Shown here in pieces: positions 1-40,163 of a stretch of 40,163 nucleotides of DNA. A program made the translations under genes and the position numbers. Below the pieces are notes generated by a model, which worked only from the letters and a program-made list of their open reading frames with translations, was not told where the DNA came from and did no database searches. The DNA is taken from assembly GCA_048938445.1 (NCBI GenBank), contig JBHLME010000031.1, forward strand, positions 1 through 40,163, in the 5' to 3' direction. This DNA is from Promethearchaeota archaeon (GTDB lineage Archaea; Asgardarchaeota; Lokiarchaeia; Sigyniarchaeales; SOKP01). Every line of letters begins with the position of its first letter. Position 1 is the first letter of the stretch.

Positions 1-352
1 TTAAGGTTTATAAATAAACTACTAAAATTTGGATAAAAAATGTTACTAATTTTTAGTTATTGAATAAAAATTCAATAGTCATAAATAATATAAAATTGCA
101 TTAAATTGTTTAAAAACAGTAGATCATCTAATTAAAATCAATTAAATTACTAAATAAATTTTTATATTTTTAATTTTATTATTTAGGTAAAATGGTTTAG
201 ATTTTTTTAATTATTGAAGCTTTCTTTTTTTTATAAAAAAAAATGAAAGATAAAAATATTATTAATTTCTGTATTTTAGAGATGTAATTTTTTTAGTGAG
301 AATCAACATTAATTAAATAGAGATTTGAATTAATAGATAGCATGTGAATTAA

Positions 353-3300
353 ATGACCGAAGTTAAAAAAAATAATATTGAACTATATAAAGCAATTTTA
401 AAACAATCCGATAATGGATATATTGTCATAAAAGATAAATTAATCCAGTATGTAAATGAGATTGCCTCAGAAATAATGGATTATCCATTTCAAGAAATGC
501 AGAATTGGACAATAAATGACTTCTTTGGAGTATTTCACCATGATGATGTAAAAATTCTCAAGAAACAAATTACTAAGAAAATGAGCGAAAAAGATTTAGA
601 ACCCTCATATCAAATCCTCAGAATTATTACACAAAAGGAAGCAATAAAATGGCTCGAACTTCATACCAAAACATTTTCATACAATGGAAAATCTGCTATT
701 TTAATCATCTTTTCAAATATAACCGACGAACTTGTTGCACAACATGATATAATTGAGGAACAATTGAATTATAAATTAATTACAGAGAACTTAAATGAAA
801 TGGTTGTTGTTCTAGATGATAGGTTTAGAATTGAGCATGTAAATTACGCGGCAAAAGAAATACTTGGGAATCCTGGAAGTTTATATCCGTTTAAATTTGA
901 AAATCTACAATCATCATCGCTTAATTCTGTTTATGATTTTTTTAAAGGTGTTTTAAAAGAAGACATCTATAGAAAAGAAATGGAACTATTGAAGAAAAAA
1001 GGAACTAATATTTGGGTGGAGATTATAGGAAAAACATTTGTTGGACTTGATGGTAATACAAAAATCCTCGCTATTTTAAGAGATATTTCCGAACAAAAAG
1101 AAGCTGAACAAAAAATACAAGAATCTGAAAGAAAATATCGAGAGTTGTACGATAAATCACCATTTCTAATTTTAATACTAAATAAAGATTGTATAATAGT
1201 TGACATGAATATGAAATTTTCTGAATCCAGCACGTATGATAAAAATAACCTAATAGGTCTTAATTTTACTGAATTTTCAGATTTAATATTCAATAAATAC
1301 ATCCATGTCAAGGAAAAAACATTTCACGATGTTCTTGATGGATCTCCCATTGAACTTGTTGATCTACCTTATATCTTGAAAAGTGGAAAACGATCATGGA
1401 TAAACTTGAAAGCAACTCCTATTAAATTTCAAAATGAGAAATACATCCAAGTAATCATACAAGACATTACAGATAAAAAAGAAATGGAAGAAATGGTAAA
1501 AGATTCACAAGAAAAATTATCAACATTCATGGAGTCTGCTCCAGATGTATTTACCATATGGGATTCCGAGTTGAATTTAATAGAGGTTAATAATACCGGG
1601 GTACATTTCTTTGGAGATCATTTAAAAGAGAATTTAATAGGTAAAAATTTAGTTAATTTAATGCCGTTTAATAAAGAGGAGGATAATCTTAAAGAATATT
1701 TAAAAGTGTTAAAAACGGGTAAGAATTATTTTGAAGATGATGTTCTAATCGATCCAATGGGTAAATTCTATGTAAATCAGAGAGTATTTAAGGTCGGAAA
1801 AGAATTAGGAATGATAATTACCGATATAACAAGCCAAAAATTAGCAGAACAAATCATTAGAGATTCAGAGAAAAAATTTCGAACTCTTTTTGAAAATTCA
1901 CCCTATAGCATTATTATAACAGATGAAAAGGGGCACGTGCTTGATGTTAATTCATATACAGAAAAGATATTCATGGTCTATAAAAGTGAGATTTTAGGAG
2001 AAAGAATTGATGAGATTTTAGAATTACCTGATCATATAAAAAAGTTCATTCAAAATGTAATTAATGAATCGAATCAGGATACTTCACCAATTGAATTTAA
2101 ATTATTTAATCGGGAAGGGGATCCTCTTTGGATAAGAGCGATGTATTCCATAATTGAATTAGAAGAACAAAAATTTTTTCAAATAATCATAGAAGATATT
2201 TCCCAGAGGAAAGAAACTGAAAATGAATTAATTAATTCTGAAGTTAAATATAGGAATTTAGTGAATTCCTCCCCTGATATCATCATCTTAACCGATGTTT
2301 CGGGTGAAATTCTTGATTGTAATGAAAGGTTTACAGAACTTTTAGGTCTTAAAAAAAATGAGTTAATAGGAAGAAAAATTCAAGAAATCGCTCCGTATAA
2401 CATTAAAGAACTCCAAAACCTATTTTCGACGGGTATTTCTGTGAATGATTTTGAAAAGAAATTTGAATCATTTTATAAAAATAAAGATGGTAAGACATAT
2501 TGGTTCAATAATAACGTATTATTGATGAAAATTCATGATGAGTTAAGGATTCAAGTGGCATCACAAGATATCACGAGATTGAAGGAGGCAAATATTATGA
2601 TTGAAGAAGCTAACAAGCAGTTGCAAGAGTTAGATGATTTAAGAAAAAGCTTTACAGAACAAGCAGCACATGAATTGAGAACGCCACTTATTCCTATCTG
2701 CGGATATTCTCAAATATTTTATGAAAATTTTAGTAAAATCATCAAAAATTTAGAAAAGATGACAATATACATGGACCTACTGAATGTTAAAGATATAAAT
2801 TTAAAGGATATGCGAGAATCAATTCATCGAGTAAGCAAACTCCATAACCATCTAAATGAGGATTTACGCTCTATGGAAGATGATTTTGAATATTTTAGAG
2901 CAGGATCTGAAAAATTAAGGCACTTAGCAGAAAGATTATTAAACTTTTCCAGAATAGAGAGCGATAGTTTAGAATTGGATTTTGAAAGTGTAAATGTTCA
3001 TAAAATTCTTAAAGACAGTATATCTTTAATCATTCCTGAAGCAAAAAAACGAAATATAGAAATACTCTACTCTAATTTAGAGGATATTTATATAGATGCT
3101 GATGAGATATCAATCTTTCAAGTCTTTCAAAATTTAATTTCAAATGCTATAAAAAACACCTTTCCTGATGGAAATGTAATCATAGATATTGAAGAAAAGA
3201 ATAGCGAAATCGTTGTTTATGTAAAAGATTCGGGTATAGGCCTTATAAAAGAAGAAATTGATGTAATATTTACAAAATTTGGACGGATAAAAAGAGAAGG

Positions 3301-3445
3301 AGCTATAATTTCTAAAGGATGGGGGATTGGATTATATACTTCAAGTAAGATTATTAAACAGCATGGTGGAAGATTATGGGTAGAATCTAAAGGAAGAAAT
3401 AAAGGGTCCATATTTCATGTCCAATTACCAAAGGTACAACATTAA
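353..3445 (+). CDS. Multi-PAS sensor histidine kinase (about 6 PAS/PAC repeats + HisKA + HATPase), soluble
   Basis: Repeated PAS signatures ending in DIT/DIS followed by ESE-KY/FR linkers. H-box AAHELRTPL, N-box NLISNAIK, G1 DSGIG, G2 GWGIGL. No transmembrane stretch. Confidence 0.95.
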   Translation: MTEVKKNNIELYKAILKQSDNGYIVIKDKLIQYVNEIASEIMDYPFQEMQNWTINDFFGVFHHDDVKILKKQITKKMSEKDLEPSYQILRIITQKEAIKWLELHTKTFSYNGKSAILIIFSNITDELVAQHDIIEEQLNYKLITENLNEMVVVLDDRFRIEHVNYAAKEILGNPGSLYPFKFENLQSSSLNSVYDFFKGVLKEDIYRKEMELLKKKGTNIWVEIIGKTFVGLDGNTKILAILRDISEQKEAEQKIQESERKYRELYDKSPFLILILNKDCIIVDMNMKFSESSTYDKNNLIGLNFTEFSDLIFNKYIHVKEKTFHDVLDGSPIELVDLPYILKSGKRSWINLKATPIKFQNEKYIQVIIQDITDKKEMEEMVKDSQEKLSTFMESAPDVFTIWDSELNLIEVNNTGVHFFGDHLKENLIGKNLVNLMPFNKEEDNLKEYLKVLKTGKNYFEDDVLIDPMGKFYVNQRVFKVGKELGMIITDITSQKLAEQIIRDSEKKFRTLFENSPYSIIITDEKGHVLDVNSYTEKIFMVYKSEILGERIDEILELPDHIKKFIQNVINESNQDTSPIEFKLFNREGDPLWIRAMYSIIELEEQKFFQIIIEDISQRKETENELINSEVKYRNLVNSSPDIIILTDVSGEILDCNERFTELLGLKKNELIGRKIQEIAPYNIKELQNLFSTGISVNDFEKKFESFYKNKDGKTYWFNNNVLLMKIHDELRIQVASQDITRLKEANIMIEEANKQLQELDDLRKSFTEQAAHELRTPLIPICGYSQIFYENFSKIIKNLEKMTIYMDLLNVKDINLKDMRESIHRVSKLHNHLNEDLRSMEDDFEYFRAGSEKLRHLAERLLNFSRIESDSLELDFESVNVHKILKDSISLIIPEAKKRNIEILYSNLEDIYIDADEISIFQVFQNLISNAIKNTFPDGNVIIDIEEKNSEIVVYVKDSGIGLIKEEIDVIFTKFGRIKREGAIISKGWGIGLYTSSKIIKQHGGRLWVESKGRNKGSIFHVQLPKVQH

Positions 3446-3524
3446 AGTAGACTATAAGAGAAGATACAATTGTTTTTTAAATTAAATGTTATATTATATT
3501 AATAGTAATATGAAATAATTCTAG

Positions 3525-4508
3525 GTGGTTTTTATTAAATCTGACGAAAAATCTCTTCTTGAGAAAAAGAAGGAAAAATTAGATGAGAGTATAATTATTG
3601 AAAAAACAGAAGAGATGATTAAATATGAAAAAGAGACGGGAAAATTTGCAATTTGGAAAGGTGAAGTTACTAAAGGATTTATAAAATGGCAAAAAGGAGA
3701 AAAAATCTATGAATATGGAACTGATGTTAGACCTAGAGTTACCACAACATTAGATCCAAAGACAAGAATGATGTGGAATCAATTTGAAGAAGACTTTAAT
3801 TATAAAACCGCTAAACTCATCCGAGATGGTGTAAATTTATTCATAATGGTTAAACTCTTATTGAGAGACTTAGGAAAGGATTTTAGTTATAAAGAAACAA
3901 AATCCTTTATAAAAACAACTATAAATTCATATTTAATAGATAAAGAAAGGATGAATAAAGAATTATTACATGACATCATGGATATATTAAATGCAATAAA
4001 AGGATTTACTTTAATGTCAATTGATGATTATCCTGAAAAAGATTCTGTAGAATACATGCAAAAAGTTATGGAACAAGTGACATTATTAAAAGACAAGATA
4101 GAAACCCATTTTCAAGAGCCAATCAAAGCCATTATTGGTCCGAAGGAATGTGATATACTTGTTATTGATGATTACGAGCCAACAATTGATTTTATAACGA
4201 AATATTTTAAAAAAAGATCGATTACGATTCAAAGTGCTCATTCTGCAGAAAATGCAATGCTAAAACTAAAAAATCTCACTCCTAAACTAATCTTACTTGA
4301 TATAGGATTGCCTGGAATTGATGGTGATGAATTTTGTAGGAATTTGAAAGCTAAACCCTTAACACGAGATATTCCAGTTATATTTATTACTGCCTATACC
4401 AACAATAGCACTAAATCTTTATTAAACGAAACACAAGCAGTTGATTTAATTCAAAAACCTTTTGGAAAAAATGATTTAGATCTTGTATTTAAATATTTAA
4501 AAAAGTAA
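3525..4508 (+). CDS. Response regulator with C-terminal receiver domain and extended N-terminus
   Basis: Receiver motifs ILVIDD, LILLDIGLPGIDG, PVIFITA, KPF. GTG start; directly downstream of the kinase. Confidence 0.9.
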   Translation: MVFIKSDEKSLLEKKKEKLDESIIIEKTEEMIKYEKETGKFAIWKGEVTKGFIKWQKGEKIYEYGTDVRPRVTTTLDPKTRMMWNQFEEDFNYKTAKLIRDGVNLFIMVKLLLRDLGKDFSYKETKSFIKTTINSYLIDKERMNKELLHDIMDILNAIKGFTLMSIDDYPEKDSVEYMQKVMEQVTLLKDKIETHFQEPIKAIIGPKECDILVIDDYEPTIDFITKYFKKRSITIQSAHSAENAMLKLKNLTPKLILLDIGLPGIDGDEFCRNLKAKPLTRDIPVIFITAYTNNSTKSLLNETQAVDLIQKPFGKNDLDLVFKYLKK

Positions 4509-4643
4509 AAGTATAGTAATTTTCAAATTATCAAATTTAAATTTAATAATTCTTGAACTATTAATCCCAAAAGATAATTTTATTTAATTTTAATACTATA
4601 TGATCCTAAATAATAACCTGAGAACTTTTAATATCAAATTATC

Positions 4644-6152
4644 ATGACAAATGAATCTAATAAATCTGAAACAGAAGAAATAAAAAAATCTGCTAAAGCT
4701 ATTGTGTTAAAAGCAGAAGCTTATAAAACTATAATTCTGTATGCGAGCCGATATGCAAATAATGCAATACCCCCAAAAGATTGGAAAGAGATTTATGGAA
4801 TTTTAATAGGTAATTCTGATGATCAAATGATATATGTAAACAAAGCGGAAGCATTAACCTTTGGACATTCAACAGATGTTCAACTAGATGAGAAACATTA
4901 TGGTTTTATCGAACAAATTGAACTTAAATTACTCGAGGAAGGTAAAAAAGATTATATGATTGGTTGGTTTCATTCTCATCCTGGTTTAGGTTTATTTTTT
5001 TCATATATTGATCTCATCAACCAATTAGGATTTCAAGCTAGAAATGATGATTTTATAGGATTAGTATTTGACCATACGTTATTAGGGAAAAAAAAAGAAG
5101 AAGACATAAATGGACATATACTCACAAAATATGATACAGGATTTGAAATCTATCAATTATCTGACGTTAATATGGATATAAACGCTCCACATTTTGATTC
5201 AAATTATCATAAAATGGATTATATTGTTCAAGGTTTAAATAAGTTCTTTTTTGCTAATGTTTTAACAGAATTATCTACGTTAGTCACTGTTGGAAAACCA
5301 TTGGAGTCTGCTTATGGTGAAGATTATTCCTCAAGTCCGAGACGAGAAGATTCTTATTCAATACATCAAGATCAAAAAGATTATATAACCCAAGACATCT
5401 TAACTGAGATTCCAAAATCAGAGGACATGATTTTTAATGTAGATGGTTTTTCTTATGAGGAAACCTATGATAAAAAAGCAAAAAAACTTGATAATGTTAA
5501 ACGAGAAGCTGAAGAATTAATATTTGAAGGAAATAGAGCATTCAAGGAAAGAGATTCTTTTACTGGAGTTGAAAAATTTAAAGAAGGAATTAAATTATAT
5601 AAAAAAATAGATGATTTTGATAGAGTATTAGATTTACTTAATCAAATTTGTGAAAAAACCATACTTAATAATCATTTGAATTTAGCAGAACAATTTGTAG
5701 AAGAACTTCATATTTTAGCAAAAAAAAAGAACCATTTATTTTATAGAGGCAAAGCTAATTATCTTAAAGGATATTTACTGCTAAAAAGTAGTGATGATGC
5801 AGATATAGAGACCGCTTTAAAAATAATTCAAGATGGTGCTGTTGACTATGTGAAAGAGAATGATTATGCTGGAGCAGGAATGTGTTTTCACAAAATAGGT
5901 AATATGTATCATTTGAGATTGAAAAATTTGGAGAGTGCAGTTTTATTCTATAAAGAAGCGATATTAAATTATAATAATGCTATTTTAAGTCAACATCCAT
6001 TAAGAAGATCTCTCTGGAGTAAACCAGAATCGCTCATTCAGAAAATTCTTGAGTTAAGGGATATCGTTTATGGATTATTACCTAAAATAGAAAATTTGAA
6101 ATTAAAACAAAAAGTTCAAACGGACATGAATAACATTAGATATAATTTTTAA
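4644..6152 (+). CDS. MPN+/JAMM metalloprotease (Rpn11/CSN5-like) with C-terminal TPR-like helical region
   Basis: KEIYGILIG ... IGWFHSHPGLGLFFSYID matches E...HxH-x7-S-x2-D. C-terminal half has TPR-like helices (AGMCFHKIGNMY, AVLFYKEA). Confidence 0.85.
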   Translation: MTNESNKSETEEIKKSAKAIVLKAEAYKTIILYASRYANNAIPPKDWKEIYGILIGNSDDQMIYVNKAEALTFGHSTDVQLDEKHYGFIEQIELKLLEEGKKDYMIGWFHSHPGLGLFFSYIDLINQLGFQARNDDFIGLVFDHTLLGKKKEEDINGHILTKYDTGFEIYQLSDVNMDINAPHFDSNYHKMDYIVQGLNKFFFANVLTELSTLVTVGKPLESAYGEDYSSSPRREDSYSIHQDQKDYITQDILTEIPKSEDMIFNVDGFSYEETYDKKAKKLDNVKREAEELIFEGNRAFKERDSFTGVEKFKEGIKLYKKIDDFDRVLDLLNQICEKTILNNHLNLAEQFVEELHILAKKKNHLFYRGKANYLKGYLLLKSSDDADIETALKIIQDGAVDYVKENDYAGAGMCFHKIGNMYHLRLKNLESAVLFYKEAILNYNNAILSQHPLRRSLWSKPESLIQKILELRDIVYGLLPKIENLKLKQKVQTDMNNIRYNF

Positions 6153-6247
6153 CTTTTCTAGTAATAAAATCCTCTATAAAACTAAAAAATTATATTCTAT
6201 CTATCATTAAGTTACTTACTTGTTTTGTATTAATTAAGCTAATAAGT

Positions 6248-7018
6248 GTGATAAATATTCCTCGTAGAAAACAAAAAATTAAATATTCAAGAAAACAAGC
6301 ATGTAAATATCTTGAACCTAAAGGAGATATTTCAAACTGTTTACAACCACTATGTAATTGTGTTGAAAGAGAATTAGTCCTTGGAACGAAAGCTTTTGTA
6401 TGTGAAACTTGTTATTTATACAATCCAAAGAATAATGTCAAAATATCGGATGTCTACGAAGAGAGTAGAAAATTAGCTGAGGCAAGGCTAAAGGAAAGAA
6501 AAATTGAAATAATTGATATCCTCAAGGATGAAGATATAGATTTAAGCATTGATGAATTCGAAGAAGATGAAGGGGAATTACCAACAAAATTTGAAAAGAG
6601 AAAAGCAGACAAGGGCGATATGGAAGATTCTGAGGATTTTGCAGAAATTATCTGTCCATTTTGTGATGAAATAGTGGATGATTTGAGATCTCATATAGAA
6701 AGTTGTGAATTTGCTCCAGAAGATGCAAGTATAGAAGATATCATGCCCTCAAGACCAAAAAAGAAGAAAAAGGGAAAAAAAGCTAGCACCACACCTTCTA
6801 AAAAACCAAAAGAAGGAGAGGAAGAAGGAGGCGCACAAAAATGTCCATATTGTGGTAAAGAATTTCAGAGACTTGGACGTCATCTAAACTCATGTAAAAA
6901 AAAACCTGCTGATGATGAAGAAGAAGAGGAGGAAGACGAGGACGATGAAGAAGAAGAAGAGGAGGATGAGGACGATGATGAGGAAGACGATGATGATGAC
7001 GATTTTGATGAGGATTAA
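6248..7018 (+). CDS. Zinc-finger protein (two C2HC fingers) with poly-Asp/Glu tail
   Basis: CPFC-x9-H-x3-C and CPYC-x9-H-x3-C, Cys-rich N-terminus, basic PKKKKKGKK patch, ~35-residue acidic C-terminus. Confidence 0.75.
   Translation: MINIPRRKQKIKYSRKQACKYLEPKGDISNCLQPLCNCVERELVLGTKAFVCETCYLYNPKNNVKISDVYEESRKLAEARLKERKIEIIDILKDEDIDLSIDEFEEDEGELPTKFEKRKADKGDMEDSEDFAEIICPFCDEIVDDLRSHIESCEFAPEDASIEDIMPSRPKKKKKGKKASTTPSKKPKEGEEEGGAQKCPYCGKEFQRLGRHLNSCKKKPADDEEEEEEDEDDEEEEEEDEDDDEEDDDDDDFDED
6910..7015 (+). repeat. Imperfect (GAN)n coding repeat (acidic tail)
   Basis: Run of gat/gaa/gag/gac codons. Confidence 0.85.
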
Positions 7019-7050
7019 GCAATACAATTATAATTATTAGATTTTATAGT

Positions 7051-7962
7051 ATGAATTCAGAGGATATATATTATTGTAGACCTGTATTTAGACCCCCCTC
7101 AGAAGCTTATAGTCTTTTAATCCAACTTACTGAAGGATGTACCTTCAAATGTGATTTTTGCATGTCTAATTTACGTAAACAATTCATTGTAAGGGAAGTA
7201 AATGAAGTTAAAAGGGACCTTGATATTGCTAGAAGACAATATGGTCCTAATGTCAGACGCCTTTTTTTTTTAGATGGAAACGCAATGGTGACACCTACCG
7301 AAAAGCTTTTAAAAGTAATTCAATATGCTAATAAAGTATTCCCTAACTTAGAGAGATGTGGTGTTTATGCCCATGCTAAAGATATCTTGAAAAAAACAGA
7401 TCAACAATTAAAGGAATTATCTAATACAGGTCTTAAAATAGCATATGTTGGATTTGAATCGGGGTATGACAAATTACTTGAGATGGTTAACAAACATGCC
7501 ACGAAACAAGATTACATAAATGCTTCAAAAAAGCTTTTCAAAGCGAATATTACGCTCTCTGCTACATTGATAAATGGATTAGGGGGTGCGGACAACTTAG
7601 ATCTTTCCGAGTTACACGCAAAAGAATCAGCAGATTTAATTAACAAAATTTGCCCCTCTGATGATAGATTATGGTATATTGCATTTCTAACATTAATGGT
7701 TCCCCAAGGAACAGAAATTTACAAAGAAAAAGAAACTGGTTCTTTTAGAGAAATGAATCAATTAGGCATCTTAAATGAATTAAAGAATTTTATACAAAAC
7801 ATCAATTTCGAAAATAAAAATGCAAATTGCGTATTTCGATCAAATCATGCTTCAAATTATTTACCAATAAAAGGAGTATTAGATAGAGATAAAAAAAAGA
7901 TTTTAGACGTTATAAATTATGGTTTAAATCATCAAGAATCATTAAGACCAGAGTATTATTGA
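7051..7962 (+). CDS. Radical SAM protein (short form, RPPSEA family)
   Basis: FRPPSEA, GCTFKCDFC (CxxxCxxC), FRSNHASNYL. Ends LRPEYY-TGA; next in-frame TAA at 7969-7971. Confidence 0.92.
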   Translation: MNSEDIYYCRPVFRPPSEAYSLLIQLTEGCTFKCDFCMSNLRKQFIVREVNEVKRDLDIARRQYGPNVRRLFFLDGNAMVTPTEKLLKVIQYANKVFPNLERCGVYAHAKDILKKTDQQLKELSNTGLKIAYVGFESGYDKLLEMVNKHATKQDYINASKKLFKANITLSATLINGLGGADNLDLSELHAKESADLINKICPSDDRLWYIAFLTLMVPQGTEIYKEKETGSFREMNQLGILNELKNFIQNINFENKNANCVFRSNHASNYLPIKGVLDRDKKKILDVINYGLNHQESLRPEYY

Positions 7963-8047
7963 GCCTTATAACATTTACATTTAGAAATTGAACTAATACT
8001 TAATAATTAATGTAAGAATTTTTAATTGATTTTGAAAAAAAGTAGAT

Positions 8048-8731
8048 TTATTGTTTTAAAATGATTCTTGCATCTACGCAAATTAATCCTTTTTCATATA
8101 TAAATACAGGATTTAAATCCATTTCATATACTTCTTCATTTTTTACAACAAACTCAGATATTTTCATTAAAGTTTTAACTATAGCATCTATATCTGCCTT
8201 TGGTTTCCCTCTATACCCATCTAATATTGGAAAACCCTTAATTTCATGAATCATCTCCTTAGCATCGTATTCAGTGATTGGCGCGATTCGAAAACTTACA
8301 TCTTCCAAAAGTTCAACAAGAATACCTCCAATACCAAACATCAAGGCGGGACCAAATTGTGGATCAGTAGTCATTCCAATTATCAATTCTGTTATTGGTT
8401 CATCTGCCATTTTTTGAACTGATATTTTCTTCTTCGATTGTGAGGGGATTTTCATTAATTCATCATAAGCTTTTTCCGCTTCCACTTTATCTTTAATATT
8501 TAATTTCACTGCTCCTGAATCGGATTTATGTACCACATCTTCCGCCATGAGCTTAAGTACAACAGGAAATCCAATATCATTTGAAGCTGAAATTGTTTCC
8601 TCCTTAGTTTCTGTTAATTTCTGAGGAGGGACCTCAATGCCTATTTCTTTCAAAAGTTCTTTTGATTCATATTCCGTGAGGATATTTTGGCCTGAATCAA
8701 TTTTATCTTTTAACATATCTGCTATATTCAT
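8048..8731 (-). CDS. acdB: Acetate/acyl-CoA ligase (ADP-forming) beta subunit, ATP-grasp
   Basis: LTEYESKELL, GFPVVLK, VHKSDSGAV, DPQFGP, GIGGILVE, EMDLNP, VDARI. Confidence 0.92.
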   Translation of the reverse strand: MNIADMLKDKIDSGQNILTEYESKELLKEIGIEVPPQKLTETKEETISASNDIGFPVVLKLMAEDVVHKSDSGAVKLNIKDKVEAEKAYDELMKIPSQSKKKISVQKMADEPITELIIGMTTDPQFGPALMFGIGGILVELLEDVSFRIAPITEYDAKEMIHEIKGFPILDGYRGKPKADIDAIVKTLMKISEFVVKNEEVYEMDLNPVFIYEKGLICVDARIILKQ

Positions 8732-8819
8732 TTATAACATTCCTTCAATGGTAGAATTATACTTAAAATAAATCGTAAAAATAATTTAAAATTAATTAAA
8801 AGGAAAAAAAAGGATTATA

Positions 8820-9638
8820 TTATTTTAAAAAATTGATTATTTCTTCATTAACTTCTGGAGCGTTCGAAAAGTAAAATTCATGGCCTAGTTCTTCAAATAT
8901 TTTTAACGTGCTATTAGGCATTTTTTCATGCATTTGTTCTGCTACATATACACCTGCCAACTTATCTTTACTAGCTGCCATTATCAATGTTTCATGTTTT
9001 ATTTGATCGAGTTTGTCAAGACTATCATGTTTTGATCCTGCAACTGCTTGATTCTCGAGGTCTTTTGGTGTTAATGGATTAATTTTTGATTCTTCGATTA
9101 ATTCTTCAACAGAGATAACCCCATGTATTTTTTTTTTCAGATCTGATTCTAATTCCTTTCTAAATTTAATAGTTTGTGTAAATCGAATAAATTTCCAAAA
9201 AGCAGCAGTGGGATCTTCCTTTCTTAGTTCATATAAGTCTTTATATGATTCTAATAAATTAAGTATACCATCACCAGTGTGATTTGAACCAATCATTACT
9301 AATTTATTTAGTCTCTCGGGATATTTTAAAGCGAAATCTTGTGCAATCCAACCACCCATCGATTGACACACAATATTTGCTTTGTTTATATTGAGATAAT
9401 CCATCAATCCCTTTAAATCTTCTACGAGAGTTTCCATGGTATATGGTTCTTCTGGACGACTTGATCCCCCCGAACTCCTAAGATCATAGGTTATTACTTT
9501 AAAATACTCAGATAATGGACCAACTTGCGCAACCCAAGTTTCTTTTTTGTTGGCAAAACCATTGATTAAAATTAATGGAAATCCTTCACCTTTAATTTCA
9601 TAAGAAAGTTTAATATTATTGACTTCAGCTAATGGCAT
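8820..9638 (-). CDS. Alpha/beta fold hydrolase
   Basis: GFPLILINGF, YDLRSSGGS, nucleophile elbow CQSMGG, C-terminal GH. Confidence 0.9.
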   Translation of the reverse strand: MPLAEVNNIKLSYEIKGEGFPLILINGFANKKETWVAQVGPLSEYFKVITYDLRSSGGSSRPEEPYTMETLVEDLKGLMDYLNINKANIVCQSMGGWIAQDFALKYPERLNKLVMIGSNHTGDGILNLLESYKDLYELRKEDPTAAFWKFIRFTQTIKFRKELESDLKKKIHGVISVEELIEESKINPLTPKDLENQAVAGSKHDSLDKLDQIKHETLIMAASKDKLAGVYVAEQMHEKMPNSTLKIFEELGHEFYFSNAPEVNEEIINFLK

Positions 9639-9869
9639 GATTATTGTTTTTAATGTATAATTTTTAGATCATAATTGATTATATCTTTACATCAGTAAAT
9701 ATTATTTTTAAAAGTTTCTTGATTTTTTACGTTTTTTTTAGATTGGTTTGATAATTTAGCGGAGTATTTTTCCATAAAATGATTCAATTCTTAACCACAT
9801 GCATTTAAATAATCTATCGCAAGTATGATTAATAGAAATCCAAGTTAATACAAATAATAGTGATGATGA

Positions 9870-10190
9870 ATGCGCGAAGAGGATTTTAATTCGAAAATGT
9901 TGAAAATTATTAGGGATATCATAAAAAATAATTTACCTCCTCCCTATCCAAAAGATACTCCAAATGGGCAAAGAGCTTGGAGGATCGCCGACACTTCCCT
10001 AACCTTTGCGTCAGAAGGCAGAATCAAAACGGCAATAAGATATATGATCATTGCTTTACGATCAGGTGTTCCAGAACCTGTAAATAGCCATCTGAGATCA
10101 CTTTTAATTAAATTAATTGATGGTCAAATAAAATTCAACATACACTTCAATAAAGAAAAGCGATTATTAAATAAAATTCCAATCGCTTAA
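9870..10190 (+). CDS. Hypothetical protein
   Basis: 106-aa ATG ORF filling the gap, with no stronger overlapping ORF; no motif recognised. Confidence 0.65.
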   Translation: MREEDFNSKMLKIIRDIIKNNLPPPYPKDTPNGQRAWRIADTSLTFASEGRIKTAIRYMIIALRSGVPEPVNSHLRSLLIKLIDGQIKFNIHFNKEKRLLNKIPIA

Positions 10191-10198
10191 TATAAGAT

Positions 10199-10825
10199 TT
10201 AAGAAAATTTTTGTACTAATTCTGCAACCCTTTTTCCAAGGTCCTTTGCTATTAATGCCCCTAATTCATCAATTTCTCCTTTTGCAACAAATTCTTTAAG
10301 TGTAAATTTTTGTAGACTAGTTATTGGAATATTTCCTTCTAACATTGGGCTTCCCAATGCATTACCTACTACAATCATTCCTTGTATCAAAGCAAAGTTT
10401 ATTAAATCAGATATTACGCCTTCTACGCTATTTCTCAATCCAGTCGATGCTAATGGTGCGAAAATAATATCTTTTAAAAGATAGTTTTTCATTTTCCAGG
10501 GTCTTGAACGATCAATTAATGCTTTTATTTGAGAACTAACTGAACCAAAGTAATTTGGAGCAGCAATTAAAATTGCGGATGATCCTAATATCAAGTCCTC
10601 TATTTTTTTTGTATCATCATTTTCAGATAAAGGACAATCATTTGGAGACCTTAAACATTGATCACATCCATTACATGGAGTTATATTAAAGTCTGAAATC
10701 TGTATTTTATTAATTTCAAAATCATCTGCTACTGCTTTGATTCCTTCAATTGCTTGGTCAACTAAAAAATTACAATTTCTATTTTTTCTTGGAGAACCTA
10801 CGATTAAAGTTATTTTTTTTGCCAT
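10199..10825 (-). CDS. Flavodoxin-family iron-sulfur flavoprotein / NAD(P)H-dependent FMN reductase
   Basis: GSPRKNRN, PCNGCDQC-x5-C, APNYFGSVSSQIKALIDR. Confidence 0.9.
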   Translation of the reverse strand: MAKKITLIVGSPRKNRNCNFLVDQAIEGIKAVADDFEINKIQISDFNITPCNGCDQCLRSPNDCPLSENDDTKKIEDLILGSSAILIAAPNYFGSVSSQIKALIDRSRPWKMKNYLLKDIIFAPLASTGLRNSVEGVISDLINFALIQGMIVVGNALGSPMLEGNIPITSLQKFTLKEFVAKGEIDELGALIAKDLGKRVAELVQKFS

Positions 10826-10886
10826 TTTTTTAAAATCCTCTTATTTTTATTATAGAATATTGGAAAAAAATCATTTTTTGAACTAA

Positions 10887-11090
10887 TTAATCCTCATCTT
10901 CATCGTCCTCATCATCGTCTTCCTCATCATCATCGTCGTCATCATCATCTTCATCATCATCTTCTTCAAGATCAATTTCCCCATGACAATTTTCACAAAA
11001 AGGAATGCCATTCACGAAAACTGCCATGCTTTCGGGAATATCTCTTCCACAGTGTGCACAATCTACATATTCCTCGTAATCTTCATTCAT
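10887..11090 (-). CDS. Small zinc-binding protein with acidic tail
   Basis: CAHC-x17-CENC followed by ~26 D/E residues; GAGG Shine-Dalgarno upstream. Confidence 0.75.
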   Translation of the reverse strand: MNEDYEEYVDCAHCGRDIPESMAVFVNGIPFCENCHGEIDLEEDDDEDDDDDDDDEEDDDEDDEDED

Positions 11091-11156
11091 AATGATTTCC
11101 TCATTAAAAAATTTTTAAATTATTTATTTTAATTAAAATAAAAATATTAATTTTTT

Positions 11157-11585
11157 TTATATATCATTGTCATCAGTTTCATCTGCAGAAATGGTTTGTT
11201 TATCCTTATTAATATCTGGTATATCTTTTGGGATCTTATCAGTTTCTCGTTTTTTTTTATCTATAGTTGAAAAGGCGTCTTCGGCATCTTCAGGAATGTG
11301 TTTTGAATATTTTTTAAAGTGTTTTTCATCGTATTTATTAAATTTATCTTTAAGTTTATCACCGATTAGAGACGTATTTACAATTACCCCTGCTACAACA
11401 AAAATTACAAAAAGTACAATATAAAAGATAAAAGATCCATAAGGAAATATACCTAACTCTAATATGTAATTAACAAAAAAGACCATTACTTGCCCAATTG
11501 GGACTACAAAAGGTTGCAAAACAAACAAAATTACTCCAATAATTTCAGCTATAACTTGTAATGCAACAATTGTATCGAATATCAT
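11157..11585 (-). CDS. Hypothetical membrane protein
   Basis: Hydrophobic N-terminal ~70 aa and a charged tail; 1 nt from the upstream gene. Confidence 0.75.
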   Translation of the reverse strand: MIFDTIVALQVIAEIIGVILFVLQPFVVPIGQVMVFFVNYILELGIFPYGSFIFYIVLFVIFVVAGVIVNTSLIGDKLKDKFNKYDEKHFKKYSKHIPEDAEDAFSTIDKKKRETDKIPKDIPDINKDKQTISADETDDNDI

Positions 11586-11586
11586 A

Positions 11587-12069
11587 TTATCTTACCTCCT
11601 TTTGTAATAATTTTTGTTCTTTCTCTTCCCTAATTTTAAAGCGATTTATTGTAAAATCGACAACATCATAAACCTTTAATAGAATAGTTAAAAAATAAAC
11701 ACCTAAATAGACCAATATCATTTGTTGCAAGTCGAGATACAAAATCCCGTAATCTACAATTACGAATTCGACTGTTAAAGCTCCTGAAAATCTATAACTC
11801 CAAATATAAAAACAATTTAAAATGATCTGAATGAGCGAAAAAACTCCTCTCCGAATTGATTGAGGTGGTGAAGAATATGAAAAAAAAGCACATCCACTTA
11901 TTATAAGTCCGAAGGCAAAAATCCAAAAGATGATTGTTTCATATTGTGTTTGTTCAATTTGAATCTCAAAACCCTGTATTGTCAAGTTTTTAATCCAAGT
12001 AAAGCCTAAATAAGGAACTACAATTGTAGTAATGATATAAATTATGGCAAATATGATTCCTCTTGTCAT
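11587..12069 (-). CDS. Hypothetical membrane protein (about 4 TM)
   Basis: Four hydrophobic segments; in an operon-like run of three genes. Confidence 0.8.
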   Translation of the reverse strand: MTRGIIFAIIYIITTIVVPYLGFTWIKNLTIQGFEIQIEQTQYETIIFWIFAFGLIISGCAFFSYSSPPQSIRRGVFSLIQIILNCFYIWSYRFSGALTVEFVIVDYGILYLDLQQMILVYLGVYFLTILLKVYDVVDFTINRFKIREEKEQKLLQKEVR

Positions 12070-12103
12070 ATTTTTTATGTCTTCTATTTCAATTCACCTC
12101 TGA

Positions 12104-12613
12104 TTACGAAATTGTGTAGTTAATATTCTCAAATACTACATCAAAGGAAAGTAGATTAAGGGAATAATAACCACTTAAAATTAAATCTATTAATACATAG
12201 GGTGTATAACCCGGATCAAATACGGGAATCGTATTAAAATTTGTTGCATTTAATCCTCCCGGATAGGTATCACCTCTTCGAATATCAACTGGTAGAGTAG
12301 AATGTGATAATATTCGGGCGGATTCAGTGTAAGATGCGTTATAATACATATCAATCGAAATCGTGATAGTAAATGCATTCAGATCAAAGTATCCATCATT
12401 AGTAATGTTAAACGGAATATAAACATACCAATTTCCTATATCTGAGGGATCTAAATGAGTAACTATGTTATCCATATCAACACGTATATTATCCTCATTC
12501 ATTAAAATATTGACTGCAGACCACCCAGCTAAAGCAGAAACAATCGAAAGAGAGACCGTAAAAGTAAGAAGAAAAAGCCGCACGACCAGTCTAAATATTC
12601 TCGCTTTTCTCAT
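12104..12613 (-). CDS. Membrane-anchored protein, possible LEA-2/WHy-like beta domain
   Basis: Basic N-terminus plus one TM, then beta-rich region with FNITNDGYFDL. Confidence 0.7.
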   Translation of the reverse strand: MRKARIFRLVVRLFLLTFTVSLSIVSALAGWSAVNILMNEDNIRVDMDNIVTHLDPSDIGNWYVYIPFNITNDGYFDLNAFTITISIDMYYNASYTESARILSHSTLPVDIRRGDTYPGGLNATNFNTIPVFDPGYTPYVLIDLILSGYYSLNLLSFDVVFENINYTIS

Positions 12614-12738
12614 TTTTTTAAATAAAAATAGGGTACTTAATCGATAAATATTGTGAACCCAACATATATATTAATATTTTCGATTTTTATAATAGTGCTT
12701 TTTAATTGTATAAAAAGAATAAGAATCAAAATGAAAAG

Positions 12739-14679
12739 CTAAATTGTAGAATTTCTCGTGAAATTAAGTTTACCTCCAGCAATAACTATATCTATTTCTC
12801 TATTTGATAAATCATGTATAACTTCAAATTTTGTTTCTTGAGTTTTATTCTGAACAATGATAGATTTATTATTATTCTTTATACCTTTCAAAATGTCATA
12901 AATTTCCAGGATATCACCTTGATTTATTTTTTCATAATCATTTTCATTTTTAAACGTAAATGGAATGATTCCAAAATTTACTAAATTATCTCTATGAATT
13001 CGAGCAAATGATTTTGTAATAACAATTTTAATACCTAAATACATTGGTGCCAATGCTGCGTGTTCTCTACTTGAACCTTGTCCGTAGTTAATTCCTCCGA
13101 TGATCAATCCACCTCCTTTTTCCTTGTTTTCAATTGCTCTCATTGCGAAAGAAGGATCTTTCTGACTAAATACAAATTCACTGATTTTTGGTAGATTTGA
13201 TCTGAAAGGAAGGATTTTAGCTCCTGCGGGCATAATATCATCAGTCGTAATGTTATCTTCTACCTTGATTAAGACTTTTAAATTCGTTATATCTTTTGTT
13301 AAAGGAGAAAAATCTGGTAAGGGTGTAATATTTGGTCCCCTAATTATCTTCACTGAATCAGGATCAATAGAAGGTTCAATAATTTGAGAATCATCAATCA
13401 GGATCTTTTCAGGTAACTTAATATTAGGGTAATGTCCAATTTTTCTAGGATCCGTGATTTCTCCAAATAAAGCAGATGCAACTGCTGTCTCTGGACTCCC
13501 TAAATATATTTCAGCAGATAAAGTACCGCTCCTTCCACAAAAATTTCGATTAAATGTTCTCACGGCTATTGCATTTGATTTTGGAGCAAATCCCATTCCT
13601 ATACAAGGGCCACAAGCCGTTTCTAATAATCTTGCTCCAGAAGATATGATGTCTGTTAAAGCACCAACTCTGGACATTTCTAGGAGGACTTGACGCGATC
13701 CTGGAGAGATACCCATGATAACATCTTCATGAATTTTACGTCCCTTAAGGAAGGCAGCAATTATCATCATGTCTTTTAATGAACTATTCGTACAAGATCC
13801 TATAGCAACTTGATCAACTTTCAATCCTTCAACTTCAGAAACAGGAACGACATTACCTGGTGAATGGGGTTTTGCAATTAAAGGTATTAGTTTTGATAAA
13901 TCAATTTCAATTATTTCATCAAAATCATTATCTGAACCGCCCGCAATCTTAATCCATTGATCCCCTCTGCCTTCTAATTCTAAAAACTTACGAGTAACAT
14001 CATCCGAAGGAAAAATCGATGTTGTTGCCCCCGTTTCAGCACCCATATTCGTAATAGTTGCTCTTTCAGGAACTGTTAAACTACTCACTCCAGGACCAAA
14101 ATATTCTAATATATAACCTACTCCACCTATAACATCCATTCTTCTCAATATTTCTAAAATCACGTCTTTGGCTGAGACAAAATCTGGTAAAGACCCAATT
14201 AATTTAATTCCAAGTAATTTTGGTGTTTTCAAATAAAATAGACCTCCTCCCATAGCTACTGCTACATCTAAACCTCCTGCACCTATTGCAATCATTCCCA
14301 TCCCTCCCGCGGTTGGAGTATGAGAATCTGATCCAATTAAGGTCTTACCTGGACGAGCAAATCTTTCAAGAAACACTTGATGGCAGATCCCGTTCCCTGG
14401 TTTTGAGAATTTTATTCCATACTTTGCAGCGACTGAAGCAAGATATCTATGGTCATCTGCATTTTTAAAATCTGTTTGTAAGGTATTATGATCGACAAAA
14501 GACACTGACAATTCCGTTTTAACCTTTTTTAATTTCATTGCTTCGAATTGCAAATAAGCCATAGTACCTGTAGCATCTTGAGTTAAGGTATGATCAATTT
14601 TAATACCAATTTCCTTTCCAACAATTAATTCGCCTTCTACAAGATGTTCTTCCAATATTTTTCGTGCTATTGATGTCAT
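12739..14679 (-). CDS. acn: Aconitate hydratase (short archaeal/Aquifex-type, 4Fe-4S)
   Basis: QDATGT, DHNT, GNGICHQ, GSDSHT, IGSCTNSS, CGPCIG, TFNRNF, GQGSSREHAA. Confidence 0.93.
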   Translation of the reverse strand: MTSIARKILEEHLVEGELIVGKEIGIKIDHTLTQDATGTMAYLQFEAMKLKKVKTELSVSFVDHNTLQTDFKNADDHRYLASVAAKYGIKFSKPGNGICHQVFLERFARPGKTLIGSDSHTPTAGGMGMIAIGAGGLDVAVAMGGGLFYLKTPKLLGIKLIGSLPDFVSAKDVILEILRRMDVIGGVGYILEYFGPGVSSLTVPERATITNMGAETGATTSIFPSDDVTRKFLELEGRGDQWIKIAGGSDNDFDEIIEIDLSKLIPLIAKPHSPGNVVPVSEVEGLKVDQVAIGSCTNSSLKDMMIIAAFLKGRKIHEDVIMGISPGSRQVLLEMSRVGALTDIISSGARLLETACGPCIGMGFAPKSNAIAVRTFNRNFCGRSGTLSAEIYLGSPETAVASALFGEITDPRKIGHYPNIKLPEKILIDDSQIIEPSIDPDSVKIIRGPNITPLPDFSPLTKDITNLKVLIKVEDNITTDDIMPAGAKILPFRSNLPKISEFVFSQKDPSFAMRAIENKEKGGGLIIGGINYGQGSSREHAALAPMYLGIKIVITKSFARIHRDNLVNFGIIPFTFKNENDYEKINQGDILEIYDILKGIKNNNKSIIVQNKTQETKFEVIHDLSNREIDIVIAGGKLNFTRNSTI

Positions 14680-14829
14680 TTTACTTGAGAGTAAAGTTTG
14701 TATAATATTAATAGAAACTAATGATTGTTATTTTAAATGTTTTCCAAGAAATATTAATCAATTATTAAACATAGATTAAAGAAAATAAGTAAAAAAAAAG
14801 TATTATTTCTGAAACGGTTGCAACCGAAA

Positions 14830-14866
14830 ATCGCTAATCTTCTACAATTTTTTAAGATTAGTTCAT
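14830..14866 (-). promoter_or_regulatory. SECIS-like element 1 (3' UTR, eukaryote-type)
   Basis: Minus strand AUGA-A-CUAAUCUU-AAAAAAUUGUAG-AAGAUUAG-C-GAU: UGA/GA core, perfect 8-bp stem, A-run at the 5' side of the loop. Starts 20 nt after the stop of a TGA-containing gene. Confidence 0.85.
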
Positions 14867-14886
14867 ATTTTTTTATTTTATATTTT

Positions 14887-15240
14887 TTAATTTTCTATTT
14901 TTAAAGATAGTGTTGCCTGTTGCTTGCCAAATCTTTTCCAATTTTTCACGTCTACTACAACGTTCCTACCATATGGTTCTAACTCATTTAACAGCATTTT
15001 ATCAATATATATTTCAATAGACATGTCAGTACTTCCTCCATTTCCATTCCATTTTTCAAAATTTCCATTATCAATAACTTGCTGTTTTAATGCTAATTGA
15101 ACCAAATTATAACAATATGTTCTTGATCAAGAACGTGTCGTGTATTTGTATATGGCTAGAACGATATCATCTTTTTTATCTATAGACGCTTGTTGTTCAT
15201 GAATAAGATCTGATGCTTCCTTTGTTAATGTTAGATTCAT
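14887..15240 (-). CDS. Putative selenoprotein, HesB/IscA-like fold, 117 aa, Sec38
   Basis: ATG at 15240 is in frame with the track ORF 14887..15105 through one TGA (15129-15127): MNLTLTKEASDLIHEQQASIDKKDDIVLAIYKYTTRS-U-SRTYCYNLVQL. A paralog upstream and a SECIS-like hairpin downstream support it. Confidence 0.85.
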
Positions 15241-15490
15241 TGTAATTATTCATTTTTTGTTATTTTATACTTATTTAAAGAGATAACTTAAACAAAAAAT
15301 TTGAGATTATAAAATAAAAATATAATACTATTTTTTATTAAAAATTATTTCTGTTCCAAATATTAAAAGATTAAGATTGTAAAGACTCCTTAATAAGATT
15401 TTTAAAAAAAAGGAAACGCTTACTCATAAAATATTGAAAGACCTTAAAAGGAATCAAATACATGATATTCACGGTTAGGGTGCACCTTTA

Positions 15491-15526
15491 ATCATCGACC
15501 TTCTAACATTTTTAAGATCGTTTCAT
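15491..15526 (-). promoter_or_regulatory. SECIS-like element 2 (3' UTR, eukaryote-type)
   Basis: Minus strand AUGA-A-ACGAUCUU-AAAAAUGUUAG-AAGGUCGA-U-GAU: stem CGAUCUU/AAGGUCG, same geometry as element 1. Starts 1 nt after the stop codon. Confidence 0.85.
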
Positions 15527-15527
15527 T

Positions 15528-15887
15528 TTAGCCATAAGTATCAGTATTTAACTTTTTCATGAGCAATAATCCCATTTTTTTACCCTTGACCTCACTCACG
15601 ATTGCATCTATTACTATTATTCCTTTTTCCTCCAATTCAGGAATGATAGATTTCTCCATGTACACCTCAACGTCAGGATTTTCTTCAATACTATCCCATT
15701 TAACGAATTCAACATAACCTTCGAAAACTTTATACTTTTCAACTAATTCAAGCACGTTTCCACAAAAGCTCATCGTTCAAGTTGAGGAAGAATAATAAAA
15801 TATCGCAACTACAAGCTCATTTAACTCTTGTTGTTGTTGCTCATGAATGTAATCCAATGCAGTTTGAGTAAAAGATACTTTAAACAA
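15528..15887 (-). CDS. Putative selenoprotein, HesB/IscA-like fold, 119 aa, Sec37
   Basis: TTG at 15887, preceded by SD AGGTGA, is in frame with the track ORF 15528..15773 through one TGA (15779-15777): MFKVSFTQTALDYIHEQQQQELNELVVAIFYYSSST-U-TMSFCGNVLEL. Confidence 0.85.
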
Positions 15888-16010
15888 AAATCACCTATAA
15901 AATATAATTATAAATCAAATAAAGTAATACAAAATTATAAAAAAAATTAACTTAACAAGCATTTTAAAATAGAACGAAAAAAATAAAAATTTGTAGTTAT
16001 TATGGATTTT

Positions 16011-18890
16011 CTATTTTTTAATTCTGTTTCTTATGTTTTTTCTCCAAAGACTTAGAGGGGTATCAATCCCTTCTTTTTTCCTGATACGCCATTTTCTTAA
16101 TTCATCAATAACAGAGACACTAAAGGCACCAAGGAAAAGGGCAATCCAATAGTATGGGTGATATAGCGGAACAAGGTTAAATATTAATCCAAAAGGAGTA
16201 TATAAAAGTACAAATTGCAATACTACTGAAATACCGACAGCCCAGAATAATTTTTTATTTGGAAAGAGATAAAATGGTTTTTTATTGGATGTACAAGCAA
16301 AAACAAACATTAATTCACAAAACACCAAATTAGTAAATAAAATAGTTTGTGCTAATGATATTGCATATGCTTGTGCTTCAGGATTTGTTAAATATCCGAC
16401 TAACTGAGGATCTATTGCGGGTGTAGCCCATGCAGGTATCAGTACTGACCATAGTAATAAATATAGTGCAATATCTGTGATAGATGTATAAATTCCAAGA
16501 AGTAAAACAGGCCCTTTGATCTCTGGTATGAGCGTGAAACCTTTACGTGGAGGATCTTTCATAACATCAGGATCCGTTGGTGTGAATCCTAAAGCCATTG
16601 CGGGAAGGGCATCAGTAGCTATATTAAGCCATAAGATTTGCAAGACATTAACTGGAAGTTTAAGAAATATAGAGCCAAGTAATCTTGTTACGATAAAGCC
16701 TACAAGTAATAAGAAGATTTCATCAAAATTCGTGCTTAACATAAATCTGAAAAAACCTTTCGTTGTTTCAAATATTCCTCTTCCTTCTTCAATTGCATTA
16801 ATGATTGTTGCGTAATTATCATCAATTAGAATCATTTCAGAAGCTTCTTGCGTTACTTCGGTACCTTTTAGCCCCATCGCAACTCCAACATGAGCTCCTT
16901 TAACCGCAGGAGCATCGTTCACCCCATCACCCGTCATTGCAACAATATCATCCAATTCTTTTAATCTCCTCAGAATTCTTAATTTATGTTCTGAGGTAAC
17001 TCTTGCGTATATGTCCACTGTTTTAACTTTTTCTCGCAGTTCATCATCACTCATTATTTCTAATTCAACTCCAGTAATTGCCTCATCTGAATCAGTCAAA
17101 CCAATTTGATGGGCAATTGCTACAGCAGTTACCTTATGATCTCCTGTGATCATGATGGTTCTAATTCCTGCCATTTTTGCCTCTGCAATTGCATCCTTAA
17201 CCTCATCTCTTGCAGGATCAATTATTCCGGCTAAACCAAGAAAGATATAATCTTTTTCCATTTCTTCTTCAGAAAAACCCTCATTTAATGGTTTATATGC
17301 TAGTCCTAGTACCCTTAATGCATTTTTAGCAAAAGACTCGTTTTGATTTAAAATTAAATCTTGAACTTCGCTAATTGGTTTTTCCTCCCCATTTAGCAGC
17401 CCCTTACTAGCGTTTTTCAATAAGACATCGGGAGCACCTTTAATCATAGAATACAAATTTCCATCTATATTAACTGCTACTGACATCATTTTTCTATCCG
17501 AGCTAAATGGAATTTCACTTACTTTTTCTGCTTGGGTATCGAGATCCATTTTCATTGCTAATACTTTAAAGCAAATTTCAGTAGGATCACCTACAACATC
17601 AGTATTGCTCGTTCCATCATTTTTGGGATGCACGCTTGAGTTATTACAAAACATAGCAACTTCTAGGAACTTTTTTAAATCTGAATTAATCGGTACTAGA
17701 TTGCCATCATCCATTATTTTCCCTTCAAGAGCATACCCAACACCTTCAACATCATATTCTTTACCTCCCAAAAATACTTTAACAATGGTCATTTCGTTTT
17801 TTGTAAGTGTACCTGTTTTATCCGAACATATGATATTAATTCGACCCAAAGTTTCAACAGCTGTTAATTTTCTCACTAAAGCATTCCTATCTGCCATTTT
17901 TTTCATTCCTATACTCATTACAATGGTTATTACCACTATAAGTCCTTCAGGAACAGCAGAAACGGCTAAACTTATAGAAAGTTCGAATGCGTTAATAATA
18001 TCTTCAATAAAATCTGTAAGTGCATTAGGGTGTGCAAAATCTGTCGTGAATAAGACAATAATAAAATCTATAGCAAATACGGCAAGGCATATTATAATGA
18101 TTAGTTTTCCCAGGAGTGCTCCAAATTTGTTCACTTCTTTCTGAAATGGACTAAGTACTTCAACTTCTTCTTGCAATTTTTCAGCTATTTTTCCTATTTC
18201 CGTGTTCATCCCAGAGCCAATAACAATACCTTCTCCATTTCCTCTAGTAATAATGGTATTCATATAGCCAAGATTAGTTCTATCGGCTAATATTTCCTTT
18301 TCATCAACTATTTTTAATTTCTTTTTTACTGGTTCAGATTCTCCAGTCAAAATTGCTTCATCCACATATAGAGAAAATTCCTTGAAAAGCCGAATATCTG
18401 CGGGAAATTTATCTCCTTGTTCAACTAAGACAATATCTCCAGGGACTATATTTCCTGCATCAATCTCTTGAACTCTTCCGTCCCGTCTGACTTTAGCAAA
18501 GTGAGGTGCTAATTTTTTTAAACTCTCCAGTGATTTTTCAGCTGAATACTCCTGGTAAAATCCCAATACGGCATTAACAATTAAGATTGCTATAATCACG
18601 ATTGCTTCCGTATATTCTGAAGGCCATAGTTCTCCATCTGTATAAGTATGCCATATCCCAATAACTATAGAAACAGCTATAGCAAAGAATAAAAGATAAA
18701 TGAGAATATCTTTAAACTGGCCTATAAAAATTTGTAATGCCGTCTTTCCCTTTGTTTTTATTAATTCATTTTTTCCGAATTTTTCAAGTCTTTTCTCGAC
18801 TTCTCCACCAGTTAAACCCACAGCAATTGAAGTATCCAACAGTTTTACGACTTCGTTAATCTCTTTAGAATGTGCATTGATAATTTCCAT
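16011..18890 (-). CDS. Cation-transporting P-type ATPase (P2A, Ca2+-type)
   Basis: LTGES, AVPEGL, CSDKTGTLT, KGAPD, TGDGVNDAPA, LWLNIATD; about 10 TM. Confidence 0.96.
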   Translation of the reverse strand: MEIINAHSKEINEVVKLLDTSIAVGLTGGEVEKRLEKFGKNELIKTKGKTALQIFIGQFKDILIYLLFFAIAVSIVIGIWHTYTDGELWPSEYTEAIVIIAILIVNAVLGFYQEYSAEKSLESLKKLAPHFAKVRRDGRVQEIDAGNIVPGDIVLVEQGDKFPADIRLFKEFSLYVDEAILTGESEPVKKKLKIVDEKEILADRTNLGYMNTIITRGNGEGIVIGSGMNTEIGKIAEKLQEEVEVLSPFQKEVNKFGALLGKLIIIICLAVFAIDFIIVLFTTDFAHPNALTDFIEDIINAFELSISLAVSAVPEGLIVVITIVMSIGMKKMADRNALVRKLTAVETLGRINIICSDKTGTLTKNEMTIVKVFLGGKEYDVEGVGYALEGKIMDDGNLVPINSDLKKFLEVAMFCNNSSVHPKNDGTSNTDVVGDPTEICFKVLAMKMDLDTQAEKVSEIPFSSDRKMMSVAVNIDGNLYSMIKGAPDVLLKNASKGLLNGEEKPISEVQDLILNQNESFAKNALRVLGLAYKPLNEGFSEEEMEKDYIFLGLAGIIDPARDEVKDAIAEAKMAGIRTIMITGDHKVTAVAIAHQIGLTDSDEAITGVELEIMSDDELREKVKTVDIYARVTSEHKLRILRRLKELDDIVAMTGDGVNDAPAVKGAHVGVAMGLKGTEVTQEASEMILIDDNYATIINAIEEGRGIFETTKGFFRFMLSTNFDEIFLLLVGFIVTRLLGSIFLKLPVNVLQILWLNIATDALPAMALGFTPTDPDVMKDPPRKGFTLIPEIKGPVLLLGIYTSITDIALYLLLWSVLIPAWATPAIDPQLVGYLTNPEAQAYAISLAQTILFTNLVFCELMFVFACTSNKKPFYLFPNKKLFWAVGISVVLQFVLLYTPFGLIFNLVPLYHPYYWIALFLGAFSVSVIDELRKWRIRKKEGIDTPLSLWRKNIRNRIKK

Positions 18891-19326
18891 TTTGATTCAA
18901 TTTTGTAAATTTTTTTATTTAGATTTACGAAAAATATATATAAAAAAATAAAATTTCATCATTTTAAGAATTTTCTTTTTAAATTAAAAGTAAATTTTTT
19001 TATTTTAATCTAGAATTGTTCTAACGATGTTATTTACTTGGTTTATTAGTTATTAATTTATCAACTTAATCAAACAAAATAAATAATAAATTGGTAACCA
19101 ATCAAAAAAAAAGTTTTAAAATTTAAAAAGAAATGCTCATTTTTAATGACCTTTTTTTCTTCATTGCTCAAGCTATATCGTAATAGTACGCACATAAGGG
19201 TAAATCATATAAGTTTAAAAAATAAAAGAATAATAATAATTATTAACATTGGTTGGTTACACCTATACAAATTTTTTTCTTCTATAAAAAATATTTAAAT
19301 AAATTAAAAACGAGTTTTGACTAAAA

Positions 19327-22300
19327 ATGAAAAGATTTAAAATCATACGATATAAACGAGCATTGATTTTTTCGATATTTACAGCGACTCTTTTATTTAC
19401 AAGCTTGAACTTTAATTCTTTCATTATTAATTCATTAAATGACTACATTAATGATGATAATGAAGATAATATCGAGGATATTCCAGATATCCCATGGATT
19501 AAGATAAAGACTGCTGCCTATGAAACAGGAAGAAGTAATTCTAACACAGGTGCAAATATAAAGATAATTGCACATCAATCTTTAAAAAATGATAGTTATA
19601 ATTTAGCTTTTTCAAACATTAGTCAGTCAAACGATTTTAAAGTACCATGTCCAACCTCATCAAGCTTCAATTCGTCTCTTACAAACTTTACAATAGAAAA
19701 TATTTATGCTCCAAACAAAACCTTAATTCTAGAAGATCAAGGTGTATTTGGAGAGACTATATATTATCAACCTTGTGCAGCGGGATTTAAAGTCTATACA
19801 AAATGTTACTTCGTAAATTTTTCAATAATATTAGAACGTTCTGCTTCTCCAAATAATTTAAGTTCTATTCAAGTAAGATTATTAAGATCTCAATGGACAG
19901 GAAGTCAAAATCGACCAATTACTACTGGAGCAATTACTTTAGTTTCTGGAGTACAAGTAGAAGATCATACTGGTTGGTATTATAATTGGTCTGATTCTTT
20001 TAGTCCACAACTCATTGATCCTGAAAATACAGCAAATAACACATTCTATATTGAAGTGAGTGATACAGGAGATCTTACTGTCCCTCCAGATACTTGTTCT
20101 TGGACATATGAAGCAGATTCTTCAGGAATAGATAGTATGACTCCTTGGAAATTTACTGGTGGTTCATGGCAGGTTCTTCAAGGTCCTGGGAGTATAAATG
20201 TCGATTTAACATGTAGAGTTGATTTAGCTCCTTTAAGTAATACTCCAAAACCTACAGGAATTGAATTAAGAATAAATAATAGTGATGTAAATAATATTAA
20301 TAATGGTTCAGGATATTGGTTAAAGCAAAATCAAAATTTTACTGATGCAGATGGCGAATTAGATTTTAAAATAACATCAGATTGGTGGGACGTTAGTTGT
20401 GATATAACAAAAGTCCAAGTTAACTATACAAAGGTTGATCTCTCAGCAAGTTCTGCTTTTGATATCTCTAGTAGTGGACAACAAGTAAATTGGAACATTA
20501 CGGTAGATGGGATGGGAGTATGGGGTTTCGATGGAGATACAGATGAGTGGAATTACATCAATTTCACGATACCGGATCAGTGGTCGTTAGATGGCGTATA
20601 CAAGGGAGGAACCCCACAGACGTACATGACATTTGGTTCCCCTGGGCCAAATTGGATCATAACAGCCACAGGTGCGGGTAACGGAACGTATTGGTATTTA
20701 AATGCCCACTCAGATAATTTGCTCTTGGATGGGGATCACGGCATCCAGACAAAAGTAGGTTCGGAGGATAATCTTGCTATAGTGAATTATACAAATACTA
20801 TTGACTTGATCGCAAATTTTACGAAGACAATCCAAAATCCCAATGAAGTAAACATGACAATATATGATTCAAGTTTAACTCAGCAGGTCCATTCTGAAGT
20901 AAACAATACTTTTTCGAGTAACAAGATACATGTAGATAGCTGGGAAATATTTAATGATGTTGACGTGGTGAATTATGGAATATATACCATCCAAGCATAT
21001 TGGAACAATGCGACCGATGCGGGTTTCGTGGAAAAAAACATCACGATCATGGCCGATACTGCACTAGAATTAAGTGATCCATCTCTTCCAATCGAAAAAC
21101 ATAGTTATGATCCAGCTTTTAACATTACCGTGTTCTATAACGACACGGGGAGGGGAGGTATTGCAATTGACACGATTAATGTTTCATATTCCGATCCTGA
21201 CTCTTCAGCATCTAACTATGGTACAATGAGTCCTGATCCAATTAATGGAGCAGGATATTATAATTATACCATTAATCCAGCAAATTATGGACCGGGATAT
21301 CATATGATTGAAATTCAAGCGAATAAAACATACTACAATAAGAAAATATTAACAATTACGATTAATATCATGAACTCAACAGCGGTTTATGGCCCTTCAC
21401 GTATATTTTCCATAAAAAATTATGAAAGCGTCATTTACACGTTTAGCTGGAACGACACTGATAATAGTAATAAGGGTATATCAAATAGTTCAGGAACAGT
21501 AAGCATAGGTTCATGGAAAAGCACGCCTTCCACAACGAACTTCATTTATGATTCATGGGAAGTTGGTTCAGGAAATTATACGATCAATATAACAGCATGG
21601 GAAGTTCCTGCGAGCCTTACATATGAAGTCAATTTTACAATTTCACGAAGCGGTTTTGAGCAGGTAGAAGTATCCTTCAGCATCACTATTAACATAATTA
21701 ATACGAATATAACTTTTAGATCAGTTGTTGACGATAACTATAAAAGAAATACGGGTCTAGATTATTCAGCGGAACTTTATATCAACAGGACAGATACAAC
21801 AAAGCATATTGCCGGACTCAATGAAACATATATAGAAGTCACGTATTCGGGAAATCTATGGCCTGATGGTGACGTAGAACTTATTGATGATGGGGATTAT
21901 TATACATTGAATCTAAGCATCAGTAATATCAATTCTGGGAGTTATATTATCATGGTGAATTTCTCATTGGCGGGCGTATATAATTGGAGTATGGTATTAT
22001 TAAACTTGACTCTCATAGGAAACACATCGCATGTTGAAAATTTTACTTTATTGCAAGGATCGACAGTGCTTTCGCCTTCACTTCCAGGAGACTATTATGC
22101 AAGCACTATTGGGCTTACTTTAACTATAAGGCTTAATATATCAGATGAGGATAATAATTGGAATTTAGTGTTCGGTGCAACTCCCTCAATTACGGTGTTT
22201 TATAATTGGACATCTGGTGGTGGTCAAACTGGTACATTATCTTCAACGCTCTATTCATCTGATGGTTCAGGTTATTCTGGAACAATAAACATGGACACGC

Positions 22301-23790
22301 TACCTGGAACGGGTAATTATACGATAACAATTATCATAAGTACTACAAATTTTGAGAACGCCATTTATGAATTTAAAATTAGCATGAGTTCAGGGGGAAC
22401 TGATGGGAATCCTTTTTGGCTTGTAATTTTATTAATATTTGCACTTATTGGGATTGTCGGAACAATATCTATTTATGGAGGATATAGAAAGATTGTCGTT
22501 CCTAAAAAAATTGCGAAAAGGAAAGTTTTAACTGAGGTTGAATCCGTTTTTGATGATGCGGTCAACTTGGAACATGTTTTAGTTCTATATAAAAACACGG
22601 GAATGTGCGTGTTCTTTAAATCGTTTGGTTTGGAAGAAATCGATCCCGAATTGATAAGTGGATTTCTCTCAGCTGTATCCTCTTTTGGAAAGGAAATGGA
22701 GTCCACTCAAGCATTAAACGAGATTCGTTATGGTGACAAGCAAATACTCTTATCCGATGGAGAATATATCAGGGTTGCCTTAGTTTTGGGTAAAAAACCT
22801 TCTGTAGTCACGAGACAACATCTTTCGGAATTCATCAAATCTTTCGAAAAATACTTCTCAAAAGCATTACCTGATTGGCGAGGAAATTTAAAAGTATTTC
22901 AGGGTGCGGGAAAGCTCATAGACAGTATATTAAACACGTCTATCATATTACCTCATGAAATCAAGTTCAGTCTAAAAGTCGCAAAATCCTTGAAAAAACC
23001 TAATTCGAAAGAAGTTCTTAAAATTGCTCAAAATCTAGTCAAGGACTCTGAAAGGCAATATTTCTTTATTGGACAATTATTGACTCTTGCTGTCGAAAAA
23101 CTTGGTAAGGAAAAGGCAGAAGTTTTTATTGGAATTAAGGAATTAAGAGATAGTGGACTCTTGGCGCCAATTGAAATTACGGCTATAGAAGCCCCTCCAA
23201 TCTCCCAGCAGGAACTCGATCTTATCGGACAAAGAGTAAACAAGTTTACAACTTTATCTAATGATGAGAAACAAAGACTCATGAGTGATATTGCCGCTAT
23301 TAGTAACCCTATTGAGCGTGAAGCATATATTACAAGTTTAGCTGAACACCATGAGATTGTTTCTGGTCCAGCTGATTCAACACGTAAAGTTCTTGAGGTT
23401 AAAGATGAGAAATCTGCCAAGAAAGAGATTGCAAAGTTAATAAAAAAGGGACAAAGTGCAAAGAAGAGTAAAAATTACAAAGATTCAATTCAAATCTTAA
23501 AAGATGCTGCTGAAATTGCTACTAATTTTGAGCTTCAAAAAATTCATGATGAAATTAATGATGAGATTCGCCTGATTTCAATATTAGATTTAGAAATTAA
23601 AAAGAAAAATTTCGAAGAACAAGCAAAAAAGGCAATAAAAACGGTAAAATACAAAGATGCTGCTCAATTTTATAAGTTAGCTTCTGATACCGCATCAAAA
23701 ATCTTCAAGTTAGGTCGAACGGATGCCATGAAGGAAGTAAAGAGACTAACGAATAAATCTAAGGAATATGAAAAATTAGCAGAGAAATAA
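19327..23790 (+). CDS. Large cell-surface glycoprotein with one C-proximal TM and cytoplasmic longin-like + helical domains
   Basis: N-terminal signal/anchor, ~1000 aa of S/T/N-rich beta region with many N-x-S/T sequons, TM at about aa 1030-1053, then HVLVLYKNTGMCVF...DPELISGFLSAVSSFGKE and a charged helical C-terminus. Confidence 0.85.
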   Translation: MKRFKIIRYKRALIFSIFTATLLFTSLNFNSFIINSLNDYINDDNEDNIEDIPDIPWIKIKTAAYETGRSNSNTGANIKIIAHQSLKNDSYNLAFSNISQSNDFKVPCPTSSSFNSSLTNFTIENIYAPNKTLILEDQGVFGETIYYQPCAAGFKVYTKCYFVNFSIILERSASPNNLSSIQVRLLRSQWTGSQNRPITTGAITLVSGVQVEDHTGWYYNWSDSFSPQLIDPENTANNTFYIEVSDTGDLTVPPDTCSWTYEADSSGIDSMTPWKFTGGSWQVLQGPGSINVDLTCRVDLAPLSNTPKPTGIELRINNSDVNNINNGSGYWLKQNQNFTDADGELDFKITSDWWDVSCDITKVQVNYTKVDLSASSAFDISSSGQQVNWNITVDGMGVWGFDGDTDEWNYINFTIPDQWSLDGVYKGGTPQTYMTFGSPGPNWIITATGAGNGTYWYLNAHSDNLLLDGDHGIQTKVGSEDNLAIVNYTNTIDLIANFTKTIQNPNEVNMTIYDSSLTQQVHSEVNNTFSSNKIHVDSWEIFNDVDVVNYGIYTIQAYWNNATDAGFVEKNITIMADTALELSDPSLPIEKHSYDPAFNITVFYNDTGRGGIAIDTINVSYSDPDSSASNYGTMSPDPINGAGYYNYTINPANYGPGYHMIEIQANKTYYNKKILTITINIMNSTAVYGPSRIFSIKNYESVIYTFSWNDTDNSNKGISNSSGTVSIGSWKSTPSTTNFIYDSWEVGSGNYTINITAWEVPASLTYEVNFTISRSGFEQVEVSFSITINIINTNITFRSVVDDNYKRNTGLDYSAELYINRTDTTKHIAGLNETYIEVTYSGNLWPDGDVELIDDGDYYTLNLSISNINSGSYIIMVNFSLAGVYNWSMVLLNLTLIGNTSHVENFTLLQGSTVLSPSLPGDYYASTIGLTLTIRLNISDEDNNWNLVFGATPSITVFYNWTSGGGQTGTLSSTLYSSDGSGYSGTINMDTLPGTGNYTITIIISTTNFENAIYEFKISMSSGGTDGNPFWLVILLIFALIGIVGTISIYGGYRKIVVPKKIAKRKVLTEVESVFDDAVNLEHVLVLYKNTGMCVFFKSFGLEEIDPELISGFLSAVSSFGKEMESTQALNEIRYGDKQILLSDGEYIRVALVLGKKPSVVTRQHLSEFIKSFEKYFSKALPDWRGNLKVFQGAGKLIDSILNTSIILPHEIKFSLKVAKSLKKPNSKEVLKIAQNLVKDSERQYFFIGQLLTLAVEKLGKEKAEVFIGIKELRDSGLLAPIEITAIEAPPISQQELDLIGQRVNKFTTLSNDEKQRLMSDIAAISNPIEREAYITSLAEHHEIVSGPADSTRKVLEVKDEKSAKKEIAKLIKKGQSAKKSKNYKDSIQILKDAAEIATNFELQKIHDEINDEIRLISILDLEIKKKNFEEQAKKAIKTVKYKDAAQFYKLASDTASKIFKLGRTDAMKEVKRLTNKSKEYEKLAEK

Positions 23791-24130
23791 TTGATTTTTT
23801 TATATTTTTTTTTTTTTAATTTATTAGTTAATAATTAATTACATTATTTGGATTATATTATTCTATATTAATAACTAAAAGGATTTAATTAGTATAAATT
23901 AATAATGTTTTTAAAATTGATATCTATGTTTCTCTAATAATACAGAATTTCAAATTCTAAAATAATAATCCTTTCATATCAATTTTTATTATAAAAGCAA
24001 AACAAATAAATGTATAAAAACAAAAAACATTTTAGTGGATAATATACTAAAATTTTATATTAGAAAACGATCATAATAAATCTATACACGTAATAAAAAA
24101 CAATTAAATAATGAAATAAACTTAACATCA

Positions 24131-24496
24131 ATGTCAGACGAGCAACTTTTATTCTTACTACAAAATATCATGGATAATGTTGATGGAGTTCGATCAGCTG
24201 CAATTGTTTCGATGGAAGGCCTTATTGTCCAAGCAATCTTAGAAGAAGGTATTTCGGACATAAAATTGGCAGCAATGACGGCTACCATTCTCTCAGTGGC
24301 AGAAAGAGTTTTGGTTGAATTAAAATCTGGAGTGCTTGATGTTTGCATCCTGCAAGGTGATGAGGGTAATTTTGCCGTGATGGAGGCGGGAAATGAATTA
24401 ATTGTTGCTGTATGTTTGGATATAGATGCTCGAATGGATACTGCTTTTATTGAAATGAGAAAAGTGTCTGAACAGATTAAAGCTTTACAAGGATAA
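24131..24496 (+). CDS. Roadblock/LC7 (MglB/LAMTOR2-like) protein
   Basis: GVRSAAIVSMEGLIV, LAAMTATILSVAERVLVEL; typical 121-aa size. Confidence 0.92.
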   Translation: MSDEQLLFLLQNIMDNVDGVRSAAIVSMEGLIVQAILEEGISDIKLAAMTATILSVAERVLVELKSGVLDVCILQGDEGNFAVMEAGNELIVAVCLDIDARMDTAFIEMRKVSEQIKALQG

Positions 24497-24628
24497 GTAA
24501 TATTTTACATCATTCTTCTTTTTACTAATTTTGAATTTTTTCCATGCTTAATTCAAGTAGTAAAATCTATTAATTTATCTTAATTTGTATATTTATATAT
24601 TAGATTTGATAATTAAATTAATTGTAAG

Positions 24629-26068
24629 TTGATTCAGCTGGTAGATAAAAAGCAAAACTTAGTAGTAATGAAGTTCGGTGGTTCATGCTTACAAGACGCA
24701 AAATCTTTTGAGCAAACAACTAAAAACATCAATTTATATATTGATGATAATATAATCATTTTTGTTGCTTCAGCTATAAAAGGAATAACAGATAAATTAA
24801 TAGATTTTTATATAAGATCTTGTGAAGAAGCTCCTGAATGTGAAAACATACTGGAAGATCTCTTAATTACTCATCAGAGCGTGATAAATGATATTATTGA
24901 TGAAAATAAACCCGAATATAAAAACGCAATGGATTTCTTACAGGCTAATATTGCTGAATTGACTCAATTGGGTAGAGTGATTGGATTAATTAGACCAAGC
25001 ACGGACATTCAGGATTTGATCGTCTCTTATGGTGAAAAGTTGAGTACATACATCGTACATCAGTACTTAAAATCAATTGGTTATAAATCAGAATTTGTGT
25101 CTTCAGATGAGATCATACGAACTGATGATAATTTTGGAAATGCCCTTCCTATATTAGAGGAAACTGAGATTTTGGTAAATAATAGAATTGGCCCTATTTT
25201 AGAATCTGAAGAGGATTTTATTGTTTGTGTCACTGGATTTTATGGATCTACGGTGGATAAAAAAATCACGACACTTGGGAGAGGTGGTACGGATTTAACG
25301 GCGGCGATCATGGCCTATTCGTTCCAACCTAAATATAATTGCAAAGTAATTTACTGGAAAGATGTTAATGGATTTTTAAACGCAGATCCAAGAATCACTA
25401 ATAAAGCTTCTTTATTGAAACAAATATCATATATCGAAGCAAAAGAACTAGCATTTTTTGGCTCTAAAGTGCTCCATCCCGTATGTCTTGATGTCAATGA
25501 AAAAAGAGAAATTCCGTCCGAAATAAGACCATTTGAAGCCCCAGAATCTCCTGAATTTACAGTTATAACAAAGGACATCCAAAAGGATGATAAAATTATT
25601 AAAGCTATAACCTCAATACAAAAAATTTCCATGGCCACCATAACGAGCGGTACGATGGTATCCTTACCAGGAACCGTATCAAAGTTATTCTCATTACTAG
25701 GAAATAATAATATAAATATTATATTCATTTCTCAAAGTTCTTCGGAAAATAACATAACCTTTGGCATAAATTATGATGAGGCAATGAAGGTTAGTTTTCT
25801 ATTGAGAAATTCTGAATTTTTTGGTAAACAGTGGTTTAATATCAAAATTGATCATGACATTTCTTTGATCGCAGTTGTAGGTGGTGGAATGCTTCACACT
25901 CCTGGAGTTGCAGGAAAGATATTTTCAACGCTCGGAGATAATAACATTAACGTAAAAGCAATCGCTCAAGGCTCTTCTGAATTAAACATTACAATCATTA
26001 TAGAAAGAGAAGATTGTAAAAAAGCCGTTAATGTACTTTATGATGCTTTTATTAATAACCAACAATAA
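24629..26068 (+). CDS. lysC: Aspartate kinase with two ACT domains
   Basis: VMKFGGS, SYGEKLS, TTLGRGGTD, ADPR, FGSKVLHP, SQSSSE and AQGSSE ACT motifs. Confidence 0.95.
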   Translation: MIQLVDKKQNLVVMKFGGSCLQDAKSFEQTTKNINLYIDDNIIIFVASAIKGITDKLIDFYIRSCEEAPECENILEDLLITHQSVINDIIDENKPEYKNAMDFLQANIAELTQLGRVIGLIRPSTDIQDLIVSYGEKLSTYIVHQYLKSIGYKSEFVSSDEIIRTDDNFGNALPILEETEILVNNRIGPILESEEDFIVCVTGFYGSTVDKKITTLGRGGTDLTAAIMAYSFQPKYNCKVIYWKDVNGFLNADPRITNKASLLKQISYIEAKELAFFGSKVLHPVCLDVNEKREIPSEIRPFEAPESPEFTVITKDIQKDDKIIKAITSIQKISMATITSGTMVSLPGTVSKLFSLLGNNNINIIFISQSSSENNITFGINYDEAMKVSFLLRNSEFFGKQWFNIKIDHDISLIAVVGGGMLHTPGVAGKIFSTLGDNNINVKAIAQGSSELNITIIIEREDCKKAVNVLYDAFINNQQ

Positions 26069-26140
26069 AAGTAAAAATCATTTTATCTTTTTCTTTTTTA
26101 AACGTATTTCCTAAAATAATTTAATAGATAGTTAAATAAT

Positions 26141-27376
26141 TCAAAAGAAGGTTTTAAAGATATCACCTGATTTTAAATTTCTTATGCTCTCTCTTTCTTC
26201 AGGCTGAAGCTTATTCTTAAGAGCCTCATTACATATTTTTTTACCTATATTTACTTTAGGATTACTTGCCCAGTTTACATCAAGCATCAAGCAAATATAA
26301 TAAATAGTTGATAGAATGAAACTTATAACGATTCCAATATTAAATTCGTCAGCAGAATGAACAGTAATTTTCATAGAAGGCACCCCTTGTTCAATTAAGG
26401 CTTGTAATGTTGCATCTGCTTGATAATTTACAATTGTCTGAGCTGTATTTCCTTGAACGTAGTCGATAGATGAATCTAAAATTTGATCATTTGTTTCATT
26501 TTGAATAGTCCAAATCATGGGGATGACAATTCCCTTGGTTCCTCCTAATAGGTATTCCAATACAGAATGTTGACATAATGGTGCAGATTGATATGCGCCT
26601 ATGAGCCCTCTTTCATCTTTTCCAGTGCTTTCAGAGATACCTTGGACGAGTAAACCTATACTTCCCTCTAAATTCTCAGAATAAGGCATTGAAAATACAA
26701 CTTTATATCCTTTAATATATAAATTATAGATTAAAGATGCTAATTCCATTGCAGGATCTTGTTTAAAAGTCATAAATTGACTATAACCCTCTTTCAAACC
26801 AGATAAAAAATTCTCTGTATTAATTCCAGCAATATAAGCAGGAACAATTCCTACATTTGAAATGGATCCCGCAAATCGTCCTGAAAGATCAGGTACATCT
26901 AAAATGGGACATCCAATTTCTTTCAAAATCTCGTTCATTACTCCCTTCGTGGATATTCCTAAGAATTTATATCCTTTTTTTTTAAAAATTCCAATTGTTG
27001 AATTTACATCTAGAGTTTCACCACCTCTAGAAATAGGAATCACTACTGAATTCTCATTATTAGTTTCTTTCAAACATCGATTCAATTCAACTGCTCTTGA
27101 ACTCGTGATTGGATATATTTTTTTCTTTGATAAGTGTTGTAATGCCAATAATGTTTGAATAGAACCCCCTGTTCCTAATACAATAATATTTTCAATCTTG
27201 TCATTTAAGAATTCTTGAGAAGCACTTTTTATTTCTTCCATATTAATATATGTTTTCGTGTCAATAAAAAATGGAACATCCCAGTTTTCCTTGTTATCAC
27301 TAACGAGTTTTATGGAATCATTTAATATTTTATTATTAAGTCTTGGATGATATTCCAATATTAATCTTGATGTCAA
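26141..27376 (-). CDS. Glucose-6-phosphate isomerase family (SIS) protein, divergent
   Basis: VLGTGGS, ISRGGETL, SGRF, ESTGK, QHS, PKVNIGK parallel the PGI motifs. Confidence 0.75.
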   Translation of the reverse strand: MTSRLILEYHPRLNNKILNDSIKLVSDNKENWDVPFFIDTKTYINMEEIKSASQEFLNDKIENIIVLGTGGSIQTLLALQHLSKKKIYPITSSRAVELNRCLKETNNENSVVIPISRGGETLDVNSTIGIFKKKGYKFLGISTKGVMNEILKEIGCPILDVPDLSGRFAGSISNVGIVPAYIAGINTENFLSGLKEGYSQFMTFKQDPAMELASLIYNLYIKGYKVVFSMPYSENLEGSIGLLVQGISESTGKDERGLIGAYQSAPLCQHSVLEYLLGGTKGIVIPMIWTIQNETNDQILDSSIDYVQGNTAQTIVNYQADATLQALIEQGVPSMKITVHSADEFNIGIVISFILSTIYYICLMLDVNWASNPKVNIGKKICNEALKNKLQPEERESIRNLKSGDIFKTFF

Positions 27377-27485
27377 TTATTATTCACCAAATACTTCTAA
27401 AATTAATTAAATTACAAATAACAAAATTAGAAATATAAAAATTATCATTTAAAGAAATAAAAAATTTAACAAAAAAAAAAAGAAA

Positions 27486-28745
27486 TTACCCTTCTTTAAT
27501 ACCTTCTTCTGTGATGCTAAATATAGCTTCTCCTTCGGGTAAGTTAGGAGCATCAACAATTTTAGCTACTCTTTGAACACCTTTCCCTTTCCTAAGATAC
27601 ACTCTTATTGTAGAGCCATGTGCTACTACGTTTCCTCCTGCCGCCTGGAGAGGGTTTCCATAGAACACGTCAGGTTTTGACTGAACTTGGTTTGTCACGA
27701 CAATAGCTAGATCTGAATGGATGTCTGCTAATCTTAATAAATCATGGATGTGTTGATTAATTGTTTGTTGTCGGTTAGCGAGCGTCCCTCGTCCAATATA
27801 TTCACTCCTAAAGTGTCCAATTAATGAATCTAAAATGATTATTTTTATATTTCTTTCTTTAATTAAATTAGCTGCTTCTTTAATTAAAAGTATTTGATGA
27901 TCAGAATTATAAGCACGCCCAAAAATAATATTTTTGAGAACCTTTTTTGTATCTAAATCTAATGCTTCTGCCATTTGAATAATTCTTTCAGGTCTAAACG
28001 TGCCCTCAGTATCTATATATAAAGCACACCCCTCAAGGCCCCCATCTTCTTTTGGTAATTGAACATTTACACATAACTGATGCATTATTTGGGTTTTACC
28101 AGTTCGGAACTCTCCAAAAAATTCAATGATACTTCCTGTCTCGAGGCCTCCACCAAATAATTCATCTAATTCGGGGCTTCCTGTAGTTATACGAGCTATG
28201 TTTTTTCTATGCTCCCAAACATCTTCAGCAGATTTAAAACCTATGTTAAGTTGCTCCATTGATGCTTTAATGAGTTTAGCAGTAGTTTTTTCACCTAAAC
28301 CACTCTCATCTATGATGATACTTGGAGGAGTATAAGCAATTGCTTCAAGACTATCAAATCCAGCTTTAATTAATTTATTTAAAGTTGCTTCACCTACACC
28401 TGGTAAACTTTTTACCGCTTGTATGCATGCATCCTTATCATTAAATGAGATATTATCATCTATTATCTCCTCTTTGTCAGTTTCTTCTTCTAATTCCTCG
28501 AAAGCCTCTAGTAATTCTTCTTCATCATCATAGTCGCTTTCTTCTAATTCCATATTCCCAGCTTCCATTGTATCATCATTTATATCATTATCAATATCAT
28601 TTAATTCCTGATTATCCACTTTAAGTGCATACTTCAAATGATCTTTATAGATTTTTCCCTTGGTATGGTTTCTTTTACATTCGGGACAATAATATTCTTC
28701 CCCTTCTACAAATCCATTATTTTCAACTTCAATAGCTTTGGCCAA
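27486..28745 (-). CDS. radA: DNA repair/recombination protein RadA with N-terminal extension
   Basis: HhH LPGVG, polymerisation motif GFKSA, Walker [37 protein letters not shown]. Confidence 0.95.
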
Positions 28746-29015
28746 AATAAATCACGTTTGATATACATTATTAGTGTATTTTTTAAACTTCAATTTATAT
28801 TATGATAATAAAGAAAACTTACTTATTTTAAAGAAAATAGAGTAGCGAATTTTTGATTTGATAACCACTTAATAATAGTAAATATTATTTAATTTTTTTA
28901 AACATTTTTTTTCTCTTTTCTAATATTTTTTTTAAAAATGTAAATAATAGCTTAATGTATATAAATTTAGACAAAAAGATTTTATTAAAAAAAAAAATAT
29001 ATAGAAATTTTTAGA

Positions 29016-29582
29016 CTATTTTACTTCTATTGTTTTCTTTTCTGGTTGTGGGGGTTCTACTTTTGGAATTTTTATTTTTAATATTCCTTTTTCAAGGTTG
29101 GCTTCGATATTACCATCATCAATGTTTTCTGGTAAGTTGAATGCTCTGTAATAACTAGAAGAGTGATATTCTCTCCTTACTAATTGTCCTTCTTTCTCTT
29201 CCTTTGTTTCTTCCTTGTGTTCTCCCTTAATTTCTAGTCTATCTTCTTGAATGGTAAGTTCAATATCACCTTTTTCCAATCCCGGTAATTCAGCAGAAAT
29301 ATCAAAATATTTTTCGGATTCACTAATGTTGGCTAATGGTGTTCTAAAGATTGGTTCATCTTCGCGAATTACGAGATTCAATGGCCTGTATCTCCTACGA
29401 CTAAAAGGCCATGTATCATCAAAGAATGTGCTTTGCAGGTCATTAAACAGCTTATCCATTTCTTGAAATAGCGAAAATGGATTCTCACGGCGAACGGTCA
29501 ACTCTCTTGATTTTTTATCTTCTTTCTTTTCTTTATCAGTTTTTTCTTTCTTTTTTACTTCTATTTTTTCTTTTTCAGACAT
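29016..29582 (-). CDS. hsp20: Small heat shock protein Hsp20
   Basis: AELPG, YRAFNLP, ANLEKGILKIKIPK, terminal IEV. ATG at 29582 is preferred over the track GTG because that GTG lies within the SD GAGGTG. Confidence 0.95.
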   Translation of the reverse strand: MSEKEKIEVKKKEKTDKEKKEDKKSRELTVRRENPFSLFQEMDKLFNDLQSTFFDDTWPFSRRRYRPLNLVIREDEPIFRTPLANISESEKYFDISAELPGLEKGDIELTIQEDRLEIKGEHKEETKEEKEGQLVRREYHSSSYYRAFNLPENIDDGNIEANLEKGILKIKIPKVEPPQPEKKTIEVK

Positions 29583-29626
29583 TAATAGCACCTCTTAATC
29601 ATATTATTTAAATAGTCAATTTAAAT

Positions 29627-29647
29627 ATGTCAAGATAAACTTGACAT
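29627..29647. promoter_or_regulatory. Inverted repeat upstream of hsp20, candidate repressor operator
   Basis: ATGTCAAG-ATAAA-CTTGACAT, perfect 8-bp arms, 45 nt upstream of the start. Confidence 0.55.
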
Positions 29648-29816
29648 TATTTGATTAAATATATTTAATTTTCATATTTAAAGGTTTTGATTTTTTCTAT
29701 ATTAATTATTGGATGTATGAGTTATGAAGATGTATATTTTGAGGGGTATATTTAAAGAAGTCTAAATCATAAAAGAAGGGTATTATCAAAATATCAAAAG
29801 AGAAATAAGAATTTTA

Positions 29817-30410
29817 TTACAATATTTCTATAAGTTGTCCTACTAATTTTTCAATATCTATCATGACTAACTGTAAATTAGGATCTCTTCTTGAAACAAC
29901 CAGTAGGATATGGTTGTTCACTCTAGATAGAAATAATAGATTGTTATCTAATTTTAGTGTAATATTTTTTATACTTCCTTTAAATAACTCTTCGGCAACT
30001 CTCATGGAAGTGTTAAAAAGTGTTGCGGAAGAAGGGAATAATATTCTTTTATGTTTAACTTTTAATAAACTCGTTATTAATGGCATTCCATTTAAATTCA
30101 TGAGACTCGCACCTAATATGCAAAAGTTTGTTTCTACAAATTGATCTAATATTTTTCTGATCTTTACTTCTTCAGATGACTTCTCTGATATGACCTCATT
30201 ATAACTAAACTCATAATCTACCTTTTGATAACCCCTAATCTTTGATTCATTGTCCAAAAATGCTTGGAAAGGATGTGCACAAATCATTCCTGCCCTAATG
30301 GACACAGTAATTAGATTCCCTGATTTTTTAGTGATTTTTGGAATCCCTATCCGTTTTTTCTTATTGCATGTTGGACAGCATAAGATTAATTCATCTTGAT
30401 TATTGCTCAA
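29817..30410 (-). CDS. Zinc-ribbon + roadblock/LC7 fusion protein
   Basis: N-terminal CPTC...ICAHPF...IRGYQKVD; C-terminal ILGASLMNLNGMPL...SATLFNTSMRVAEEL roadblock pattern. Confidence 0.75.
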   Translation of the reverse strand: MSNNQDELILCCPTCNKKKRIGIPKITKKSGNLITVSIRAGMICAHPFQAFLDNESKIRGYQKVDYEFSYNEVISEKSSEEVKIRKILDQFVETNFCILGASLMNLNGMPLITSLLKVKHKRILFPSSATLFNTSMRVAEELFKGSIKNITLKLDNNLLFLSRVNNHILLVVSRRDPNLQLVMIDIEKLVGQLIEIL

Positions 30411-30537
30411 CGATATCTAAAATCCTGTTATTTCTCTTAATATACTATTATTCTGTCATATTTAAAAAGGTTACATTTTGTCGGTTTTCTCATCCCTAAT
30501 GCAATTATCCATCCTTAAAAACAAGTTTTATGTCAAG

Positions 30538-31164
30538 TTAGATAACTTGATTGACTAATATGTTTAAAATTTTATTAAAATATTTCTCTAATAATTGTCT
30601 GCATTTCTCCGCTATACTTCTATTATCAACCATTTTAGAAATAAATTCCATAAAACTCAAGCTATATACTATACCAATATATGTATTGCTCCTACCATAC
30701 AGAGATCTAATTTGGTTCTTTATTTTATTTCTATCTTCTGTTTTTAATAACTTCTTATCTATAAGAAATTCGATCAATTGAATAATGGTTTCTTTAAAAC
30801 ACTTTTTATGAATTTCAGCTAAACTTTCCCCTACAGTCACCGTTAAAACCATTCCTCTGTTCATTTCTGAACCTAGCATTGATTCATAGTCTTTTAATTT
30901 ATCCAATATTGTTTTTATAGGGATTTCATATATTGTTTCATTGAAAAATTCTAAATATTCTTCAGCTTGACCATCATCAATTAAACCAAGAGGTTTAGTA
31001 ATCAATATATAGAATTTTTCAATTGCTTCGCCCGCACCCTTGACATATTCAAATCTATCCTTAGTACGGCTATATATTTTATCATCTCCATAATAAAACT
31101 GTTGATAAAGCAAATATCGTACAGTATCATCAGGATCTATTTTTACAGTCGGTTCAATAGGCAT
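30538..31164 (-). CDS. Hypothetical protein
   Basis: 208-aa ATG ORF, helical-looking, no motif recognised. Confidence 0.8.
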   Translation of the reverse strand: MPIEPTVKIDPDDTVRYLLYQQFYYGDDKIYSRTKDRFEYVKGAGEAIEKFYILITKPLGLIDDGQAEEYLEFFNETIYEIPIKTILDKLKDYESMLGSEMNRGMVLTVTVGESLAEIHKKCFKETIIQLIEFLIDKKLLKTEDRNKIKNQIRSLYGRSNTYIGIVYSLSFMEFISKMVDNRSIAEKCRQLLEKYFNKILNILVNQVI

Positions 31165-31274
31165 TGGATATTATATTAATCAAAATACGGTTTAATTAAT
31201 TTTTCATTATTTAATTTTAAATATTAAAAATTAAATCTTAATATAATTTTTTCATCGTTCATTATTTTACTTCA

Positions 31275-32009
31275 TTATACCAAGATAATCAATAAGAACA
31301 CGACACATCCATGAGTAATAGCACATGCAAATTGATCAACGTGAATTCTTAACCAGCTTAAGAGAATTGCCATTACAAATACGAATATATAATAAATTCC
31401 ATAATCAAAAGGTAAATAAAAAAGATGTGTGAGAGTGAAAATTATTGCGGTAAATATGATTATTTTCCACTCATTATCAACAAGTTCTTTTACATGTTTT
31501 TGAATTATCCCTCGAAACATTACTTCTTCGTATATTGCACCTAAAAGACTAAATGATAACGATATGATGATTTTTTCAGCAGAAATATTTGGAGGAAAGG
31601 TGATTGGTATGGAGGTTAAAAGTATTATTAAAGGGGTTATTGCCATTAAAGGAATAATCCCAATTAAACCATAGAAAACACTTTTTTTAATATTCTCTGT
31701 TTTAAATCCTATATCTTTAAAATTACTCTTTTCAATTCTATATAAATAATACCACGTAAAAAGCAATCCAAAACCAAGTAAAAGAGAATAAAATATAGCA
31801 TCTTCTTTTAATTTTGGCATTATACCAATTGTATCTTGAAAGAACACCAAAATAAGTCGAATTATAAATAATAAGACGCTTAAGGAGATAATAATGAATA
31901 GATGGTTTTTTTCTTCTTTCTTATATAACTTTGAAATTAAAAGAAGGGAGATTAATAATATTGGGAGAACGATTATAAAATACCAGAAATTTATAGGATT
32001 AAAACTCAT
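31275..32009 (-). CDS. CPBP family intramembrane glutamic endopeptidase (CAAX/Abi)
   Basis: EEVMFRG, FTLTH, ITH motifs; about 8 TM. Confidence 0.9.
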   Translation of the reverse strand: MSFNPINFWYFIIVLPILLISLLLISKLYKKEEKNHLFIIISLSVLLFIIRLILVFFQDTIGIMPKLKEDAIFYSLLLGFGLLFTWYYLYRIEKSNFKDIGFKTENIKKSVFYGLIGIIPLMAITPLIILLTSIPITFPPNISAEKIIISLSFSLLGAIYEEVMFRGIIQKHVKELVDNEWKIIIFTAIIFTLTHLFYLPFDYGIYYIFVFVMAILLSWLRIHVDQFACAITHGCVVFLLIILV

Positions 32010-32178
32010 ATTATCACGTCAATCTGTTTTTTTAACAATTTGATAATAGATTAGAGATCTAAAAATTGTTTTTTATTCAAAATTATAATTCATTAAACCC
32101 CCTTCTTTTTAAAAAGTTGGGAAGAAATTTCTAATATATAAAAATGAATAAAATTTTTATCGCTAGAGTTCCTGGAAG

Positions 32179-33468
32179 ATGCCTTCAACCTTAGAAAAAA
32201 TACGGATTTTAGGAGCTAATTCAAAATATGATATATGTGCTAGCACGGCATCAAGTCGCTCAGATAAAGTTCCAAAACTCTATGGAAACTCGAAAAATTA
32301 TATTGGAAATACTGCTCGTGCGGGTATATGCCATAGTTATACTCCTGATGGTCGATGCATGAGTCTTTTTAAAGCTCTTTATACAAATAAATGTATTTAT
32401 AATTGTAAATATTGTTTTACTAACAATTGTAAAAAAAGAATGAGTTTTACTCCAGAAGAATACGCCCGTACCTTCATGAAGTTATATTCAATGAATGTTG
32501 TGGAAGGAATATTCATATCTTCTGCAATTTGTGGTTGTGCAGATGATACCACCGAAGAAATGTTAAAAACGGTTAAATTACTTAGATTTAAATATAATTT
32601 TCAAGGTTACATACACTTTAAATGTCTTCCAGGAGTAAGCCAGTATCTTCTGAAGGAAGCAATATACCTCTCTGATCGCATATCGATCAATTCAGAAGCA
32701 TCGTCAAAGGAATTTTTAGCAGAAATTGCTGAACAAAAAGATTTTATGAATGATATAGTAACGAGGCAACGTTGGTTAAAGCAGATTCGGGTAAAGCAGA
32801 ATGAAATGAAATTAAAGGAATTGAAAGATTATATAAATGACAATCAATTTAAAATCCAAGAAAAAATGCTGAAAGAAAAGCGAGATAATGGGTATAAAAA
32901 ATTTAGATGGGATGGAGCTCCAATATTGAATAGTGGCCAGACCACACAATATGTTCTAGGCGCAGCGGAAAGTGAGACGGATTGGGATCTTCTCAAAAGA
33001 ATTGATTGGCAATATCGAACAATTGATCTCCGACGCGCATATTTTTCTTCATTCATTCCAATTGAAGGGACACCATTAGCAAATAAAAAAGCGGAATCTT
33101 TAGAAAGAGAACATAGATTATATCAGAGTGATTGGTTATTGCGTATTTATCACTATAAATTAAGTGATATAAAGGATGTTCTAACAGATGAGGGCAATTT
33201 ACCTAAAGGAGATCCAAAAATTCATTTAGCTCGATACTATTTTAAAGAAAGAGGCTTAGTTGACCCAAATGATGCCTCTTACAACCAACTGCTACGTATT
33301 CCCGGAATAGGTCCCATTTCTGCTAAGCGCATCATAAATTTACGTACGAAAAAAATAAAAATAAAGAGCAGGGAAGATTTAAAAACGGTTGGAGTTGTTC
33401 TGAAGAGAGCAGATCCTTTTTTAAAGATTAACGGTCGAAATCAAACTATAATTAATAATTTTTTATAG
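32179..33468 (+). CDS. Putative DNA modification/repair radical SAM protein with HhH
   Basis: KYDICAS, GICHSYTPDGRC, CIYNCKYC, REHRLYQSDWLLRIY, LLRIPGIGP. Confidence 0.92.
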   Translation: MPSTLEKIRILGANSKYDICASTASSRSDKVPKLYGNSKNYIGNTARAGICHSYTPDGRCMSLFKALYTNKCIYNCKYCFTNNCKKRMSFTPEEYARTFMKLYSMNVVEGIFISSAICGCADDTTEEMLKTVKLLRFKYNFQGYIHFKCLPGVSQYLLKEAIYLSDRISINSEASSKEFLAEIAEQKDFMNDIVTRQRWLKQIRVKQNEMKLKELKDYINDNQFKIQEKMLKEKRDNGYKKFRWDGAPILNSGQTTQYVLGAAESETDWDLLKRIDWQYRTIDLRRAYFSSFIPIEGTPLANKKAESLEREHRLYQSDWLLRIYHYKLSDIKDVLTDEGNLPKGDPKIHLARYYFKERGLVDPNDASYNQLLRIPGIGPISAKRIINLRTKKIKIKSREDLKTVGVVLKRADPFLKINGRNQTIINNFL

Positions 33469-33483
33469 AGGTTATTAAAAAGC

Positions 33484-34143
33484 ATGGAAAAATGCCAAGA
33501 TCCCTTGAAAATTAATGGTCGATTTAAAGGATATTCAAGAGAAGAGCTCTTAAAAAATCTTCCTCGACATTGCAAATATACTCCTCATATAAAAAAGCAA
33601 ATCAATAAGATTCCAGATGTCATTTTACGCAATTCAGGAACACCTTTAGCTAAAAAACTGAATCGAATGATGAAGGAAGTTTCTTTAGAAACATATAGAG
33701 CAAAACAATTCACGCGTACAGAAATAAATGATAGGGGTGTTTTATATGGAATTGTTTTACTCAAACATGATGTCATTGACCTCGTATTGAAGTATTTTCA
33801 CGATCGCTGGCCACAATGTATAATTTGCTTATATAATGAACATTCATTTAAAACAAGTATAATAAATGAAAGAGGAATTATCACGAATTATAATATACGA
33901 CTTAGAGAATTTGTTGATAAGATAAGTAGAAATCGTCCAATTATCCCATATTTTAAAGACATTCAATTTTCTGGAGAAAAAATATTTGAAACCTTGTATC
34001 AATCCTCATTTATTGAAGAACGTGATAATCCTCTTTATTTCAAGAAAATGATCCCTGATTATTGCTATGAATTACCCGGCATGAGGAAGGGTGTAGAAAG
34101 GCGTTTTAATAACAAAATTAAAAAGATAGACGAGTTTCTTTAA
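33484..34143 (+). CDS. DUF4130-like partner of the DNA repair radical SAM protein
   Basis: 15 nt downstream of the radical SAM gene; EVSLETYRAKQFTR, HFxDR-like YFHDRW, YQSSFIEERDN...KMIP pattern. Confidence 0.75.
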   Translation: MEKCQDPLKINGRFKGYSREELLKNLPRHCKYTPHIKKQINKIPDVILRNSGTPLAKKLNRMMKEVSLETYRAKQFTRTEINDRGVLYGIVLLKHDVIDLVLKYFHDRWPQCIICLYNEHSFKTSIINERGIITNYNIRLREFVDKISRNRPIIPYFKDIQFSGEKIFETLYQSSFIEERDNPLYFKKMIPDYCYELPGMRKGVERRFNNKIKKIDEFL

Positions 34144-34402
34144 CGATTAAAATTGTTTTTAAAAAAATATTCGCCTTATACCATCTAAGAGTAATCTTGA
34201 TGAACTGAATACTATAAATATTAATTTTTATCATTATTACTCATTTTGGATTTTATTAATTCAATTTTTTTAAAAAATAAAGTGATATGATTATCCTATT
34301 TATAAAATAAAGCCTATAAATATATAATTAAAATGAATTTACTGTTTAATAATTTAAGATTAACAATATTTTTTATTTGGATTTTTAAGGTGTATATAAA
34401 AC

Positions 34403-35656
34403 ACGCATTACGTAATAATTGGTGGGGGTCCGGCGGGTGCAATTGCCGCCATAGAACTCCGAAAAAATGATAATTTGAATAAAATAACTATTATTTCAAA
34501 AGAAAATCACGAATATTATAAAAGGAGTAAAATCATTAATTTAATTTCAGGAAGTTGTTCTGAAGATGATTTATACCTTGAAGGTAAGGAGGTCTATGAA
34601 GAGTTAAATATAGATTTTATTTTTGATATAGTTCAAGAAGTAAATCCTCATAAAAACCAGGTATTATTAAGCAATAATTCAGTAATCCAATATGATTCTC
34701 TTTTAATTGCCACGGGAGGATCCCCTATAGTATTACCTTGGAATGGAGCGGATTTAAAAGGAATTTCCACTCTTTATACTCTTGATGATGCTATTGAAGT
34801 GGCGGAATTAATCTGTAATGTAAAGAATGCTGTAATAATTGGAGGTGGAGCAATTGCAATGAAAGTTATCAATAATTTCCTTAAGATCGGTTTAAATACG
34901 ACTATAATAGAGAAAGCATCGCATCTATGGCCAATTGGGTTTGACAGAAAAATGGCACGTATTATTGAAAGTAAAATTAAGCAAAAGGGTATAGAGATTT
35001 ATTTAAATGAGGAAGTTTTGGAATTTAAAGGAACTAATGGAAAGTTAACTTCAGTTTTATTAAAAAGTGGAAAAGAACTTCCAGCAGACCTCGCAATTAT
35101 AACAATTGGCATGAAACCTAATATAAGTTTTTTAGAAAATAGTGATATTGACATTGATAAGGGTGTTTTAGTTAATGAATATTTACAAACTAATGTTCCA
35201 AATATCTTTGCTGTTGGAGATGTAGCTCAAATTTCTGACCCTCTCTATGAATATCCAATTCTGCATCCTACTTTAGGAAATGCGAAGAGACAAGCAAAAA
35301 TTGCAGCATTAAACATGATGGGAAAGAAGATTAAGTATGATGGGACTATTCCCCTTCAAACTATTAAAATCTTTGGTTTTAATGCAATTGCAGGTGGTAT
35401 TACTCATTCGAAAAAAAATTATGATGAAATCGCTTGGATTTCCTTTAATAAAGGAATCTGCCGAAAATTCGTGTTAAAACATAATAAATTAATTGGAGTT
35501 TTATTATTGGGAAAAGATATAGATAAAAAGAAATTAAAACCATTGATTAAATATGCTATATCAAATATGATTGATATAGAGGTACATAAGACTCGCATCT
35601 TAAGTGATGATATAAATAGTATTTTTGATTTCATAGAGAATGGTATGAATTCTTAA
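34403..35656 (+). CDS. FAD-dependent pyridine nucleotide-disulfide oxidoreductase (NirB/rubredoxin reductase-like); start uncertain
   Basis: LLIATGG, IIGGGAI, TNVPNIFAVGD. The first Rossmann motif YVIIGGGPAG is in frame upstream of the track start at 34475. Confidence 0.85.
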   Translation, partial: THYVIIGGGPAGAIAAIELRKNDNLNKITIISKENHEYYKRSKIINLISGSCSEDDLYLEGKEVYEELNIDFIFDIVQEVNPHKNQVLLSNNSVIQYDSLLIATGGSPIVLPWNGADLKGISTLYTLDDAIEVAELICNVKNAVIIGGGAIAMKVINNFLKIGLNTTIIEKASHLWPIGFDRKMARIIESKIKQKGIEIYLNEEVLEFKGTNGKLTSVLLKSGKELPADLAIITIGMKPNISFLENSDIDIDKGVLVNEYLQTNVPNIFAVGDVAQISDPLYEYPILHPTLGNAKRQAKIAALNMMGKKIKYDGTIPLQTIKIFGFNAIAGGITHSKKNYDEIAWISFNKGICRKFVLKHNKLIGVLLLGKDIDKKKLKPLIKYAISNMIDIEVHKTRILSDDINSIFDFIENGMNS

Positions 35657-36393
35657 AGAACAAATTCTAATCCGTCATATGCAGCTAAAGTTGGTTGAAA
35701 TATATTCATTGCAGTTTTTAATGCCTCGTTACGATCATTCATAGTTTTAAAAATACTAGCATCAAAATGAGTGAGAATTAATTGCTTGACATTTGATTCT
35801 TTTGCGATATGAGCAATCTCTTCAGGTTTAAGATGAGGCCACCCCCATTTTTCTTGACCTGGCTTGTATGAACATTCACTTATGAGTAAATCTGCGTTTT
35901 TTGATAAGTAATGAATGTTATCACATACACCAGTATCCGTGCAATAAGAAATAATTTTATCATCTAGATTAATTCTATATCCTAAGCAATCATCAGAGTG
36001 AAATAATAACATGCAATCGAAATCTATTAATTTTGAATGGGTACCCTCATCAAATTCAAAAATTTCTATAGTATATGGCAAATTAGAAAGAGGCGTGGTA
36101 AAAGGATGTTTTATTATAGATTTAAGAGCATTTTCAATTCCAATATATCCAAAAATTTTTATGCCTTGTTTAAATCTAAACTTACTTAATATGTGTAACC
36201 CTATTATATGGTCTAAATGAGTATGTGTTAAAAAAAGGATTAACTGTTTATCAGAATTAATGTAATTATCCAATTTATTAATACCATCTCCAGCATCAAG
36301 AATTATATAATAAGAATTAGATTCAATTAACGTGCATATCGTATTTCCATGTGAAGAATACCACCCATTCGTTCCTAAGAAAGTTATTTTCAT
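35653..36393 (-). CDS. MBL-fold hydrolase, ribonuclease Z-like
   Basis: FLGTNG, LDAGDG, THTHLDH, YCTDT, LLISECS, ILTHF. Confidence 0.9.
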   Translation of the reverse strand: MKITFLGTNGWYSSHGNTICTLIESNSYYIILDAGDGINKLDNYINSDKQLILFLTHTHLDHIIGLHILSKFRFKQGIKIFGYIGIENALKSIIKHPFTTPLSNLPYTIEIFEFDEGTHSKLIDFDCMLLFHSDDCLGYRINLDDKIISYCTDTGVCDNIHYLSKNADLLISECSYKPGQEKWGWPHLKPEEIAHIAKESNVKQLILTHFDASIFKTMNDRNEALKTAMNIFQPTLAAYDGLEFVL

Positions 36394-36436
36394 GATTTAA
36401 AATTGTTAAATTGTAATATAATAAAATGCATATATT

Positions 36437-37264
36437 TTATTTTCCTTTAAACTCAGGTTTTCTTTTCTCTAAAAAGGCACTAACTCCTTCAGATACATCT
36501 TTACTTCGTGAGTTTATGGCAAAGCCTAGTTGTTCAAATTGTAAACCTACATTTAATGGTACCTGAGTTCCATAGTCAATACATTTTTTAATTACAAACA
36601 AACTATTTGTAGCAGCGTTTCCTAACCACGAAGCTTTCTCATGAACAAAATCTTCGAATTTATCATCATCTACTACGTAAGAAATAATACCCCAATTATA
36701 CATTTCTTCGGCAGTATAGTGGTCACCAAAAAACATCATTCTCTTTGTCCTCATTTTGCCAAGATTATCAATCAATCGTTGAGTTCCACCATTAGCGGGA
36801 AAAATACCTCGTTGTATTTCAGGAAAACCAAATAAAGAGCGCTTGGAAGCTATAGATATATCACAAACTAGAACTAATTCAAAACCTCCTCCTAAAGCGA
36901 ATCCATCAATAGCAGCAATGATCGGTTTCGCAAATTCCTCAATTAAATCATAATATTTATGTTTTCTGTACATAGCATGACTTTGATGTCTTAAATTGTC
37001 TTGATCAAGATCATTACTTGAGCTTTCTGATAGGTCAGCACCAGCAGAGAAAGCAGGCTTCTTTGTAAACTCTTTATTTCCACGTAATACTACACATCGT
37101 ACGTCTCGATCAACTTCTATCATCTCTAATGCTTCTGAGATTTCTCTTAGCGTCTGGTTTTGAAGGGCATTTAACCTTTCAGGTCTCGTTATTGATATTA
37201 CAGCATAATTCCCTTCTTTTATTTTTTCTAACTTAATATGTTCAAATTTCTTATCATCAATCAT
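36437..37264 (-). CDS. Enoyl-CoA hydratase/isomerase (crotonase)
   Basis: RPERLNAL, AFSAGADL, GFALGGGFEL, FGFPE, AFLEKRKPEFKG. Confidence 0.95.
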   Translation of the reverse strand: MIDDKKFEHIKLEKIKEGNYAVISITRPERLNALQNQTLREISEALEMIEVDRDVRCVVLRGNKEFTKKPAFSAGADLSESSSNDLDQDNLRHQSHAMYRKHKYYDLIEEFAKPIIAAIDGFALGGGFELVLVCDISIASKRSLFGFPEIQRGIFPANGGTQRLIDNLGKMRTKRMMFFGDHYTAEEMYNWGIISYVVDDDKFEDFVHEKASWLGNAATNSLFVIKKCIDYGTQVPLNVGLQFEQLGFAINSRSKDVSEGVSAFLEKRKPEFKGK

Positions 37265-37495
37265 TTTGCATACCTTTTTTCATATTTTTTTCTAAACAAT
37301 TCAATTATTATAATAAATTGAATTGAATTAATTAATCATTGAATCTTATAAAAATTACCTTAGCCATAATAATAAAAGATCTATAGTTTTAAAGTAAAGA
37401 AATTAAATTCAGAAGTAAAAAAGAAATTTAAAGGAGGATTTAAAAATTTTTCATTATCCTTTAACATCTAAAATGTTAAAACATAATTATCATGT

Positions 37496-38383
37496 CTAAT
37501 TTTCAATTTTTCCATTCATTTCTTTATAAAGTTGCGGAAGAAATGATGCAAGATTATTATATTCCATGAGACTATGAATACAATTATTCCTTGCCATATG
37601 CATCATGACTCTCTTAGGCATTAAACGATTCTTTCTTTTTGGAACACCATTTATCATTCTATATCCAAGCCAATATCTACTACGATATTCCACACCTTCT
37701 TCAACTTTCCTTACAGCGTGGAAGAATACATTGATTGAGAGATTATTACCATCTACCACGACATTTGCAACATATGCCCTTGATATATTTGGTTCCTTAA
37801 ACTTATTAAAATCGAGACCAAATTCTTCTGGAGAAAAAAATTCAATTCTGAGCTTTTGTGAATTTTTCAAAGTAAATCCTTCCACGGGATAGTGCACTCC
37901 ACCATAATTCCTTTCTCGTAGGGATGCCCCACTACTGTCCAAATGTTTTTCTTTATCCTTTACACTTATATCCGTATGAGCGACCGGACACCAAATTGCA
38001 TATCTCAATCCTTCTAGTGGATGCCAATTAAACCACCAATCGAGCATTTCTGGTGTAACACCCGGCATTTTAACGAGGGTTGCTGCAAGTCCGCTCCCAT
38101 CAGGCATTACAGTATAACCTGTTTCCATATCAAGATATCCTGGATCCATCATCTCATTCCTCTCATAAATCGTTATTCCCTTTGACGAATCCACGGGACC
38201 CATATTCACTATTTCCAGGTCCGACGAAGGAATTTCAGCCATTTCTTTATAATAATACTTTGAATAGAATTTTTCTTTTTCTTCATTAGTCAATTCTCTT
38301 CGTTTCAAATCATAGATGCTAGCCATTGTTATTTTTTCAGGAAAAATTTTACTCATTATACTCATTTCTTTTATAACATTCAT
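37496..38383 (-). CDS. DAPG hydrolase PhlG-family protein
   Basis: METGY, MPGVTPEMLDWWFNWH, RYAIWCP-H, YRSRYWLG, H-x3-EYNNLASFLP. Confidence 0.85.
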   Translation of the reverse strand: MNVIKEMSIMSKIFPEKITMASIYDLKRRELTNEEKEKFYSKYYYKEMAEIPSSDLEIVNMGPVDSSKGITIYERNEMMDPGYLDMETGYTVMPDGSGLAATLVKMPGVTPEMLDWWFNWHPLEGLRYAIWCPVAHTDISVKDKEKHLDSSGASLRERNYGGVHYPVEGFTLKNSQKLRIEFFSPEEFGLDFNKFKEPNISRAYVANVVVDGNNLSINVFFHAVRKVEEGVEYRSRYWLGYRMINGVPKRKNRLMPKRVMMHMARNNCIHSLMEYNNLASFLPQLYKEMNGKIEN

Positions 38384-38543
38384 TATGTAATAATCACCAA
38401 AAATATAAAGTTAGATCGGAGTGATGCTCCGTTTATCCATAGTATACCAAATATATCATTCTTTTTAAACATAACTAGGAATAAATTAACAAGCAGTAAA
38501 ATAAATATGCGTTATTTTTGATTTGTTATAGAAAAAGAAATGA

Positions 38544-38819
38544 TTAGAAATTTTCAACTACTTTTCCACCAGGTAAGATCTTATAGAATGTTTCGTCATT
38601 TTCCTCGGTTTTTTCCATACATAAAGATTGAATGAGAAAACTTGAATGATATTCAAACATGTTAGAATCGTTTAGAATGTCATCTTCTTTGAGTCCTTTT
38701 AAAAGATCACTTTCAGGGATTTTTCCAGCAGAGTTAACACGCTTTAGTATTTCCTTCCTAATAGGATTATTTACTGCTTTTAGGTGTTGAGCATGTCCAA
38801 CTTTTTTTTGTTCAGTCAT
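38544..38819 (-). CDS. ArsR-like winged-helix protein
   Basis: AVNNPIRKEILK ... FEYH ... YKILPGG. Confidence 0.7.
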   Translation of the reverse strand: MTEQKKVGHAQHLKAVNNPIRKEILKRVNSAGKIPESDLLKGLKEDDILNDSNMFEYHSSFLIQSLCMEKTEENDETFYKILPGGKVVENF

Positions 38820-39124
38820 TATTTTTCACTTGAATAATTAATTACAATTCACTAAGATTATACAAAGTAATGAAAATAAAAAATGTACAGCTTTTAAAAT
38901 ATAAAATTCCCTGATTTAGCACTTATATTTATAAAACGACAAATGAAGGAATAAATACAAAATATAATCAAGATAGTTTAAATCATTTGATTACTTAATT
39001 TATAGAAAGTAAGAAGTAATTAAAGACATCCATTGAGTTATTCTCATTAAAATATGGTCTACTGTTTCTTTTAATAATTTAATTTCATAATAGAATTAGG
39101 TTTAAACATAAAAAATGATAAAAA

Positions 39125-39556
39125 ATGAATGAAATATATGAGAATTTAGATGATAAAATTCTATTAAAAACAAAATTCGCAAATTTTTATGGACAAAAAT
39201 CTCGTGGTGTTTTACATGTAACAGGGAGCGGTAAACTAATTCTTACGGAAAATGAACTTTTCTTTCATCAATATTTACCTAAAACAATAATGCATATTCC
39301 TTTATCTAATATTATTGGAATTGAAACACCTAAAAAATTTCTATCAAATTATTCTGGAAGCCGTCTTCTTAAAGTTATCTATGAAGATGAAAACGGCCAT
39401 GAGGATGAGGTAGCATGGGTAATACCCAAGTTAAAAAAGTGGATAGAAATATTAGCACCAAATTCTAACAAATATTGCCGTTTTTGTGAAAGTGAATTGA
39501 AGCCTTATGTTTATATTTGCTCAAATTGCGGTACTAATTTAAGGGAATTTAAATAA
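39125..39556 (+). CDS. PH/GRAM-like domain protein with C-terminal zinc ribbon
   Basis: GKLILTENELFF...IPLSNI pattern, W-containing terminal helix, CRFC-x10-CSNCG. Confidence 0.7.
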   Translation: MNEIYENLDDKILLKTKFANFYGQKSRGVLHVTGSGKLILTENELFFHQYLPKTIMHIPLSNIIGIETPKKFLSNYSGSRLLKVIYEDENGHEDEVAWVIPKLKKWIEILAPNSNKYCRFCESELKPYVYICSNCGTNLREFK

Positions 39557-39564
39557 ATTCACTA

Positions 39565-39948
39565 CTATAGCTTTCCATTCAATTTGTTCACATTATTTTT
39601 GAGAAAGGTTAAAACTTTTGATGGATCAGCGTTAGGCATAGCATATGAAACAAGTATTCCTCCTTGAAAAGGTGCAAATATAATATGTCCCATTCCCTTA
39701 TCGTTAGTTGCAATGACTCCTTCACTTGAAGATACAACGACTATAAATTCCGAATTGCTTAAAGTCAATGAGGATCCACCTTTAATAACATTCATTACTT
39801 CGTCCATTTGATTTTTTAAATCAAAATTTTCTGTCTGATAAACCAAATTTCCTGAATCAGACACGACTGCTATTCCAGCAATTTTTACATTACTCTCAAA
39901 TGCGTCTATTCCTAAATCCTCTACAATTTTTTTTATTTTATTGGTCAT
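39565..39948 (-). CDS. Asgard profilin-like protein
   Basis: 127 aa; GIAVVSDSGNLVYQTENF, IATNDKGMGHII, ILVSY follow the Lokiarchaeal profilin pattern as I recall it. Confidence 0.8.
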   Translation of the reverse strand: MTNKIKKIVEDLGIDAFESNVKIAGIAVVSDSGNLVYQTENFDLKNQMDEVMNVIKGGSSLTLSNSEFIVVVSSSEGVIATNDKGMGHIIFAPFQGGILVSYAMPNADPSKVLTFLKNNVNKLNGKL

Positions 39949-40163
39949 AAATTAAGTTTAGTGTATTTATTTATATAATTATGCTATTATGTTGAATATT
40001 ATAAAGCAAATTAGAGGGAAATGAAGCGTGTAAACTCCAAATTATTTGATATTCTAGAAGAGATAGAAATAAATGATAATTAAACTTATTTCTTTTCAAA
40101 ATGCATTTTATTTTTCTTTTCCATTATTTTCATATATGTATCGAGGGTATTTTCTGGTGGTAT

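Follow-up and report, generated by a model that had tools for sequence, protein, structure and literature searches.

Candidate selenoproteins with an IscA/HesB-like fold and their Asgard-type SECIS hairpins in a Promethearchaeota genome

Two short hairpins on the minus strand of a 40,163-nucleotide stretch of Promethearchaeota DNA (the window, contig C113 of an assembly of 4.63 Mb with 29.6% GC) are very probably Asgard-type SECIS elements, one for each of two small genes, and would direct the insertion of selenocysteine (Sec) at in-frame UGA codons some 250 to 260 nt upstream. Five observations carry this assignment of function: the hairpin motif, covariation in its stem, its exclusive tie to TGA-containing genes, conservation of the TGA itself and the presence of Sec machinery in the genome. 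The features in question are as follows.

15528..15887, minus strand: gene A (P0001), TTG start, 119 codons and a TAA stop
15491..15526, minus strand: SECIS A, 1 nt past the stop of gene A and 251 nt past its UGA
15404..15411, minus strand: run of eight Ts downstream of SECIS A, read directly from the sequence, possibly an archaeal termination signal
14887..15240, minus strand: gene B (P0002), ATG start, 117 codons and a TAA stop
14830..14866, minus strand: SECIS B, 20 nt past the stop of gene B and 261 nt past its UGA
14791..14799, minus strand: run of nine Ts downstream of SECIS B, read directly from the sequence, possibly an archaeal termination signal

The in-frame TGA is codon 37 of gene A (15779-15777), within the motif S-S-T-U-T-M-S-F-C, and codon 38 of gene B (15129-15127), within R-S-U-S-R-T-Y-C. 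The two genes are paralogues (30% identity, E 7e-17) and are the only copies of their family in the genome, each with a single TGA. Read with the standard code, each gene falls apart into a short N-terminal fragment and, after it, an ORF of 72-81 residues. A homologue of gene B that is 70% identical has W at the TGA column, i.e., a called TGA.

Both hairpins lie where an earlier sequence-only reading of the window had placed them, and an independent motif scan recovered the same intervals, 14830-14866 and 15491-15526. SECIS A consists of AUGA and one further position, a stem of seven standard pairs with an A.A mismatch at its base, and an 11-nt loop that starts with AAAAA and ends with AG, followed by N-GA-U. 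SECIS B has AUGA and one unpaired position, eight Watson-Crick pairs, and a 12-nt loop that starts with AAAAAA and ends with AG, again followed by N-GA-U. The compensatory changes that had been claimed between the two stems (U-A to C-G, A-U to G-C and U-A to U-G) are all three correct. The A.A mismatch, which occupies the place of the first pair in SECIS A, had passed without mention. ViennaRNA returns both stems as the minimum free energy (MFE) or centroid structure. The stability of the hairpins is no better than that of shuffled sequences (z -0.84 and 0.01) in this AT-rich DNA; because the energies are ordinary, the case for the hairpins is one of motif and context and not of folding energy.

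The closest known relative of these elements is the lokiSECIS, the type I, eSECIS-like element of Asgard archaea, described in the main text of Mariotti et al. (2016, PMC4989117) as AUGA, a 9-bp stem, an 11-nt loop and then GA, near the stop codon. The first five loop positions are there mostly A, and the last is an ultraconserved G, usually with an A before it. The window elements share the AUGA 5' of the stem, a stem of nine positions (eight standard pairs), the GA 3' of the stem, the five leading loop A's, the AG loop end in both elements and a location just behind a coding sequence that contains an in-frame UGA, the genome being one that has Sec machinery. They differ in the 12-nt loop of SECIS B and in one non-standard position at the base of each stem. 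With eukaryotic SECIS elements (Rfam SECIS_1 etc.) they have in common the AUGA_GA quartet, unpaired A's in the apical loop, a site in the 3' UTR and a presumed action across hundreds of nucleotides, whereas their helix II is shorter and no Rfam model matches. Nothing in the window reaches an Rfam gathering score, and no SECIS family is found at E <=10 in 14600-16100, so the window elements are best regarded as an Asgard variant and not as members of the eukaryotic family. The sequence-only reading had assigned to each gene one eukaryote-type SECIS like those of Lokiarchaeota; this is supported by the presence of all of the lokiSECIS features, within the limit that the Rfam eukaryotic models do not match. 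Its remark that the stem is shorter than the eukaryotic helix II agrees with the wording in the main text of PMC4989117. Methanogen (euryarchaeal) SECIS elements are described in the main texts of PMC11227280 and PMC13188914 as having a GAA_A bulge in a GC-rich stem. The folds in the window are by contrast unbroken AU-rich helices with no GAA_A-type internal bulge, in keeping with the earlier statement that they differ from the methanogen form; this comparison is by description, as opposed to a dedicated model.

Searching the genome for the motif can reveal how closely it follows TGA-containing genes. A strict descriptor (ATGAN, a perfect stem of >=6 pairs, a loop of 8-16 nt starting with AAA, then NGA) gave 20 matches in the genome and 3 in the reversed genome, and nine of the 20 are alike in having a stem of 8 bp and a loop of 11 or 12 nt that reads AAAAA...AG. 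When one mismatch was allowed and the AG loop end was required, there were 14 matches against 1. A covariance model, R1, was built from nine own-genome elements that include both window hairpins. AUGA is invariant in all nine, and the GA 3' of the stem is invariant in alignments A2 (own genome) and A5 (orthologues); the pair counts from the own-genome elements are partly true by construction, as a stem filter had been used in selecting the sequences. With 150 of 5678 first-look candidates scored, R1 finds at least 14 matches at 29.7 bits or more (the nine training elements and five more), the next being at 22.9 bits, and 13 of the 14 follow an ORF with an in-frame TGA at a distance of at most 60 nt:

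Behind selD, which has one TGA
Behind four VhuD genes that each contain two TGA and follow an HdrA gene with 2-4 TGA
Behind one VhuU, a TGA-containing ORF
Behind an HdrA gene with five TGA, at 30.2 bits and with an AGGA core
Behind three tandem TGA-containing genes on contig C53
Behind a TGA-containing ORF of 48 codons on contig C24
Behind the two window genes, SECIS A at 48.0 bits and SECIS B at 47.2 bits, both of them training members

Such a scan had been expected to hit behind selD, hdrA, vhuD and similar genes; its matches do lie behind selD, HdrA-VhuD and VhuU, and it revealed further TGA-containing genes. A match on contig C209 (29.7 and 32.2 bits) was rejected as a SECIS element and is probably false, since it sits within a TGA-free ORF; matches near 30 bits can therefore be spurious.

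The loci that encode a FlpD/VhuD domain allow a direct comparison of genes with and without TGA. Of 14 such loci, the four with TGA all carry the element and the ten without TGA carry none (150 candidates scored per scan). Because R1 contained the window elements, a leave-out model, R2, was built from the elements behind selD, the four VhuD genes and the one VhuU only. With filters off, R2 ranks the window hairpins first and second in the 40-kb window: SECIS A scores 22.9 bits (E 0.005) and SECIS B 17.4 bits (E 0.1), an unrelated window match being barely lower at 16.5 bits. Elements of known families alone thus pick out SECIS A clearly and SECIS B only marginally.

Two loci from the genome scans deserve mention. 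R2, for which 150 of 7458 candidates were scored, finds an extra SECIS at C176:91018-91066 (34.8 bits), about 180 nt behind the ORF of a NiFe-hydrogenase large subunit; the gap before it presumably holds a second small VhuU gene. At C214:62711-62758, the HdrA gene with five in-frame TGA has no VhuD behind it, and its element reads AGGA instead of AUGA at the core (R1 30.2 bits, R2 33.2 bits).

One alternative is that the hairpins are kink-turn RNAs whose role has nothing to do with Sec and which, by binding a protein such as L7Ae, serve mRNA stability or the control of translation. The AUGA/GA core is a generic kink-turn signature, which is what this explanation would need. In addition, SBP2 is absent from Asgard archaea according to the main texts of PMC4989117 and PMC11227280. 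It would nevertheless leave unexplained both the 13 of 14 strong matches behind genes with an in-frame TGA and the presence of the element on the TGA-containing FlpD copies only, and for these reasons we consider it highly unlikely.

The genome also has the parts needed to make and deliver Sec. SepSecS is present at 471.7 bits, a SelB-like factor on contig C108 at 243.3 bits and a PSTK-like gene at 159 bits, under the curated cut-off, and selD itself has one in-frame TGA. A tRNA with anticodon UCA spans the ends of C108 and C157, and the overlap of these two contigs, about 72 nt, links tRNA, SepSecS and SelB-like gene. SepSecS follows the tRNA directly, and the SelB-like gene lies some 4.6 kb away on the opposite strand. 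The Rfam tRNA-Sec model gives this tRNA 39.5 bits, below its cut-off and over the 3' 70 nt only, the 9/4 fold and the remainder having been assigned by eye, and ARAGORN run on the whole genome reports no tRNA-Sec. By eye, the 5' strand of the D-stem of the tRNA (L002 1449-1571, L001 1-75) appears to be interrupted by about 30 inserted nt, and the T-loop is intact. The tRNA-Sec of Lokiarchaeum is described in the main text of Mariotti et al. (2016, PMC4989117) as having a 31-nt intron in the T-loop.

On the basis of these parts, a mechanism can be proposed. In the mRNA, the 5' AUGA and the 3' GA would come together as a kink-turn-like core of tandem G.A pairs at the base of an 8-9-bp helix, with the A-rich loop as its cap. 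This structure would recruit the SelB/EFSec homologue encoded on C108 together with Sec-tRNA(UCA), either directly or via an adaptor, and the UGA at codon 37 of gene A and codon 38 of gene B would then be read as Sec instead of as a stop. The predicted products are proteins of 119 and 117 residues with an IscA/HesB-like fold and a U-x4-C motif.

The UGA could instead be decoded in some other manner, by Trp or Cys suppression or by general read-through, in which case the hairpin would be unneeded. The source database does give W at that column in homologues, but the W most probably comes from gene calling with TGA=Trp, and the Sec machinery and UCA tRNA of the genome point elsewhere, as does the partner Cys of the U-x4-C motif. 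A Cys four residues after Sec is typical of Sec redox motifs. A genome-wide reassignment of TGA was rejected, with TGA as the stop of 320 of 1820 ORFs of >=300 codons; because of these stops, and because several orthologues end on TGA, the decoding must be site-specific. We regard decoding of this other kind as exceedingly improbable.

At five loci, namely the C204 VhuD (L024 ~5118-5127), L049, L052, L065 and L066, the TGA that ends the gene lies at or inside the SECIS core, so that the same codon would be Sec far upstream and a stop beside the element.

Relatives in other genomes give further support to Sec decoding in the window genes. A search with gene A against 1.84 billion representative proteins gave 27 relatives at E <=0.001, of which eight, short or partial, were set aside and 19 were aligned together with P0001, P0002 and another homologue. 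In nine full-length sequences the Sec column holds a W that we infer to be a TGA called under another code, most probably TGA=Trp; nine relatives start two or three residues past the column, and one ends just before it. The distant member P0031 has Cys there. Public gene calls give proteins of 72-86 residues that start right after the TGA. In a scan of species-representative genomes, 18 related loci were found, labelled as Asgard (Promethearchaeota and similar) or as uncultured archaeal MAGs, and all 18 have TGA at the same column, inside a conserved S-x-x-U-x3-F-C-G-N block. With the Sec machinery, the TGA-linked motif and this conserved column taken together, the earlier view of the hairpins as support for Sec decoding is upheld.

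The element travels with the gene. R1, which was trained on none of these loci, has a match starting at the gene end in 16 of the 18. In one of the other two (L053) the contig is cut 17 nt past the gene, and in the other (L066, 1866-1940) the element, which R1 missed, has about 40 nt inserted in its apical loop before the A-run. The orthologue of gene B in L049 has the orthologous element behind it, at 45 bits. AUGA is found in 15 of 17 distinct orthologous matches, the closely related L054 and L055 reading AUGU, and the loop of L063 ends in UG, not AG. Among the orthologous matches, 97.8% of cells pair and double changes occur at all eight pairs, compared with 49-57% in slid controls, in an alignment (A5) that was fitted to R1. 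RNAalifold on a plain MAFFT alignment predicts the same helix and a ninth pair beside the core. The loop insertion of L066 resembles a type II-like expansion.

The distribution of the family is narrow. It was found in 25 of 301 evenly sampled genomes of the phylum, all in the window's own taxonomic family: 24 of the 68 other genomes of that family have it and 0 of 232 elsewhere in the phylum. The sample yielded 34 matches: 31 with a single in-frame TGA, two that lack it and a fragment. At G282:C334 and G210:C10 the genes form a tandem triple of which the middle copy is without TGA (Sec, non-Sec, Sec); the window genome has two Sec copies only.

The likeness of the proteins to a known fold comes from structure prediction. 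No Pfam model matches P0001 or P0002, with nothing beyond noise at E <=1, and no NCBIfam family matches them at E <=1, TIGR01911 included. The Pfam model PF01521 (Fe-S_biosyn) does not detect either protein, a six-frame search of the genome included; on the distant member P0031 it gives E 0.0013, below its cut-off. An AlphaFold2 model of the 119-residue read-through, made from the family alignment, is a single domain predicted with confidence (pLDDT 87.5, pTM 0.79). The top PDB structures returned by Foldseek are IscA/SufA proteins (1r94, 1s98, 2d2a and 1x0g; probability 1.00, TM 0.56/0.66), and Sec is placed in the modelled turn that joins two long strands (residues 25-35 and 40-50). Searched against PDB sequences, the family profile yielded no meaningful match and P0031 none at all. 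Going by the model, genes A and B may encode selenoproteins that have a U-x4-C motif and fold like IscA/HesB, probably with a function in thiol/selenol-based redox or in metal or Fe-S handling.

The window proteins share their predicted fold with the IscA/SufA A-type Fe-S carriers at 10-16% sequence identity, and the family alignment has no C-terminal Cys pair; the turn that holds the Sec may correspond to the first IscA cysteine. A HesB-like selenoprotein of Methanococcus maripaludis, listed under TIGR01911 with the motif UxGP (PMC13188914, Table 1; PMC11097638), is likewise small, archaeal, related to IscA/HesB and of unassigned function. The window motifs are U-T-M-S-F-C and U-S-R-T-Y-C (U-x4-C) and not UxGP, however, the HMM does not match, and the SECIS elements are of the Asgard and not the methanogen type. 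Judged from their sequences, the TIGR01911 HesB-like proteins and the window family are different families.

It might also be argued that the hairpins are generic structures of the 3' end, terminator-like or repeats, and that the TGAs are true stops, each gene being two short ORFs or a pseudogene; hairpins no more stable than shuffles, T-runs behind both elements and public gene calls that begin just after the TGA would suit this, but conservation on both sides of the TGA in 18 of 18 loci, the TGA in 31 of 34 phylum matches, the modelling of the full read-through as one IscA-like domain and a motif that is rare and bound to TGA-containing genes make it extremely unlikely.

Beyond the core hairpin, the RNA of this family may have an extension of its own. 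The following features are taken from unconstrained MFE folds, the last from the fold around SECIS B.

15464..15542, minus strand: extended SECIS A, proposed, unconstrained MFE
15542-15532 (last codons) with 15474-15464, minus strand: lower helix of SECIS A, unconstrained MFE
15486-15478, minus strand: GC-rich mini-hairpin of SECIS A, between the GA and the lower helix, unconstrained MFE
14815..14826, minus strand: mini-hairpin 3' of SECIS B, which folds as a GC-rich stem of 4 bp with a 4-nt loop and is also found in orthologues

A GC-rich mini-hairpin lies just 3' of the GA in both window elements and in most orthologues; its stem is usually CGG/CCG and is fully swapped in one orthologue. The statement in the sequence-only reading that the flanking UTR is mostly not conserved holds only in part, as the mini-hairpin 3' of each core is common to both genes and to orthologues. 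Pairing is also possible between the final codons of the gene and the stretch that follows the mini-hairpin, and unconstrained folds give a three-way arrangement in most of 18 sequences. Pairs were counted on a MAFFT alignment (A6) against the structure of a single sequence. The paired share is 71.5% for the lower helix, where six of eight pairs show double changes, and 78.9% for the mini-hairpin, where three of four do; slid controls of the whole extended structure give 40-52%. RNAalifold on the extended alignment predicts the main helix only, leaving out the lower helix and the mini-hairpin. The extended SECIS is thus moderately supported. No description of a mini-hairpin or a last-codon lower helix was found for the lokiSECIS in the main texts of PMC4989117 and PMC11227280.

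The RNA element itself adds little, because SECIS elements of the Lokiarchaeota type have been known since 2016; the host protein family, in contrast, appears to be unlisted in published accounts of Asgard selenoproteins. It is absent from the five families given in the main text of the 2016 study and from the seven of 2024. The latter come from Huang et al. (2024, PMC11227280), whose main text describes a search of >400 Asgard genomes by homology to known families; a DsbA-like protein and a homologue of the AhpF N-terminus are their additions. The same Asgard family list is given in the main text of a 2026 review (PMC13188914), and the main text of Sun et al. (2021, PMC9723677) names HdrA, Prx and MvhD only. 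No link between the window protein family and Asgard archaea came up in full-text literature searches, though supplementary tables may list more. Taken as a whole, this may be an uncatalogued, Asgard-restricted selenoprotein family (IscA/HesB fold, U-x4-C, nearly always Sec and rarely Cys), confined in the sample to one taxonomic family and served by a SECIS element with a three-way junction of its own that could be a docking site for an archaeal SECIS-binding factor. We put this composite forward tentatively, as something that could be so but on which we would stop a little short of an even judgement.

These findings matter in several ways. Gene callers cut genes A and B at the TGA, and their read-through products form a small selenoprotein family that is missing from homology-based surveys, which suggests that the number of Asgard selenoproteins is underestimated and that searches starting from the SECIS would find more. 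A site of an IscA-like fold that is nearly always Sec is a good candidate for biochemistry, and a family-specific SECIS extension offers a concrete RNA with which the missing archaeal SECIS-binding protein can be sought. In the present genome, the SECIS-first scan recovered the selenoproteome, including a multi-Sec cluster that resembles mercury-methylation loci and a membrane ORF of 48 codons.

The cluster (C53:7001-13666, L021, positions 4414-5821) consists of three tandem TGA genes, each with its own SECIS at 56-59 bits by R1. Two of the genes, each of about 150 residues, are paralogues in which Sec codons stand side by side (U-G-U-U and C-U-U), and the third has 74 codons, four of them TGA, and matches NCBIfam NF041374, 'GDCCVxC domain-containing (seleno)protein', at 57.1 bits. 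Upstream of the trio are an HgcB-like ferredoxin, which scores below the cut-off, and a fusion protein that combines a methyltransferase with a CdhD-like domain and membrane helices. The cluster looks like one for mercury methylation or metal handling.

The 48-codon ORF (C24:2880-5928, L036, positions 1320-1463) has no Pfam or NCBIfam match. It has one predicted membrane helix and a C-P-U-S end, and its SECIS, an AUGA...AA variant, lies 34 nt downstream at C24:4380-4428 (R1 42.7 bits, R2 39.6 bits). It may encode a tiny membrane selenoprotein.
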